DNA of 64,000 bases from Coraliomargarita sp. (GCA_965216325.1 OZ244160.1:1920001-1984000); one strand, 5' to 3'; positions 1-64,000 are shown, numbered from the stretch's first letter. A program made the numbers and translations. The notes: generated by a model from the sequence alone, not told the origin.

Positions 1-3000
1 CTTCAGCCGTGATGAGGGGGCGACATTGTTTAGATCTGAAGGCGGTGGCAACACCGAGTCCATCGTCTGGGACGATCCAGAGGCGGGCGACTACACGCTG
101 ACTGTTATCGGTGAAAACCGTGGTAACTTCTACAATCTCCTTTGGGACATCACCTACTTCGAGGATAACTACGAAGAGAATGATACCCAAGCAGAAGCAT
201 TCGACCTAACAGGCTTTGAGCGTCGCTTGCTCAGCAAGCTGGATGGCTTGGGGATTCAGCGAGACGACGACTGGTATCGCATTCGTGCAAACGCCGACAC
301 GGCCGAGCTGCGCGTCATTGCGACCTTCAATCATAGCGCGGGTGATATTGACCTGTCGCTGTATGATTCGAATGGCGAGCTGGTGGACTTCTCCATCACT
401 ACCAACAACAACGAAGAGATCCGATTCCAGAATCCGAATGCGGACGACTACTTTGTGCGTGTCCATTTCGGCAATGGCGGTAATGAGTATGACTTGATCT
501 GGGCTGCGTTGGAGCCTTCTGCGGTCTCGCAAACAGAAGTGCCGGACGATGCCTACGAAGAGAACGATACGCGCGAGCAGCCTTATCCAATACTGGCGGA
601 CCAGCCGCGTCTGAGTCGCGACCAGGTAGATCAGGACGGTAATCTGACAGGTCTGGCGGTGCTTAAGGATGCCGACTGGTATGAAATTATCATTCCAGAG
701 GACAACACCGGCCTGCGCGTGGAGTGCACCTTCGATGACTCACTGGGTGATATCGACTTTGAGGTCTATGATCCGCTTGGCTTCCCGCTCTTTGTGCGTG
801 ATAGCACGACCGACAACGAACTCTTGGATGTTCGCACTCCGATTCCGGCAGGCACCTACACGATCCGTGTCTATGGCCCGGCTCTTGGAAACCAATACGA
901 CCTCTACTGGAGAGCTTACCTTGAGGATGCCTACGAAGAGAATGACAATGTAAACGAAGCATACGACATCAACACACTGCTTGGATCACCGCTATCCGAC
1001 AATGCAGTGCCGACTCTGGGTGATGAAGACTGGTTCAAGTTCAACGTCGATGGCGTGCAGCAATACGTGAAAGTCACGCTCGATTATCAGGATCTGGATG
1101 GCGCGATCAACTTCCACATCCTCGACTCGAACCGTAATATCATTGCGACAGCCGACTCTACTGAGGATCAGGACGTAGCCTTCCTGCAGGTTGCAAATGG
1201 CACGCACTACATTCAGGTGTATGGTGACTATGCTTACAACCCATACGATCTGACAGTTGAGGTCGTGGGTGATGACCAGTTTGAAGATAACGACGTTCGG
1301 GAAGATGCTGCGGATATTACTGATTTAGAGAATCAGAATATCTTCGCCGCTCAGTTCGACGACGACTGGTATAAATTCAGTGTTACTGAGTCGAATACCT
1401 TCCTGAATATCATCTGTAACTTCACACACGCGAACGGTAATATCGACTTGGCCGTTTATCGCATCGCTCAGGACAACAGTCTGGAACTACTTGGCAGTTC
1501 GACTACCGAACTGGACGGTGAAACCGTGAGCATCGAAGGCGACATCGGTGATTACCTGATTCACGTTACCGGCGATGACATCAATCCGAGATACGTGCTC
1601 AGATGGGGTGTCGATCTCGACGACCAATACGAGCCGAATGATGTTCCGGAGGAATCCGCTGATGTCACGCAGCTCGAGGGTGTTCAAATTGATGCGGTCC
1701 ATTTCGATGACGACTGGTTCGAGGTTGTGGTATCGCCAGGCTTCGTGAAGTTGACCGTGGATATTCTGTTCGAGCACGACGAGGGCAATCTGAACCTCTC
1801 GCTTTACAGTAAGGACGGCGAAGGCAACTTTGAACTCCTCTCTACCGTAGATAGCGAGACCAATAACGAAACACTCGTGTATCCGGTCGATCCGTTTGCG
1901 AGTGGCGATGTCTCTTACTATGTGCTGGTTGCCGGGCAGATTGGCACGGGTAACCCATATACGCTGATCTGGCAGACCTCAAATGAAGATAATTTTGAAG
2001 GAGAAGGTGGTAATAACATCTTCGAGGACGCCTCGACGGATTTGCTCGCTTCCGAAGGGCGGCGAATTTCACAAACCATTGGGTATGGTGGTGCTTTAGA
2101 TAATGATTGGTATCAAGTGGCGATCAATCCCGGCGATGACGGTATTATTATCGAAGCCTTCTTCATTCATACGGATGAGACCAATATTGACATCGAGTTG
2201 TTTAGTGCTGGTGGTACGTTCTTAGCGCGTTCGATTGGCTTTTCGAATGTTGAACGTATCCACTACAAAGGTGGACCAGGAACCTATTATCTTAAAATCT
2301 TTGGTAAGAGCGGTGAAAACCCTTACGACCTGATCTGGAACAGTTATAAGGAGGATAATCTGGAACTCGGTATCGAAGACGGACCGACCCCGACGAGCCC
2401 ACCGCAGAATGACTCGCCGGATACACCACGTGGTCTGGGACCATCTTTCTTTAAGGATCCGGAAATTAATGTATCGACTCGTGGCACCCGGGACTTGGAG
2501 TTCATCATCCTCGAAGAGATTACACAACTGGACGAGGACTGGTATGCGATCGAAGTCTTCGACGATGAAGACATCTTTATCCTGAACCTCGAATTCGAGC
2601 ACGATCAGGGCGACGTTGACGTAGCCTTGTATCGCGAGGTTGATGGTGGTGATCCGATCCTGGTTGCTCAGGCTGAAACCGAGACCGATGATGAGCAGAT
2701 TATTCTGCGTGATTTACCACCGGGAGATTACCTGATCTGTGTCTATGGCTTCGGCATCTTGAGTCCGAAATCGGATAGCAGCTGGGTTTCAGGGCGTGAA
2801 GATGGCTCAGGAGGCTGGATCCCGGGCACCTACGATCCGATTGTTCCGGAAGAATACAGCACCATCGTGGAAAATGACGCACCGGGCGGCTTCGACTATT
2901 ATGATTTGGCCGACAGCCATGCGCGTGGTTTGGCAAACACCTACTCCTTGCGTTGGCTGAGTTCGGCAGAGGATAGATATGATATCGAGACACCGTCAGC

Positions 3001-6000
3001 AGACGATGTGGAGATCAATGATAGCTTTGATACTGCTGCTGATCCAGTAGAGCTTTACGCGCAAGGTGTTGAAGGTGTCGAAGGATTGCTCGACCAGTTT
3101 GATGTGCAGGACGGGGACGGCATCATCGACGATACGACACGCACCGTATCTCTAGAAGGGCCGGATGGTAATGTAAGTCAGCCCTACAAGGCCTTCTACC
3201 GCTACCAAGACCTGGCACAGTTTGATGACGATTGGTTCAAGTTTACCATCAACACTGGAACTGATCACATATTCTTGGCTGCGATTAGTTTCAATCCGAA
3301 GCACGGCAATCTCGGAATTAGCGTTTATGATGCTGACAATAATCCTTTGGCTGAAGTCGAATCTTCTACAGCTGGAATCGAATTCATTACGATCGAAGGT
3401 GTCGGGGCAAAGACCTACTACGTGAAGGTTACCGGTAATGATCTTGGCGTGCCATACTCATTGTTGGTGAGTGGAGCCACGGATGACCTGTATGAAGAGA
3501 ATGACGACCTGGAACAGGCCGATGAACAGGCCAATATCACTCATCTGAATGGAGTGGACGGCAATGCTTCCTTTATCCAGCGAGATGACGATATCTTCAG
3601 AGTGGATATTCCTGAGCACCAAGTGCACTTGAATGTGTATGTCACCGGCTATGAATTCATTACGCCAAGTGTGGAAGTGGTGGATGCCAGTGGTAATCCG
3701 CTGCCGGGGGGCTATGAGCAGTCCGGAGGCACAACAAGCTTTGATAATATCAGCAGAGGTGTGATCTCGCCCGAAGCAGGCACCTACTACTTCAAGGTGA
3801 CAGGCATAGATGCCGGATTCCCATACACTTTAGAGTGGTCCTTTGATAATGAGGATGAGTATGAGGATTACAACTTCCTCAGTCACACAGCGTTTGATAA
3901 CAATACTCCAACCGATGCGTTTGATCTCACACGTTTCCGCTTGGAGCCGCTCTATCTCAGACCACCGGCACAGCAGCCGTTGGATCCGATTAAGGCATTC
4001 GGCTTTGACTATGGATTGCTCGGTGCCCTGACCTTGGGGGATCCTGGATACGATCCATTTGGCCATGCGATTCAGGACGACGACGACTGGTATTCGATCC
4101 AGATTCCGTCCTGGTTCTTAACCAATGCGAATAAGGGCAGCAAGACGGTTCAAGTCATCAAGCGACACTACTATGTGCGTTTGTTCGCTGAAATTGAATT
4201 CGACCATGTTGATGGTGATATCCAAATGGAGATTTGGGAAGACCATCCGGATGACGGCTTTACCCTGCTTGGGCGCTCAGAATCAAATGAAGATATTGAG
4301 TCGCTCAAGGTGCGTGTCGACCCGACCGATGAGGATCGTGTTTACTATATCCGTGTATACGGTGAGGATAAAGCGAACGACTATAGCTTGAAGTGGGATG
4401 TCACGAAGGTAGATGCTTACGAAGAGCTTGAAGACCTCGACGACCGCAACGATACCAATGGTTTCGTTAACAAAGCTTACAACCTGACCAATGCTGATGG
4501 TAACTCGACTGAAGGCACATGGCTGCACGAGGTTGAGTATCTACAGGATGTGAATGGTGATAATATCATCAATCTCACGGACGGTGGTGTGACCAGTGCA
4601 AACGGTTATGGTGTGCACGGCAGCGAGGATGACTGGTATGCCGTGGTGGTTTCCGAAGGTTCGACACAGATTGAAGTCGGTGCACGCTTCTACTCGGATG
4701 ATGATCAGTTCTATGAATACGCTCCGGACGAGCTGGATATCGACTTCGAAGTCTACTTCCTTGCCGGGAATGACAACGATCCGACCACGGATGACTTGCG
4801 TAAGCCGGTCTTGGTCGGACGCTCTACCGGCGATACGGATCAAAGTCTGTTTGTGGGCACCGGTGCGGAATCCCATCAGCTCCCTGCCGGTGGTGATATC
4901 ACGACCGAGATCCTCGAAAATCTGGAGCTAAATGGTGAGCAATACGTAGTCACCGAGGCTTACGATGTCGAGGAGCCGGGTATCTACTTCATCCGTATTT
5001 ACTACGATAATCGCAACCACCCATATACCTTTATCTGGGATGATATCGGCGATACGAGTAACGAAGGTGATGCGGATATCATTGAGGACTACTTGACCGG
5101 TAACTGGAGCTTCGAGATCCCGGATGATGACAGCTACGAAGAGAATGACACTCTTGGCACGGCCTTCCTACTTTCTGCCGAACAACCGCGCCTATCCAGA
5201 CTTGATGGTCGCGGCATCCAGAAAGACGAAGACTGGTATGCATTTGATGTGCCGGAGGGCAATACCGGCCTGACGATCGAATGCTTGTTCGATGATCGCA
5301 CCGGCCCGATCGACTTCGAGTTCCTGAACTCCGCAGGTGAAGTGCTCCACACTCTTGAGAGTGATACCGACAACGAGCTTCTCGTAATCGATACGCCGGT
5401 CGACGCGGGCACTTACTACGTCCGTGTCTACGGTGCGAACCTGGGCACGATTTACGACCTGTATTGGCGTGCACATGTCGAAGACGTTTACGAAGAGAAT
5501 GACTCTTCAGAAGAAGCCTTCGATATTACCTCGGAGGAAACTGTCACCGAACTGGGTGTGCCGCTTTCGCAGAATGCGATGCCGACCTTGACTGACGAGG
5601 ACTGGTTCCAGTTCACAATTGAGGGAGAGAATCCATATCTACAGGTCAGACTCGACTACCTTGAGGTCGATGGCGCGATTGATTTCGAAGTTCTCGATGC
5701 GGATCTGAATGTGCTCGCGACAGCCGATTCAACCGATGATAGCGAGATAGTATTCATTCTTGTTTCGTCAGGGCTCCATTACATTCGAGTGTATGGTGAC
5801 TATGCTCAAAACCCTTACGACCTCACGGTCTCGGTCTTTGGCTTCGACGACGAGTATGAAGACAACGATACTCTGGCTACGGCCACTCCGATTGGAGGCC
5901 TGCCTCTGGTTGAGGCGGCTCAATACGACGACGACTGGTATCAAGTGCCGGTTATCCCCGCATTCGGCCGACTTCAGGTGGACGTTTTGTTCGACGGAGA

Positions 6001-9000
6001 CAATGGCAATATCGACCTCGAAGTCTACGATAGTAACAACGGCTTGCTGATCCCGCAAACCAGCTCAGATCTGGAAGACGCGGTATCTTTCGAACTCGAT
6101 GTTGCTGCGGGAGATTATTACATCCGCGTCTTTGGCGATAATCGTAATCCGCTCTATCAGTTGACATGGAACCTGATTGCAGACGACGGCTTCGAGCAAA
6201 ATGACGTGTCGGACGATGCGGCGATTCTAGGGATCGGAACTGAAGACGTAGCTCAAAACGCTGTGCAGCTGGATGACGATTGGTATCGAGTTCCGGTGTT
6301 TGCAGCAGACCTGACTCTTAGTGTCGATCTGGTGTTTGCGCATGTGAACGGCAATATCGATCTGGAGATCTACGACGCATTCGATCTCGAAACGCCGCTT
6401 GGCATTGCGAATAGTCTGAATGATAACGAGTCGCTGACAGTCCCTGCCAGCTTGGAAAATGCCGTCTACTACATCCGTGTTCTGGGCAGCAATGTGGGCA
6501 ATAACTACACCTTGACATGGAATGCAAGTGTCGAGGACATCTACGAAGGAGAACGAGGTAACAACACCTTCGACGAGGCTTCCAAGGTGCTACTCGATGC
6601 CAAGGGACGTTTCGCTTCCGATACGACAGGCTTCGCAAGTTCGACTGATGAAGACTGGTATGAGATCGAAGTGGCTCCTGGCGACGATCAGTTGACCGTT
6701 TCGGTTGCTTATGAAACGCCGACATTCGGCAACGTCTTTGTCGAACTCTTCGAAGTGGTCGGTGGTCGCGAGCGACGTATCTCTAACGCGGTTGCAGTTG
6801 CGAGCAGTCCAGCCTACTTCCCGTGGGCGGACAAGACGGACCCGACTGAGAGCGAAGTGAAGCATATCGGAGTCGAAGGCTTGAGCGCCGGAACCTACTA
6901 CATCCGTGTGTTCGGTGATCTCTTCGGCACCACCTACGATCTGATCTGGAATAGCAGTTCGGAAGATGGTCTTGAGATCTCCCGTGATAACGAAGGCAAT
7001 ATCTACCACAATGATGGGCTCAACGCTACGGAAGGTGACGGCCTTGCGCCACAGGTGCTCTACGACGGTTTGATTGATCGTGAGCTTCTTCTCCTTCAAG
7101 GCACACTCTTTGATGAGGATTGGTATTTCATCGCGAGTGTGGACCCCGATGAGGACTTGGTGGTCGAGGTGGAATTCGATCATGAGATGGGTGATATCGA
7201 TATGCAGCTTTACGGCGGCGAGCTTGGTGTGCCATTGCTTGCTAGCTCGACGACGCTTACGAATAAGGAGCGTATCGTATATCCTGGTTCAAACGCAGGC
7301 TTCTACATCAGAGTCTTTGGCACTCGGGGGAACACCTATTCGCTTCGCTTCAATATGGTCAAAGAAGACACCTACGAAGAGAACGACCTTGCGGATGGCA
7401 CAGACGCCTATGATTTAACCACTGCGAATGATGATACTCAGGGGGGAATACCTGTTTCGCTGAATAGTATTCCGCTGTCTGATTTGCGCGACGGTCGTAT
7501 CTTTGTCGAGGACCCTGATGCGATCCTGCCTAGCGATAACTACGGTGATTTCGGTGTCCAATTGGATGACGACTGGTTCTCGGTTGATATGACGGGAACG
7601 GAAGCAGTTCTCGTCGTGAACTTGTCACATGGCACGAATGCAGTCGGCAATCTCGACTTGCAGCTCTATGTTCAGGGGGCTGATGGCCTCGAGCTGATCT
7701 CTACAGCTGATGAGGGCAATGGCGTTGAGACGCTTACGATTCCTCAGCCGGAAGCCGAAAGATATTACTTCCGTGTCTATGGTGATGACTTCGGCACGAC
7801 CTATGACCTCGTCTGGCGCACCTATGTGGATGATAGTTTTGAAGAAAACGATGCGCTGGAATCTGCTGTGGATATTACCGCGAATCGCGACCTAGGTCTT
7901 GGTGCGTCCTTCTTTGAAGACGATCCGGATAATCGACGTTATCTGAGTGAAATCGAAACCAATGGTATTGGTCCGGTCCAACGCGATGCGGATTACTATA
8001 AGATCACCATACCGGAAGATCAGATTGAGATTGTGGTTGATTGGATTCCGCAGCTGCTCACTGAAGATCTAAGCGTCTCAATTCTCGGTCCTGATGGTCA
8101 AGTGCTTGTGACTGAAGATGCTGCGCAGCGAATTGCGTTCAATCTTGCAGAGGAGGGGCTGGTTCGCCCGGGCGGTGATTTCTATATCCGAGTGACCGGT
8201 GATGATCTTGGCTCTTCGTATGACTTCTCATGGAGCTATCACAATGTGGATAACTATGACGACGGTTCGCTCTTGAGCGATCTATCGATCGGCATGCTAC
8301 TGCCTCCATTCGATCCACAGAAGGACCCTCCATATCGCTTGCCAATGACCCAGCTCAATGATCTCGATGGGAATGCCGGGCTTGGTCCTCAGGGTGGATC
8401 GACACCCGGTGCGGGGTATGCGATTCAGGCTAGTGACGATTACTACTTGATCACCGTGCCTGCATGGACGCACTACCGTGAGAACAATGAGGATGTATTG
8501 CGCCCAACCTGGCACGCACAGCTGACCGTTGAGGTCTTCGACTTCGACCGTTCTCAAGGCAACATTCAGTTTGAAATTACGGATGAGCAGACTGGGTTGG
8601 TCGTGAGTTCGACCAGCGCGGATACGAATGCAGAGCGTTTCTCAGGTCGCGAGATCGTAACGGTGCCTTCTTGGCCGAACATACTCGATAACCCGGGTGT
8701 TGACGGTTCGCCGACGCCTCAGTTCACGATTCGTGTCTTTGGTGATAATGCCGCAAACAGCTACGATTTGAAGTGGTCCGTCTCTCTGGATGACGGCTAT
8801 GAAGATAACAACTTCATCGACCGCTACTTCGATCTCACCGATGGTGAGGATAGCTGGCTGAGCCTGAGAAGTATCGACGGCGATGGCATCGGCGATGGTA
8901 TGGGCACCCAGTTGGACGACGACTGGTTCATGATTGTTGTCTCTGATGGTAGCCCTGAGTTGCACATCGATAGCATCTTCCGTGCAGCCGATGGTGATAT

Positions 9001-9664
9001 CGATCTGGAACTCTATCAACTGGTGCTCTCGGACCCTGAAGGTATTGATGGTTCTGTTCGTAAGCCGCAATTGATACTTGCTGATGGGGCGCATACGCTC
9101 GAACCGCCGATTGATGGCCTTGAGCCTGAGGAAGGTGTCGAAGGTATCAGTGTGCTGGACCCAGATGCAGGTATCTACTTCGTCCGTGTCACCGGTGCGA
9201 ATCGGGGCAACCCATATAATCTGTATTGGAGGGACTCTGTGGATGATCCTGATGGCGATGAGGCCTACCTGAATGAAACGTGGTCCTTCGATATCCCGCA
9301 GCTCTTACTCGCGGAGCCATATGTCAACGCGGATGGTGATATCTTCGCCAACTGGGCAGAGTTCGCCCTCGGCTTGGATCCAAACCAGGCAGACGCGCCA
9401 GTCTTCTCGCAGCAGCAGGAACAAATCGGTGGCGAAGATTATTACGTCTTCAGCTTCCTGCGCCGTAAGGATGCAGTGGTCGGTGGCTACCAGTTCATCG
9501 TTTACGAAAGTGAAGACATGAACTTCGGCACTGACGAAGCAGTATTAGTCCGTAGCGAAGATGTTGGCTTCGATCTCGAACGCGTGTTCTTCCGTAGCTC
9601 CAAGCCGCTGGACGAACAGGACAAGTGCTTCTTCCGTCTGACCGTTCGCGAGCCTTCAGATTAA
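1..9664 (+). CDS. Giant acidic extracellular/surface protein, about 22 tandem PPC-like (pre-peptidase C-terminal-like) beta-sandwich repeats plus a Verrucomicrobia-type C-terminal domain; 5' end lies outside the window
   Basis: Frame is open from the window edge (track start 26). Repeated motif D-x-Y/F-E-x-N-D...D-D/E-D-W-Y/F...F-x-H-x-x-G-D/N-I-D-L...G-x-Y-Y-I-R-V-x-G...Y-x-L-x-W. C-terminus NADGD..N..EFALGLDP...Y.F.V..S.D...FFRLTV. Confidence 0.85.
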   Translation, partial: FSRDEGATLFRSEGGGNTESIVWDDPEAGDYTLTVIGENRGNFYNLLWDITYFEDNYEENDTQAEAFDLTGFERRLLSKLDGLGIQRDDDWYRIRANADTAELRVIATFNHSAGDIDLSLYDSNGELVDFSITTNNNEEIRFQNPNADDYFVRVHFGNGGNEYDLIWAALEPSAVSQTEVPDDAYEENDTREQPYPILADQPRLSRDQVDQDGNLTGLAVLKDADWYEIIIPEDNTGLRVECTFDDSLGDIDFEVYDPLGFPLFVRDSTTDNELLDVRTPIPAGTYTIRVYGPALGNQYDLYWRAYLEDAYEENDNVNEAYDINTLLGSPLSDNAVPTLGDEDWFKFNVDGVQQYVKVTLDYQDLDGAINFHILDSNRNIIATADSTEDQDVAFLQVANGTHYIQVYGDYAYNPYDLTVEVVGDDQFEDNDVREDAADITDLENQNIFAAQFDDDWYKFSVTESNTFLNIICNFTHANGNIDLAVYRIAQDNSLELLGSSTTELDGETVSIEGDIGDYLIHVTGDDINPRYVLRWGVDLDDQYEPNDVPEESADVTQLEGVQIDAVHFDDDWFEVVVSPGFVKLTVDILFEHDEGNLNLSLYSKDGEGNFELLSTVDSETNNETLVYPVDPFASGDVSYYVLVAGQIGTGNPYTLIWQTSNEDNFEGEGGNNIFEDASTDLLASEGRRISQTIGYGGALDNDWYQVAINPGDDGIIIEAFFIHTDETNIDIELFSAGGTFLARSIGFSNVERIHYKGGPGTYYLKIFGKSGENPYDLIWNSYKEDNLELGIEDGPTPTSPPQNDSPDTPRGLGPSFFKDPEINVSTRGTRDLEFIILEEITQLDEDWYAIEVFDDEDIFILNLEFEHDQGDVDVALYREVDGGDPILVAQAETETDDEQIILRDLPPGDYLICVYGFGILSPKSDSSWVSGREDGSGGWIPGTYDPIVPEEYSTIVENDAPGGFDYYDLADSHARGLANTYSLRWLSSAEDRYDIETPSADDVEINDSFDTAADPVELYAQGVEGVEGLLDQFDVQDGDGIIDDTTRTVSLEGPDGNVSQPYKAFYRYQDLAQFDDDWFKFTINTGTDHIFLAAISFNPKHGNLGISVYDADNNPLAEVESSTAGIEFITIEGVGAKTYYVKVTGNDLGVPYSLLVSGATDDLYEENDDLEQADEQANITHLNGVDGNASFIQRDDDIFRVDIPEHQVHLNVYVTGYEFITPSVEVVDASGNPLPGGYEQSGGTTSFDNISRGVISPEAGTYYFKVTGIDAGFPYTLEWSFDNEDEYEDYNFLSHTAFDNNTPTDAFDLTRFRLEPLYLRPPAQQPLDPIKAFGFDYGLLGALTLGDPGYDPFGHAIQDDDDWYSIQIPSWFLTNANKGSKTVQVIKRHYYVRLFAEIEFDHVDGDIQMEIWEDHPDDGFTLLGRSESNEDIESLKVRVDPTDEDRVYYIRVYGEDKANDYSLKWDVTKVDAYEELEDLDDRNDTNGFVNKAYNLTNADGNSTEGTWLHEVEYLQDVNGDNIINLTDGGVTSANGYGVHGSEDDWYAVVVSEGSTQIEVGARFYSDDDQFYEYAPDELDIDFEVYFLAGNDNDPTTDDLRKPVLVGRSTGDTDQSLFVGTGAESHQLPAGGDITTEILENLELNGEQYVVTEAYDVEEPGIYFIRIYYDNRNHPYTFIWDDIGDTSNEGDADIIEDYLTGNWSFEIPDDDSYEENDTLGTAFLLSAEQPRLSRLDGRGIQKDEDWYAFDVPEGNTGLTIECLFDDRTGPIDFEFLNSAGEVLHTLESDTDNELLVIDTPVDAGTYYVRVYGANLGTIYDLYWRAHVEDVYEENDSSEEAFDITSEETVTELGVPLSQNAMPTLTDEDWFQFTIEGENPYLQVRLDYLEVDGAIDFEVLDADLNVLATADSTDDSEIVFILVSSGLHYIRVYGDYAQNPYDLTVSVFGFDDEYEDNDTLATATPIGGLPLVEAAQYDDDWYQVPVIPAFGRLQVDVLFDGDNGNIDLEVYDSNNGLLIPQTSSDLEDAVSFELDVAAGDYYIRVFGDNRNPLYQLTWNLIADDGFEQNDVSDDAAILGIGTEDVAQNAVQLDDDWYRVPVFAADLTLSVDLVFAHVNGNIDLEIYDAFDLETPLGIANSLNDNESLTVPASLENAVYYIRVLGSNVGNNYTLTWNASVEDIYEGERGNNTFDEASKVLLDAKGRFASDTTGFASSTDEDWYEIEVAPGDDQLTVSVAYETPTFGNVFVELFEVVGGRERRISNAVAVASSPAYFPWADKTDPTESEVKHIGVEGLSAGTYYIRVFGDLFGTTYDLIWNSSSEDGLEISRDNEGNIYHNDGLNATEGDGLAPQVLYDGLIDRELLLLQGTLFDEDWYFIASVDPDEDLVVEVEFDHEMGDIDMQLYGGELGVPLLASSTTLTNKERIVYPGSNAGFYIRVFGTRGNTYSLRFNMVKEDTYEENDLADGTDAYDLTTANDDTQGGIPVSLNSIPLSDLRDGRIFVEDPDAILPSDNYGDFGVQLDDDWFSVDMTGTEAVLVVNLSHGTNAVGNLDLQLYVQGADGLELISTADEGNGVETLTIPQPEAERYYFRVYGDDFGTTYDLVWRTYVDDSFEENDALESAVDITANRDLGLGASFFEDDPDNRRYLSEIETNGIGPVQRDADYYKITIPEDQIEIVVDWIPQLLTEDLSVSILGPDGQVLVTEDAAQRIAFNLAEEGLVRPGGDFYIRVTGDDLGSSYDFSWSYHNVDNYDDGSLLSDLSIGMLLPPFDPQKDPPYRLPMTQLNDLDGNAGLGPQGGSTPGAGYAIQASDDYYLITVPAWTHYRENNEDVLRPTWHAQLTVEVFDFDRSQGNIQFEITDEQTGLVVSSTSADTNAERFSGREIVTVPSWPNILDNPGVDGSPTPQFTIRVFGDNAANSYDLKWSVSLDDGYEDNNFIDRYFDLTDGEDSWLSLRSIDGDGIGDGMGTQLDDDWFMIVVSDGSPELHIDSIFRAADGDIDLELYQLVLSDPEGIDGSVRKPQLILADGAHTLEPPIDGLEPEEGVEGISVLDPDAGIYFVRVTGANRGNPYNLYWRDSVDDPDGDEAYLNETWSFDIPQLLLAEPYVNADGDIFANWAEFALGLDPNQADAPVFSQQQEQIGGEDYYVFSFLRRKDAVVGGYQFIVYESEDMNFGTDEAVLVRSEDVGFDLERVFFRSSKPLDEQDKCFFRLTVREPSD

Positions 9665-9682
9665 GCTCAAGACCTCTTATTC

Positions 9683-9715
9683 AAAAGCCCGACTCGGATG
9701 GAGTCGGGCTTTTTT
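9683..9715 (+). terminator. Rho-independent terminator of the giant protein gene
   Basis: AAAAGCCCGACTC-ggatg-GAGTCGGGCTTTTTT about 20 nt after the stop codon. Confidence 0.85.
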
Positions 9716-9732
9716 ACGTCTAGTGCAAATCC

Positions 9733-9756
9733 GTAGCATCAGCGGTCACGCTGATG
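9733..9756 (+). repeat. GTAG-type REP-like palindrome
   Basis: GTAG-CATCAGCG-gtca-CGCTGATG. Confidence 0.55.
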
Positions 9757-9836
9757 GTTGAGCCACCTTTACGGCTCAAGATGTTGGCGAACCGTCCTTG
9801 TGTTTTAATCCAAACGGGTCTAGGTTGAGACTTACT

Positions 9837-10151
9837 ATGATCGATCTCGTTAAGAAAACAATGTTGGCTGGCGTGGGTCTGGCCGTCGTGACGAAAGACA
9901 AAGTCGTTGAGTCACTCGATGAACTGGTGGAAAAGGGCAAGTTGACCAAGGAAGAGGCTGCCGCGATGTCTGAAAAGATTGTCGAAGAGGGCAAAGCGGA
10001 AACCGAGAAGGCGAAGGCCGAGGCAGGCAAGCTCTTTAGCGAAATGCTGAACCGTGCAAATGTGGTGACCAAGGATCAATATGATGCCTTAGCAGCCCGT
10101 GTGACCGAGCTCGAGGGGAAGCTGCATAAGGAGTTCCCAAACAGCGACTGA
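9837..10151 (+). CDS. Phasin-like protein (PHA granule-associated / PhaI-like family)
   Basis: MIDLVKKTMLAGVGLAVVTKDK..LDELVEKGKLT.EEA...VTKDQYDALAARVTELE; this family is commonly paired with an ABC1/UbiB kinase. Confidence 0.75.
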   Translation: MIDLVKKTMLAGVGLAVVTKDKVVESLDELVEKGKLTKEEAAAMSEKIVEEGKAETEKAKAEAGKLFSEMLNRANVVTKDQYDALAARVTELEGKLHKEFPNSD

Positions 10152-10165
10152 AGTCGCTGTTTGGA

Positions 10166-10197
10166 GTGTGAAGGTGGGAATGTGCAAAGGTATGAAG
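10166..10197 (+). repeat. Left arm: four degenerate 8-mers (consensus roughly GTRNGAAG)
   Basis: gtgtgaag gtgggaat gtgcaaag gtatgaag. Confidence 0.75.
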
Positions 10198-10206
10198 GTT
10201 GTTTGA

Positions 10207-10557
10207 ATGACTGACTTTGCGGAACGCTTTGAAGACCTTCGGATATGGCAGCAGGCTCGCCAGTTAGCGAATGCTGTTTACGAAACACTTGGTGACTTGC
10301 GCGATTATGGGTTTCGCGACCAGATCCTGCGTGCGTCGGTTTCTACGATGAACAATATTGCTGAAGGGTTCGAGCGTCGCACATCGCGAGACTTCGGTCA
10401 CTTTCTGGATATTGCTAAGGGCTCATGCGGCGAGGTCCGTAGCATGCTTTATTTGGCTGAAGATCTAAACTACATGAAGCCAGAAGTAGCCGCTCAGCTC
10501 AGGGGAAATCTCGTGACGCTTTCTTCAGGAATCGCAGCCTTTCGTCGGAAACTTTAA
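10207..10557 (+). CDS. Four helix bundle protein (23S rRNA intervening-sequence protein family)
   Basis: FEDLRIWQ.A...DQILRASVSTMNNIAEGFER...F..FLDIAKGSCGEVRS.LYLA.DL.Y. Confidence 0.92.
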   Translation: MTDFAERFEDLRIWQQARQLANAVYETLGDLRDYGFRDQILRASVSTMNNIAEGFERRTSRDFGHFLDIAKGSCGEVRSMLYLAEDLNYMKPEVAAQLRGNLVTLSSGIAAFRRKL

Positions 10558-10599
10558 TACTTTGCTACTTTCACACCTTTAACCTTCCCACTTTCCCAC
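10558..10599 (-). repeat. Right arm: inverted copies of the same 8-mer
   Basis: Reverse complement reads gtgggaaa gtgggaag gttaaag gtgtgaaa gtagcaaa. Confidence 0.75.
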
Positions 10600-10615
10600 C
10601 AAGGCAACGCCTTCC

Positions 10616-12265
10616 ATGAAGCCCTTTAATTATCTTTCCAATGCGGTGCGTGCGCCGGAGATCGTCGCTATTCTGGTGCGTTGGGGCTTTGAGGATTTAT
10701 TGTTGCAGTTGGATACACCGCAGTTCTTGCTGAAGAATTTGGTGCGTCGACGAGTGACGGACCTGACGCCTTATGAGCGGGTGCGCAATGCGGTCGAAGA
10801 GCTGGGGCCGATCTTTGTAAAGTTTGGTCAGATTCTTAGCACCCGCCCCGACCGTCTTCCGGAGCCTTTGGTGATGGAGCTCAAGAAGTTGCGCAGTCAG
10901 GTGGAGCCACAGGAGTATGCGGTGATTGAGCCTGTGCTCTTGAGGGAGCTTGGTGGGCCGATTGAGGATGTCTTCGAGTCATTCGGGAAGACCCCGTTTG
11001 CGGCGGGTTCGCTCGGGCAGGTTTATAAGGCGACGCTGCGGTCCTCGGGGGATGTTGTCGCGGTAAAAGTGCAGCGTGCCGAGATACATAAGACGGTCTC
11101 TGCTGATATGGAGATCATCGGTTGGTTTGCGCGGCAGTTGCATACCCGAGTGGAGGAACTGCGCCCGTATAACCTGCCTGCCTTGGTGAGTGAGGCAGAG
11201 AAGCGTTTACAGGAGGAGTTGGACTTTCGCAATGAGGCCGATAATGCCGAAATCTTTCGTGCGCTGAACCCTGACCAAGCGCGTGTATTTGCGCCCAAGG
11301 TTCATGCTGCCTACACGACGCGACGTCTGTTGGTGACTGAATGGATCGATGGGCGCTCTCCGGAGGATGCCGAGATTACCACTGAAGAAGGGCAGGAGCT
11401 GGCACTTTTGGGCGGTAAGTCGGTGTTTGATCAGATCGTCGGCTCGGGCTTTTTCCATTCCGATCCGCACACGGGCAATATGCTGATTACGCCCGACAAG
11501 CGCATTTGCTTATTGGACTGGGGACAGGCGGGACAGATTACTCAGGAGATGCGTTACCTGCTGGTGGACTTCTTTGCGGCGATTACTTCGCGTAGTCCTG
11601 AGAAAGTGATCCGTGTTGCCGAGCGAATGAGCGTGAGCAATCGTCGTATCGACCGACGCCGACTGGAGAAAGAAGTCGCATACTTACTGAACAAGTATCG
11701 TGAGTATGGGCCCGCAGGAACCAAGATGGGGACCGTTGGCTTGGAGATGTTGTTTGTGTTTGGGACGAATGGGATTTCGGTGCCGCCGGACTATGCCTTG
11801 CTTTCGAAGGCGGTGCTTTGTGTCGAAGAGGCTGCGCGCACCCTGGATCCACAATTTGATATTCAGAGCATGGCGCGACCCTATCTGGAGACCCTGAGTA
11901 AAGAGCGCTGGAGCCCGTCGAATGTGGCGCGTCAATCCTTGTATCCGGTGCTGTCCGTGCTCCACAATTTGCAACAAATTCCCGAGCAGTTGCAGCGCAT
12001 CTTGGAGCGTGTCGAGGATGAGGATATCCGGCTCAATATGCATCACGCCGGCACGGAGAACTTGGAGGAAACCTTCAACGCGTCGATGAATCGACTCACT
12101 GTTGGGATCATCATCGGCTCGCTGGTGATCGGCTCGTCTTTGATTATTACAACCGGTGTGACGCCTTTGTTATGGGGCTACCCGGCGATTGGTATTCTTG
12201 GTTTCCTGGTCTCCGGGATGCTCGGCATGTATATCGTGATCTCGACCTTGCGGAAGCACCGTTGA
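10616..12265 (+). CDS. ABC1/UbiB (AarF) family atypical kinase
   Basis: LGPIFVKFGQILSTRPD, AAGSLGQVYKA, VAVKVQR, EELDF..EA, FFHSDPHTGN, LLDWG; two C-terminal TM helices. Confidence 0.92.
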   Translation: MKPFNYLSNAVRAPEIVAILVRWGFEDLLLQLDTPQFLLKNLVRRRVTDLTPYERVRNAVEELGPIFVKFGQILSTRPDRLPEPLVMELKKLRSQVEPQEYAVIEPVLLRELGGPIEDVFESFGKTPFAAGSLGQVYKATLRSSGDVVAVKVQRAEIHKTVSADMEIIGWFARQLHTRVEELRPYNLPALVSEAEKRLQEELDFRNEADNAEIFRALNPDQARVFAPKVHAAYTTRRLLVTEWIDGRSPEDAEITTEEGQELALLGGKSVFDQIVGSGFFHSDPHTGNMLITPDKRICLLDWGQAGQITQEMRYLLVDFFAAITSRSPEKVIRVAERMSVSNRRIDRRRLEKEVAYLLNKYREYGPAGTKMGTVGLEMLFVFGTNGISVPPDYALLSKAVLCVEEAARTLDPQFDIQSMARPYLETLSKERWSPSNVARQSLYPVLSVLHNLQQIPEQLQRILERVEDEDIRLNMHHAGTENLEETFNASMNRLTVGIIIGSLVIGSSLIITTGVTPLLWGYPAIGILGFLVSGMLGMYIVISTLRKHR

Positions 12266-12317
12266 AGTTGTCGGTTGAGCGTTGTTTGTTGTTGGATGCG
12301 GCGTGTTCCACGAGCAA

Positions 12318-13511
12318 CTAGCAACGCTTCACGAACAACCCTAGACTCGCGGCGTAGCCGTGTAGCCGTGTTCTCCCGTCGACTTGGCCGAACTCGCCGT
12401 TACAAAAAACGCCTGCTATCGGGAGTTGCGGGAGTGCTGTCTGAATAATTTCAACATCGTGATTCGGAACGCCATAGAGCGAGGTGCCACGACCGATGCA
12501 ATCGCACAGGCAGGCGCCGAGTATCTCGCATTTGCCGATACGCTTACGCAGTTTCTGTAGCTGTTTAGCGAAGTCGGCTTCAGCGATTTGCGGATCACGA
12601 ATTTGAAATTGCAGATTCTGGCCGACGCGTAGTGGGGTTGCGATCGCCACAGCGCCGGTTTTGGGATCGATTGCGGCAAGATTACGAACCAGGAAGTCTC
12701 CCGTCCGAAATTTTGCTTTGTATTCATCCATGACAAGGCCAATGAAGACGTTACCATGGGCTTGCTGTTGCTCCCGTTGCGTCATTCCTTCAAGCGTGTC
12801 TCGCAGCACTTCTAGGATGGGGCGATTGCCGATCTCGTGTATGATGTTACGGTCGGCTTGGGTGATGACCCAAGGGTGCCCGATTGGGCGGCAGCCGTTG
12901 GAAATGATCGGCTCAAGTTCGACTTCACCTTCAAAGCCAAGCGCGACCGCACCATCCTTTGTGCTTTGGCCATTGTAGAACAGTGTGGTTTCGGGGGAGT
13001 CGACAGCCGCGCTCGCGAAACCGCCGAGGGTCACGCGCCCGCCGGTCGCGATATCCCAGTCCTTGAGCCAGTCTTCATGACCAATGCTCTCTGGAGAGGC
13101 GAATAGCAGCCATGAGTTCGCTGCATCACTCGTAGGACCAAGCGCCTTACGGATAGAGTCGCTACCATGATCCGCTTGAAAGCAACTGGAGGGAAGATGC
13201 CGTGCGTGAACCGTCGTTTCGGGCAGATGATAGAGCGCGACGCTCAGCCCGGAGTCATTTTCAATTTCGTTCTGGTTGGCGATTAGGGCACTACCCGTGC
13301 AGCCGATCACGTTGGCGACTTGTCCGTCGATACGGACAATTTCCATGAGCGCTTGCATGGCGTCGACACATTCGACTGAGCAAAAGACCAACGCGAATGT
13401 CGCTGGGCCGCAGAGGCATTGCCTTTGCTCACGAGCCCATTGCTGGACCTCGTTTTCGTTGATTGGAGTAGAGAAGTGAGTGACGACGCAGTGCTTGCTA
13501 GGTTCTGGCAT
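12318..13511 (-). CDS. FIST N/C signal-transduction domain protein
   Basis: VIGCTG, GGFAS, S.GCRPIG, I.EI..RP, FLVRNL, C.C.GRG..L.G, G.FCNGEFG...LHGY. Confidence 0.88.
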   Translation of the reverse strand: MPEPSKHCVVTHFSTPINENEVQQWAREQRQCLCGPATFALVFCSVECVDAMQALMEIVRIDGQVANVIGCTGSALIANQNEIENDSGLSVALYHLPETTVHARHLPSSCFQADHGSDSIRKALGPTSDAANSWLLFASPESIGHEDWLKDWDIATGGRVTLGGFASAAVDSPETTLFYNGQSTKDGAVALGFEGEVELEPIISNGCRPIGHPWVITQADRNIIHEIGNRPILEVLRDTLEGMTQREQQQAHGNVFIGLVMDEYKAKFRTGDFLVRNLAAIDPKTGAVAIATPLRVGQNLQFQIRDPQIAEADFAKQLQKLRKRIGKCEILGACLCDCIGRGTSLYGVPNHDVEIIQTALPQLPIAGVFCNGEFGQVDGRTRLHGYAASLGLFVKRC

Positions 13512-13587
13512 GTAGAAAAGGAAGTCGGATAAGTAGTTGATCCATTAATACACATCATCAGACTAAAAGTGAACGCTAAATTGAGAT

Positions 13588-14742
13588 ATGGATTCGGATT
13601 TAGGAGACAGCGCATTTGCACAAGACGGCTTGGATGCGCCACAGTGCTTAAAGGCTGCATTTATGCTCCTTGAGGAGGGGCATTGGGTTTGGGACTTTGA
13701 GCAGCACCTGTATCTGGACGCCAAATGTTGCCGTATGCTCGGCTTGGATGAGGGCTATCGGACTTGGAGTCTCGCGGACTTCCTCGTCTGTTTACATGAG
13801 CAGCATCATGAGTGGTTATTGGATGCATTCGATGCAGTGTTGGCTGACAACAAAGAACTGCATACCGAGCTGAACTTGGAAAATGGCCAGGGGAAGCTGG
13901 AGTTGCGTGGCGCACTGTGTGAACTTTCCGGGCGGCGTAAGGTGATTGCCGGGACGATGGTGCCGATCACAGCGGTTCCACAGCAGGAGCACGACCGACA
14001 GCAGGAACTCGAGGCGTCGCTTGAGCAGCTGCGCGAGTCCAATTCCGAGTTACAGAGTTTTGCGTCGGTGGCATCGCATGATTTACGTGAGCCCTTGCGA
14101 ATGATTAGTAGCTATTTGCGTCTGTTGCAGGAACGGTCACTTGAAGCACTCGATGCGCGTGCGCAGCGTTATATCAATTACGCCTGTGAGGGTGCTGATC
14201 GCATGCGGACAACGATTGAGGACCTGCTTTCATACGCGCGCCTCGGTAATCAGCAAGCGGAGCTGGAGCCATTCAGCCTCGACCAGATTTTTGAGGAGGT
14301 GGTCGAGAATCTGGGGGCCAGCATTCGCAGTCTAGATGCAAACGTGACGGTTGATATCGACCATTCGCCGGTGATCTTGGGAGAGCGGCCTCGCTTAGTG
14401 CGGCTCTTTCAGAATCTAGTCGCGAATGCGATGAAGTTCCACAAAGACGACTCTGAGCGCCGCGTCGCGATTCGTTTTGAATCGGGAGTGCGGCATAATC
14501 TGGCGAACTATTGGGTCGTTCAGATCGAGGACAATGGGATCGGCATCGACCCGGATCATGTCGACTTGCTGTTCAATGTCTTTCAGCGCCTGAACACACG
14601 CGACGAATTCGATGGCTCTGGCATTGGCTTGGCAGTGTGTAAAAAGATTGCAGAGCAGCACGATGGTCGGATTTGGCTGATTTCAGAGCCTGGGGTCGGC
14701 AGCATTTTCTATGTTGCTTTGAAAAAAGCAGACGATCTGTAA
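13588..14742 (+). CDS. Sensor histidine kinase (PAS-like, HisKA, HATPase)
   Basis: H-box FASVASHDLREPLR, N-box LFQNLVANAMKF, G1 IEDNGIGI, G2 GSGIGLAVC. Confidence 0.93.
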   Translation: MDSDLGDSAFAQDGLDAPQCLKAAFMLLEEGHWVWDFEQHLYLDAKCCRMLGLDEGYRTWSLADFLVCLHEQHHEWLLDAFDAVLADNKELHTELNLENGQGKLELRGALCELSGRRKVIAGTMVPITAVPQQEHDRQQELEASLEQLRESNSELQSFASVASHDLREPLRMISSYLRLLQERSLEALDARAQRYINYACEGADRMRTTIEDLLSYARLGNQQAELEPFSLDQIFEEVVENLGASIRSLDANVTVDIDHSPVILGERPRLVRLFQNLVANAMKFHKDDSERRVAIRFESGVRHNLANYWVVQIEDNGIGIDPDHVDLLFNVFQRLNTRDEFDGSGIGLAVCKKIAEQHDGRIWLISEPGVGSIFYVALKKADDL

Positions 14743-14885
14743 AGCGTAGGATACAAAGCTGAGCCTTCGGCAGTTCATGGATTCTCCGCCGAGAGGCGTC
14801 GATTTGACAACCGATGCGATGGCTCCTTGCTTTTCTAGATTGATTTGTGCGGCTGAATTGCGCTTTGTAAGTGTTTAACCCTGCC

Positions 14886-17165
14886 ATGCCTGACACGCCA
14901 AAAGAGTATCTAGATATCTTGTTGTTTGAGGACAATGCTGCCGATGCGGACCTCGTGGGCGAGTATCTTGAGCTGTCGAAATTGAACTGTGATTTAGTGC
15001 AGGTTAAACGACTGGCTGAGGGCCTGCAGCTACTGAAGAAAACTTCGTTTGATGTGGTCCTGTTGGATTTGTCTTTGCCGGATAGCCGTGGGATTGAGAC
15101 CTTGGAAAAGGTCGCCGAACTCATCGATGATGAGGTGATCATCGTGCTCACGGGTGCGGATGATGAACAGTTGTCGCTGGATACACTTAAGCGGGGTGCT
15201 CAGGACTATCTTTTTAAGGATAAGTTGAGTGGTGAAGTTTTAGGTCGGTCGATTCGTTATTCTTTGGAACGAACTGCAATGATTAACCGTATTGAGGCGC
15301 ATAATCGGGAGACGAAACACCGTGAAGCGTTGTTGCAGCGGGTCTTTGATGCGAATATTGATGCGATGCTCATCCTTACCGATGCCTGCGAGATCAAGTT
15401 TTTGAATCCTGCTGCGGGCAATTTGCTGGATGCGGATCCTGCGACCTTAGTGGGGGAAATTTTCCCGTTTAGTGTCGAGTCCGGGCAGCAAGCTGAGTTG
15501 GAAATCCCGGGACCAGAGGACACAAACCGTTTAGTGGAGCTGCATGCAGTGGATCTTGTCTGGAAAGGGGAGAGTTCAATGCTGGTAGTGCTGCGAGACA
15601 TTACCGAATACCGGGCTGCGCAGCAGGCACTGAAGTTAGAAAAAGTTCACCTAGATGTTATCTTCGACTCTATCGCAGACGCGGTGATCGTTAGTAACAG
15701 CAGCGGCTTAGTCGAACGTATCAACCCGGAGGCGGAGCGCATTATAGGGATGCGCAACGGTGAGGCATCTGGTAAGCCGCTCAATGAGGTTCTGCAGTTG
15801 AAGCATCCCGAAGGCGGCAAGCTGATTGAAGATCCATCCAAAGTGTTTTTGAGCGTCAAGTCCACTCGACCTGCGGATGAGTGGGACTGTCCGTTGCTCA
15901 GCCACGATGGGCGTGAAATCTTGGTCAATGTGCAGATGCGCCGAATTGAGGAGGCTGCGCCCCAGGGGCATGTCATTGTTTTCCGCGATATCACACAGCA
16001 TAAAGAACGGGAAGAAGGGCTTTATCGTGCTGAGAAGATGCAGTCGATCAGCCAGTTGGCTGGAGGAATTGCGCACGATTTTAATAACATGTTAACCGCG
16101 GTGTTGGGTAACATCTCTGTTGCCCGAATGGGGCTAGGAGAAGGCCATGCGGAAGCCGAGAAGCTTTTATCTGCCGAGAAAGCGGCCTTGCAGGCACGCA
16201 GTTTGACCCAGCAATTACTGACCTTTTCCAAGGGGGGTGAGCCAATCACGGAGGCGACTACGATTGATCGATTGGTTGAAGATTGTGCGCAGTTTCTCCT
16301 GCGTGGCTCTAAGGTGAAGTGTGAGCTTCACAAGGATGATCCCTTGCATGCAGTTGAGGTGGATCGAGGGCAAATCGCTCAAGTCGTGAACAACCTCATT
16401 ATCAACGCCAATCAGGCGATGCCGGAGGGGGGCGTATTGACTGTTTCTTTAAGAAATGTGCGGGTGGCAGCCAACGAACTTCCACCGCTGCATGCCGGAC
16501 GCTATGTTTGTATTTCAGTAAAAGATCAGGGCGTCGGGATCGATCCGCAGCATATTAGTCGTATATTTGATCCATACTTCACAACGAAGGAAGAGGGCAA
16601 CGGCTTAGGCTTGGCATCTTGTTTTAGTATTGTTCGCAATCATCAGGGGCTGATCACTGTCGACTCAACTCTGGGTGAGGGAGCCGAGTTCCGCGTTTAT
16701 CTTCCTGAGGCAGAAGCCGTCGCCGATTCGGAGCTAGTTGAGCCGGCTGAAGAGAAGGCCGAGGAATCTCGAGACCAGATACATCACGGCAGCGGCCGTA
16801 TTCTAGTCATGGATGATATGGAAGCGATGATGATGGTTGCCGGCGAGATTTTGGGTATGCTTGGTTATGACGTGACGCTTACCTCGGACGGAGAAGAAGC
16901 AATCGAAGTCTATAAGGAGGCCAAAGAGTCCGGGAATCCGTTTTTGGCCTGTGTGTTTGACCTGACGGTTCCAGGAGGAATGGGCGGCGAGGAGGCCTGT
17001 CAGATTCTCCGTGAGTATGATCCCAGCATGATCGTGATCGCATCGAGTGGTTACACGACATCAAACGCGATGTCGGACTTTAAGTCTGCTGGTTTCAATG
17101 CGGTGGTTCCCAAGCCGTATCGTATCAAGGAAATGAGCGCAGCGCTGCACGAGCTCTTGAGCTAA
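14886..17165 (+). CDS. Hybrid histidine kinase REC-PAS-PAS-HisKA-HATPase-REC
   Basis: N-terminal REC (LLFEDN, LLDLSLPD, GAQDYL), AGGIAHDFNN, NLIINA, G.GLGLA, C-terminal REC (LVMDD, FDLTVPGG, KPY). Confidence 0.93.
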   Translation: MPDTPKEYLDILLFEDNAADADLVGEYLELSKLNCDLVQVKRLAEGLQLLKKTSFDVVLLDLSLPDSRGIETLEKVAELIDDEVIIVLTGADDEQLSLDTLKRGAQDYLFKDKLSGEVLGRSIRYSLERTAMINRIEAHNRETKHREALLQRVFDANIDAMLILTDACEIKFLNPAAGNLLDADPATLVGEIFPFSVESGQQAELEIPGPEDTNRLVELHAVDLVWKGESSMLVVLRDITEYRAAQQALKLEKVHLDVIFDSIADAVIVSNSSGLVERINPEAERIIGMRNGEASGKPLNEVLQLKHPEGGKLIEDPSKVFLSVKSTRPADEWDCPLLSHDGREILVNVQMRRIEEAAPQGHVIVFRDITQHKEREEGLYRAEKMQSISQLAGGIAHDFNNMLTAVLGNISVARMGLGEGHAEAEKLLSAEKAALQARSLTQQLLTFSKGGEPITEATTIDRLVEDCAQFLLRGSKVKCELHKDDPLHAVEVDRGQIAQVVNNLIINANQAMPEGGVLTVSLRNVRVAANELPPLHAGRYVCISVKDQGVGIDPQHISRIFDPYFTTKEEGNGLGLASCFSIVRNHQGLITVDSTLGEGAEFRVYLPEAEAVADSELVEPAEEKAEESRDQIHHGSGRILVMDDMEAMMMVAGEILGMLGYDVTLTSDGEEAIEVYKEAKESGNPFLACVFDLTVPGGMGGEEACQILREYDPSMIVIASSGYTTSNAMSDFKSAGFNAVVPKPYRIKEMSAALHELLS

Positions 17166-17176
17166 CGGGGTGGGCT

Positions 17177-18145
17177 CTATTTCAACCAGTGCTTCCAGTC
17201 CTTCTGGTAGTCGTCGACGTTGCGCCAATCGATTATTTTTGCAGGAGCTGTTATTGTCGAGGCTTCGGGGTCGGACTCCTTGTATAGTTTGTTGACCATT
17301 AATTCGACTCCGGTTTTGCCCCAATCGTAATGAGGATGCACGACGAAGGCGTCGATGTATTCCTGTTTTAAATACAGTATTACCGATGGTGAGGTTTGCA
17401 CTGCTACACAGGGCAGTTCGCCAGGCTTCCAGGGGAGTGCTGATGTCCCACGTAAGGCCCAGTCATTGAGTAGAATCCAGCCTTTGATGAGGCGACTGCG
17501 GTCGGCTTCTTCGGTCTGGCGGATTGCTTCGTTGGCTGCCGCATAGTTGGGTTGGCTGCGCACGATCGTTTCAATACGCTTATAACCGAGCACTTCACGC
17601 ACGCCGGCGAGACGCTCCAGCTCTGCGGGAGAGGGGGGGGCGCTGATTAGAATGGCCACACGCCCACGTGTGGGGAGTTTGGGCAGAATGGCTTGGGCCG
17701 CCAGTTTCCCGACTTCGGCCTCATCGGCCACCATGCTGGCAAGTACGGGGAGTTCCTCGATGCTTTGCTCAAACAGAACCACTTCTTGGCCTTGTTCTAA
17801 GGCAAAGCTGATGGAGGAGCTGACATCATCGACATGTTTTGGGCTGATTAGAAAGCCGTCGGCTTCTTCGGTAAGCAGTTGCCCCAATGCGGTGAGTTGG
17901 TCTTCGCCCTCGGCTTGCTTGGGAGTGAGCACGACGACTTCGACATCGATGGAGTATTGCTCACTTAGAGCCTTGGCCGCATCTTCGGCGCCGGAGTGAG
18001 CGGCTTGATAGGTCGGGTCTTCCAGATCGTGGCCGACGATGCCGATTTTAAATTCTGCAAGCACCTCGCGGTTTTGTGCCACGAGTAGATTTCCAATGCA
18101 CAGCGCGATGAGCCCGAGTCTGAGGTGTTGCGAGAGTTTGATCAT
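17177..18145 (-). CDS. Periplasmic sugar-binding-fold (type 1 PBP) protein
   Basis: Signal peptide, then the RbsB-like pattern IGIV...GAEDAAK, ADG..ISP, G..AA, ERLAG; ATG at 18145 preferred over the REP-derived extension. Confidence 0.7.
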   Translation of the reverse strand: MIKLSQHLRLGLIALCIGNLLVAQNREVLAEFKIGIVGHDLEDPTYQAAHSGAEDAAKALSEQYSIDVEVVVLTPKQAEGEDQLTALGQLLTEEADGFLISPKHVDDVSSSISFALEQGQEVVLFEQSIEELPVLASMVADEAEVGKLAAQAILPKLPTRGRVAILISAPPSPAELERLAGVREVLGYKRIETIVRSQPNYAAANEAIRQTEEADRSRLIKGWILLNDWALRGTSALPWKPGELPCVAVQTSPSVILYLKQEYIDAFVVHPHYDWGKTGVELMVNKLYKESDPEASTITAPAKIIDWRNVDDYQKDWKHWLK

Positions 18146-18206
18146 GAACTTGAGAATGTAGCCTGTTTCTCTGACCACTGGCAACAGCGCTTTGTTCAAT
18201 TGAAAA

Positions 18207-18293
18207 GGTTGGGGTCCCGGCTTTAGCCGGTTCTGTAGCACAGGCATCTTGCCTGTGTAAATTCAGGTCATGGTAGAACAGGCGGGACCCCAA
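18207..18293. repeat. Composite REP-like cluster (GGTTGGGGTCCCG family enclosing a GTAG palindrome)
   Basis: GGTTGGGGTCCCGGCTTTAGCCGG; GTAGCACAGGCATCTTGCCTGTG; GGCGGGACCCCAA. Confidence 0.65.
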
Positions 18294-18297
18294 TGAA

Positions 18298-19377
18298 TTA
18301 CCAAGCCGTTTGCCAGCCAAGCGTGACGACGTAGTCGGTCTCAAGCTGGTAGCCGTTTAGATCCTGCCAGAGTGGCAGGCGGACATCGAGCGCTAGGCGG
18401 TGGCCTTTAACCATGCCAGAGTTCCCGAGTAGGTTGACGCCAAGGATCGCATCCACGCGCTCGCCGCCATAGTTGTCGCCGAATGCGGTGGTGACCGATT
18501 GGCGGCCACCCGGAGCCATGGTGCCGATGCCATCTTGCTCGCCATCCAGTTCATCGGACCACTCGTAGCTCAGGCCACCGTTGATCGCGATCCAGTCGGT
18601 GAGGTTATACGCAGCCCAGCCAACGACTTCGAAGGCATCGCCGAGTTGGTAGCCATTGTCGTTCTCACTTTCGAGGCGGATGGTCGCATTGGCTTGTGCA
18701 CCATAGGACCAGTCGTCGAAGAGCTCGACCCAGGTGATCGATGGAAGCAGGTCGAAGGTGCCGGAGCCGAGTTGCATCGGGGCAGGGAGCTGCTGGCGTT
18801 GGCGACCACTCATGGCGGGTGTTTCGTCTTGTTTATCGATGGAACCGGTTGGCACGCTGATGCCGAGTCCGACGTGTGCACGCTGGCGTTCCTTTTGATA
18901 GAACTGATACAGCCCAGTGAACTTCAGGTCGCCCCAGCCGCTGCTCTCGGTAGTGAAGCCGTCTTCGCCGTTGTTGATCATTGCTGCGACTGCTGGATTC
19001 ACAGCGTGGTCCATTTCAATGTCGAGATAGTTGGCCATGACCATGAAGGTGAAGCGATCGGTCGGTGCGAACATCAGACCGAACATATGCATGTCCATAG
19101 TCATCTCTTCGGGTGCGACGGCGTAGTTCGCATCGAAGATATCTTGAGTGGATTCGCTGCTGGTACCGTTGGCCATGCCATCCATCTCCATACGCATGAA
19201 GCGGTAGGAGAGCATCCAACCACCTTCATGGTGTGTGTGATCCCCCATGATGGAGATCGGCGCGTATGCATCCGGGCGTGGTCGGTCAGTGCCGGATGGG
19301 CAGCAGGATAAGACCGGTTCGGCCTGTGTTGCGGAGAGTCCCGCAATGAGTAGTGTTGTGGTGTAAAGTGATTTCAT
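18298..19377 (-). CDS. Outer-membrane beta-barrel ('transporter'/MetA-pathway-like) with Met/His-rich motifs
   Basis: Signal peptide; APISIMGDHTH..GGWMLSYRFMRMEM, MTMDMHM, GWGD, G.SVPTG, MQLGSGT.D; C-terminal aromatic (WQTAW). Confidence 0.75.
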   Translation of the reverse strand: MKSLYTTTLLIAGLSATQAEPVLSCCPSGTDRPRPDAYAPISIMGDHTHHEGGWMLSYRFMRMEMDGMANGTSSESTQDIFDANYAVAPEEMTMDMHMFGLMFAPTDRFTFMVMANYLDIEMDHAVNPAVAAMINNGEDGFTTESSGWGDLKFTGLYQFYQKERQRAHVGLGISVPTGSIDKQDETPAMSGRQRQQLPAPMQLGSGTFDLLPSITWVELFDDWSYGAQANATIRLESENDNGYQLGDAFEVVGWAAYNLTDWIAINGGLSYEWSDELDGEQDGIGTMAPGGRQSVTTAFGDNYGGERVDAILGVNLLGNSGMVKGHRLALDVRLPLWQDLNGYQLETDYVVTLGWQTAW

Positions 19378-19386
19378 TGTTGAAAA

Positions 19387-19560
19387 GGAGTTAGGAGACA
19401 GAAGCCAGGAGGTAGAATCGTATCTGACGCGACTTCTGATTTACTGATGCTCAAGCACCAAATTTTTAGGCATGACCTGACATGCCATGGCGAATGCGAA
19501 GCGAAACCTAGGGCCTGAAACAGATACTTCTGACTTCTGGCTACTGTATTCTGACTTCTG
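19387..19560. repeat. Inverted heptamer-repeat arms (19387-19417 / 19527-19560)
   Basis: ggagttaggagacagaagccaggaggtagaa versus cttctgacttctggctactgtattctgacttctg. Confidence 0.65.
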
Positions 19561-19568
19561 AAAACGAC

Positions 19569-19973
19569 CTACACCAAGCGCGGTGGTGGCGTTGGCACGC
19601 CTGTCGCGACACTTTCGAATGAGTGGACCACTAACGGGTGCTTTGCCTGCGCCGTATACGGGTGGGGAACCTGAACCGGTTGTTCCAGCCCGAGCATGAG
19701 CTTCAAATCCTTGTCGGATGCTGAGGCATTCGCCGGCTGTTGCTCGCGTTCGGTCTCTTCCACTTCGATGATGAGCTTACACATCCCGCAAGGACGTTCA
19801 CCACTAAAGGTTTCCTCAACTGCTTGGCTGAATGAGTTTTCTTGCGAGTAGCTCGCTAGCATCCAGCCCCATGCGCCAATCTGTAGAACGGCCAGAGGGC
19901 CAGTCAGTAAGACCGCACAAAGGGGGAGTAGCAGTAGTTTCGTTAGCAGGCGATGTTGCATCGAGGAGGGCAC
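19569..19973 (-). CDS. Small membrane protein with CxxC and C-terminal PTPPPR (DUF2946-like leader)
   Basis: N-terminal hydrophobic segment, TFSGERPCGMCK, ends GVPTPPPRLV; directly upstream of the Met/His-rich barrel. Confidence 0.65.
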   Translation of the reverse strand: MPSSMQHRLLTKLLLLPLCAVLLTGPLAVLQIGAWGWMLASYSQENSFSQAVEETFSGERPCGMCKLIIEVEETEREQQPANASASDKDLKLMLGLEQPVQVPHPYTAQAKHPLVVHSFESVATGVPTPPPRLV

Positions 19974-20003
19974 AGTGCAGGTGCAGATCTCCTTGCTGTC
20001 GAA

Positions 20004-20495
20004 TTAAATCGAGTGTTGGAGCTCCGTGAATTCGCTGTGGCGGAGTATGCGCTGGTTGGCGGAGCCGCGGAATTTCAGGCTTGGGTCGGCCTTGGCTTGG
20101 ATGAAGCGGCCATCAATCAACACATCCACATAGTCGAGGACTGCGCGCTGTGCGTCCGTGAGATTTTCAAAGGTGTAGCCCGTCCAGAGCCAGATGTCTT
20201 TGTCAGGGCACTCGCGTTTCACGCGCTGAACCAAGTTTAAGACCTCACTGCAGTTTGGATGGAAAAGTGGATCGCCACCACTCAGTGACAATCCGCGTCT
20301 CGGTATATTTGTGTCCTTTAGGTTGGCTATGATGTGGTCGGCTAAGGTATCGGTAAACAGGTGACCGGAGTCTGCACGCCAGGTGCTGGTGTTATAGCAA
20401 CCGGGGCAGTGATGCTCACAACCGGAAACGAAGAGCGTGCAACGGGTTCCAGGGCCATTGATGACGTCGATGTCGATGTAGCGATGATATCTCAT
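20004..20495 (-). CDS. nrdG: Anaerobic ribonucleotide reductase activase (radical SAM)
   Basis: D..NGPGTRCTLFVSGCEHHCPGCYN, GLSLSGGDPL, DVLIDGRF, FRGS.NQ. Confidence 0.97.
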   Translation of the reverse strand: MRYHRYIDIDVINGPGTRCTLFVSGCEHHCPGCYNTSTWRADSGHLFTDTLADHIIANLKDTNIPRRGLSLSGGDPLFHPNCSEVLNLVQRVKRECPDKDIWLWTGYTFENLTDAQRAVLDYVDVLIDGRFIQAKADPSLKFRGSANQRILRHSEFTELQHSI

Positions 20496-20498
20496 ACT

Positions 20499-20566
20499 CA
20501 GATGACAGAAGTCAGAAAACAGAGGTCAAAGAAGACTGGCTTCTGACCTCCGGTCTCTGGCCTCTG
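20499..20566. repeat. Empty inverted heptamer-repeat hairpin filling the nrdD-nrdG junction
   Basis: cagatga cagaagt cagaaaa cagaggt versus ctggctt ctgacct ccggtct ctggcct ctg. Confidence 0.75.
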
Positions 20567-20569
20567 AAC

Positions 20570-22744
20570 TCACAGGTGTTTCACACGGCGTTTCACTTCT
20601 TCCTGTTTGCCGGCGTTGAAGGGGCGGGCATCAGGGTTGCCGAGGTAACCGCAGACGCGGCGCGTGACCGAGACTCGGGTGGGCTCGTTGTTCCCGCAGC
20701 TCGGGCAGGTGAAGCCGCTGGAGCTGCATTCGAATTCGCCCGTGTAGCTGCAGTCGTAGCATTCGTCGATCGGGGTGTTGGTGCCGTAGTAGGGCACGCG
20801 CTCGTAGCTGTAGTCCCAGACATTTTCCAAGCCTTCAAGGTTGTGCTGCATGTTGGGATATTCGCCGTAGCAAATGAATCCGCCGCTCGCGACCGCAGGG
20901 TAGGCCATTTCGAAGTCGAGTTTGGCGTACGGGTTCACCTTCTTTTCGACATCCAAGTGGAAGCTGTTGGTATAATATCCCTTATTGGTGACATTTTCTA
21001 TTTGACCAAACTTCTTGAGGTCCAATCCGCAGAAGCGGTCGCATAGGTTCTCGCTTGGTGTGCTATAGAGGCTAAAGCCGTAGCCGGTTTCGGTCTTCCA
21101 GGCGTCGACGGCTTCACGTAACACTTCAATGATATGGAGTGCCTTCTTCTGTAGCTCGAAGTCGTCGTAGACGTGGCCTTTGCCGTAGAGCGCGTTGATC
21201 GTCTCGTGCAGGCCAATGTAGCCGAGGCTAATAGACGCGCGGCCGCTTTTGAAAATGTCTGAAATTGAGTCGTCTGCATTGAGGCGAACGCCGCAGGCGC
21301 CTTGCATGTAGAGAATTGGGGCCACGCGTGCTTTGACATTCTCCAAGCGGGCGATGCGCGTGTCGAGCGCACGGCGTGCGAGTGTGAGGCGCTCACGCAG
21401 GATCTTGAAAAAGCGCTTCTCGTCCCCATTGGCCTCGAGCGCGATGCGTGGCAAGTTGAGGCTGACGACGCCGAGGTTGTTGCGGCCTTCGTGCTGCTCT
21501 TTGCCATCACATTCGTAGGCGCCGAGGAAGCTGCGGCAGCCCATCGGGAACTTGAACGAGCCGGTGATCTTGATGGTTTGCTCGTAGTTCAGAATGTCGG
21601 GATACATCCGCTGGCTCGCGCACTTGAGTGCGAGTTGCTTGATGTCGTAGTTCGGGTCCTCCGCTTTGCGGTTGAGACCCTCACGGATCGCGAACACGAG
21701 CTTGGGAAAGACGGGGGTCTTGCGGCGCTTGCCGAGGCCGCGGATGCGGTTGTTGAGGATGGCGGTTTGGATGAGCTTGGCCTGCCAGCCCTCGCCGAGA
21801 CCAAAGCCAAAGGTCACGAACGGCGTCTGTCCATTGGCGGTGTGGAGTGTATTGACTTCGTACTCGAGCGATTGGAAGGCGTCGTTGCACTCCTTCTCCG
21901 TGAGGGCCATCGCGTAGGCTTCCGGATCTTTGACGCCCCATTCATTCCCCGTGGCGAGGTGCTTGTCGTAGCTCGCAGTAACGTAAGGGGAGAGTACTTC
22001 ATCGATGCGATTGATCGTGGTGCCGCCATAGATGTGGCTGGCGACCTGCGCAATGATTTGTGCGGTGACTGCAGTCGCGGTGGAAATGGATTTGGGCGGC
22101 TCGATCTCGGCGTTGCCCATCTTGAAGCCCTGCGTGAGCATGCCTTCGAGGTCAATGAGCATGCAGTTGAACATCGGGAAGAAGGGGGCGTAATCCAGGT
22201 CGTGGTAATGGATGTCGCCGGATTCGTGGGCATCGACGATGTCCTTGGGTAACATGTATTGCTTGGCGTAGTGCTTGGCGATGATGCCAGCCAGCAAGTC
22301 TCGCTGGGTTGGGATGACACGCGCGTCCTTGTTGGCGTTCTCGTGCAGCAGTTCGGCGTTACTTTGGCCTACGAGGCCTTCGATCTCACGACTGAGCTTG
22401 CTGACGCGTTCGCGGGCGACGTCGCGGTCACGGCGATATTCAATGTAGGCGCGGGCAAGTTCCTTGTAAGGGCCCTCCATCAGCTCGTTCTCGACGAGTT
22501 TCTGGATTTCGGTCACGCAGATGTCTGCCGAGCCGACAAGTTTCGCGGTGACGGCTGCAGTTACTTGGCCGGCGTAGGCAAAGTCGTCGATGTTGGCAGT
22601 GCGCCCAGCCTTGTAGACTGCCTGGGCAATTCGCTCCGCCGAAAAGGGGGTGGAACTCCCATCCCGTTTTTTAACAACGGGATAGGGGAAGGATTGGGGA
22701 GTTTCGAAAAGAGTAGACTGTATGGCACTAGATGTCGGAAGCAT
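20570..22744 (-). CDS. nrdD: Class III anaerobic ribonucleoside-triphosphate reductase
   Basis: ATP cone VVKKRDG, ENANKD, HYHDLD, PMGCRS, YSTPSE, YYTNSFH, Zn site CxxC..CxxC, RRVCGYLG glycyl-radical motif; start codon uncertain (ATG 22744). Confidence 0.97.
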   Translation of the reverse strand: MLPTSSAIQSTLFETPQSFPYPVVKKRDGSSTPFSAERIAQAVYKAGRTANIDDFAYAGQVTAAVTAKLVGSADICVTEIQKLVENELMEGPYKELARAYIEYRRDRDVARERVSKLSREIEGLVGQSNAELLHENANKDARVIPTQRDLLAGIIAKHYAKQYMLPKDIVDAHESGDIHYHDLDYAPFFPMFNCMLIDLEGMLTQGFKMGNAEIEPPKSISTATAVTAQIIAQVASHIYGGTTINRIDEVLSPYVTASYDKHLATGNEWGVKDPEAYAMALTEKECNDAFQSLEYEVNTLHTANGQTPFVTFGFGLGEGWQAKLIQTAILNNRIRGLGKRRKTPVFPKLVFAIREGLNRKAEDPNYDIKQLALKCASQRMYPDILNYEQTIKITGSFKFPMGCRSFLGAYECDGKEQHEGRNNLGVVSLNLPRIALEANGDEKRFFKILRERLTLARRALDTRIARLENVKARVAPILYMQGACGVRLNADDSISDIFKSGRASISLGYIGLHETINALYGKGHVYDDFELQKKALHIIEVLREAVDAWKTETGYGFSLYSTPSENLCDRFCGLDLKKFGQIENVTNKGYYTNSFHLDVEKKVNPYAKLDFEMAYPAVASGGFICYGEYPNMQHNLEGLENVWDYSYERVPYYGTNTPIDECYDCSYTGEFECSSSGFTCPSCGNNEPTRVSVTRRVCGYLGNPDARPFNAGKQEEVKRRVKHL

Positions 22745-22771
22745 GTGCCTACTAATCACTACATCTAGTGG
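22725..22771. promoter_or_regulatory. Tandem NrdR boxes
   Basis: tcactacatctagtgg (22756-22771, good match to acaCwAtATaTwGtgt) and gcactagatgtcggaa (22725-22740, weaker), 31 bp apart at the nrdD start. Confidence 0.7.
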
Positions 22772-22854
22772 ATTCGCTAGCAGAATTTAGAGCCGACGCG
22801 GATGTATTAGGCGTCGAAAAGTTGCCAATGGCGGGGCCTAATAAGCTGAGTCAT

Positions 22855-22962
22855 GTAGGGCTTCTGCTTGCAGAATGCCGCTCGTGTGAATTGGCGTCGT
22901 GCAAGCACGAGCCCGGGGCCGTAGTCAGTGATCAGAAATCCGCCTAAAGGCGGGACCCCAAC

Positions 22963-22963
<1 letters not shown>
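22855..22963. repeat. REP-like pair (22855-22914) plus CCGCCTAAAGGCGGGACCCCAACC (22940-22963)
   Basis: GTAGGGCTTCTGCTTGCAG...GTGCAAGCACGAGCCC; the 24-mer is identical to 54272-54295. Confidence 0.7.
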
Positions 22964-24171
<1,208 letters not shown>

Positions 24172-24184
24172 GATGCGAAAGGTG

Positions 24185-24215
24185 AACCGTTAATTTACGT
24201 TAATTGACGTTAATT
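24185..24215 (+). repeat. 31-bp arm of three decamer (AATTDACGTT-like) units
   Basis: aaccgttaatttacgttaattgacgttaatt. Confidence 0.85.
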
Positions 24216-24264
24216 TTTTTGCGATAAATGCGTGAGGCTGAAAATGCGTGTTTTAGAATTTGGC

Positions 24265-24648
24265 TTATGATGGAGCTAGTGTGACTTTGCGCCACTGTAA
24301 ACTTGGGTGTTTGAAATTGATGATGAGTCCAGTGGTTTTTCCAGTGATGCGTAAATATGTGAGCATCTGGCCTAGCTCGTAGTCACCGATGGCTTCGATG
24401 GTTTTGGTGTCTACTATGAGCGCTTCCTCGACTTCAAGGTCTGGGATGTATTCGTCTACCTTAATGTCTCGATAGAGGACAGGATAGTTGGCTTGTTGAG
24501 TAAATGAAATGCCGAGGTGTTTCAGTTCCACGCATAGCGCACGCTCGTAGGTCTTCTCCCTTAAGCCGTAACCAAGGGTGGAGTGCACGGTCATAGCCGC
24601 ACCAACAACGCGATAGATCAAATCATCGATGTCCTCAGGCTCCGTCAT
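24265..24648 (-). CDS. GxxExxY protein (PD-(D/E)xK-like fold)
   Basis: GAAMTVHSTLGYGLREKTYERAL..EL...Q...PV.Y...Y.PDL.VE...Q.L.YL..T....GLIINF. Confidence 0.93.
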   Translation of the reverse strand: MTEPEDIDDLIYRVVGAAMTVHSTLGYGLREKTYERALCVELKHLGISFTQQANYPVLYRDIKVDEYIPDLEVEEALIVDTKTIEAIGDYELGQMLTYLRITGKTTGLIINFKHPSLQWRKVTLAPS

Positions 24649-24656
24649 GCGAGAGA

Positions 24657-24687
24657 AATTAACGTTAATTGACGTAAATTAACGGTT
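24657..24687 (-). repeat. Inverted 31-bp decamer arm (29/31 complementary to 24185-24215)
   Basis: aattaacgttaattgacgtaaattaacggtt; overlaps the plsC stop codon. Confidence 0.85.
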
Positions 24688-25328
24688 TAAATCACCACTT
24701 CCTGCGGTGGTTGGAGTGCGGCGATGCGTTCCATGATTCGGCGGGAGGCTTCGAGGTAGCGCTCGGGGTGGTCTTTGCCCGGGTCGATCTCTTCTGTGGT
24801 CATGGGTTCGCCGTAAACGATTTGAATGTGGCCGCCGAGCTCGGGGAGTTTGCGGTGGCGTCCATAGGCTTCGTAGGTGCCGAAGAGTCGAGTCGGAATC
24901 ACGGTTGCGCGGGACTTGCAGGCAATCATGCCCGCGCCCGGCTTGGGTGATTGTAGGGCGCCGTCCGCTGAACGCGTGCCTTCCGGATAGATCGCGATCG
25001 AGCCCTTATTCTTGAGGGACTTGAAAATGGCTTTGAGGGAAGAGACGTCTGCGTTTTCGCGGGAGACCGGAATGGTGCCGATGGCTTCGAGGCCCTTGCC
25101 GAATTGCCCTTTAAAGAGCGTGTCGCGGGCGAAATAGTTGATCTGGCGCATGACTTGGCAGCCGATTGCGGGCGGATCGAAGAAACTGACGTGGTTGGCC
25201 GCAAAGATCACGCTGCCCTTCAGCGGAACTGCATCGATGTTGGTCGTGCTGTAGTCGTATAAGGTGTTGAAGAACCAGTCGGCGGTGACGCGGACGGCCT
25301 CATACAGTGGTGGAATTTGCGGACGCAT
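24687..25328 (-). CDS. plsC: 1-acyl-sn-glycerol-3-phosphate acyltransferase
   Basis: NHVSFFD (HxxxxD), YPEGTRS, G...IA. Confidence 0.9.
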   Translation of the reverse strand: MRPQIPPLYEAVRVTADWFFNTLYDYSTTNIDAVPLKGSVIFAANHVSFFDPPAIGCQVMRQINYFARDTLFKGQFGKGLEAIGTIPVSRENADVSSLKAIFKSLKNKGSIAIYPEGTRSADGALQSPKPGAGMIACKSRATVIPTRLFGTYEAYGRHRKLPELGGHIQIVYGEPMTTEEIDPGKDHPERYLEASRRIMERIAALQPPQEVVI

Positions 25329-25332
25329 AGTT

Positions 25333-25431
25333 CAGAAATCAGAGATCAGAAGCCAGAGGTCAGACGATTACTAGGTGGTGGGAAACGCTCTATCGTTTCC
25401 GTTGGTGGCAATGACGGAGCATTGCCCGCCA
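25333..25431. repeat. Single heptamer arm (25333-25364) plus REP-like pair (25376-25431)
   Basis: cagaaat cagagat cagaagc cagaggt caga; TGGTGGGAAACGCTCTATCGTTTCC / GGCAATGACGGAGCATTGCCCGCCA, the latter nearly identical to 59734-59758. Confidence 0.65.
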
Positions 25432-25458
25432 ATATTGTGGTGACTGAATGAAATAGTT

Positions 25459-26136
25459 TTACGGGTTAAGGATGAGTTGAGCGATGTGCGCGACGACGCC
25501 TTCCAGTGTGAGCGGGCCGGTGTCGACGCGGGTGGCTCCCTCCGGGCAGGTGAGCGGTGCGGTTTTGCGCTGGCTGTCGAGTTTGTCGCGTTCGGCGATG
25601 GAATCGGTTTGGCCCTCTTTGGCGCGGCGTGCGGCACGGGTGGCTTCGTCGGCAAAGAGGAAGAAGCGATGTTTGGCGTCTGGGAAGATGACGGAGCCGA
25701 TGTCGCGGCCTTCCATGATTAGGCCGGCGTAGCCGTTTGCTTGGGCGACCTCTGCTTGGCTGCGCTGGTAGTCGAAGAGCGCGCTGCGCACGGCTTCGAT
25801 GGCAGCGAATTTGGACACGTTGGCATTCACCTCCGGCGAACGGATGTCTGCGTCGGCGGGGACTTGTCCGTTAATACTGAGACGCGCAGTGCGGCCTTCG
25901 AGTTTGGTGCCGAGGGTTAGTTTTCCTAGCAGGGTTCCGAGCTCATCGTTGGAGCAGGTCGGGAGACCTGCGCTCCCGGTTTCTTGGAGCAGTGCGTAAG
26001 TCAGCGTGCGATAGTGCGAGCCCGTATCGACGTGCATGCAGTTGAGTTGCTCTGCAAGCAGGCGGGAGGTGGAGGACTTGCCAGTTGCCGCGCCGCCGTC
26101 GATTGCGATGATCTTAAAGTCGGCCGAATTAGGCAT
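25459..26136 (-). CDS. cmk: Cytidylate kinase
   Basis: IAIDGGAATGKS, DTGSHYR, MEGRDIGSVIFPDA, ERDKLDS.R..APL. Confidence 0.93.
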   Translation of the reverse strand: MPNSADFKIIAIDGGAATGKSSTSRLLAEQLNCMHVDTGSHYRTLTYALLQETGSAGLPTCSNDELGTLLGKLTLGTKLEGRTARLSINGQVPADADIRSPEVNANVSKFAAIEAVRSALFDYQRSQAEVAQANGYAGLIMEGRDIGSVIFPDAKHRFFLFADEATRAARRAKEGQTDSIAERDKLDSQRKTAPLTCPEGATRVDTGPLTLEGVVAHIAQLILNP

Positions 26137-27484
26137 CACGCAGCGCCTCCAGTGCTTCGAAGAAATCCGGGAAGGTTTTGCCGCAGCAGGACGGATCTTT
26201 GATGGCAAGCCAAGGCTGGCCATCGCCGAGCAAATTGTAGCTACCAAGGATCGCAAAGCTCATTGCGAAGCGGTGGTCCTCGTAGGTGTCGATTTCGATC
26301 AGTTTGCCTTCATTGCGGAAAGCCATCGCGCGGGCACGGAGCTCGTTTGGTTTTTGGCTGATGGTGAGTGCATCGTCCTCTTCCTTTACGAGCTGGCCGA
26401 GCTTGGAGAGCTCGTTGGCCATGCCTGCGATGCGGTCGGTCTCTTGGCGACGGGTGTGGCCAATACCACAAATGCGCACCGATCCACCGAGTAGCGGGGC
26501 GATCGCCGCGTAGGTGAGGAAAGTATCGGAGAAATGGTTGAAATCGATTTCGCGGTGGCCGCGCTGGATGTCGGCGGGGGCGGCGCAGCTTGCTTTCCAG
26601 GCGTTGCTGTCGGCGTCGACGCGCAGGCCGTGGTGTGCGAGCACTTCGACAAAGTGGGCGTCGCCTTGAAGGGGATCGGGGCCGAGGTTGGGCAATTCGA
26701 GTTGACCGCCTTGGATGAGCGTAAGCGCGAGGAAGTAGCTGGCGGCCGAGACGTCTGGCTCGATGGTGTAAACTTCAGGGTTTTTATAGCTCACTGGCTC
26801 GAGCTGGTAAACTCCGTCTGCGTCGGCGAGCACTGGAGCGGCTCCGAAGGCTTCGCGCATCTTCAGAGTGATGGCCACATAAGAGGGGCGCACGTCTGGG
26901 GAGATGAGCTTTACAGCAGCGCTGCCGGCTGGAGCAGCCAGTAGGAGGGCAGAGAGGATTTGGCTGCTCGCGGTGGCGTCGACGATGGTTTCGCCGCCAT
27001 TGAACCCCTTGGCTTTGAGTGTGAAGGGGAAGTGGCCTTCTTGGCCGTGAAACTCGAACTCCGCTGCACCGAGCTTCACGAGTGCATCGATGAGTCCGGA
27101 CATCGGGCGTTCACGCATGGCCGGGTCGCCGTCGAGCGTATATTCACCGCCAGCTTCGAGCGCGAGCATCGCAGTCAGAAAGCGTGCTGCAGTGCCGGCA
27201 TTGCCGACATCGAGTGTCGCCTTCTTATTTGGGATGCGGCCAGCGCCACCTTGGATTTGGATGGTGTTCGCTGTGGCATCAGCTTTGTGGCTGAAGCCCA
27301 GTTCTTTAAGCGCCTGCAGCATGATTTGGGTGTCACGGCTGAAGAGGGCGCCCTGTAGCGTTGTTTCGCCGCTAGCGAGCGCTGCCAAGACGAGTGCTCG
27401 GTTGGTGATGCTCTTGGAGCCGGGAAGTGTGAGGGTGCTTCCGAGTAGGCCGGTGAAGGGAGTGATCGGGAGAGGGTCGTTCAT
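26129..27484 (-). CDS. aroA: 3-phosphoshikimate 1-carboxyvinyltransferase (EPSP synthase)
   Basis: LPGSKSITNRAL, GNAGTAARF, RERPM, SSQ.LSALL, EPD.SAASYF, R.QETDRI, DHRFAMSF. Confidence 0.96.
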   Translation of the reverse strand: MNDPLPITPFTGLLGSTLTLPGSKSITNRALVLAALASGETTLQGALFSRDTQIMLQALKELGFSHKADATANTIQIQGGAGRIPNKKATLDVGNAGTAARFLTAMLALEAGGEYTLDGDPAMRERPMSGLIDALVKLGAAEFEFHGQEGHFPFTLKAKGFNGGETIVDATASSQILSALLLAAPAGSAAVKLISPDVRPSYVAITLKMREAFGAAPVLADADGVYQLEPVSYKNPEVYTIEPDVSAASYFLALTLIQGGQLELPNLGPDPLQGDAHFVEVLAHHGLRVDADSNAWKASCAAPADIQRGHREIDFNHFSDTFLTYAAIAPLLGGSVRICGIGHTRRQETDRIAGMANELSKLGQLVKEEDDALTISQKPNELRARAMAFRNEGKLIEIDTYEDHRFAMSFAILGSYNLLGDGQPWLAIKDPSCCGKTFPDFFEALEALRDA

Positions 27485-28338
27485 GACTTTGCGCAAGTGA
27501 GTTGGTCGCGGTAGGTTTTGCCTTGTTGTAGCAGGTTTTTGACTGCGCCTGCGTTTTCTTCTCTGAGCGCCTGCTTAAAGTGTTTTAGTTGCTTTTCGAG
27601 CCCGTCGATTGCGGTGAGCACCTCGCTACGGTTTTGCTCGAGGATTTGTAGCCATAGGCCTGGATCGCCACTGGCGACGCGGGTGCAATCGCGCAGGCCT
27701 GGCCCGGAGAGTGCTTTCCAATTGGCGTCTTTGCCGGAGAGGTAGCCGCAGAGCACGGAAGCGAGTAAGTGTGGCAAGTGGCTGATGTGTGCGACGATTT
27801 CGTCGTGCTGCTCGGGGGTGGTGGCCGCCACGCACATGCCAAGAGCTTCCCAGAACGCAGTCAGTTGATCGATTTGTGGAATTGGAGCATTTGGCTCGGG
27901 GGTGATGATGCAGGCGGCGTTTTGAAAGAGATCGGGCTTTGCGTTCTCCAGGCCGGTTTGTTCGGAGCCAGCCATTGGGTGTGAGCCGATGAAGGTGGCC
28001 TGATTACCGATGGAGGTGTTCGCGCGGGAGCAGATTTCGTTTTTGGTGCTGCCGACGTCGGTTACGAGCGCTCCCGGGTTTAGGTGGCTTACGACCGTCT
28101 CCAACAGTGGTGGAATGGTCTCTACAGGTGTGCAAATGACCACGAGCTCACTGTCTTTGACGGCTGCTTCTGGGGTGTCGAACACGGCATCGCACCAGCT
28201 TTGCTGCTGGCACAGTTCACGGGTCTCAGGGCGGCGAGACCATGCGACGACGCGCGACGCTAGCTGACGCTCTTTGGCTGCGATGGCCAGTGAGGCGCCC
28301 AATAGTCCCGGGCCGAGTATGGTGATTTGTGCAAACAT
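27481..28338 (-). CDS. tyrA: Prephenate/arogenate dehydrogenase
   Basis: GPGLLGASL, TDVGSTK, GSHPMAGSE, HD..VA.ISHLPH, G.RD.TRVA. Confidence 0.93.
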   Translation of the reverse strand: MFAQITILGPGLLGASLAIAAKERQLASRVVAWSRRPETRELCQQQSWCDAVFDTPEAAVKDSELVVICTPVETIPPLLETVVSHLNPGALVTDVGSTKNEICSRANTSIGNQATFIGSHPMAGSEQTGLENAKPDLFQNAACIITPEPNAPIPQIDQLTAFWEALGMCVAATTPEQHDEIVAHISHLPHLLASVLCGYLSGKDANWKALSGPGLRDCTRVASGDPGLWLQILEQNRSEVLTAIDGLEKQLKHFKQALREENAGAVKNLLQQGKTYRDQLTCAKS

Positions 28339-28493
28339 GACTCTGTCTTGAAACGTCGTTTATGATTTGAAGTCGAGAGCGAAATCCTGCACGCCCATAA
28401 CATCCGGTGAAGCCTTTTGCCTTGCGGGACTCCTCGGATACGGGCAATTAGGCAGATTACAGTTTTCTGCTCCGTATCTACCTATTTTTGGCT

Positions 28494-30236
28494 ATGCCCA
28501 AACGTCGACGTCTCCCTCACGAAAAAAGCCTGTTTCAACGGCTACTGATTATCTTTGGAGTGATCTTGCTCTGTGCCGCTGTGCTTGCTGGATTCTGGCT
28601 GCTGACCAAGCTGGGACCTCAGCAGGTCGATTACAGCAAGGTCGATATGAGCGTTGGTGTTTCTGAGGAGGCGCTCGCGAGCAAGGAGCAGAGTATTGAG
28701 TTTGAGGCCCAGTATGAAGAAATTTTGGTCCTTCGTGATGCTGAAGAGGTGGATATTCAATTATTGCAGCAGGCATTGGAAGCTCAGGAGCGGTATATCA
28801 AGTTGCTGCCTAAGTATGATGGGGATGCGATTGCTCGTCGGGATAATTTATTGAAGCGTTATCAGCATGTTGTGGCTGCTGCTTTGTTGGAGGAGAGTAT
28901 CGAGTATGCCAGTGAAGCTGAGGCCTTGAAGGATAAAGGAGACCTGCCTGCTGCACAGTTGGCCTTTCAGCGTGCCTATGAGTTGCAGGAGACCATTAAT
29001 AAAGAGTATACGATGAGCAACTCGCGTAACCCTAGCCGTGCCGCGACCCTGTTGCGTGAGGTGGGCTTTCTTGCGGCCGAACCCTTGTTCCTAGAGAGTG
29101 TTCGTTTGGAGGAAGCAGCGGATTCTCTACTTCAAAAGCAGGATTGGGAGGGCGCTGAGGCAGCGCTCAAGCAGGCGATGGAGTTGCAGGATCGAATCAA
29201 TCGTAAGCATCGCAATTCAAAGCAGTCGGACGTGGCCCGTTATGAGCGGCTTAAGATTAAGCGTGTTGGTATTTTGTCCGGGCAGGATCAGGTTGAGATT
29301 GAACGAATTTCAAAGATGGCCGATGAGCGCAGAGTCGCTGGGGAGAATTTGGAGGCTGCTAGTTTGTATGACGAGGCGAGCCGTTTACAGCAGGCGCTGA
29401 ATCGAGAGTATCCGGAGAGCCCTTATGCGTCGACTGAACGAGTCACTGAATTCATCCGCAAGAGCCAGACTGCGCAGAGCTTTGAACTGGGTCTGGAGAT
29501 CGAGGCGAATGATGATCGCTTGACTGGCTTGCTCGCGCAGCGTCGAACGCACGAGGCCACTGAAGTGATTACCTTGCTGCGCCGCGATATTAAGCAGATG
29601 CAGGAAACATATCCGCGCAGTTCATTGAATAGTGAGGAGCAGCAAGTTAAAATTCGCTATCTCAATTTGGTGCAGAACGAAATCGCGTTTATTCAGGAGC
29701 GGATTTATGAGTCGCTTTTGCCGATTCCTGAGGAGGAAGGGTGGCAAATGCTTCGCACGGAAGTGCCGCAGGGGCTCTACGAGTTGTTGATGGGCACAAA
29801 CCCAAGTCGTAATGTTGGTGGGGCGAATCCGGTGGATTCCGTGAGTTGGGTGGAGGCGAAGACTTTTTGTCGCCGGCTTTCGTGGATTATGGGTAAACCT
29901 GTTCGGTTGCCGAGTGAGAACGAGTTCCGTCAAGCTTTAGGGCGTTTGCGCTATGTGGTGTTGGAGGATTTGGTGTGGAGTGTATCAGATGCGGATGGAG
30001 TGGCGCAACCGGTTGGCAAAAAGCAGCCGTTTGAGAGTGGTTACTTCGATTTGCTGGGTAATGTAAGTGAGTGGTTGGAATCCGAAGATCGTTTTGATTC
30101 GGAGTCGGCGAAGCATATCGGCGGGCATGCCGCAGATAGTTTGGAGGCGATTTTCACTGTGCCCATGAGAGATTCACCGAGAAATGAGCGCAATCGTGTG
30201 ACTGGCTTCCGGATTGTGATGAGGGTGTCGCGCTAG
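28494..30236 (+). CDS. Membrane-anchored helical-repeat protein with C-terminal FGE-sulfatase (SUMF1-like) domain
   Basis: N-terminal TM, long TPR-like helical region, then TEV.Q..Y, PV..VSW.EA..FC, RLPSE.E, G.FDL.GNVSEW, GFR. Confidence 0.8.
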   Translation: MPKRRRLPHEKSLFQRLLIIFGVILLCAAVLAGFWLLTKLGPQQVDYSKVDMSVGVSEEALASKEQSIEFEAQYEEILVLRDAEEVDIQLLQQALEAQERYIKLLPKYDGDAIARRDNLLKRYQHVVAAALLEESIEYASEAEALKDKGDLPAAQLAFQRAYELQETINKEYTMSNSRNPSRAATLLREVGFLAAEPLFLESVRLEEAADSLLQKQDWEGAEAALKQAMELQDRINRKHRNSKQSDVARYERLKIKRVGILSGQDQVEIERISKMADERRVAGENLEAASLYDEASRLQQALNREYPESPYASTERVTEFIRKSQTAQSFELGLEIEANDDRLTGLLAQRRTHEATEVITLLRRDIKQMQETYPRSSLNSEEQQVKIRYLNLVQNEIAFIQERIYESLLPIPEEEGWQMLRTEVPQGLYELLMGTNPSRNVGGANPVDSVSWVEAKTFCRRLSWIMGKPVRLPSENEFRQALGRLRYVVLEDLVWSVSDADGVAQPVGKKQPFESGYFDLLGNVSEWLESEDRFDSESAKHIGGHAADSLEAIFTVPMRDSPRNERNRVTGFRIVMRVSR

Positions 30237-30308
30237 ATACTCAAGGTTTGTAATTAATCAGTAACTTAAAGTTGCCGAGGCAATGAAGTCTTGCATACTA
30301 TTTTGACG

Positions 30309-30449
30309 ATGTCGGATCAGTCATCAGAGAAAGACAGCCAGCTTGAACTGCGGGCACAGCGTGTGCAGCGGTGGATCTATATCGCAATGGCTGTTTTTAT
30401 CGTGTTGCCGTTCATCCTTGCGTGGTTGACGGGCGCAATCCGGTTTTAG
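30309..30449 (+). CDS. 46-aa single-pass membrane protein (below the ORF-track cutoff)
   Basis: Translated by hand: MSDQSSEKDSQLELRAQRVQRWIYIAMAVFIVLPFILAWLTGAIRF*; ends 19 nt before the next gene. Confidence 0.6.
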   Translation: MSDQSSEKDSQLELRAQRVQRWIYIAMAVFIVLPFILAWLTGAIRF

Positions 30450-30468
30450 CGCAGCGAGGGGCTTAGTT

Positions 30469-31503
30469 ATGAAAAAGAATCTATTCATCTTTCGCATCTT
30501 CTTCATGGTGGTCAGCCTATTGGGGTGCTGGATGATCTGGTATGCGAGTGCGGGTAGCTTGCAGTTATTGCCCGTTTTGGTGATCGGTATGGGGATTGCG
30601 TCTTTGGTGATTCTGACTGATTTACTGCTGCAGGGGTTTTCGCTGCGCGGCTTATCCGCGCTGACGTTCGGTTTGGCTGTGGGGGCTTTGATCGCTTGGT
30701 TGATCGGAAACTCGCCTCTGTTTGAGCCCTTGGAGGAGTCTGAGGAATTTGCAGGCACCCTGTATCTGGTGCGACTTTCGCTTTATATTGTCTGTATGTA
30801 TCTCGCCACGGTTATCGCGATGCGTGGTAAGGATGAATTTAATTTGGTCATTCCCTATGTTCGTTTTAGTGCAGAGAGCGTCGATGCGCAGGTGGTTGTG
30901 GTCGATACCAGTGCGTTGATTGATGGGCGCATTGCTGCGATTTGTGAAAGTCGCTGGGTGGGCTATGCGCTGGTGATTCCGCGTTTTGTTTTGACCGAGT
31001 TGCAGCGCATTGCGGATTCGTCGGATCCGACTCGCAAGGAAAAGGGGCGCCGCGGCTTAGAGGTGCTCGCTCGCTTGAGACAGATGCAGCATGTGGATAT
31101 ACGCATTCATGAGAGTGACGTGCCTTCCGCGGAGGCGGTTGATGCGAAGTTGGTATTTTTGGCGGTGTCGATGAAAGCGAGGCTGCTCACACTGGATTAC
31201 AATCTCGCGAAAATGGCTGAGTTTCATGGGGTCGAGTGGCTGAATATCGCATTGTTGGTGAAGGCTTTGAATAAAGAAATCTCGGTGGGCTCGCGCGTCA
31301 TGATACAGTTGGTCCGGCAGGGCAAAGATGCCGGGCAGGCGGTTGGTTATTTGCCCGACGGCTCGATGATTGTGGTCAATAATGGAGCTTCTCAGGTGGG
31401 TAAGGAAGTTCGCGTTGAAGTGGACTCTGTTGTGCCATCTGCCGGGGGGAAAATGGTTTTCGCGACCTATGCGCCCTCTGCTGGCCCGGTGGGGCAAAAG
31501 TAG
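30469..31503 (+). CDS. PIN/TRAM domain membrane protein (YacL-like)
   Basis: Four TMs, VDTSALIDGRI, P.FVL.ELQ.IADS, RGL..L, VD.KL, T.DYNL.K, GK...QAVGYL.DGSMIVV, GKMVFA. Confidence 0.92.
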   Translation: MKKNLFIFRIFFMVVSLLGCWMIWYASAGSLQLLPVLVIGMGIASLVILTDLLLQGFSLRGLSALTFGLAVGALIAWLIGNSPLFEPLEESEEFAGTLYLVRLSLYIVCMYLATVIAMRGKDEFNLVIPYVRFSAESVDAQVVVVDTSALIDGRIAAICESRWVGYALVIPRFVLTELQRIADSSDPTRKEKGRRGLEVLARLRQMQHVDIRIHESDVPSAEAVDAKLVFLAVSMKARLLTLDYNLAKMAEFHGVEWLNIALLVKALNKEISVGSRVMIQLVRQGKDAGQAVGYLPDGSMIVVNNGASQVGKEVRVEVDSVVPSAGGKMVFATYAPSAGPVGQK

Positions 31504-31564
31504 GCAAATGTAAGCCCTTTGTAAAACGGCATAGGGAGCGTTTATGTGCTTGAAGTAATGCCCT

Positions 31565-31646
31565 CGTTTTGTATGTCTTTTTATAGCTAGGGGAAGCTTC
31601 CCGTGGCAATTATATATAATACAATAATAAAACTAAGGAGTATCAT
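31565..31646 (+). promoter_or_regulatory. Putative pilin promoter and RBS
   Basis: AT-rich segment with TATAAT (31615-31620) and AAGGAG (31635-31640) 6 nt before the ATG. Confidence 0.45.
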
Positions 31647-31997
<351 letters not shown>

Positions 31998-32032
31998 TAT
32001 CTAGTTAGTAGTAAGTTGCTATATATTTATCG

Positions 32033-32066
32033 GCCGTCCACATGCTTGTGTGTGGACGGCTTTTTT
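32033..32066 (+). terminator. Rho-independent terminator after the pilin
   Basis: GCCGTCCACA-n8-TGTGGACGGC-TTTTTT. Confidence 0.85.
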
Positions 32067-32196
32067 GTGTGAGTATGGTTCATGTGCGTTTCGAGGCTTC
32101 TATTTTGGGTTTTTATTGCAATGAATGGAGCCGAAATCATTGAGTAGAGGCTGGTATGAGTGCTTCTAGCTAGCTTACTAATAGTGTTTATTTTGT

Positions 32197-33993
32197 ATGA
32201 TTCGATTGCTCATTTTAATTGTTATCGCCGTTTTTTCGATCTGTCTCGGTAGGTTCTGGTTGGACGATAGTTCTGCGGTTCGTCTTTTTGCAAAAACAGG
32301 TTACTGGTTTGTCACGCTCAATTTCGCTGTTTTTTGCTTCTGCCTGTATCGGGCTTACGTTTCGCATTTCCGGTTCTTGCTCAAGAATTGCGGTAAACGC
32401 TGTTTGATTCCGTGTATAGTTATTGGGTTAAGTCTCCTGTTTATATCACGTTCCGAAACAATGGGTTTTAAGACTATCATGGATGAGCATCTTATTGCAT
32501 CTACCGCGCGAGGCTTGCATATGGATCGTGAGGCGACTGCATCCATGCGTGTTCATCACACTAGCAGTCGGCAAATTTTGATGAGTAATACGGTGGATAA
32601 GCGGCCGATATTCATGCCATACCTGACTTCATTGCTGCATGACGTTGGTGGTTATCATCCTGAGAACAGTATTCGCTTAAATGTTTTTGTGCTCTGCCCC
32701 CTGCTGTTTGTCTTGCTTTACGTGTTAGGGTATCGCCTGTGGGGTGTCTGGGGAGGAGCGTTGATGTGTGGTTTGATTGCTACGATTCCGCTTTGTGGTT
32801 TTATTTTTAGAGGAGGAGGTCTGGAGATCCTCAATATGGTGATGATTGTCGCACTTTTGCTTATTGCGATGGACTTTTGGGAAGCCTCAGATGTGTATCG
32901 TTGCGGTGCGCTGTGCTTAGGTGCGACCTTGCTTGCTCAGACTCGTTACGAGTCGGTTATTTTTATCCTGCCTGTTGCCATTTTAATTGCGTTGGTATGG
33001 TTGAGGAGGCGGCGTGTAGAAGTCTATTGGCCCGTGTTGTTGTGCCCGATTCTACTCATTCCGTATTTGTGGCAAAATCGTGTGTTTAGTCTGAATGAGA
33101 AACAGTGGCAGCTTGAAGGAAAAGAGCGCCCTTTCGGATTTGAGTATTTCGCTGATAATTTGGAAAGAGCAGTTTATTATTTCTTCAATGTGGATTCGAC
33201 AGTGCCAAATTCTTGGCTACTGCCGGTCGCATCGGTTGTTATGGGGATGTTCCTTGTGCTGCTTCTAGTGCGAATTTTGCGAGAGAAGCGGATGAATCTT
33301 GATAGTGGTTTGGTGCCTTTAGGGGTTTTTCTACTGGGTTTTTTTGCGCTGTTTATACTATTACTTTGTTACTCTTGGGACTTCGGGGGAACAGTAGTTC
33401 AGCGCCTATGCCTGCCTCTGTATATTCCCATGGCGTTATGTGTCGTGGTGTTTTGTGTGGTTTCGAAAGTCTCGGTTGTTTGGCTGCGCGGAGCGTTGGT
33501 TCTTGGTTTCTTTGTATATAGCTTTGGATATGCGATTCCTGTGAATTCTAAGCGTGCATACAATATGGGGGTTGGCTGGATTGAGTATGAAGTCATTCAT
33601 GCGATGCTCGAAGCAGGGGAATTGGATCCAGAAGGGATTTATATTTCTGAAAACGCGAGTTTTTATGGCATTTATGGCTATTCGTGCGTTTCAAATCGTT
33701 CAGCGAATAAGAATAAGCAAGCGATCGTTAACTACATTGGACAACCTGGCGCTCGCCCGATATACGTTGCCACTCGACTTGCATACGCTGGGAAGGGTGA
33801 TGAGTTTTTCGACAGGAATTATAGTAGGCTCGACAGCGATTTTGAATTGGAGCTAGTGCATGAGCGTTGGATGTCGATTTCTCGTAAGTTGATTTTTAGT
33901 CGAGTTGTTGGGATTGAAGGGTATGAGCCTGAGGTGCTAGAATCTGAATCGACTTTAGATTATTATTTGAAATGCATGAAAATGCTCCCGTGA
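32197..33993 (+). CDS. Polytopic membrane protein, probable GT-C fold glycosyltransferase
   Basis: Many TMs, first-loop 'MDE' acidic motif, KRP.F, LAQTRYES motif; family assignment is inferred. Confidence 0.65.
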   Translation: MIRLLILIVIAVFSICLGRFWLDDSSAVRLFAKTGYWFVTLNFAVFCFCLYRAYVSHFRFLLKNCGKRCLIPCIVIGLSLLFISRSETMGFKTIMDEHLIASTARGLHMDREATASMRVHHTSSRQILMSNTVDKRPIFMPYLTSLLHDVGGYHPENSIRLNVFVLCPLLFVLLYVLGYRLWGVWGGALMCGLIATIPLCGFIFRGGGLEILNMVMIVALLLIAMDFWEASDVYRCGALCLGATLLAQTRYESVIFILPVAILIALVWLRRRRVEVYWPVLLCPILLIPYLWQNRVFSLNEKQWQLEGKERPFGFEYFADNLERAVYYFFNVDSTVPNSWLLPVASVVMGMFLVLLLVRILREKRMNLDSGLVPLGVFLLGFFALFILLLCYSWDFGGTVVQRLCLPLYIPMALCVVVFCVVSKVSVVWLRGALVLGFFVYSFGYAIPVNSKRAYNMGVGWIEYEVIHAMLEAGELDPEGIYISENASFYGIYGYSCVSNRSANKNKQAIVNYIGQPGARPIYVATRLAYAGKGDEFFDRNYSRLDSDFELELVHERWMSISRKLIFSRVVGIEGYEPEVLESESTLDYYLKCMKMLP

Positions 33994-34084
33994 TTGTTAT
34001 ATCTGTTTTGCATGTAACTCTGTGTTGTAGCCTTTTCCTGTTATATTGCCTTAAATTGTTAGTTAGCCTGTTTAAAATTTCGTT

Positions 34085-35756
34085 ATGCTTGCTCCAGAAA
34101 TGACAGGAAATTGGTCTTCCAACAAATCATCAATTCGTTGGCGCACTGTATCGTTTGTCCTTTATTGTTTGGTCGCCCTGGTTGGCGCACTTACTGTGCT
34201 GGACTATGGTATGAGCTGGGACGAGCCTTTTCGGTTTCGTGGCGGTGATGAGAAGTTGGCTTATTATAAGCAGTTGTTGGCCGGTGAAGAGGTGGAGCCT
34301 TTGACGGATACGTATCCTGGCTTGTTTGACCTCCCGTTAGCCGTGATCCATGAATGGTTTCCGGAGTTCGGGACTCGAAGTGAGAAGGGGCATTGTATTG
34401 GCTTGGCCTTTGGTATGCTTGGTATTTTTGCCGTTTGGAGGTTGACCGCGTGCTTGGGAGGCGAGCGAGCAGGTTTTTGGGCATTGCTGTTTCTGGTTGT
34501 GATGCCTCGTTACTATGGGCACGTCTTTATGAACCCGAAGGATTTGCCGTTTGCTGTAACTTACATTCTAGGTGTATGGGCGGTGGTGCATTTGTTTCGT
34601 AGAATGCCGAAGCCCTCATGGCGGGTGGTTTTGCTAATTGGGTTAAGCGCTGGTTTTGCTCTTTCGACCCGGGTTGCAGGTCTGTTGATTCTGTTTTATT
34701 TTGCGCTGTTTGTCGGGGTGTATCTTTTGTGTCGTTATGTCGCGAGTGCTCTGGAGGGTGATCGTAAGACGTTGAGACAAATGGGTAGTGATGGCGTCTT
34801 TTGGCTCGTTCGGGGGTTACTTTCTGGCGCTGTGGCGCTTTTGGTTTTGGCGTTTTTTTTGGCCAACCTTACATCAAAACCCAGTTGAGCAACTGGCGAA
34901 TGCTACAGGAAGTGCCCAGAACTATGATTGGAACGGACGTGTGCTTATGGATGGACAGTTTTGGAAGGCATCGGATCTTCCTTCTGATTACGTGGCTAAC
35001 TGGCTTCTACGCACGACGCCGGAGCATATCTTAGTGCTGTTGGTGGTTGGAGTTTGTGTCTGTTTAATTGCAGTGAATCGCATGATTCGTGAAAGGCGCA
35101 TTGATTGCTTGTCGAGACTTCTGCCTTTGGCGGTGCTTGGCTTTAGCTTTGTGTTTCCAATCGTGTATATTATTTTGAAAGAGCCTGTTCTGTATGACGG
35201 GATGCGGCATTTTCTTTTTGTGGTTCCTCCCGCTGTTTGCCTTTCAGCATTAACAGTAGAGTCGGTTTTGAGATATTTGAACCATCGCTGGCGGTTGGTT
35301 GCTCAGGTGTCGTTAATGATGGTGTTGCTGACTGTCTTATTGGACATGTGGCGTTTGCACCCCTATCAATATATATACTTTAACTCGCTATCCGGTGGGT
35401 TGAAGTCTGCTTATCTGCGTGATGAAACCGATTATTGGGGGCTGTCTCACAAGGAGGCTGGAGATTGGCTGAATGCTTATGTGGCGACGCTGGAATCGGA
35501 GAATAGCGAAGCGTATACGGTTCACCAAAAGTATTCTTCGTGGATGTTGCGGGCTGCTTTGGACGAAGATCGTTTTAATGTGTCACTATCCCCTAAGGGA
35601 GCAGATTTTTACGTGGCAATTACACGCATGAATTTTCATGCGCGTTACCCGCAGTTGCCCATTCTGCATGTAGTTCAGCGTGATGGTGTGCCTCTTTGTT
35701 ACATTTTCGGTATGTCTGAGGCGGTGTTGCCAATAGTTGTCGATCTCAGTAAATAA
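34085..35756 (+). pseudogene. GT-C (ArnT/PMT-like) glycosyltransferase split by a frameshift in a T8 run at 34853-34860
   Basis: 5' ORF has DYGMSWDE, YPGLF, PR.YGH..MNPKD.PFA. 3' ORF has WP.L..NP, P..Y...W, LYDG.RH..F, HPYQY.YFN, DYWG. T7 would read through as LAFFWPTLHQNP. Confidence 0.8.
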
Positions 35757-35777
35757 CGTAGCAGTGAATTTTGTATA

Positions 35778-36365
35778 ATGAATCCGGATACAACTAATTT
35801 TGAAAAATTTCAGACTGCAAACCCAGTCGTTCGTCACTTAATAAAGCGTTTTTTTAGTCGTGTCCGTTGTCGTGTGGGGTCGATGTCTAGTCAGAATATG
35901 TTGGATGCCGGTTGTGGTGAAGGCATGTCGCTGTTTCAGCTTCGGGATTTGTTGCCCGAGTCTGTGAAGGGTTTTGATATCAATTCTGACTGTGTTGCTT
36001 ATACCGCTAAGCAATTCCCTGATGCAGGCATTACGCAGGAAGATATTTTCAAGTTGCCGTATGAAGATGCAGAGTTTGACTTGGTGATATGTTTTGAGGT
36101 TATGGAGCATTTACCTCGTCCCGAAGATGCGCTACGTGCCTTGAAACGTGTCGCTAATAAGCGTATCATTATCACGGTTCCGCATGAACCATGGTTTCAG
36201 TTAGGTAGCTTATGCCGGGGTAAATACTTGAAGACTTGGGGCAATCACCCAGAGCATATTAACCATTGGTCTCCGCGTAGTTTTGAGAAGTGGTTGAGGG
36301 AGGAGTTTAATGAGGTGGAGGTCGAAACCTCATTCCCGTGGATTATTGCGGAGGTGCGAGTGTAG
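35778..36365 (+). CDS. Class I SAM-dependent methyltransferase
   Basis: LDAGCGEG, FDLVICFEVMEHL, ITVP.EP, HINHW. Confidence 0.9.
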   Translation: MNPDTTNFEKFQTANPVVRHLIKRFFSRVRCRVGSMSSQNMLDAGCGEGMSLFQLRDLLPESVKGFDINSDCVAYTAKQFPDAGITQEDIFKLPYEDAEFDLVICFEVMEHLPRPEDALRALKRVANKRIIITVPHEPWFQLGSLCRGKYLKTWGNHPEHINHWSPRSFEKWLREEFNEVEVETSFPWIIAEVRV

Positions 36366-36373
36366 CTGTAGAG

Positions 36374-36793
36374 ATGCTCTTTACTAATAGAGAACTCTTT
36401 GAGAAGTTCCGGCCGATTTGTGAAAGGTTTGGGCGCTTAGGAATTGTTGCGGTGTTCAGTTTTCTTGCAAACACGTTATTGACCGTGGCTTTTGCTGAGC
36501 TTGGTAGACTTTCGCCTGAGCTCGCATTTGCGATCGTTCTCGTTCTGGTTTTCTTTGTGAATTTCCTGTTAACCCGTTTTTGGGTGTTTGCAGACCGTGT
36601 GACCGAATCTAATTTATGGAATCACTTGGTGAAGTGTCTTATGGTTTCCGGAGTGTTCAGGTTCTTGGAGTGGGCTACTTTCGCACTTCTATTGCGAGTT
36701 CTGGATGTGAGTTATCTAGTGCTTCTCGTCTGCGTGCTTGTGGTTTCGTTTGCAGTCAAGGCTTTGATTTATGACCGACTGGTATTTCGTTAG
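36374..36793 (+). CDS. GtrA-family lipid-linked sugar flippase
   Basis: About 139 aa, four TMs, NF.L.R.WVF motif, ends ...LVFR. Confidence 0.8.
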   Translation: MLFTNRELFEKFRPICERFGRLGIVAVFSFLANTLLTVAFAELGRLSPELAFAIVLVLVFFVNFLLTRFWVFADRVTESNLWNHLVKCLMVSGVFRFLEWATFALLLRVLDVSYLVLLVCVLVVSFAVKALIYDRLVFR

Positions 36794-37743
36794 GACCTGG
36801 TTTGTCGGTGGTCGATGACGTGGCCGCCTGAGTTTGGCTTTGTTTGGCGTGTGATCATTTCGGCAATTAAGCCAATTGAGAGTAATTGTGCGCCGAGCAG
36901 CATTAATAGAATGCCCAAGAAAAAGAGTGGTCGACCGCTGATGGATTCACCGAGCACGATCTTTGCAAAGGATAACCAAGCAAGGATGCCGAATCCAGAG
37001 GTGCCAGAGGCAAGTCCGAGGCCTCCAAAGAAGTGAGCTGGCCGACGCATATATCGTGCCATGATGACGACAGTGATCAAATCAAGCAGGCCCTTGAGGA
37101 AGCGTTTGCTGCCGTATTTTGAAACACCGTGCTCACGAGGGTGATGATTCACTGCGATCTCACCAACTGTAAAGCCTTCCGCATGTGCGAGTATTGGAAT
37201 GAAGCGGTGCAGTTCGCCAAAGAGTTGAATGTTTTTGGTGACTTCTCTGCGATAGGCTTTGAAGCCACAATTAAAGTCATTCAGCTGCACGCCGCTGGCG
37301 GCGCGAGCCAGTGTATTAAAAACTTTTGAGGGTAATGTCTTGTCGATTGGATCGTGGCGGAACTTCTTCCAACCAGAAACCATGTCGTCGCCAGTGTTTA
37401 GCTTTGCAAGGAAAGCCGGAATTTCGCATGGGTCATCTTGCAGGTCAGCATCCATTGTGATGATCACTTCGCCTTGGGCATGGTCGAAGCCAGCTTGCAG
37501 AGCTTCGGCCTTGCCGAAATTACGTCGAAAGCGGATCAGCTGAATATGTTCCGCTTGTTTGGTTTGAAGTGATTCCAGCTTGTCCCATGAGGAATCGGTG
37601 CTTCCGTCGTCGACAAAGATCACTTCGTAGCTGCCGAGTTGGTTGCTTTCGACGACGCTCTTTATCTGCTCGAACAAGGTTTCGACTGTCGCCTCCTCGT
37701 TATAGAGAGGAATCACGAGGGAGAGCTTCAGAGGTTCTTTCAT
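36790..37743 (-). CDS. GT2 polyprenyl-phosphate glycosyltransferase (ArnC/GtrB-like)
   Basis: SLVIPLYNE, FVDDGSTD, RNFGK..AL.AG, MDADLQDDP, DFNCGFKAYR, GELHRFIP; two C-terminal TMs. Confidence 0.92.
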   Translation of the reverse strand: MKEPLKLSLVIPLYNEEATVETLFEQIKSVVESNQLGSYEVIFVDDGSTDSSWDKLESLQTKQAEHIQLIRFRRNFGKAEALQAGFDHAQGEVIITMDADLQDDPCEIPAFLAKLNTGDDMVSGWKKFRHDPIDKTLPSKVFNTLARAASGVQLNDFNCGFKAYRREVTKNIQLFGELHRFIPILAHAEGFTVGEIAVNHHPREHGVSKYGSKRFLKGLLDLITVVIMARYMRRPAHFFGGLGLASGTSGFGILAWLSFAKIVLGESISGRPLFFLGILLMLLGAQLLSIGLIAEMITRQTKPNSGGHVIDHRQTRS

Positions 37744-37859
37744 GAGATCGTTCTTTTCCTTCGGGATGATTCGATTTGAGCCGAATCTGGCAAGCAGAGT
37801 TTCGGCTTACTTGTATTTAGTGATTGCGATTGGACCTGCTTCTGACAATCCCAATAGCC

Positions 37860-38558
37860 ATGTCACTACTGGTTTCTATTGTTATTCCGATCTTTAACGA
37901 GAAGGAAACTTTGCATGAGATTATTGACCGCGTTCGCTCCGTTGAGGGTATGGCGGTGAAGGAAATCATCCTTGTTGATGACCACTCGACGGATGGGACG
38001 CGTGATTTGTTAGAGGCGGGTTTCAATGAACCGCTTTTCGTGAAGCTCTTTCACGAAGTTAATCAGGGCAAGGGAGCTGCCTTGCGGACTGGCTTTGAGC
38101 ATGCGACCGGGGATATTATTGCGATTCAAGATGCGGACTTGGAGTATGACCCTGCGGAGCTCCCGGGGTTGATTCGCCCAATTGATCAAGGACAGGCTGA
38201 TGTTGTGTTTGGATCCCGGTTTATGGGCGGCGGGGCGCATCGCGTCGTCTATTATTGGCACATGCTGGGCAATCGCTTCCTGACGACACTGAGTAATATG
38301 ACCACGAACTTGAACCTGACGGACATGGAGTGCTGCTATAAGCTTTTTCGCCGTGAGGTTTTGGAGCAGATCACTGTTGAAGAAAATCGCTTCGGTGTTG
38401 AGCCAGAATTGACCGCTAAAGTTGCAAAACTGGGTGTGCGTGTTTACGAAGTTGGTATTTCCTATTACGGGCGAACCTATGAAGAGGGGAAGAAGATCGG
38501 CTGGAAAGATGGCGTGCGTGCAATCTATGCGATTTTAAAGTATCGCTTTATTCGCTAG
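37860..38558 (+). CDS. GT2 dolichol-phosphate-mannose-synthase-like glycosyltransferase
   Basis: [57 protein letters not shown]. Confidence 0.92.
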
Positions 38559-38561
38559 ACG

Positions 38562-38592
38562 AAAAAGCCTCCAGAGACGATCTCTGGAGGCT
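38562..38592 (-). terminator. Terminator between convergent GT2 and sigma factor genes
   Basis: AAAA-AGCCTCCAGAGA-cga-TCTCTGGAGGCT. Confidence 0.8.
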
Positions 38593-38615
38593 GGTGTAAA
38601 ATGGGTTTGGAGAAC

Positions 38616-39629
38616 CTAGCTGTGCTCGGCGAAGAATTCGCGAAGCACTTCGAGCTTTTTTTCCTCTATGCGTTCTTGTTTGACTTCTTCCTTGGTGCGT
38701 TGGCGTTCGTTTTCAGTCATCATCCGGCGCATTTTGTGGATCGCCATGTTCTGGATTTGGCGCACGCGCTCGCGGGTGATGTCAAACTGTTCACCGACCT
38801 CTTCGAGTGTCATTGGATGGTCGCCGTTCAGGCCAAAGCGTAGGCGGATGATGTCCGCCTCGCGTTCTTCCAAGTGGGCAATGATGTCATGCATGTCATT
38901 GCTGAGTGACTTTTCTTGGAGGTTCTCAAGTGGTGTGGTCTGATTGTCGTCGCTGACCAAGTCGCCGAAGCTGGTGTCGCCATCTTCGCCGACCGGTGCA
39001 TCCAGTGAGGATGGGCGCACGCTGACGGACTTGAGGTGGGCCACCTTATTGATGGGCATGCCCATCGTGTAAGCGATTTCTTCGTCAGTCGGTTCGCGGT
39101 CGAGTTCATCGGCCAGTTTGGCGGTGATCCGACGCATTTGCGCGATCTTGTCCACCAGGTGAACTGGGAGGCGGATTGTTTTGCTCTGGTTGGCGAGGGC
39201 GCGCTTAATCGACTGCTTGATCCACCAGGCGGCATAGGTGCTGAGCTTGCCACCTTTGGAGGGATCGAAGCGCTCGACTGCCTTGATGAGGCCAATGTTG
39301 CCTTCACTAATTAGGTCGAGTAGCGGCAGCCCAAAATTGTTATAGTCGTGGGCGATTTTGACGACGAGTCGCAGATTTGCCGATATCATGTGGTCGCGAG
39401 CCGCTTTGTCGCCCTTCTTAATGCGGGCTGCAAGCTGGATCTCTTCTTTAACCGTAAGGAGCTCGGTTTTTCCGATTTCCTTCATGTACGCGCTCAATCC
39501 GCTACGTTCTTCGTAGCTGAGGCGATCGGTTGGGGTAGTTTGTTCGGCAGCGGACGAGCGTGGGACGCTCGGAGTGGTTTGCAGCCGATTGCGGCTGCGG
39601 GTTTTGGTAGTTACCGATGTCTTTGCCAT
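38616..39629 (-). CDS. Sigma-70 family RNA polymerase sigma factor (RpoD/RpoS-like, no region 1.1)
   Basis: Y.KEIG...LL..EE, ANLRLVV.IA, DLI.EGNIGL.KAVERFD, STYA.WWI.Q, TLEEVG..F..TRERVRQI. Confidence 0.93.
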   Translation of the reverse strand: MAKTSVTTKTRSRNRLQTTPSVPRSSAAEQTTPTDRLSYEERSGLSAYMKEIGKTELLTVKEEIQLAARIKKGDKAARDHMISANLRLVVKIAHDYNNFGLPLLDLISEGNIGLIKAVERFDPSKGGKLSTYAAWWIKQSIKRALANQSKTIRLPVHLVDKIAQMRRITAKLADELDREPTDEEIAYTMGMPINKVAHLKSVSVRPSSLDAPVGEDGDTSFGDLVSDDNQTTPLENLQEKSLSNDMHDIIAHLEEREADIIRLRFGLNGDHPMTLEEVGEQFDITRERVRQIQNMAIHKMRRMMTENERQRTKEEVKQERIEEKKLEVLREFFAEHS

Positions 39630-39769
39630 GGTTGTTAAGGATTTGGGTATCGAAGCGCAATTTGCGCATCAATTAGGAGTTTGGACTCCAATTTATATTC
39701 CAACGTTCATAAAAAAACGCGGAAGAATCCTAGAGCTTACAACAAAAATGCCGTTAGGCAAACGGGAGG

Positions 39770-41269
<1,500 letters not shown>

Positions 41270-41337
41270 GAAGAACGTTGTTCCGAGAACGTAGTTCGAC
41301 AAGACCTGATTTTACAAAGTAAAAGACCGGATCACGT

Positions 41338-41444
41338 TGAATATCGAACTTCGAACGTCGAATCTTTTTCTTACAGCACAGGCAGCTACGAATGGCATCG
41401 AAGCATTCACCATTCAACGTTGAGCGTTCGATGTTCGACGTTCA
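41338..41444. repeat. Inverted heptamer arms (TCGAACN type) in the purK-trpE spacer
   Basis: tgaatatcgaacttcgaacgtcgaat versus attcaccattcaacgttgagcgttcgatgttcgacgttca; the right arm includes the purK stop codon. Confidence 0.75.
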
Positions 41445-42584
41445 AGCGCCTTGGAGGCGCGCAAAGTGTGCTTCGGCGCTCGCCAGGGTGGCTTCGATCT
41501 CGTCGCCGATCACGTTGAAGTGGCCCATCTTGCGTCCGGGGCGTGCCTCGCCCTTGTCGTAGAGATGCAGCTTGACCATCGGATCGCTGAGCAGGCCTGA
41601 CCAGTCAGGTTCGCCGCTTTGCCACACATCGCCGAGGAGGTTGATCATCACGGTTGGGCGCAACAGTTCAGTTGAACCGAAGGGTAGGTCGGCGACCGCG
41701 CGAATGTGTTGCTCAAATTGGGAGGTCACACAGCCGTCCATGCTGTAGTGGCCTGAGTTGTGCGGGCGTGGCGCCATCTCGTTGATGATGAGGTCGCCGT
41801 CGTGAGTTAGGAATAGTTCCACGGCGATCAGGCCGACGACATTCAACTTGTCGGCGATGTCGCGTGCCAGCTGCTCGCCGGCCGCGCGGGTGGCGTCGGT
41901 TACGCGGGCTGGCACGATCGAGGCGTGCAGGATGTGATGCACGTGCACGTTCTCGGCCATCGGGAAGGTGGTCTTGGTGCCGTCGGCTTTGCGGGCGCAA
42001 ATGACGGAGAATTCACCGATATGGTGGATCCATTGCTCAATGACCACACGTGGTGGCTCACCAAGCTTCAGCCACAGGCCTTCGCAATCGGCTGCGTCTT
42101 CGGCAGAGTTGAGCTTGATCTGGCCTTTGCCGTCGTAACCGAAGGCCGCGGTTTTGATTACGCTCGGGAAGCCGATGGTCTCGATGGCAGCTTTCAGGCT
42201 CTCAGCGGAGTCGGCATATTCGAAAGGCACGCAGGGAAGGCCGCTCTCCTTGAGAAAGTCTTTTTCGCGCTGGCGGTGTTGGCAAATGTGGAGCGCTTGG
42301 GTGCCAGGCATGACGGGCTTGAGGCTGCCGAGCATGTCGACGACCTCCGCAGGAATGTTCTCGAATTCCAGTGTGATGATGTCGACCTCTGCGGCGAAGG
42401 CGCGCAGTGCGGCCTCGTCTGAATATTCGGCGTTGATCTCCTTGTCGGCGACCATGCCTGCCGCGCAGGGACCCTTGGGCTCGAATACGTGAAAGCGGTA
42501 GCCGAGGTTGCGGCCTGCGAGCATGAGCATGCGGCCGAGTTGACCGCCGCCGAGAATACCAATTGTGCTGCCTGGAGTGATCAT
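41442..42584 (-). CDS. purK: N5-carboxyaminoimidazole ribonucleotide synthase
   Basis: IGILGGGQLGRM, EFEN, GYDGKGQ, NEMAPRPHNSGH, SQFEQH.RA, R.GRKMGH. Confidence 0.96.
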   Translation of the reverse strand: MITPGSTIGILGGGQLGRMLMLAGRNLGYRFHVFEPKGPCAAGMVADKEINAEYSDEAALRAFAAEVDIITLEFENIPAEVVDMLGSLKPVMPGTQALHICQHRQREKDFLKESGLPCVPFEYADSAESLKAAIETIGFPSVIKTAAFGYDGKGQIKLNSAEDAADCEGLWLKLGEPPRVVIEQWIHHIGEFSVICARKADGTKTTFPMAENVHVHHILHASIVPARVTDATRAAGEQLARDIADKLNVVGLIAVELFLTHDGDLIINEMAPRPHNSGHYSMDGCVTSQFEQHIRAVADLPFGSTELLRPTVMINLLGDVWQSGEPDWSGLLSDPMVKLHLYDKGEARPGRKMGHFNVIGDEIEATLASAEAHFARLQGA

Positions 42585-42622
42585 GAGGGAGTGAATTCGT
42601 TGAGAGGAATGCGTCTGTGAAT

Positions 42623-42698
42623 GGTAGGGATCGTTATCCTTAACGATCCGCTCGGTCAATCGAACTGGCGCGGCGCGTTAAGGATCGCGCGCCCTACC
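42623..42698. repeat. REPIN-like pair of GTAG palindromes
   Basis: GGTAGGGATCGTTATCCTTAACGATCC ... GGCGCGTTAAGGATCGCGCGCCCTACC; related pair at 48865-48935. Confidence 0.75.
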
Positions 42699-42712
42699 TG
42701 TAGTTTTACAGT

Positions 42713-43222
42713 TTAGGCTTCCGGGAGCTCTGTGTTGAGCACGGTCTCGGTTTGGTTCGCACGGAATGCTTTCAGTCGCTCCGCGACACCCGCGTCGTTG
42801 AGTGAAAGGATCGATGCTGCAGAGAGCGCCGCGTTTTTGGCGCCGGCAACGCCGATCGCTAGCGTCATCACTGGGATGCCAGCTGGCATCTGAACGATGG
42901 AGAGTAGCGAGTCCTGACCACTGAGAGCTTTAGACTGCACGGGCACGCCAAGCACAGGCAGGTGGGTCATCGCTGCGGTCATGCCCGGTAAGTGAGCGGC
43001 ACCGCCGGCTCCGGCGATGATGATTTGGATGCCGCGCGCTTCGGCAGTTTCGGCGTAGCTGTAAAGGAGTTGTGGCGTGCGGTGGGCACTCACGATCTTG
43101 GTCTCGAACGGGATGTCGAGTTGCTTGAGCAGCGCAGCGGCCTCACCCATGGTGCTCCAATCGGACTGGCTGCCCATGATGATTCCGACGACGGCGTTGT
43201 TCGCATTTTCTTCCATGCGCAT
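42713..43222 (-). CDS. purE: N5-CAIR mutase
   Basis: [36 protein letters not shown]; start 43222 or 43216. Confidence 0.97.
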
Positions 43223-43260
43223 GAGAAAAGGAGATTCCGCAGAGGAATTCAACCACGGAA

Positions 43261-43323
43261 GTAGGGGCGCGACTTGACGCGCCCGCTGTGCATCCCAAAG
43301 GGCGTGCCAAGGCCCGCCCCGAC
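43261..43323. repeat. REPIN-like pair; first 26 nt identical to 56758-56783
   Basis: GTAGGGGCGCGACTTGACGCGCCCGC. Confidence 0.75.
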
Positions 43324-43385
43324 GAATCGAGGACTTTTTTTGAAATATTCTCTAATAAAACTAAGCTTTGTTCGTCATTGTTATT

Positions 43386-44849
43386 ATGAAAGCACATTTC
43401 TTACCTCTCTCCTTTCTTCTGGGCGCAACCGTGGTGAGTGCCCAGCCAGCGATCACGGTCTATAACGGCAACTTTGGTGTTGTGCGCGACTCGGTTCCTT
43501 TGAGCCTCTCCGGAGGGCTGAACGATGTCAGCTACAGTGGTGTGACTGCGCAACTTGAACCGGAGTCTGTGGTGCTGCGGGACCCCTCGGGCGAAGTTGC
43601 GCTGAGTGTGGTTGAGCAAAGTTATCGGGGCGATCCGGTCGATCAGATGCGTCTGTTGCAGATTTTCGAGGGCAGAGTGATCAACTTTCTGAAAGTCATC
43701 GACGATCGTGAAGTGATTACCGCCGGAACCATCATCCGTGCACCCTCGCTGGTGATGGCCCGGAACCAATACGGCAATGAATATCAGAAAACCTTGGAGC
43801 CAATTATTGAGGTGGACGGCCAATTACGCACCAGTCTACCGGGCCAACCGCTGTTCCCGAGCTTGGGTGATGATTCCGTGCTCTTGCCGACCTTGTCATG
43901 GAAGCTGCATTCTAGTGCCAACACGACTTTGGACGCTCAGTTGAGCTACCTGACCAATGGCATGAATTGGAAGGCTGACTACAATCTGGTGCTACCGGAG
44001 AAGGGCGATGAGTTGACCCTGACTGGCTGGGTCTCAATCGAGAACAATACCGGCAAGACCTTTGAAGAGGCGAAGATTAAGCTGGTCGCCGGCGATGTGA
44101 ATAAGGTGCAGGAGCAACCGCAGCTTTATAAAGGGCGGGCAGTGGCTATGGAGATGGCTGATCCCTTTGGGGCTGCACCTGCCGTAGAAGAGAAGAAGTT
44201 CGATGAGTTCCATATGTATACCTTGCCGCTGCCGACCACGCTGCGTGATCGTGAGACCAAGCAGGTCGAGTTCGTGCGTGCTGAGAGCGTCCAATCCCAA
44301 AAGCTCTATGTATATGACGGGGCAAGTTTGCCCAGAAATTGGCGCAGCTATGGCGGGGTCAATCAAAACCAGAATTACGGTCAAAATGCCAAGCCCGACG
44401 TGGCGATTTATCGCGAGTTCCAAAACTCCGAAGACAATGGTCTTGCCGTGCCGCTGCCAGCAGGGCGCACGCGCTTCTACCGAATGGATGAGGATGGGCA
44501 GCTTGAATTTACTGGTGAGAATACCATCGATCATACGCCGAAGAATGAGATGATTCGCGTGTATTTGGGCAATGCCTTTGATCTGGTCGGGGAGCGCACC
44601 CGGACCAATTTCACCAAGCACCCTAGCCGTGATCAGATGTCGGAAACCTTTGAAATCGAAGTGCGCAACCGCAGTGAGGAAACCGTTACGGTGCAAGTGG
44701 TCGAGCATCTCTACCGCTGGATGAACTGGGTCGTTATGGAAACTAGTCAGAAATTCGAGAAGACTGATGCGCAGACCGTCGAATTTCCGGTCACACTGAA
44801 GCCGGATGAAACCAAGACGGTTTCCTATACGGTTCAGTATACCTGGTAG
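43386..44849 (+). CDS. Secreted DUF4139 domain protein
   Basis: Signal peptide, ITVYN..FG.VRD, LSYLT.G..W.ADY, I.NNTG, PLPAG..R.Y, IDHTP. Confidence 0.8.
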
Positions 44850-44863
44850 GGCGTATGTTAGAA

Positions 44864-44992
44864 GTAGGGCAGCCTCGCCGAGGCTGCCGTTCGTGAGAGC
44901 TTAAGGTAGCGCAGGCGCGTCTCGCGCCGCAGGAAGGGAGGACCGGTTTAGGACAACGACGTGGTGCGCACCGAGGACGGTGCTGCGCTACC
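44864..44992. repeat. REP palindrome (44864-44889) plus REPIN-like pair (44903-44992)
   Basis: GTAGGGCAGCCTCGCCGAGGCTGCC; AAGGTAGCGCAGG...GCTGCGCTACC. Confidence 0.75.
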
Positions 44993-45058
44993 CTCAAGAT
45001 CTTCGACCTCCCTCCATCTTCGCTTTGACTTTGCCATCGCGCGGCGCACGTTGACGCG

Positions 45059-47896
45059 ATGGCAGATTTCAAAGTAGGACAGCGCTGGATTAGTGAGACC
45101 GAACCCGAGCTTGGGCTCGGGATTCTCGAGTCGGTGGAGCGCTTGCAGATTCGTTTAGTGTTTCCGGCGTCCAGTGAGGCGCGGATTTACTCAACCAGTA
45201 ATGCGCCGATCAAGCGTGTGGAGTTTCGGGTGGGCGATGCGGTGGCCTCGCATGGCGGGGCATCGATCACGGTCGAAGAAGTGCGTGTCGACGAAGGGTT
45301 TATTACTTATGTGGGCGGCGGCGTTGAGATCCCGGAAGCCGAGCTCGCGGATACGATCAGTTTCAGTAAGCCCGAAGACCGTTTGATTAACGGTCAGGTG
45401 GATCAATCCGCCGCCTTCGAGCTTCGCCATGAAACGCTGCAGCGCCTAAGTGTGGCGCGTAAATCGCCGGTTGCTGGTTTCGCGGGCGGACGCATCGATC
45501 TGATTCCCCACCAGCTTTACATCGCCTCCGAGGTGGCTAACCGCTATCTGCCACGTGTCTTGTTGGCCGACGAGGTTGGACTTGGTAAAACGATCGAGGC
45601 CTGTTTGATTTTGCACCGCCTGCACCTGACGGGCCGTGCGGGCCGTGTCTTGATTGTGCTGCCGGAGAGTCTGGTGCACCAGTGGTTCGTCGAGCTGCTG
45701 CGCCGCTTTAATCTCTGGTTCACTTTGTTTGATGCCGAGCGTTGCGAAGCGATCACGTCTGCGGATCCAGATGCGAATCCTTTCTTAGAAGAGCAGCTGG
45801 TGATCTGCGGGATCAACACCTTGGTCGAGAACGAGCGTTGGGCGCAGTGTGCCATCGAGGCCAAGTGGGACATGCTCGTGGTCGACGAGGCGCACCACCT
45901 TGCCTGGAGTCCGGAGGCAGTTAGTCCGGAATATGCCTTGGTCGAAGCGTTGACGAAGCAGAGTCATGGTTTGTTGCTGCTGACGGCGACGCCGGAGCAA
46001 CTAGGTGCCGAGGGGCACTTTGCGCGTCTTCGTCTGCTGGATCCGGATCGCTATCCTGACCTTGAACAGTTTAAGCAAGAGCAGACGGATTATTCCGGAG
46101 TCGCGAAGCTAGCCGACAAGCTGAGTGTCGGTGTGGCCTTGGATGAGGAAGAGTTCCAATATCTCGACGATGTTTTCGCCGAATACAATGCCGACGAATT
46201 GCGCGCGCGCATGGACGACCCGAAGGCGCTGTTGCACGAGTTGGTCGACCGCCATGGCACCGGGCGTGTGATTTTCCGTAATACCCGTGAGGCCTTGAAG
46301 GGTTTTCCTGTGCGTAAAGCGAAGCCGGTTCAGCTGGCCCCGCGTGAGACTTTGTCAGAGGATGAACTACAGGCGCGTCTGCTTAAAGAGTTCGACTTTG
46401 ATGCGAGTGCATCGGACGAGCCCGAAAGCTTTGATTTCAAGCACGGTCCGCGCATCAAGTGGCTTGCGGAGTTGCTGCGTGAACTGGGCGACGAGAAGGT
46501 GTTGCTGATTAGCCGCAGCAAAGAAAAGGTGCAGGCAATCTACGATGCCTTGATGGATGAGATCAATGTGAAGGCGGCCGTCTTCCATGAGGATCTCACG
46601 CTGCTGCAGCGCGACCGCAATGCCGCGTGGTTTGCCGATCCGGAAGGCGCGCGCATCCTGCTCTGCTCGGAGATCGGTAGTGAGGGACGCAACTTCCAGT
46701 TTGCCCACCACATGGTGCTGTTTGATCTGCCGTTGAATCCGGAATTGCTGGAGCAACGCATCGGTCGTCTCGACCGCATTGGTCAGACTGAGACCATTCG
46801 TATTCACCTACCATATCTGCAGAACAGCTGCACCGAACTACTTGTGCGCTGGCACCACGAGGGGCTTACCAATGTCGAGAACTCACTCAAGGGTGGAAAT
46901 GCCTACCTTGCGCAGTTCGGTGACCGCATTCGCGAGCTTGGCCCAGTCTATCATCAAGGGGATGCCGCGGTTCAGGAGGCGACCGATGCGCTCATTGAGG
47001 AGAGTTGTGCCTTTCGTGAGCAGCTGGAGGCGAGCTTGTCGCAAGGTCAGGATAAGTTGATTGCACTGAATTCATTCCGCGAAGAGGAGTCTCGTGAGTT
47101 GGTGGATCGTATCCGTGATTTGGATACGTCGCGCACCTTGGATGACTTTATGAACCGTATCTTCGATCACTACGGCGTGAACGTGGATGATATCGATGAA
47201 CGTAGCTTTCGTTTGTCGCCGGGGCAGTTGTTTACGGACTCCTTTCCTGGGCTACCGGATGAGGGCACCACGATTACGTTCGACCGCGAGAAAGCACTGG
47301 GGCGTGAAGACGTGGGCTTCCTGACTTGGGACCACCCGATGGTGCGTGGTTCGATCGATCTGATGCTGAGTTCCGAGCAGGGCAATAGTGCGATGGTCAT
47401 CTGGACGGATCCGAAGGTGGATGCTGCGCCGATCATGATCGAAGCGATCTTTGTGTTGGAAAGTGTCGCACCCGCACGCTTGCATGTTGACCGCTTCCTG
47501 CCGCCAACACCCGTGCGTGTATTGGTCGATATGAGTCAACAGGATTGTTCAGAGGATTACGATCAGCTCTTCATTAGTGCGAACACACGCGACGAAGAAG
47601 CTTTCCGCCTAAAGCAGAATCCACAGCTCTTGCAGGCACTTGTGCCGGAAATGCTCAAGTCGGCGCGCACCTTTGCACGCGAGCAGAAGTCGACTCTACT
47701 CGAAGCAGCCATGAAGGATGCCCACGCGAAGTTAGACGGCGAAGCCACCCGTTTGCGTGAACTGAGCAAAGTCAATCCGAACGTGAGCGACGAAGAAATT
47801 CGCATCGCGGAAAAGGTGATCGCCGATGTGACCAAGCATATTGCCAAGGCGCACCTGCGTCTCGATGCCGTGCGTCTGATTTTGCGGGGGATGTAG
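45059..47896 (+). CDS. rapA: RNA polymerase-associated Swi2/Snf2 ATPase
   Basis: GQRWISETEPELGLG, LLADEVGLGKTIEA, VDEAHH, LLTATPEQLG, SEIGSEGRNFQF, EQRIGRLDRIGQ. Confidence 0.96.
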   Translation: MADFKVGQRWISETEPELGLGILESVERLQIRLVFPASSEARIYSTSNAPIKRVEFRVGDAVASHGGASITVEEVRVDEGFITYVGGGVEIPEAELADTISFSKPEDRLINGQVDQSAAFELRHETLQRLSVARKSPVAGFAGGRIDLIPHQLYIASEVANRYLPRVLLADEVGLGKTIEACLILHRLHLTGRAGRVLIVLPESLVHQWFVELLRRFNLWFTLFDAERCEAITSADPDANPFLEEQLVICGINTLVENERWAQCAIEAKWDMLVVDEAHHLAWSPEAVSPEYALVEALTKQSHGLLLLTATPEQLGAEGHFARLRLLDPDRYPDLEQFKQEQTDYSGVAKLADKLSVGVALDEEEFQYLDDVFAEYNADELRARMDDPKALLHELVDRHGTGRVIFRNTREALKGFPVRKAKPVQLAPRETLSEDELQARLLKEFDFDASASDEPESFDFKHGPRIKWLAELLRELGDEKVLLISRSKEKVQAIYDALMDEINVKAAVFHEDLTLLQRDRNAAWFADPEGARILLCSEIGSEGRNFQFAHHMVLFDLPLNPELLEQRIGRLDRIGQTETIRIHLPYLQNSCTELLVRWHHEGLTNVENSLKGGNAYLAQFGDRIRELGPVYHQGDAAVQEATDALIEESCAFREQLEASLSQGQDKLIALNSFREEESRELVDRIRDLDTSRTLDDFMNRIFDHYGVNVDDIDERSFRLSPGQLFTDSFPGLPDEGTTITFDREKALGREDVGFLTWDHPMVRGSIDLMLSSEQGNSAMVIWTDPKVDAAPIMIEAIFVLESVAPARLHVDRFLPPTPVRVLVDMSQQDCSEDYDQLFISANTRDEEAFRLKQNPQLLQALVPEMLKSARTFAREQKSTLLEAAMKDAHAKLDGEATRLRELSKVNPNVSDEEIRIAEKVIADVTKHIAKAHLRLDAVRLILRGM

Positions 47897-47956
47897 CGCG
47901 CCGCTTTAGCAAGCGCTCTTTGCGTATGAGGAGCGTTTGCTGAAGCTACACGCTAC
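47893..47956. repeat. REPIN-like pair whose GTAG supplies the rapA stop codon
   Basis: GTAGCGCGCCGCTTTAGCAAGCG ... CGTTTGCTGAAGCTACACGCTAC. Confidence 0.6.
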
Positions 47957-48049
47957 ATCAGTCGTAGTTGTTGGGCTCTGTCCCTCAATGCGGGCCACGG
48001 TTGGATGGGGTGTTTAGCATGAAGGAAGGATCCACCGATGCCGTTGCTT

Positions 48050-48715
48050 TCAGCCAATGTCTGCACCCTTTACCGTTCGTATCCACTGCGTCCCACGTTG
48101 CTTGCGGAGTGCTCCCGGTTTGCGTTGTGGGCTCCCGAATTGCTCATTCTGCATTTCTGGGTACTCGATGAAGATGGCTCCCAGGAGGCGTTCTTGCTGT
48201 GGGATTTTGAGGTAGTCAAATAGCTCGGGTGTGCGGAGGCAGCCTCCGCTGGACCAGTAGTTGCCCATGCCGTGTGCGGTCAGCATGAGAAGGAAGTTTT
48301 GGGTCATCGCTGAGGCGGCCGCGATGTGCTCTTCGTTGCGAATGCGGACTTTATCGGTGGCGTTCCCATCGCTTGGCTCGGGTATCCAATTGATCAGCAC
48401 CAGTGCGCTGCAGCCAGCGGTGAGCAGGGGCTCTTTGCTGGACAGCTTGAGCTCGTGGGTCAGGTAGTCGGCGAGTTTGCGGGTTTCCTGATTCCACAGG
48501 ATGTGTGCACGCCAGGGTTCGGCGATAGCTTTGTCTCTGCAGGGATAGTGGAAGGGCGCCCAACCTGCAGTGTGCAGTGCGGCTTCAACGAGGGGTTTGT
48601 TGGCGGCTTCGACCTCTGCGGGCACAGGTGGGCGTTCGCTGAGTGGGATGAGCACTTTCTCAGTGATACGTGTGCGGATAATCTGATCGAGGACTTCTGC
48701 GGATTTGTTAGGCAT
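48050..48715 (-). CDS. Nitroreductase family protein (YdjA-like)
   Basis: I..R.T.K, A..A.WAP.H, EPWR, EE..AA....QN.LL..TA.G...YWSSG. Confidence 0.85.
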   Translation of the reverse strand: MPNKSAEVLDQIIRTRITEKVLIPLSERPPVPAEVEAANKPLVEAALHTAGWAPFHYPCRDKAIAEPWRAHILWNQETRKLADYLTHELKLSSKEPLLTAGCSALVLINWIPEPSDGNATDKVRIRNEEHIAAASAMTQNFLLMLTAHGMGNYWSSGGCLRTPELFDYLKIPQQERLLGAIFIEYPEMQNEQFGSPQRKPGALRKQRGTQWIRTVKGADIG

Positions 48716-48788
48716 CGGCGCAGTCTCGGTGCTGTTGCTTGAAAAGCAAGTTTGGAGGGGTGTCTCTGCTCGGATGCCTTTGCTCTGG

Positions 48789-48935
48789 GCGGGCGTCGCC
48801 CCTCGGCAAGCTCGGGGCCTTGAGCTTGTCGAAGCGGCACGCAACGCCCCTATGGTGTCCTTTGGGTCGGGCGTGTTATCCTTAACGCGCCGTCTGGGCC
48901 AACGGTGCGGTTCGATAGGGATATCGAACCCTACC
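48789..48935. repeat. REP with nested 39-bp element (48799-48837) plus a second REPIN-like pair (48865-48935)
   Basis: GCGGGCGTCG[CCCCTCGGCAAGCTCGGGGCCTTGAGCTTGTCGAAGCGG]CACGCAACGCCCCTA. Confidence 0.75.
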
Positions 48936-48954
48936 TTGATGGGCTAAAGGCGCT

Positions 48955-49608
48955 CTAGTTCGCGGTGCGCGCGCGGGCCTGTAAGGTGAAGTTGCGCTTG
49001 CGGAAGTCGCCGGGGCTCAGGGACTCGCTTTCTTTGAAGCGGCGGTTGAATTGGGAGAGCGATTGATAGCCGCTCTCATAGGCGATCTCAGTGATCGAGA
49101 GCTCACTCTTGCTCAGCAGTTCGCGGGCAGTCGAGAGGCGGGCTTGATTCAAGTATTGTGAAAAGCTCACGCCGAGGGATTCGTGGAAGAGTCTGGAGAG
49201 GCGCTCGCGACTCAAACCTACGGCTGTAGCCACATCGCCCAGCGCAAGTGGCTCGCGGTGGCGCTGTTGCACATAGCGCGCCGCTGCGGCGATTTTTGCC
49301 GGCACGGCATCTACGTGCTGTTCTTGGGGAGCACTGAGGTCTTCAGCGAAAATACGTGCTGCCATCTCCAGCCAGCGTTGGTAGGCCTCGTTCCGACCGG
49401 GGTGCGTGCTGGGCTGAAAGCCCATCCAGCCGAGTTTGACGCGACCTACAATCAGTTCCACACGAATCGAGTCTGAGGGGACGGGTTCACCGGCGCGCCG
49501 AAACCACAGGCTCTTGCGGAACAGGATACGCACATCTGCCGCCAGCCGGTCGAATTGACCGCTTCGGTGAAGTCGCTCGATGAGCATGGCTTTGGCGAGG
49601 CGTGGCAT
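48955..49608 (-). CDS. AraC-family transcriptional regulator
   Basis: L.LGDVA..VGLS...LSRLF, YLN..RL..A..LL, I.EIAY.SGYQSLSQFNR.FK....SP..FR. Confidence 0.92.
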   Translation of the reverse strand: MPRLAKAMLIERLHRSGQFDRLAADVRILFRKSLWFRRAGEPVPSDSIRVELIVGRVKLGWMGFQPSTHPGRNEAYQRWLEMAARIFAEDLSAPQEQHVDAVPAKIAAAARYVQQRHREPLALGDVATAVGLSRERLSRLFHESLGVSFSQYLNQARLSTARELLSKSELSITEIAYESGYQSLSQFNRRFKESESLSPGDFRKRNFTLQARARTAN

Positions 49609-49724
49609 GATGAAAAAACACAGTTGGCAGGAATTGATGTCAATAAATGCGCAACAATAGCAATAGGTGCGGAGCAATCCGTTTAGTTTTTCTGATATTA
49701 TGCAACCTCAATATTAGCAATACT

Positions 49725-51647
49725 ATGACTACAACAATAGACACACCTACATTCAGCCACCCTCTGATTAACTATGAATTGCCCGAAACTGTGGAGCGCG
49801 TGCTTGCTGCAGCGCCTTCAGTGATTGTGCCGCAGTCGATCGAGGAGATCAGCGCACTGGCGATTCGCGATAAGGATGAGCGCGGTTGGCACGAGGTTGC
49901 CTACGACGTGCCGGGCAAGGGCAAAGTCGTTGAAGCACGCGTTTGTAAGGTGAAGAATGGCATCGCAGCGAATTATGAGGAGGCCTACATGCGCCGTCGT
50001 GACCCCGACTGCATGGTGATTGGTGATTCGGGTGCGACCGATAAGCCAACTTATGAGGGGCGCTTTGGTGAGTCCTTTGATCCACTTCGTGAAGAATCGC
50101 TCGAGTGGTTGTCGAAGCAAGAGCTTGCAGTGTTCCCATTCAGTGCCGGTCTGCCTGGCAAGGGCATGGATGCCTTTGTGGTGGCTCCAGCCAATGCGGG
50201 TTTCTTCGCGCTTGGTCTGGCTTTGCTGCAAGGCATGATGCTTCCGGGCGATGTGCCGGAAGGGTTCTCTCCGAAGGCGGTGATCTATGTGATGCCTCCG
50301 TATCGCCACACTCATTTCGACGGCAAGCAAGTCGTGGTGCACAATCGTCTCGAAGGCATGCACGAGCTCTTCAGCTACAACCTTTACCCGGGCCCAAGTG
50401 CGAAGAAGGGTATCTACGGTGTGTTGCTGACACTCGGTGAGAAGGAAAACTGGATCACTATGCACTGCTCGACTGCAGAAGTCGTGACTCCATACGACGC
50501 CAAGATCGTGATTTCGCACGAAGGTGCATCCGGTGGTGGTAAGAGTGAAATGCTCGAGCAGCCACACCGTCAGGTCGACGGATCCCTGCTGCTCGGTAAG
50601 AACCTCGTGACTGGCAGCAGCCGCACGCTGAGCTTACCGCAGACCTGCAGCATCAATCCGGTTACCGACGACATGGCGCTGTGCCACCCATCGCTTCGCC
50701 CGGACAACGGCAAGCTCGGTCTCGTGGATGCGGAAGACGCATGGTTCCTGCGCGTCAATCACATCGACCGCTACGGAATCGACCCGCATTTGGAGGCGCT
50801 CACAGTCACTCCGAAGGAAGATCTCTTGTTCCTCAACATTGATGCGCAACCGGACAGCACCGCCTTGATCTGGGAGCACATCGAGGATGAGCCGGGCAGC
50901 CCGTGCCCGAATCCACGTGTGGTGGCTCCACGCGCTTCGATGCCAGGCATCGTTGACGGTGCAGTGGACGTTGATATCCGCAGCTTCGGTGTGCGTTGCC
51001 CATCTTGCACGGCTGACAACCCAACTTATGGTATCATGGGTATGTTCCACGTCTTGCCACCAGCGTTGGCATGGCTCTGGCGCCTAGTTGCTCCACGTGG
51101 CCACGCCAACCCAAGTATCGTGGATACGGAAGGCATGTCTTCGGAAGGTGTTGGTAGCTACTGGCCGTTCGCGACAGGTCGCCGTGTCGACCAAGCCAAC
51201 TTGATCCTCGACCAAATCGTCGATACACCGGCTGTGGATTACATCCTCGTTCCAAACCAGCACATCGGTTCTTGGGAAGTTGGTTTCATGCCGCAGTGGA
51301 TCACGCGTGAGTATCTGGCACGCCGTAATGGTGCGAAGTTTACCAATGAGCAAGTGCAGGACTGCCGTAGCGCGCTGCTCGGTTGGGCTCCAAATTCGAT
51401 CATGGTGGAAGGTCGCCAAATCGGTTCACGCTTCTTCCACGTAGATCGCCAGCCTGAGGTGGGCGAAGTGGCCTACGACAAGGGTGCTGAAATTCTGCGT
51501 GAGTTCTTCCTTAAGGAACTGGCCAACTTCGATTCTCCGGATCTGCGCCCACTGGGTAAGGAGATCATCCAGTGCTGCATCGACGGTGGTTCGGTTGCTG
51601 ACTACGACAAGTTGCTCGGCAACGGCACCCTGAAGGCTGCGAAGTAA
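49725..51647 (+). CDS. DUF4914 family protein (PEP-carboxykinase-like nucleotide-binding motifs)
   Basis: YMRRRDP.CM.I.D, PP.RHTHF.GKQ.VVH.R, YNLYPGPSAKKG.Y, HCS, HEGASGGGKSE, TDDM, P.PNPR, GVGSYWPF. Confidence 0.8.
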   Translation: MTTTIDTPTFSHPLINYELPETVERVLAAAPSVIVPQSIEEISALAIRDKDERGWHEVAYDVPGKGKVVEARVCKVKNGIAANYEEAYMRRRDPDCMVIGDSGATDKPTYEGRFGESFDPLREESLEWLSKQELAVFPFSAGLPGKGMDAFVVAPANAGFFALGLALLQGMMLPGDVPEGFSPKAVIYVMPPYRHTHFDGKQVVVHNRLEGMHELFSYNLYPGPSAKKGIYGVLLTLGEKENWITMHCSTAEVVTPYDAKIVISHEGASGGGKSEMLEQPHRQVDGSLLLGKNLVTGSSRTLSLPQTCSINPVTDDMALCHPSLRPDNGKLGLVDAEDAWFLRVNHIDRYGIDPHLEALTVTPKEDLLFLNIDAQPDSTALIWEHIEDEPGSPCPNPRVVAPRASMPGIVDGAVDVDIRSFGVRCPSCTADNPTYGIMGMFHVLPPALAWLWRLVAPRGHANPSIVDTEGMSSEGVGSYWPFATGRRVDQANLILDQIVDTPAVDYILVPNQHIGSWEVGFMPQWITREYLARRNGAKFTNEQVQDCRSALLGWAPNSIMVEGRQIGSRFFHVDRQPEVGEVAYDKGAEILREFFLKELANFDSPDLRPLGKEIIQCCIDGGSVADYDKLLGNGTLKAAK

Positions 51648-51672
51648 ACAGCTTAGAGTTGATTGAACTCAC

Positions 51673-51705
51673 AGCCCTGCGTTCGTCATGAGCGCGGGGC
51701 TTTTT
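51673..51705 (+). terminator. Rho-independent terminator
   Basis: AGCCCTGCGTTC-gtcat-GAGCGCGGGGCT-TTTT. Confidence 0.75.
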
Positions 51706-51769
51706 ATGGGTATGGGGCTAAGGCGACCGTGAACCTTAGGTTTGGTGAGGGACGAGGCTCTGTTTTTTA

Positions 51770-51919
51770 AACCGTTAATTTACGTCAATTAGCGTTAATT
51801 CTATTATACGTGAACCGACTATGACGTGCTTCTGTCTGGAATCGAGTGTCCGCCGATAGAGCAGTCTCATCTACTCAGATGCATTGGAAATTAACGTAAA
51901 TTGACGTTAATTAACGGTT
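51770..51919. repeat. Gene-less copy of the decamer-arm element that flanks GxxExxY
   Basis: aaccgttaatttacgtcaattagcgttaatt (51770-51800) and aattaacgtaaattgacgttaattaacggtt (51889-51919) around an 88-bp spacer. Confidence 0.85.
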
Positions 51920-51949
51920 TATCTCACTGTATTAGAGTGAACTCCGTGA

Positions 51950-52438
51950 TTACGAATCCTTTTGAGGACCCTTCTGACTGTCGATCAGTACGTAGCTGGA
52001 GTCAAAATTCAGGGTGCGCTTCTCGGTGGTGATCGCGAGTTTGATGTCTTTATCGCTTAGGGGGCCGATTTTGCAGACGATCAAATTAGGCTTTTTGCCC
52101 TCTTTGTTGCTGTAGGCCTTGCCACGCAGGGTGCCGCCTTCTTCGCCGATCTGGTCGAGCGGAATGTCGATTGGCAGCACGATGCGCCCAGTGTCGTTGT
52201 TGGACTTACTGAGCGGCACATTGATGCTATAGTCGCCAACGAGTTGGCCGTCTTCTTGCACCAGTTCACTGACTGAAAGCTTGACCGCAGCGATACCGAC
52301 ATAGGACTTGGAATCCTCAATTTTAAAGGACAAGTCGACGGTGTCTTCGGGTTCGAGCTCTTGCACCTCTGTGGCAAATGCACTCACAGAGATGAATGCT
52401 AGAAGTGCCAAAAGACGGAGATAAGCTGCTTTCATCAT
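51950..52438 (-). CDS. Hypothetical exported protein
   Basis: MMKAAYLRLLALLAFISVSAFA signal peptide followed by a beta-rich domain. Confidence 0.65.
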   Translation of the reverse strand: MMKAAYLRLLALLAFISVSAFATEVQELEPEDTVDLSFKIEDSKSYVGIAAVKLSVSELVQEDGQLVGDYSINVPLSKSNNDTGRIVLPIDIPLDQIGEEGGTLRGKAYSNKEGKKPNLIVCKIGPLSDKDIKLAITTEKRTLNFDSSYVLIDSQKGPQKDS

Positions 52439-52494
52439 AGGTATAAAACGGCGGGATTGTAACACGTCTGTCAACTGGGCGGTGTGTAAGTAAT

Positions 52495-52568
52495 GCAGAC
52501 GCGGCATCTTGCCACTGTAGACCTTTTGATCAGGACTAGGATGAAGCGGCTGGAAGCGCGCTTCTACT
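52495..52568. repeat. REPIN-like pair (GTAGAAGCGG family)
   Basis: GCGGCATCTTGCC ... AAGCGGCTGGAAGCGCGCTTCTAC; related to 56545-56608. Confidence 0.65.
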
Positions 52569-52572
52569 TTAT

Positions 52573-53760
52573 CTACGCCAAGATCGGTTCGGGTTTGGGC
52601 GCTGCGGGATCGGGCCGCGCGGTGGCGGCATTGACGAGTGGGTAATGGTATTCTTCGCCACTGAAGTTACGCATAATAATCGCCGTTTCCGTGATTTCCT
52701 TAATGTAATCCGGGTTGATTGGGATTTTTCCGCCCCCGCCGGGTGCATCGATTACGAACTGTGGGATGGCGTAACCTGTTGTGTGGCCACGCAGGGAACG
52801 GATGATCTCGATGCCCTCGCGCGGGTCGGCACGCAGGTGAGCGCTGCCGGTGATGAGATCGCACTGGTAAAGGTAGTAGGGGCGCACGCGCATCATCAGC
52901 AGGCGGTGAATCAAGGACTGCATGATGGCCGGATCGTTGTTCACGCCCTTGAGGAGCACCGACTGGTTGCCAATTGGGACCCCCGCAAAAGACAGGCGCT
53001 CGCAGGCGGCACGCAAGTCGTGGCTGCACTCATTCGGGTGGTTCACGTGAATGCTGAGCCAGATCGGACCGTGCTTTTTGAAAATTTCGCACAGCTCGGG
53101 TGTAATGCGCTGTGGAAGGAAGACCGGGATGCGTGAGCCGATGCGGATAAACTCGACATGCGGGATCTTGCTCAGTTCGCCGAGTAGATAGTCCAGCTTC
53201 TTGTCGGAGAGCAGGAGCGGATCGCCGCCGCTGAGCAGCACATCGCGGATCTCCGAATGCTCGCGGATATATTGTAGGCCGCTTTCGAATTCCGGGTGGA
53301 AGTTGTAATCCTGAGCGTTGGATACCAGACGGCTGCGGGTGCAGTAGCGACAGTAGGCCGCGCAACGGTCGGTCACGAGAAACAGCACGCGGTCCGGGTA
53401 GCGGTGCACAATGCCGTCCACTGGCTTGGTGTTTTCTTCGCCGACCGGATCGAGCAGCTCTTCGGGGGCGATTTCGGTCTCACCCGCGCGAGGCACGACC
53501 TGACGGCGAATCGGGTCATTCGGATCGCTCGGGTCGATCAAATTGAAAAAGTAGGGCGTGATCGCCAGCGCGAGTTTATTGTTGGCAAACAGACAGCCTG
53601 CACGCTCGTCTGGTGTGAGCTCCAGATGCTGCTCCAACTGCTCAAGCGAAGTAATGCGCTTGCGCAATTGCCAACTCCAGCTGTTCCAGTCCTTCGCGGG
53701 CACATCTGTCCAATGGCCTTGGCCCTGATGCCAGTTATCGAGTGCGTCGTTTGGATACAT
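52573..53760 (-). CDS. kamA: KamA-family radical SAM aminomutase (lysine 2,3-aminomutase-like)
   Basis: W.WQL..RI, DP.RRQ, HRYPDR, CAAYCRYCTR, LSGGDPL, NQSVLL.GVND, PYYLYQCD, VIDAPGGGGK. Confidence 0.88.
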   Translation of the reverse strand: MYPNDALDNWHQGQGHWTDVPAKDWNSWSWQLRKRITSLEQLEQHLELTPDERAGCLFANNKLALAITPYFFNLIDPSDPNDPIRRQVVPRAGETEIAPEELLDPVGEENTKPVDGIVHRYPDRVLFLVTDRCAAYCRYCTRSRLVSNAQDYNFHPEFESGLQYIREHSEIRDVLLSGGDPLLLSDKKLDYLLGELSKIPHVEFIRIGSRIPVFLPQRITPELCEIFKKHGPIWLSIHVNHPNECSHDLRAACERLSFAGVPIGNQSVLLKGVNNDPAIMQSLIHRLLMMRVRPYYLYQCDLITGSAHLRADPREGIEIIRSLRGHTTGYAIPQFVIDAPGGGGKIPINPDYIKEITETAIIMRNFSGEEYHYPLVNAATARPDPAAPKPEPILA

Positions 53761-53772
53761 AGAAGGTGTCGT

Positions 53773-53806
53773 ATACGAAGGTGAAAGGTATGAACGTGCG
53801 AAAGTT
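53773..53806. repeat. Orphan arm of the 8-mer family just upstream of kamA
   Basis: atacgaag gtgaaag gtatgaac gtgcgaaa. Confidence 0.55.
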
Positions 53807-53865
53807 TTAAGACTTACGACTTGCCGTATTATTCCATCGATGTATTGATATATTTCGATAAGTCA

Positions 53866-54174
53866 ATGGCAGCCGTAAAAACAGATGTAGACCTCGACAG
53901 CCTCGCCAAGCAGCTCTGGGCGCTTGGTGATCCGGTGCGTTTGCAAATCTTGCAGATGCTGCCGACCGAGCCGTCCTGTGAGAATGCCTGTAATGTGTCG
54001 AAGATTGCCGAGCGCATCGGTTTATCGCAGCCCTCGACTTCGCATCACCTGCGGGTGCTTCGCCAAGCGGGCATTGTTGTGGGTGAGAAGCGCTGCCGTG
54101 ATATGATCTACTGGGTCCAGCTGGATGAGGGTGCGGCGGTGAGTGATGCGCTCAAAGAGGTCCTAAGGGGCTGA
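53866..54174 (+). CDS. ArsR/SmtB family regulator
   Basis: ALGDP.RL.IL, C...CNV..IA..IGLSQP..SHHL.VLR.AG.V. Confidence 0.92.
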   Translation: MAAVKTDVDLDSLAKQLWALGDPVRLQILQMLPTEPSCENACNVSKIAERIGLSQPSTSHHLRVLRQAGIVVGEKRCRDMIYWVQLDEGAAVSDALKEVLRG

Positions 54175-54181
54175 TGCTCAT

Positions 54182-54258
54182 TCTTAATCCTAATCTTACT
54201 CTTAATCGTAATCGGCGCTGAGAGGGATTAAGATTATGATTAGGAGTAAGATTAAGAG
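54182..54258. repeat. Empty inverted hexamer-repeat hairpin (TAATCT)n/(AGATTA)n
   Basis: tcttaatcctaatcttactcttaatcgtaatc ... gattaagattatgattaggagtaagattaaga. Confidence 0.8.
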
Positions 54259-54271
54259 ATCATGTATTCAA

Positions 54272-54295
54272 CCGCCTAAAGGCGGGACCCCAACC
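54272..54295 (-). repeat. REP-like 24-mer identical to 22940-22963
   Basis: CCGCCTAAAGGCGGGACCCCAACC. Confidence 0.75.
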
Positions 54296-54299
54296 TGTG

Positions 54300-55175
54300 C
54301 TACCAATTGCTCTCTTTCTTGAAGAAGCCCCAGCTCGGTGCCTCCATGGGCACCGTGATTCGAAAGTCGACGCCCCACTCCGCGGCGTTGTTATCGTCGA
54401 GTAGGTAGTGCTTGTAGGCGATGGCGAATTTAACCGGATGATTCCGGATTAGCGTGAGCTGGCCGATGCCGATGCGCACGGGCGCGACCCAGGTGTTTTG
54501 TTCCCAATTACGCTGAAATTCCGCGTCGATGCCGACCGTTGTGCCGGTGCCAAAGGTATAAGTCAGTCGTGGTTCCATGCGGCTAAAGCTGACATCCTCG
54601 GCATCGCTATCGCCCTCGAAGGACCAGACGTGGCTAACGAGGATGCCTTTGGTCCAGCCGTTCTTTTGGCGATAGACGGCGATCGTAGGGCCGGCGCTGA
54701 CTTTGTCGGTGGTCAGGCCTGTCTCGGAGCCAGTGGGCAATACGATGGTGGGCCCCACGCCCCAATAGCTATCCCAGCCCATCGAGTGCTTGGGTGTAAA
54801 GAAGAAGGTCTGTCTCAGGTCGGACCAGCCTTCCTGTGAATCATTGCCAATGACATCGTTTTGGGTGATCCAGCTGATGTCGGTCTTGCTCAGAACATGC
54901 CAGTCATTACCCAGGATGAAGGGCACTTGTGGTGCAAAATTGGTCTCAAAGCGGCTGCCGCGCTCCTCGGGGCCGCTGCCCTCCTCATATCTGAAGGTCG
55001 TCGGCAGCACGAGGATGCGTGCCAGCGGATTCTCCAGTTTTTTTGAGAGATTCGGGTATTGCTCCTGAGCCGCCTCGCGGCGTTCCTGTGCGCCGGGAAG
55101 AATTTGTGCTGACCCAGTGTTGTGGCCGAGCAGTAGGCCTGTGAGTAGGAGCAGTGTGTGGGGGCGGGGGTTCAA
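54300..55175 (-). CDS. Putative outer-membrane beta-barrel protein
   Basis: Signal peptide (TTG start), L.KKL.NPLA, P.VP, G.SD....FF.P, WGVGP...LPT, K.SAGP, H.WS. Confidence 0.7.
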   Translation of the reverse strand: MNPRPHTLLLLTGLLLGHNTGSAQILPGAQERREAAQEQYPNLSKKLENPLARILVLPTTFRYEEGSGPEERGSRFETNFAPQVPFILGNDWHVLSKTDISWITQNDVIGNDSQEGWSDLRQTFFFTPKHSMGWDSYWGVGPTIVLPTGSETGLTTDKVSAGPTIAVYRQKNGWTKGILVSHVWSFEGDSDAEDVSFSRMEPRLTYTFGTGTTVGIDAEFQRNWEQNTWVAPVRIGIGQLTLIRNHPVKFAIAYKHYLLDDNNAAEWGVDFRITVPMEAPSWGFFKKESNW

Positions 55176-55263
55176 TAGCTCTAGGGTGACGCACCAGTGC
55201 GCACGCTACGACACCAAAATGAATGCTGTAGATGCTCCACTGGTGGATGCATTCGCTGGCGGT

Positions 55264-56523
55264 TTAGAAGGTCCAATTAAAGTTCGCAGCGAAGAAGTGC
55301 ACGGCGTTGGTGTCGTATTCGCCCTTAAGGTCGCCTCGGACGGGATTGCCGGTGATGTCTACTTCAGCCGGGCCGAGGTCCATGTATTCGTAGGCGAGGC
55401 CAACGCTCATGTTCTCTTTGAGTTGATAGTTGAAGCCGGTCGCGAAGCGCCAGATTCGGTCGAACGGAACGTCAGGGGAGCGGTCTTCGGCTTTATCGAT
55501 TGGAGAGGTGTCGTGGCTAATGCCGAAGGACCAGCGCAGCTCTGGATTGATCTGATATTGTGCGCCGAGTGCGAAGTGCCAAGTGTCGTCGAAATTGAGA
55601 TCCTTTTCGAGGTCGTTTGGATTGTCGCTGGTAATCGAGAGTTCTTGCTTGCCGAACTCGCTCCATTCTTGCCAAGCGATGCTGCCCATGATCGACCACT
55701 TTTCGTTAATGTCATGGTGGATGCCGAGCAGGATACTTTGCGGCACGTTGAGGTCGAGGTCAGCTTTGGCGTCGCCGATTGCAGCGCCTAAAATTGGGCC
55801 CAGGTTTGAAAATTCCAAGGCATCTTCAAACTCGAGATCGACCTGAGAGCGATAGCTGAGACCGAGGCGCGTGTCTTCGTTTACCTCGAACATCAACCCG
55901 AGGTTATAGCCGAAACCAAATGTGTCGTCTTCCAGTTTGAGTTGTCCGTCACCCTGCCCGAAATCGAGAAAGTTATTAATCGCTGCGCGTTGGTCGAGTG
56001 TGGAATAGAAGAAATTCACACCAGCGCCGACTGACCAGCGCTCGTTGAGGCGATAGCCGACCGATGGGTTGAGGCCCATTGTCAGTAGCTCGGCTTGGGT
56101 TACGTAGTAGCGACCTTCCCAGTCGTCACCATAGTCAAGCCCGAGTCCGAAGTAGGAGCCGAATGCCAGTCCAAACGCGAGGTCCTCGCTGTGTTTGTAA
56201 ACATAGGATGTGCTACCACTGGGGATGATGCCTCCGGCGTTGCCGCCATCGCCGCCACCGTTAACGTTGGTCTCGCTATCGAAGCGGGCGTTCACATAGA
56301 GGATCTGTGCGGTTACCGTGAGGCTGTGTTCTTCTGTGAGCAGTGGCATGCCTGCTGGATTGCCTCCAGCGATCGAGGCGTCGCGAGCAGTTGCTGCACG
56401 GCCTGCGGTTGCAGCGCCGAGGTCTTCAGTGCCAGTTTCATGCAGCCAAAGCCCTGCGGCTTGAATGCTTGAAGTGATTGCGAACGCACCGAGTGCCAGG
56501 GGTGCTAGTTGTGGTAACTTCAT
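55264..56523 (-). CDS. OmpP1/FadL/TodX outer-membrane transporter
   Basis: AGL.L.E......G.A.AG..A...DAS....NPAG, FGLG.DY...W.GRY, NPSV.YR, DTWH.A.G; C-terminal F. Confidence 0.9.
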   Translation of the reverse strand: MKLPQLAPLALGAFAITSSIQAAGLWLHETGTEDLGAATAGRAATARDASIAGGNPAGMPLLTEEHSLTVTAQILYVNARFDSETNVNGGGDGGNAGGIIPSGSTSYVYKHSEDLAFGLAFGSYFGLGLDYGDDWEGRYYVTQAELLTMGLNPSVGYRLNERWSVGAGVNFFYSTLDQRAAINNFLDFGQGDGQLKLEDDTFGFGYNLGLMFEVNEDTRLGLSYRSQVDLEFEDALEFSNLGPILGAAIGDAKADLDLNVPQSILLGIHHDINEKWSIMGSIAWQEWSEFGKQELSITSDNPNDLEKDLNFDDTWHFALGAQYQINPELRWSFGISHDTSPIDKAEDRSPDVPFDRIWRFATGFNYQLKENMSVGLAYEYMDLGPAEVDITGNPVRGDLKGEYDTNAVHFFAANFNWTF

Positions 56524-56544
56524 TGGGTAGTTCGTGTGTGTAAA

Positions 56545-56608
56545 GTAGAAGCGGCATCTTGCCGCTTTATGTGAGGCTCGGTTGAAAGCGGCTAGATGCC
56601 GCTTCTCC
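56545..56608. repeat. REPIN-like pair
   Basis: GTAGAAGCGGCATCTTGCCGC ... GCGGCTAGATGCCGCTTCTCC. Confidence 0.7.
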
Positions 56609-56641
56609 TTTAAGGACTAGGGTCAATATGCCTATCGATGT

Positions 56642-56674
56642 AAAAAAGTGCGAGCCCGTTTTTGGACTCGCACT
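56642..56674 (-). terminator. Terminator downstream of the sulfatase
   Basis: Minus strand AGTGCGAGTCC-aaaaac-GGGCTCGCACT-TTTTT. Confidence 0.7.
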
Positions 56675-56792
56675 GGTGCGTAAGTGATTTCGCTTAGACT
56701 TTTTTGAATTCCCGTTGCTTGAGCTGGGCCATGTCGCGGGCGTGCGGAACGCTCGTTGTAGGGGCGCGACTTGACGCGCCCGCGCCCATCGC

Positions 56793-58355
56793 TTAGTTGC
56801 CCGGGCGTTCAATCAAGCCCTTCTCGCCGAGTTGCTGTAGGATTTGCAGTGCTTTGAGCGACTGGTAATTGATCCCGCCGGCATTCAGATTCTGACCTTC
56901 TTGGAATGGGTATTCACCGATGGTGCTGAAGAACTGTTGGATCTGATCCTGTACGGGAACGAAGAGCCACATGTTGTCCGCCATCCAGCGCAGATACATC
57001 GCAGAGTGTTCCCAAGCATGCTCATAAGGGTCGGCTTTCAGGTGTATCACGATGGGCCATGCTTGCTCGAAGCGAACCGAGTCAGTGATGTTTCCTTCTT
57101 GGTGCGCGAAGTGGATCTTCCAGTCGTTCCAACGCAGTGCATTCAAATTGCCAATCGGATCGAAGTAGAGGATCTGGTCGCGTGGGCTTTCGTCAGAGGC
57201 GCCGCTGAGGTAATCGGTGAGGTCGTAGCCGTCGAGGTGCACGCGCCATTCTTTGCCGTTGGCAGTGTGGCCTTCCTTGAGTTTCGCAACGATGTCTGTT
57301 TCACCGGCAGCAGAGAGGAGGGTTGGCATCCAGTCTTCATGGGAAACGATATCGTTAAACTTGCTGCCGGGTTGGATAACACCCGGCCACTTAACCACGA
57401 GTGGCACGCGGAAGCCACCTTCCCATGTGGTGCCTTTTTCGCCCTTGAAAGGAGTGATGCCGCCGTCTGGCCAGGAGACGGTTTCCGCGCCGTTGTCGGT
57501 GCTGTAGATCACGATGGTATTCTCGGTAATGCCGAGTTCGTCGAGCTTCGCCAGTAGTTGGCCCACATGGCCGTCGTGCTCTGCCATGCCGTCTGGGTAG
57601 AGGCCGATGCCGGTGAGGCCAACCGACTCTGGCTTCAGTCGAGTCCACACGTGCATGCGGGTGCTGTTGAACCACATGAAGAAGGGCTTGTCGGCAGCAT
57701 GTGCGCGATCGATGAAGTCGAGTCCGGATGCAAGGAACTCCTCGTCGGCGGTTTCCATGCGCTTGCGCGTCATGGGGCCGGTGTCCTCGATCTTACCGTC
57801 TGCAGTTGATTTGATGACGCCGCGTGGGCCATACTTTTCGCGGAACTCAGGATCCTTTGGATAGTGATAGGTCTCAGGTTCCTCTTCCGCATTCAAGTGG
57901 TAGAGGTTACCAAAGAACTCATCGAAGCCGTGTGCGGTGGGGAGGTGTTGATCTTGGTCGCCTAGGTGGTTTTTACCATACTGAGCGGTCATATAGCCGT
58001 GGTCTTTGACTAAGTCGGCGATGGTGGGAGCCCAGTTGGGAATGCCGTGGTCGGAGCCTGGCATGCCGATCGTGAGCAGACCGGTGCGGAAGGGGTGCTG
58101 CCCCAAAATAAAGGATGCGCGGCCGGCGGTGCAGCTTTGTTGCGCATAGGCATCCGTGAACAGCGCGCCCTCGTTGGCGAGGCGATCGATGTTGGGCGTC
58201 TTGTAACCCATGATGCCGTGATTGTAGGCGCTGATGTTGTGCACGCCGACGTCGTCTCCCCAGATGACGAGGATGTTGGGCTTGTCAGCAGCCTGTGAGT
58301 TGGTCGCAGCAGCAAGGCCAAAGCCGAGGACTGCAGAGGTGATCCATGTTTTCAT
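56793..58355 (-). CDS. Secreted S1 (formylglycine-dependent) arylsulfatase
   Basis: KPNIL.IWGDD.G, TPNID.LA.EG, SCTAGRASF (CxAxR), GKNHLG, GFDEF.G, TDNG, KGTTWEGG.RVP. Confidence 0.95.
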   Translation of the reverse strand: MKTWITSAVLGFGLAAATNSQAADKPNILVIWGDDVGVHNISAYNHGIMGYKTPNIDRLANEGALFTDAYAQQSCTAGRASFILGQHPFRTGLLTIGMPGSDHGIPNWAPTIADLVKDHGYMTAQYGKNHLGDQDQHLPTAHGFDEFFGNLYHLNAEEEPETYHYPKDPEFREKYGPRGVIKSTADGKIEDTGPMTRKRMETADEEFLASGLDFIDRAHAADKPFFMWFNSTRMHVWTRLKPESVGLTGIGLYPDGMAEHDGHVGQLLAKLDELGITENTIVIYSTDNGAETVSWPDGGITPFKGEKGTTWEGGFRVPLVVKWPGVIQPGSKFNDIVSHEDWMPTLLSAAGETDIVAKLKEGHTANGKEWRVHLDGYDLTDYLSGASDESPRDQILYFDPIGNLNALRWNDWKIHFAHQEGNITDSVRFEQAWPIVIHLKADPYEHAWEHSAMYLRWMADNMWLFVPVQDQIQQFFSTIGEYPFQEGQNLNAGGINYQSLKALQILQQLGEKGLIERPGN

Positions 58356-58381
58356 ATGATGTTGTGGTTTAGGTAGTAGAA

Positions 58382-59773
58382 TTAAAGATTCAGCGGGGGT
58401 AGGATTGCGTCCGCTTTGGAGAGTTTATGTGGCTTCGATTGTTGGTGATGCTTCCGAGCCTGTGAGAGGCCGGTCGAAAATTGCTTTAGGTTGTGCACTG
58501 CCTGCGGGTTGCTAAGCAGCTGCTGTGCGATCGCTTGGGTTGTTGTGTCTGCATACGTGGCGAAAAACGGACTGGGGCTTTGTCCGATGTAATCGAGCCA
58601 GCGCAGTAATGCGTTGAGCGTTTCGTTTGGAGATTCGTTGCGTAGGGCATGGGTGACTTGCTTGAATACAGCAGCTTCAGAGTGCACGTGATCGGACACT
58701 GCTCGTTTCCATCGGTAATAAATAAAGAAAACTAGGCCGATGCCGAACACAATCAAAAGTATCGGTGTTATTTTTAGGTGACGTGCACTCACGTCAGTGG
58801 AGAGTGGATGTGTCGTGCCACCGCCTGTGATGCTGAGCTGTCTTCCGTCTAGAGTTATTGTTTGTAGTTCCTGCGTCTCGGGGTGCCACCATTGGAATTG
58901 ATAGCTTGGTAGCTTCGGGGTCGCATTGTGTTCGAAGACATAGGTGGCCGATTCAGTTCGTATGGCAGTTGACTGCTCCTCACGCAGTTGTGGGCTTTCC
59001 GGATAAGCAGATAAGCCGTCGATTTGTTCTTCTCGCAGCGGTGGGAGGACCATCGCAGGTAAATCGTCAGCGCGGAGAGTAATGCTTCGCTTGAGGGCGC
59101 CGCCTACGGTGAACTCGTTCTGGTTCGGCTCCCATTGTTGAGTTGCCGTAAACTTTGGGCTGACGATCAGTGGCAAATCCGTGCGACTGCCTTCCGGTAG
59201 TTGCGTAGTGAATATAATTGCCTCGGTTTGTGTGCTGACTTCTCGCGTGGAGTTTTGTGCGCCCCAGGTTTGAATGCGCACTTTCAGCTCAATCGGGGGG
59301 AGCATTTGCTCGCCGACACGTTGTGGGTAGATGGAGAGCTGATAGCGCTGACCGGTGTAGCTGGCCCCGTCGATAGTCTCGTTCAACCGCACGCGACTAT
59401 TACCCGAGGGGCGCACGTAACTGCCGGGCACCTCGACTTCACTCAGGTCCGCGATCTGTGCCCAGCCATCTTTGCCCAGTACGTCGATTTGTAGCTGCAT
59501 GCGTTGGCCGACCCAGACCTTCTCTGGGCTCAGTTGAGTGCGCACGATGACGTCTTCGGCAATTAGGGTATGCACTGTTAGTAGTATGAGTGCGCAGCAC
59601 AGGCGTAGGGGCGTTGCTTGCAACGCCCGCGGTATGAATTGCCTTACAGCTGCGGCGGGCTTCGCCCCTCGATAGACTCGGGGCCTTGAGCTGCGCGAAA
59701 CGGCAAGCAGAGCGCCTACGTATTCTACGTGGTGGCAACGACGGAGCGTTGCCCTCCATTGAGCGATACGCAT
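58382..59773 (-). CDS. BatD-like protein with REP-derived N-terminal extension
   Basis: WVGQ..L.I.V, Y.IYPQR.G, G....R.I...A, YP..P, LP.....WW; TGATG overlap with the upstream gene. Confidence 0.78.
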   Translation of the reverse strand: MRIAQWRATLRRCHHVEYVGALLAVSRSSRPRVYRGAKPAAAVRQFIPRALQATPLRLCCALILLTVHTLIAEDVIVRTQLSPEKVWVGQRMQLQIDVLGKDGWAQIADLSEVEVPGSYVRPSGNSRVRLNETIDGASYTGQRYQLSIYPQRVGEQMLPPIELKVRIQTWGAQNSTREVSTQTEAIIFTTQLPEGSRTDLPLIVSPKFTATQQWEPNQNEFTVGGALKRSITLRADDLPAMVLPPLREEQIDGLSAYPESPQLREEQSTAIRTESATYVFEHNATPKLPSYQFQWWHPETQELQTITLDGRQLSITGGGTTHPLSTDVSARHLKITPILLIVFGIGLVFFIYYRWKRAVSDHVHSEAAVFKQVTHALRNESPNETLNALLRWLDYIGQSPSPFFATYADTTTQAIAQQLLSNPQAVHNLKQFSTGLSQARKHHQQSKPHKLSKADAILPPLNL

Positions 59774-60492
59774 CAGTTGCCACCTCCTTGTTGTTGCAGC
59801 TGAGTGCGGAACTTCGACTTCAAGAAGTCGGCTGGATCGGTTTGCACTTGTCGCAGCCAGACGGCGCGCAGCTCGGCGTCGCTCATTTCTGCACCTTGAA
59901 TCACCTCGCTTTGGTTCGTGTCGTTCTGCTGCTGGCTTGGGTTGTCGTTGATCACGAAGTCGTCGGCGCCGATCTTACCATCGGTCATATTCGCACCTTG
60001 AAAATTAAGCGCTTCTGCGCGGGCTAAGGCGATTGCACGGTTGGCTTGTGCTGCCTCCCAATTCGAGCGGTGTTCGAGTGCGCGCTCGTAGCGTTGGGCG
60101 GCTTCTGTGTAGTTCCCCTGAAAGAGTAAGGCGTTGCCGTGGTTAAAGCAGCCCTCTGAAGTGTCGTAGCCTGCAAAAATTCCGGCAGCCTGTTTGAAGT
60201 CTCCTGTGCGATAGAGTACGATGGCACGCCAATAGCTATCGACGAATGTCTGGCTCGCTTCCGTGTATTCAGATTTAGAATACAGAGTGTAGCCTTTCTG
60301 GTCGGCAGTGCGCAGCGGTGCTCCGGAGAGAAGAAAGCCGGCGAGTGTAAGCGCTGAGATTGTCCACGATACTTTCACCGCGTATGTAGGTAGCGCAGCC
60401 GCGTCTCGCGGCGCACCACGTTGTTGCAAGCTATGCCGTCTGTTTGTTCCTGCGGATCGGGGACGCTCCTGCGCTACCTTTCGAAGGCTCAT
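59773..60492 (-). CDS. TPR protein (BatC-like) with REP-derived N-terminus
   Basis: T.DQ.G, Y.EA...F.D..W, YR.GDF..A, FNHGNAL...G.Y..A...YE.AL, WLR.V..DPA.FL..KF; ATGA overlap with the upstream stop. Confidence 0.82.
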   Translation of the reverse strand: MSLRKVAQERPRSAGTNRRHSLQQRGAPRDAAALPTYAVKVSWTISALTLAGFLLSGAPLRTADQKGYTLYSKSEYTEASQTFVDSYWRAIVLYRTGDFKQAAGIFAGYDTSEGCFNHGNALLFQGNYTEAAQRYERALEHRSNWEAAQANRAIALARAEALNFQGANMTDGKIGADDFVINDNPSQQQNDTNQSEVIQGAEMSDAELRAVWLRQVQTDPADFLKSKFRTQLQQQGGGN

Positions 60493-61382
60493 GGCTGCCA
60501 TCCTTTCCGAAAGAATGCGAGAAACAGCAATGCGATGATCGGAATGAGGGCCGTGCCGCTGTCTTGCCAGCGCTGGCTGCCGCTGAGTGCTTGTGAGTAA
60601 CTGAACTGCGAGCGGGCGCGGCGGTTGATTTGCTCAATTTCGCTCTGGTCAAAACTGAAGGACGCAATCGACGCGCCGAGGCGTCTGGCCTGGGTTTGGA
60701 TGCCTGTCGGAATCGGCGAACCTGGTGTGTGCAGTGCAAGGATTTGAATGGGCAGCTCGGTGTCTGCCTCGCGACTGTCGATGATCTCGTCGGTGATGAT
60801 CAACACGGAGCCGGGGATCTGTGCCCGCTCGAACTGTGCTCCGGCCAGCTGCAGCGCTTCACTCAAAGCATCGCCTTGGCGCGGCATGATATCAGGACTC
60901 AAGCTCTCGGCCATAGTTGAAACAATCCGTCCGTCACGGGTGAGCGGCATGACCAGATGCGCGCTGCCGTTGTAGGCGATCAGTCCGGTTGCCGCGCTTT
61001 CACGCAGTTCGAGTAGATCGGTCAGCTTATGACGGGCACGCTCTAGGCGGGTCGGCTGCAGATCGGTCGCCAGCATGGTTGGGCTGACTCGCAGGAGTAC
61101 AAAGAGGCCAGCTTGCTCATCGGCGAATGGTGAGGGCTCTTGCTTCCAGCTTGGGCCTGCTAAGGCGAGTAAGCTTAACAGCCATACGATACCGAGCATG
61201 TGGATTGGTCGAAAGCCACGCATCGCTTCCACATCGACCAGCAGGTGTTTGAGCAGGTGTCGATCGACGACTTTTGCGAGTGCTCCTAAAGTTCCTGTTC
61301 TGCGCCATGCCAGCCACCAAATGAGCAGGGTGGGGAGCACTGCCAACAACCACAGCGGACGGAGGAAGTGAAACTCAGCCAT
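60489..61382 (-). CDS. VWA domain protein (BatB-like, degenerate MIDAS)
   Basis: FHFLRPLWLL, ALAGPSW, S.TM.A.D..P.RL.RA, GLIAY.GSAH.V.PLT.D. Confidence 0.88.
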   Translation of the reverse strand: MAEFHFLRPLWLLAVLPTLLIWWLAWRRTGTLGALAKVVDRHLLKHLLVDVEAMRGFRPIHMLGIVWLLSLLALAGPSWKQEPSPFADEQAGLFVLLRVSPTMLATDLQPTRLERARHKLTDLLELRESAATGLIAYNGSAHLVMPLTRDGRIVSTMAESLSPDIMPRQGDALSEALQLAGAQFERAQIPGSVLIITDEIIDSREADTELPIQILALHTPGSPIPTGIQTQARRLGASIASFSFDQSEIEQINRRARSQFSYSQALSGSQRWQDSGTALIPIIALLFLAFFRKGWQP

Positions 61383-62355
61383 CGCGGGCCTCCTTACTGC
61401 GGCCAGTGAAGACTTGTCCGCTGATGCCGATCAGCAGCATGGCCGCGAGTGGCCAGTGATACAATTCGGTGCGTGGACGGTAGCTGACCGATTCGACTTC
61501 ACGGGTGTCGAGCTGATCGATCTCAGTGTAAATACTTTCCAGTTCCTCGCGATCATTGGCGTGGAAATAGCGCCCATCGCTGGTTGATGCGACCGCTTGT
61601 AGTGCTTCCTCGTCGAGTGCTTCTTCGCCGGTAGTCGTGGGATCCCCGACGCCGACGACGTGCACGATGACTTCATTGTCTTTGGCAATCTTGGCGGCTT
61701 CGGCGGGTGGCACTCGACTACCGGTGTCGTTGCCATCGGTCAGTGCGATGATCACGCGTTGATCCACTTCGCTGCGTTCAAATAGTGTAATGCCCAGACC
61801 AATCGCATCGCCGAAGACAGTGCGTGGACCTGCCATGCGCACGGTGGTTTCTTCCAGCAGGATACGGCAGGCATCGAGGTCTTGAGTAAAGGGCACTTGC
61901 ACGAAGGCTGCGTTGCCAAAAACGATCAGTCCCACGCGGTCACCTTCGCGGCGCTGTAGGAATTCGTCCAAGACTTGTTTGACGGCAGTGAGTCGGTCAA
62001 TGCGTTCGCCGTCCTGCTTGGTGAAGTCGTTGGCTTCCATCGATCCGGAAAGATCGACGATGAGCAGCAGGTCGCGCGTTGGGATAATCTGCGAAATCGG
62101 TTCTTCCAGTTGTTGGGGGCGTGCGAGTGCGACGACGACTAGACACCAGCTGATCCAGAGTAGGATACGTTTCAGTGGTTTCGAGCTGATGGGCTCTCTT
62201 ATTTGTAGGTTCTCCTTGTTTAGGATATTGACCACGCGCTGAAACCAAGGTGCCCAGAGCGCGGGCCGTTTGCTCTCGCTGGGTGGGAGGATCCGTCCAA
62301 CTAGCAGGGGGAGCGGGAGCAGCAAGAGCAGCCATGGGTGTGCTAGGATCAACAT
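61375..62355 (-). CDS. VWA domain protein (BatA-like)
   Basis: PW.LLLLPLP, ALARPQ, VDLSGSM (MIDAS), GDRVGLIVFG, T..GDAI, LTDG.D. Confidence 0.92.
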   Translation of the reverse strand: MLILAHPWLLLLLPLPLLVGRILPPSESKRPALWAPWFQRVVNILNKENLQIREPISSKPLKRILLWISWCLVVVALARPQQLEEPISQIIPTRDLLLIVDLSGSMEANDFTKQDGERIDRLTAVKQVLDEFLQRREGDRVGLIVFGNAAFVQVPFTQDLDACRILLEETTVRMAGPRTVFGDAIGLGITLFERSEVDQRVIIALTDGNDTGSRVPPAEAAKIAKDNEVIVHVVGVGDPTTTGEEALDEEALQAVASTSDGRYFHANDREELESIYTEIDQLDTREVESVSYRPRTELYHWPLAAMLLIGISGQVFTGRSKEARDG

Positions 62356-62356
62356 A

Positions 62357-62779
62357 CTAGGAGGGCTGTCTCTGGTGTTTGCGGATCCATTGCTCCGCTT
62401 GATGTCGGAGTTCGTTTTCCGAAGAGTCCGCAAACGATGTTTCGGTAAAGAGTGCTTGGCTTACCTGCGCGTTTAGAAACCTAGTCCAGTCGGCGCCATG
62501 TAGTGGTGCAACTTGTTCGCGGGGATAGACGGCGAGTGCGACACGCTTGAGCACAACGTTGATGTCATATGTGCTGGTTGCGCTCTGAAGCAGTTGTAGG
62601 CCTGCACGACGATAGGCGTTTGCCTGATGACGTTTCGATAGTTGCCAGAGAATAGCGATGAGTAGCAGGCCAACAAGTCCGATGAGTGCCCAGAGCCCGG
62701 GCGCAAAGGGCCAGAGTCCGGGGGCTTCCGGCAGCACAATGTCGTGCAGATCGTTCAGGCTAAGCTCGGAGTTTTTCAT
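62357..62779 (-). CDS. DUF4381 domain protein
   Basis: L.DI.LP....WP.APG.W, YRR..L, LKRVAL, L.G..W..FL. Confidence 0.85.
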   Translation of the reverse strand: MKNSELSLNDLHDIVLPEAPGLWPFAPGLWALIGLVGLLLIAILWQLSKRHQANAYRRAGLQLLQSATSTYDINVVLKRVALAVYPREQVAPLHGADWTRFLNAQVSQALFTETSFADSSENELRHQAEQWIRKHQRQPS

Positions 62780-62790
62780 TACGGCATAGG

Positions 62791-62860
62791 GTAGGGATGG
62801 CTGCCCTCAGCCATCCGCTTCTCTGTGTTGGGCGGACGCTCGGGGGCAAGCGTCCCTGCC
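62791..62860. repeat. REPIN-like pair
   Basis: GTAGGGATGGCTGCCCTCAGCCATCCG ... CGGACGCTCGGGGGCAAGCGTCCCTGCC. Confidence 0.7.
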
Positions 62861-62880
62861 TTTGATTGAATCGAGTCCAT

Positions 62881-63855
62881 CTATGTTTGAGATGTTGAAG
62901 GAGCCGGCACCCCAAAGAGGCGGCGCAGTTGTGCGACGGTGGGTTCGCCGTTGCTGATCATCAGCATCGGTGCGGCGAGCCGACGGAAATGCTGTTCGAG
63001 GCGTTGCTGCTCATTGTGATAGTCGTTGGTGAGTTGCTCACGGACGCGCGTGTCGTTGAATTGGATTTCGCGATGTTGCGTGCCATTGCTGATCGCGAGT
63101 GCATCGGGGAATCCGTCGAGGCGTGACGCGTCGTGAGTGAGCAAGGCCAGGACATCATTATGCTCGGCGATTTGAGTGATCAGTTGCTCGCTTCGCGCAT
63201 CAGCCGAAGACATGTCCGAAATAATCACGACGAGCACATCGTGTTTCGCCATTTGCTTGGCACGTTGTAGTGCTTTGTTGAATACGTTGTGATCTGTCTC
63301 GGCGTTTGTCTGGAGGCTGAGGGCATGGTTCATGCGCACGAGCTCGCCAAGTATTTGCAGAGCAGTTTGTTCGCTGCGCTGCGGGTGAAAGGCTCGAATG
63401 TCTGTATCGTTGAAAAGCACCGCACCTGCGCGGTCGCCGGATGCTAAGGCACGCCAGACGCCAACTGCTGAGCACTCGGCTGCGGTGACTGACTTCATCT
63501 GACGCTTGGTTCCGAAGAACATGCACTTACGCTGGTCGACCACCATGAGCACGGCGCGGTCCTTTTCTTCAGCGCAGACGCGGACGTGGGCTTTGCGTGT
63601 GCGTGCGGTGACTTTCCAGTCCATCGCGCGAATGTCGTCGCCCTGTTGATAGCGGCGCAGTTCGGCAAAGTCCATGCCGCGTCCGCGTAGTTTGGAGCCA
63701 TAGCGCCCGTTCAGTACGCTGGTGACCGGTTGCTGTGGGCGCAGGGAGAAGTCCTGTGTTTCGAAACGTAGCCGCACCAACGAATCCAAGTCGGTGTAGG
63801 CTCCCTCACGATCTTCGGAGCTCGCATGTTTACGCTTTAGCAGATTCCAGTTCAT
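62881..63855 (-). CDS. DUF58 domain protein
   Basis: G...S..RGRGMDF.ELR.Y..GDDIR..DWKVTAR, EEK.R, M.FG....K, ISD. Confidence 0.92.
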   Translation of the reverse strand: MNWNLLKRKHASSEDREGAYTDLDSLVRLRFETQDFSLRPQQPVTSVLNGRYGSKLRGRGMDFAELRRYQQGDDIRAMDWKVTARTRKAHVRVCAEEKDRAVLMVVDQRKCMFFGTKRQMKSVTAAECSAVGVWRALASGDRAGAVLFNDTDIRAFHPQRSEQTALQILGELVRMNHALSLQTNAETDHNVFNKALQRAKQMAKHDVLVVIISDMSSADARSEQLITQIAEHNDVLALLTHDASRLDGFPDALAISNGTQHREIQFNDTRVREQLTNDYHNEQQRLEQHFRRLAAPMLMISNGEPTVAQLRRLFGVPAPSTSQT

Positions 63856-63859
63856 ATTT

Positions 63860-63925
63860 CAGAGGACAGAGGACAGAGGACAGAGGACAGAGATCTGATT
63901 TCGGATCTCCGGTTTTCGGCCTCTG
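63860..63925. repeat. Inverted heptamer arms (CAGAGGA)x4 filling the moxR-DUF58 junction
   Basis: cagagga x4 + cagag, then tctgatttcggatctccggttttcggcctctg. Confidence 0.75.
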
Positions 63926-63930
63926 AGCAG

Positions 63931-64000
63931 TCAGGCGACCGCTACATTCTTAAGTAAGGTGTTGATGACCTCGTCGGTAGTCACGCCATCTGCTTGGGCT
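63931..64000 (-). CDS. 3' end of a probable MoxR AAA+ ATPase (partial)
   Basis: Minus strand reads ...AQADGVTTDEVINTLLKNVAVA*, a typical MoxR C-terminus, directly upstream of DUF58. Confidence 0.7.
   Translation of the reverse strand, partial: AQADGVTTDEVINTLLKNVAVA

Follow-up and report, generated by a model that had tools for sequence, protein, structure and literature searches.

What kind of genetic unit is formed by the small GxxExxY gene which, in a Coraliomargarita genome, is enclosed by inverted arms in the junction between a plsC-like and a purM-like gene? The window designates here the whole stretch of 64,000 nucleotides that was analysed; it corresponds to positions 1920001-1984000 of the single 3.06-Mb contig of the genome G000 (the other G numbers are the genomes compared with it). 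The features of the window used below are the following, on the numbering of the window.

22963..24171, minus strand: purM-like (AIR-synthase-type) gene, directly downstream of the GxxExxY gene and on the same strand (PF00586/PF02769)
24185..24215, plus strand: 3'-side arm (match to the 31-nt pattern)
24216..24264, minus strand: spacer from the gene stop to the 3'-side arm (read from the sequence)
24265..24648, minus strand: GxxExxY gene, 127 amino acids and stop (PF13366/TIGR04256)
24657..24687, minus strand: 5'-side arm in the sense of the gene, AACC and three phased decamers ACGTnAATnn
24687..25328, minus strand: plsC-like acyltransferase gene, directly upstream of the GxxExxY gene and on the same strand (PF01553)
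51770..51800, plus strand: left arm of a gene-less pair (match to the 31-nt pattern)
51801..51888, no strand: unique 88-bp interior of the gene-less pair (sequence comparison)
51889..51919, minus strand: right arm of the gene-less pair (match to the 31-nt pattern)

The 31-nt arm pattern matches four times in the window and never in 100 dinucleotide shuffles. Two of these matches delimit a block of 503 bp comprising the gene and its arms; the arms 24185-24215 (plus strand) and 24657-24687 (minus strand) differ at two of 31 positions. The first-pass annotation had placed the gene in the plsC-purM junction between arms that are 29/31 complementary, which the pattern and domain matches confirm. 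The contacts with the neighbouring genes are also as it described them: the plsC-like stop codon and the 5'-side arm have one base in common (24687), which is the final one of the codon and the outermost of the arm, and a distance of 13 nt separates the 3'-side arm from the purM-like ATG at 24171. The ATG of the gene is found 8 nt past the inner end of the 5'-side arm, an arm which is common to 14 related junction loci. On the plus strand, a run of T in the spacer 24216-24264 is accompanied by AAATGCGTG, present twice (24226-24234 and 24242-24250); as read from the sequences, this subterminal repeat is present in 2 to more than 10 copies in related elements. A search of the region 24000-24900 against Rfam detected no family at E up to 1.

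The GxxExxY proteins form a large family distributed over many phyla. The protein of 127 amino acids is recognized by PF13366 (PDDEXK_3) with an E value of 2.3e-33 and 115.5 bits (cut-off 22), by no other Pfam family, and by TIGR04256 (GxxExxY) with an E value of 2.9e-36 and 124.4 bits (cut-off 35). An alignment of 21 diverse members reveals that the residues E31, D70, K82 and Q94 are invariant and that D/E80 is conserved, the window protein displaying D80-x-K82. The predicted structure (pLDDT 92.9) has a PD-(D/E)xK core, and the nearest solved folds are restriction-endonuclease-like, lambda-exonuclease, Cas4 and Hjc (TM 0.4-0.55). The protein has therefore both the residues and the modelled fold of the PD-(D/E)xK enzymes and is a predicted nuclease, as the first-pass annotation had proposed for the family. 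A homodimer prediction gave a score of 0.01, which counts neither for nor against dimerization. No match was detected in the PDB by sequence at E up to 1, and none of the defence-protein models of PADLOC recognized the protein at E up to 0.01. The dN/dS ratios among intact cassette genes (0.03-0.11) are similar to those of plsC (0.04-0.18) and indicate that the intact gene copies are under purifying selection. In the part of the survey PMC3424549 that deals with the family, the function is listed as unknown and multiple transfers are noted. Among open-access papers and preprints (main text), we found none linking the GxxExxY/PF13366/TIGR04256 family to flanking repeats.

The arm is composed of AACC followed by three ACGTnAATnn decamers with a spacing of 10 bp, or one helical turn. 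The motif also matches the opposite strand with an offset of 5 bp, because ACGT and AATT are each palindromic. Outside AACC, most copies have a G that usually follows a T-rich stretch, and the other side shows the mirror image of this arrangement. When the arm is entered from upstream, a stop codon is encountered in every frame (read from the sequence): a TGA or TAA completed with flanking bases, the TAA of AAC-CGT-TAA and a TAA located further in. One of these stops arises with the usual T-G/A flank, and the cmk gene of G080 ends in the TGA of an arm.

The arm words are strongly constrained. Between G000 and G002, the dS of the gene reaches 1.33 (near saturation), yet the arms differ at no more than one of 30 compared positions. 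When the partners of 36 arm pairs were compared, their identity was 95% at the 24 fixed positions. The six variable positions show on average 3.11 matches against 2.93 +/- 0.18 after permutation of the arms among elements of the same source, a value reached in 849 of 5000 permutations. For the 11 pairs whose transcription direction is known, 29 of 42 mismatches are transversions, and G-U combinations number 5 in sense and 8 in antisense. Hairpin co-variation was thus found neither in the permutation of the 36 pairs nor in the mismatch types of the 11 pairs. The proximity of 3.11 to 2.93 and the excess of transversions therefore suggest that the word on each arm is kept, and not a partner-specific pairing. 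Taken with the G000-G002 comparison, these alignments show that the sequence of the arm is conserved, and not mere pairing.

The arm was searched in the whole genome and in relatives, as the first-pass annotation had recommended. G000 contains about 30 arm loci, including 15 clean inverted pairs of 83-503 bp (strict rule), two looser pairs, solo arms and three minimal palindromes (contig positions 584216, 716146 and 929694) where the outer parts of two arms abut. These elements are located 0-30 bp from the neighbouring ORF ends and mostly between genes of the same strand; for the second pair of the window, the two neighbouring genes converge and a terminator-like hairpin precedes the pair (read from the sequence). 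No direct repeats were seen at the ends of the approximately 30 loci. Only two PF13366 genes were detected in G000, in a search of all but 24,000 bases of the genome. The second one (contig positions 246411-246782) is antisense between menD-like and menB-like genes, according to their translations, and is also boxed by inverted arms of 29-31 bp; these have a different word made of CACnAAAA units, of which a solo copy occurs at 1021586.

The second pair of the window was correctly located at 51770-51919 around 88 bases, as the pattern matches attest, but its description as an empty twin of the gene element does not hold. This second interior resembles neither the gene element nor any other interior of G000, and among 101 genomes of the family it is found only in G000 and at the orthologous site of the congener G001, with 94% identity between the two. 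The 17 interiors of G000 have no mutual similarity, apart from one segmental duplicate. When 36 interiors from five genomes were compared, matches were limited to orthologous sites of G000 and G001 and to two within-genome pairs, and a translated search with 20 cassette proteins recovered no gene remnant in them (0 at E up to 0.1). The hypothesis that gene-less pairs are decayed gene copies was rejected on these grounds. As the interiors resemble neither the gene element nor each other, a copy-and-delete origin of the gene-less pairs is not visible. As they are unshared and devoid of gene remnants, the gene-less pairs also differ from REPINs and MITEs, which replicate as whole doublets. Two sites contain other ORFs: an LMWPc-like ORF is found between arms in G001 and G002 where G000 has only a 31-bp palindrome, and a 121-aa ORF is found between arms in G000 (1069577-1069942) where G001 has a 96-bp pair. 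No transposase-sized gene was detected among the ORFs of 17 pairs of G000 and 7 pairs of relatives, few of which were run through Pfam. Some elements are chimeric and combine this arm with another type of repeat.

Concerning the positions of the arms, the comparison included 20 loci of four other genera. One of these has both flanks in common with an arm locus of G000 and another has a single flank in common, and for four of them both flanks are adjacent and arm-free in G000. Of 15 arm loci of G001, 10 are at sites common with G000 and 3 at sites occupied in G001 only. The arm positions, judged from these flanks, are mostly lineage-specific. The intergenic flanks of filled and empty sites of G000 and G001 are too diverged to be aligned, and for this reason neither a target-site duplication nor a clean empty site is readable. 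The plsC-purM junction was compared across relatives, as the first-pass annotation had recommended, and shows both presence and absence of the element.

At this junction, the gene and both arms are present in the order cmk-plsC-cassette-purM in G002, G003, G013, G015 and G023, besides G000. The cassette of G014 at plsC-purM has two arm pairs, the inner one intact and the outer one, which encloses it, degenerate; this is the arrangement of the Thalassobacterium loci. In G001 the junction element is split over two contig ends. In thirteen other genomes of the family plsC and purM are adjacent, although apparent decayed arms remain in one of them (G005). The position plsC-purM is syntenic over six genera, and metagenome contigs of related strains also carry the element there. 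A scan with one genome per species yielded 80 public loci containing relatives of this gene clade; the plsC-purM junction represents 14 of them, all from Coraliomargaritaceae, Puniceicoccaceae or Opitutales records. The gene-plus-arms unit was found in two other sites, between cmk and plsC (G080) and upstream of an ExbB-like gene (L096). In G065, G062, G049 and G080, the plsC-purM junction is occupied instead by a small ORF with repeat arms of its own. This ORF is identified by Pfam as the PF05635 23S rRNA-IVS protein in G065 (E value 4e-30) and G049 (5e-29), and the ORFs of G062 and G080 are look-alikes. The junction of G063 contains a solo arm of an ACAC-word type. Many of these relatives are draft or metagenome-derived genomes.

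The association between gene and arms extends far beyond this family of bacteria. Of the 80 cross-phylum loci, 73 could be scanned with our own scripts for inverted repeats hugging the ORF. A score of at least 14 was obtained for 53 of these 73 loci of the gene subfamily, from many phyla, against none of 272 control windows shifted by 600 or 900 bp (maximum 12), which is the enrichment of arms at GxxExxY genes that the first-pass annotation had predicted. The cross-phylum arms read AACCG(C/T)nAATnnACG(C/T)nAAT, and the ATG is often included in the arm. Among the other GxxExxY genes of the relatives, 19 of 20 have arms of the same design, with about three phased units of 9-10 bp and other words. 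Sister clades within this family have ACACGGAT or ACGCAGAT words. The exact arm pattern of G000, searched in 41 relatives, was found only within its bacterial family, and the reversed pattern gave no match anywhere.

Among 101 genomes of this family, 41 contain at least one arm (up to one mismatch) and 28 contain at least four; some genomes have no dispersed arm and others more than 40. With a profile built on the cassette clade, the orthologues (at least 160 bits, 21 genomes) are clearly separated from other paralogues (148 bits or less). Among the 28 arm-rich genomes, 17 contain an orthologue of at least 160 bits, two a partial gene copy (G001, G074) and three a gene remnant (G089, G075, G043). 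In three others the junction is taken by a PF05635 cassette (G049, G062, G065), one has a relic of another arm type (G063) and two are incomplete genomes where plsC was not found (G042, G076). No orthologue was detected in the 60 arm-free genomes. The exceptions are of two kinds: G049, G062 and G065, which are fairly complete, have 11-31 arms and no cognate gene, and three genomes with an intact gene have few arms, their own pair counted (G003, 2; G068, 2; G071, 3). These distributions support the view that dispersed arms occur only where the gene clade, a remnant or a junction element occurs, with few orphan exceptions. When a tree was built from three genes, G010, G021 and the group G007/G022/G024, all of them non-carriers, were nested among carriers, which implies at least three joint losses or gains on a topology with several poorly supported nodes (19-55).

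Genomes tend to have arms of the subtype that corresponds to the clade of their resident gene. The first variable base of the arm is T in 44 of 53 arms of hosts of the T clade (19/22 in G000, 12/16 in G001, 13/15 in G002) and G in 39 of 51 arms of hosts of the G clade (18/21 in G023, 15/20 in G013, 6/10 in G015); the proportion is 4/8 in G006, where the T-clade gene is broken. As related genomes and copies within a genome are non-independent, these gene-arm counts are given without test statistic.

The tree of 20 cassette proteins contains three clades, designated T, G1 and G2. In clade T, the start codon is located from 2 to about 200 nt inside of the arm; this distance is 8 nt for the window gene and about 200 nt at the two Thalassobacterium loci. 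In clades G1 and G2, the start codon is included in the inner decamer and the proteins begin with MNVN or MDVN. For the junction cassettes the arm subtype follows the gene clade, and the sequences compared show that a distinct arm variant belongs to each gene clade. The tree of the cassettes is in conflict with the tree of plsC from the same loci: the plsC of G003 groups with that of G000 (support 0.975), yet its cassette belongs to G1; L004 and L086 are sisters by plsC (0.94), with cassettes of clades G1 and T, respectively; and the cassette of G080 belongs to G2, those of its congeners to T. Between L087 and L089, the dS of the cassette gene is 0.038 against 0.247 for the neighbouring plsC. 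Decay is frequent. Frameshifted copies were observed in G006, G011 and G067 (some are possibly assembly errors), the gene of G083 contains stop codons, that of G089 an internal deletion and a stop, and in G043 and G075 a 5'-truncated remnant is accompanied by the 3' arm only. Gene phylogeny and decay together show that the gene and its arms behave as a single unit in inheritance, in loss and in exchange between genomes. The arm surveys likewise show that the same arms bracket many short unique intergenic segments in genomes where the gene is present or was present recently.

From these data we propose, with a probability of about one half, that the 503-bp block is a complete hairpin-armed selfish cassette of the GxxExxY type, comparable to an IVS, with arms that serve as sequence-specific sites and are probably recognized by the nuclease of the cassette itself. 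The arms would be binding sites aligned along a single face of the DNA. The protein bound there would most likely be the encoded nuclease, which may cut at the conserved outer AACC end or close to it. Such a cut would promote the insertion, the replacement or the exchange of the DNA comprised between arms. Because the arm has stops in all frames, the element could land right at the end of a gene and leave the operon unharmed. Once transcribed, the arms may pair into a long stem of the kind that is cut by RNase III in the 23S rRNA IVS.

An alternative would place the function of the arms entirely at the level of RNA. The arms would matter only as a stem cut by RNase III, the cassette being cut out of a cmk-plsC-purM transcript; the nuclease gene would be a passenger and the spread would result from gene transfer and homologous recombination through the conserved flanks. 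The layout is that of the 23S rRNA IVS of Coxiella, as presented in PMC4990558, and genes of the PF05635 type with arms of their own occupy plsC-purM in G049, G062, G065 and G080; this reuse of the junction by several cassette types fits a recombination through conserved flanks. All the genes around the junction element share one orientation, a scan for sigma-70-like promoters detected nothing inside the gene-plus-arms element, and the predicted minimum-energy RNA fold is closed by the arms. A contig of an RNA library spans the start of purM, the arm and the 3' end of the gene, which is a weak hint as DNA may be present in the library. No excision products were found in four contig-level runs, where the apparent inter-arm joints correspond to other arm pairs located elsewhere in those organisms. 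A stem requires pairing, yet it is the word that is fixed, the variable positions show no co-variation, most mismatches are transversions and G-U combinations are not enriched in sense (5 versus 8). In addition, the arm words are specific to gene clades across phyla, the second pair of the window is situated between convergent gene ends behind its terminator-like hairpin, and the lineage-specific insertion of unique segments bracketed by arms is left without account. We consider this alternative unlikely.

The arms could also belong to an ordinary family of MITE or REP type, mobilized by an enzyme whose gene lies elsewhere or no longer mobilized by any enzyme, with GxxExxY as a chance cargo. 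The presence of other cargo in identical arms (the LMWPc-like ORF of G001 and G002, the 121-aa ORF of G000), the arms without gene in G049, G062 and G065 and the chimeric elements would agree with such a family. The observations opposed to it make it rather improbable: the arm design is specific to the gene subfamily (53/73 versus 0/272) and the subtype tracks the gene clade, the start codon of the gene is inside the arm in several clades, the ORFs of 24 pairs and the 36 interiors contain no transposase-sized gene (few ORFs having been run through Pfam), the interiors are unique and not copies, and no direct repeat flanks the elements. More improbable still is a regulatory system of the host, where the decamer arrays would be operator-like sites punctuating operons and GxxExxY a domesticated host gene at plsC-purM. 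The phasing by 10 bp would suit a protein bound on one face of the helix, and the synteny over six genera, the strong purifying selection on intact copies and the identity of orthologous interiors between two species (94-97% in G000 and G001, against 73-94% for their flanks) are in favour of a host function. A host gene would hardly be reconciled with the repeated breakage or loss of the gene (G006, G011, G067, G083, G089, G043, G075, and the relic in G005), its replacement by unrelated cassettes, the disagreement between gene tree and host tree, its patchy distribution over many phyla and the mostly lineage-specific positions of the arms.

The selfish cassette with arms read by its own nuclease thus remains our preferred reading, and it modifies the first interpretation of the locus as an autonomous element with its non-autonomous partner. 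The link between arm and gene is far beyond chance and crosses phyla, but the gene-less pairs are not deletion copies. A wider reading is possible, which we advance as tentative and rather doubtful: the 127-aa protein would be the sole enzyme of a new class of minimal mobile elements (about 430-500 bp), a nuclease of the PD-(D/E)xK type able to recognize the phased decamers of the arms and to move or swap the DNA between them. The arm pairs with unique interiors would then form a stock of micro-cassettes open to exchange (small RNAs, small ORFs), somewhat similar to integron cassettes without integrase, and the ORF-bearing 23S rRNA IVS would be the branch residing in rRNA. An identification of the arms as integron attC sites was considered and set aside; the arms are tandem decamers and the locus has no integrase or array context. 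The junction provides a compact comparative system, with three clades of nuclease cassettes, the relic arm of a fourth type and IVS-protein cassettes at one position. If the nuclease reads its own arms, it would define a very small autonomous element and a new module for sequence-specific DNA recognition; if it does not, the arms would still be a conserved signal shaping operons in many phyla.

The analogy with RAYT/REPIN made in the first-pass annotation is valid for the layout, and fails for the enzyme (PF13366, not RAYT) and for the spacers, which are unique. In the REPIN/RAYT systems, as far as they are treated in the consulted parts of PMC3116915 and PMC3337134, the gene is also flanked by its own inverted repeats, many gene-less doublets are extragenic and able to form hairpins, and gene and repeat family co-occur. 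In contrast to these systems, the enzyme of the cassette has a PD-(D/E)xK fold and is not an HUH Y1 transposase, the arm is made of three phased decamers instead of a single REP palindrome, the spacers of the doublets are not conserved, and the gene is repeatedly exchanged or lost instead of being stably vertical. The tandem GGGAATC heptamers of Xanthomonas (PMC4692102), treated there as quadruplex-forming, also constitute convergent inverted pairs of short tandem repeats between genes; their positions are mostly conserved between related species, and the passages searched in that account mention neither a nuclease nor S23p.

With MITEs, the cassette shares terminal inverted repeats, but the 36 interiors and the ORFs of 24 pairs display no sign of internal deletion from a transposase-bearing element. 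Free-standing homing endonuclease genes are small nuclease genes located between conserved genes, with presence or absence among relatives and a tree incongruent with that of the host. The distribution of the cassette similarly suggests invasion, decay, loss and re-invasion. To our knowledge, no conserved inverted arms built of repeats and no families of gene-less arm pairs accompany homing genes. The cassette differs from them by its repeat-built arms and by its gene-less arm pairs.

The closest resemblance is with the IVS of 23S rRNA that contain an S23p/PF05635 ORF, which occur in Coxiella and Leptospira among others. In Coxiella, the IVS has 428 nt, a terminal stem of 28 bp and tandem heptamers before the ORF start, and it is cut by RNase III, following the description in PMC4990558. 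Both elements have a size of about 430-500 bp, a stem of about 28-31 bp formed by terminal inverted repeats, short direct repeats in tandem in the arms near the ORF start and one small ORF in the loop, and in both the ORF frequently decays. In the sections of PMC4990558 consulted, the status of the IVS is that of a 'selfish element' whose route of spread is not known, and the spread of ORF-bearing rRNA IVS is presented as open for decades; excision by RNase III is a feature of the IVS and would apply to the cassette by analogy. The cassette differs in three respects: it is located between protein-coding genes, where the IVS occupy helix 25 or 45 of 23S rRNA; it encodes a PD-(D/E)xK protein (PF13366) in place of an S23p/PF05635 four-helix bundle; and its arms also occur as numerous dispersed pairs without the gene. 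As the plsC-purM junction holds IVS-protein cassettes in some relatives, the IVS hairpin cassette is a closer analogue of this element than RAYT/REPIN.

A second GxxExxY gene of the source Coraliomargarita genome is located outside the window, within positions 246364-246861 of the whole contig (C1:246364-246861; L063:663-1164 in the locus taken out for comparison). This gene is flanked by menD-like and menB-like genes, to which it runs antisense, and is enclosed by inverted arms of 29-31 bp. The arm word differs from that of the window arms (AACC and three phased decamers ACGTnAATnn) and consists of three CACnAAAA units; a solo copy of this second arm type is present at C1:1021586.

In the related genome G080, hairpin cassettes are found on either side of plsC (L179:850-2201). 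The cmk-plsC gap contains a GxxExxY cassette and the plsC-purM gap contains an ORF resembling 23S-rRNA-IVS proteins, preceded by AATAGCTnATGGCTAATAGCT-type repeats. In two Thalassobacterium records (L012:3130-3990 and L084:1240-2130), an intact cassette is itself enclosed by a degenerate outer arm pair. In both records, the stop codon is separated from the 3' arm by a stretch with four to more than 10 copies of a CCCACGCATTTCCAG-like unit of 14-15 nt, and the reverse complement of this unit adjoins the 5' arm.

Concerning the gene-less arm pairs, the comparison of orthologous non-coding interiors between the source genome and the related genome G001 reveals 94-97% identity, versus 73-94% for the adjoining genes; the interior at 51801-51888 of the window, compared with locus L031, is one example. 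These conserved interiors may be functional, possibly as small RNAs, or may have been exchanged recently. The gene-less pair of the window is flanked by convergent gene ends, and a terminator-like element (51672-51705), in which a T run follows a GC-rich hairpin, is located past the end of the upstream gene, about 65 bp ahead of the pair.

The arms can also enclose another cargo. In two congeners (L009:418-818 and L010:3064-3461), an ORF of 112 aa displaying a weak match to LMWPc (PF01451) is found between the arms, whereas the same site in the source genome (C1:584216-584246) carries only a palindrome of 31 bp. This palindrome is made of the outer parts of both arms and looks like what a clean removal of the interior would leave.

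Two further loci (C1:2017848-2017960 and C1:2037678-2037770) contain one window-type arm with a T run behind it; next comes a motif resembling GAAATGCGTG, and after that 5-8 tandem copies of the 8-mer GTCCTCTG. They look like chimeras of two distinct repeat-arm families, and a piece with 90% similarity is present in G001 (L040). Other intergenic inverted-repeat families, exemplified by the pair formed by GGAGGGCAATGCTCCGTC... and its complement, were observed in the genome at C1:1435090-1435190, within C1:1434060-1434259 and within C1:808395-808758. The repeats located in the interiors of the 1434060 and 808395 elements gave 18 and 37 BLAST hits in the genome, respectively.
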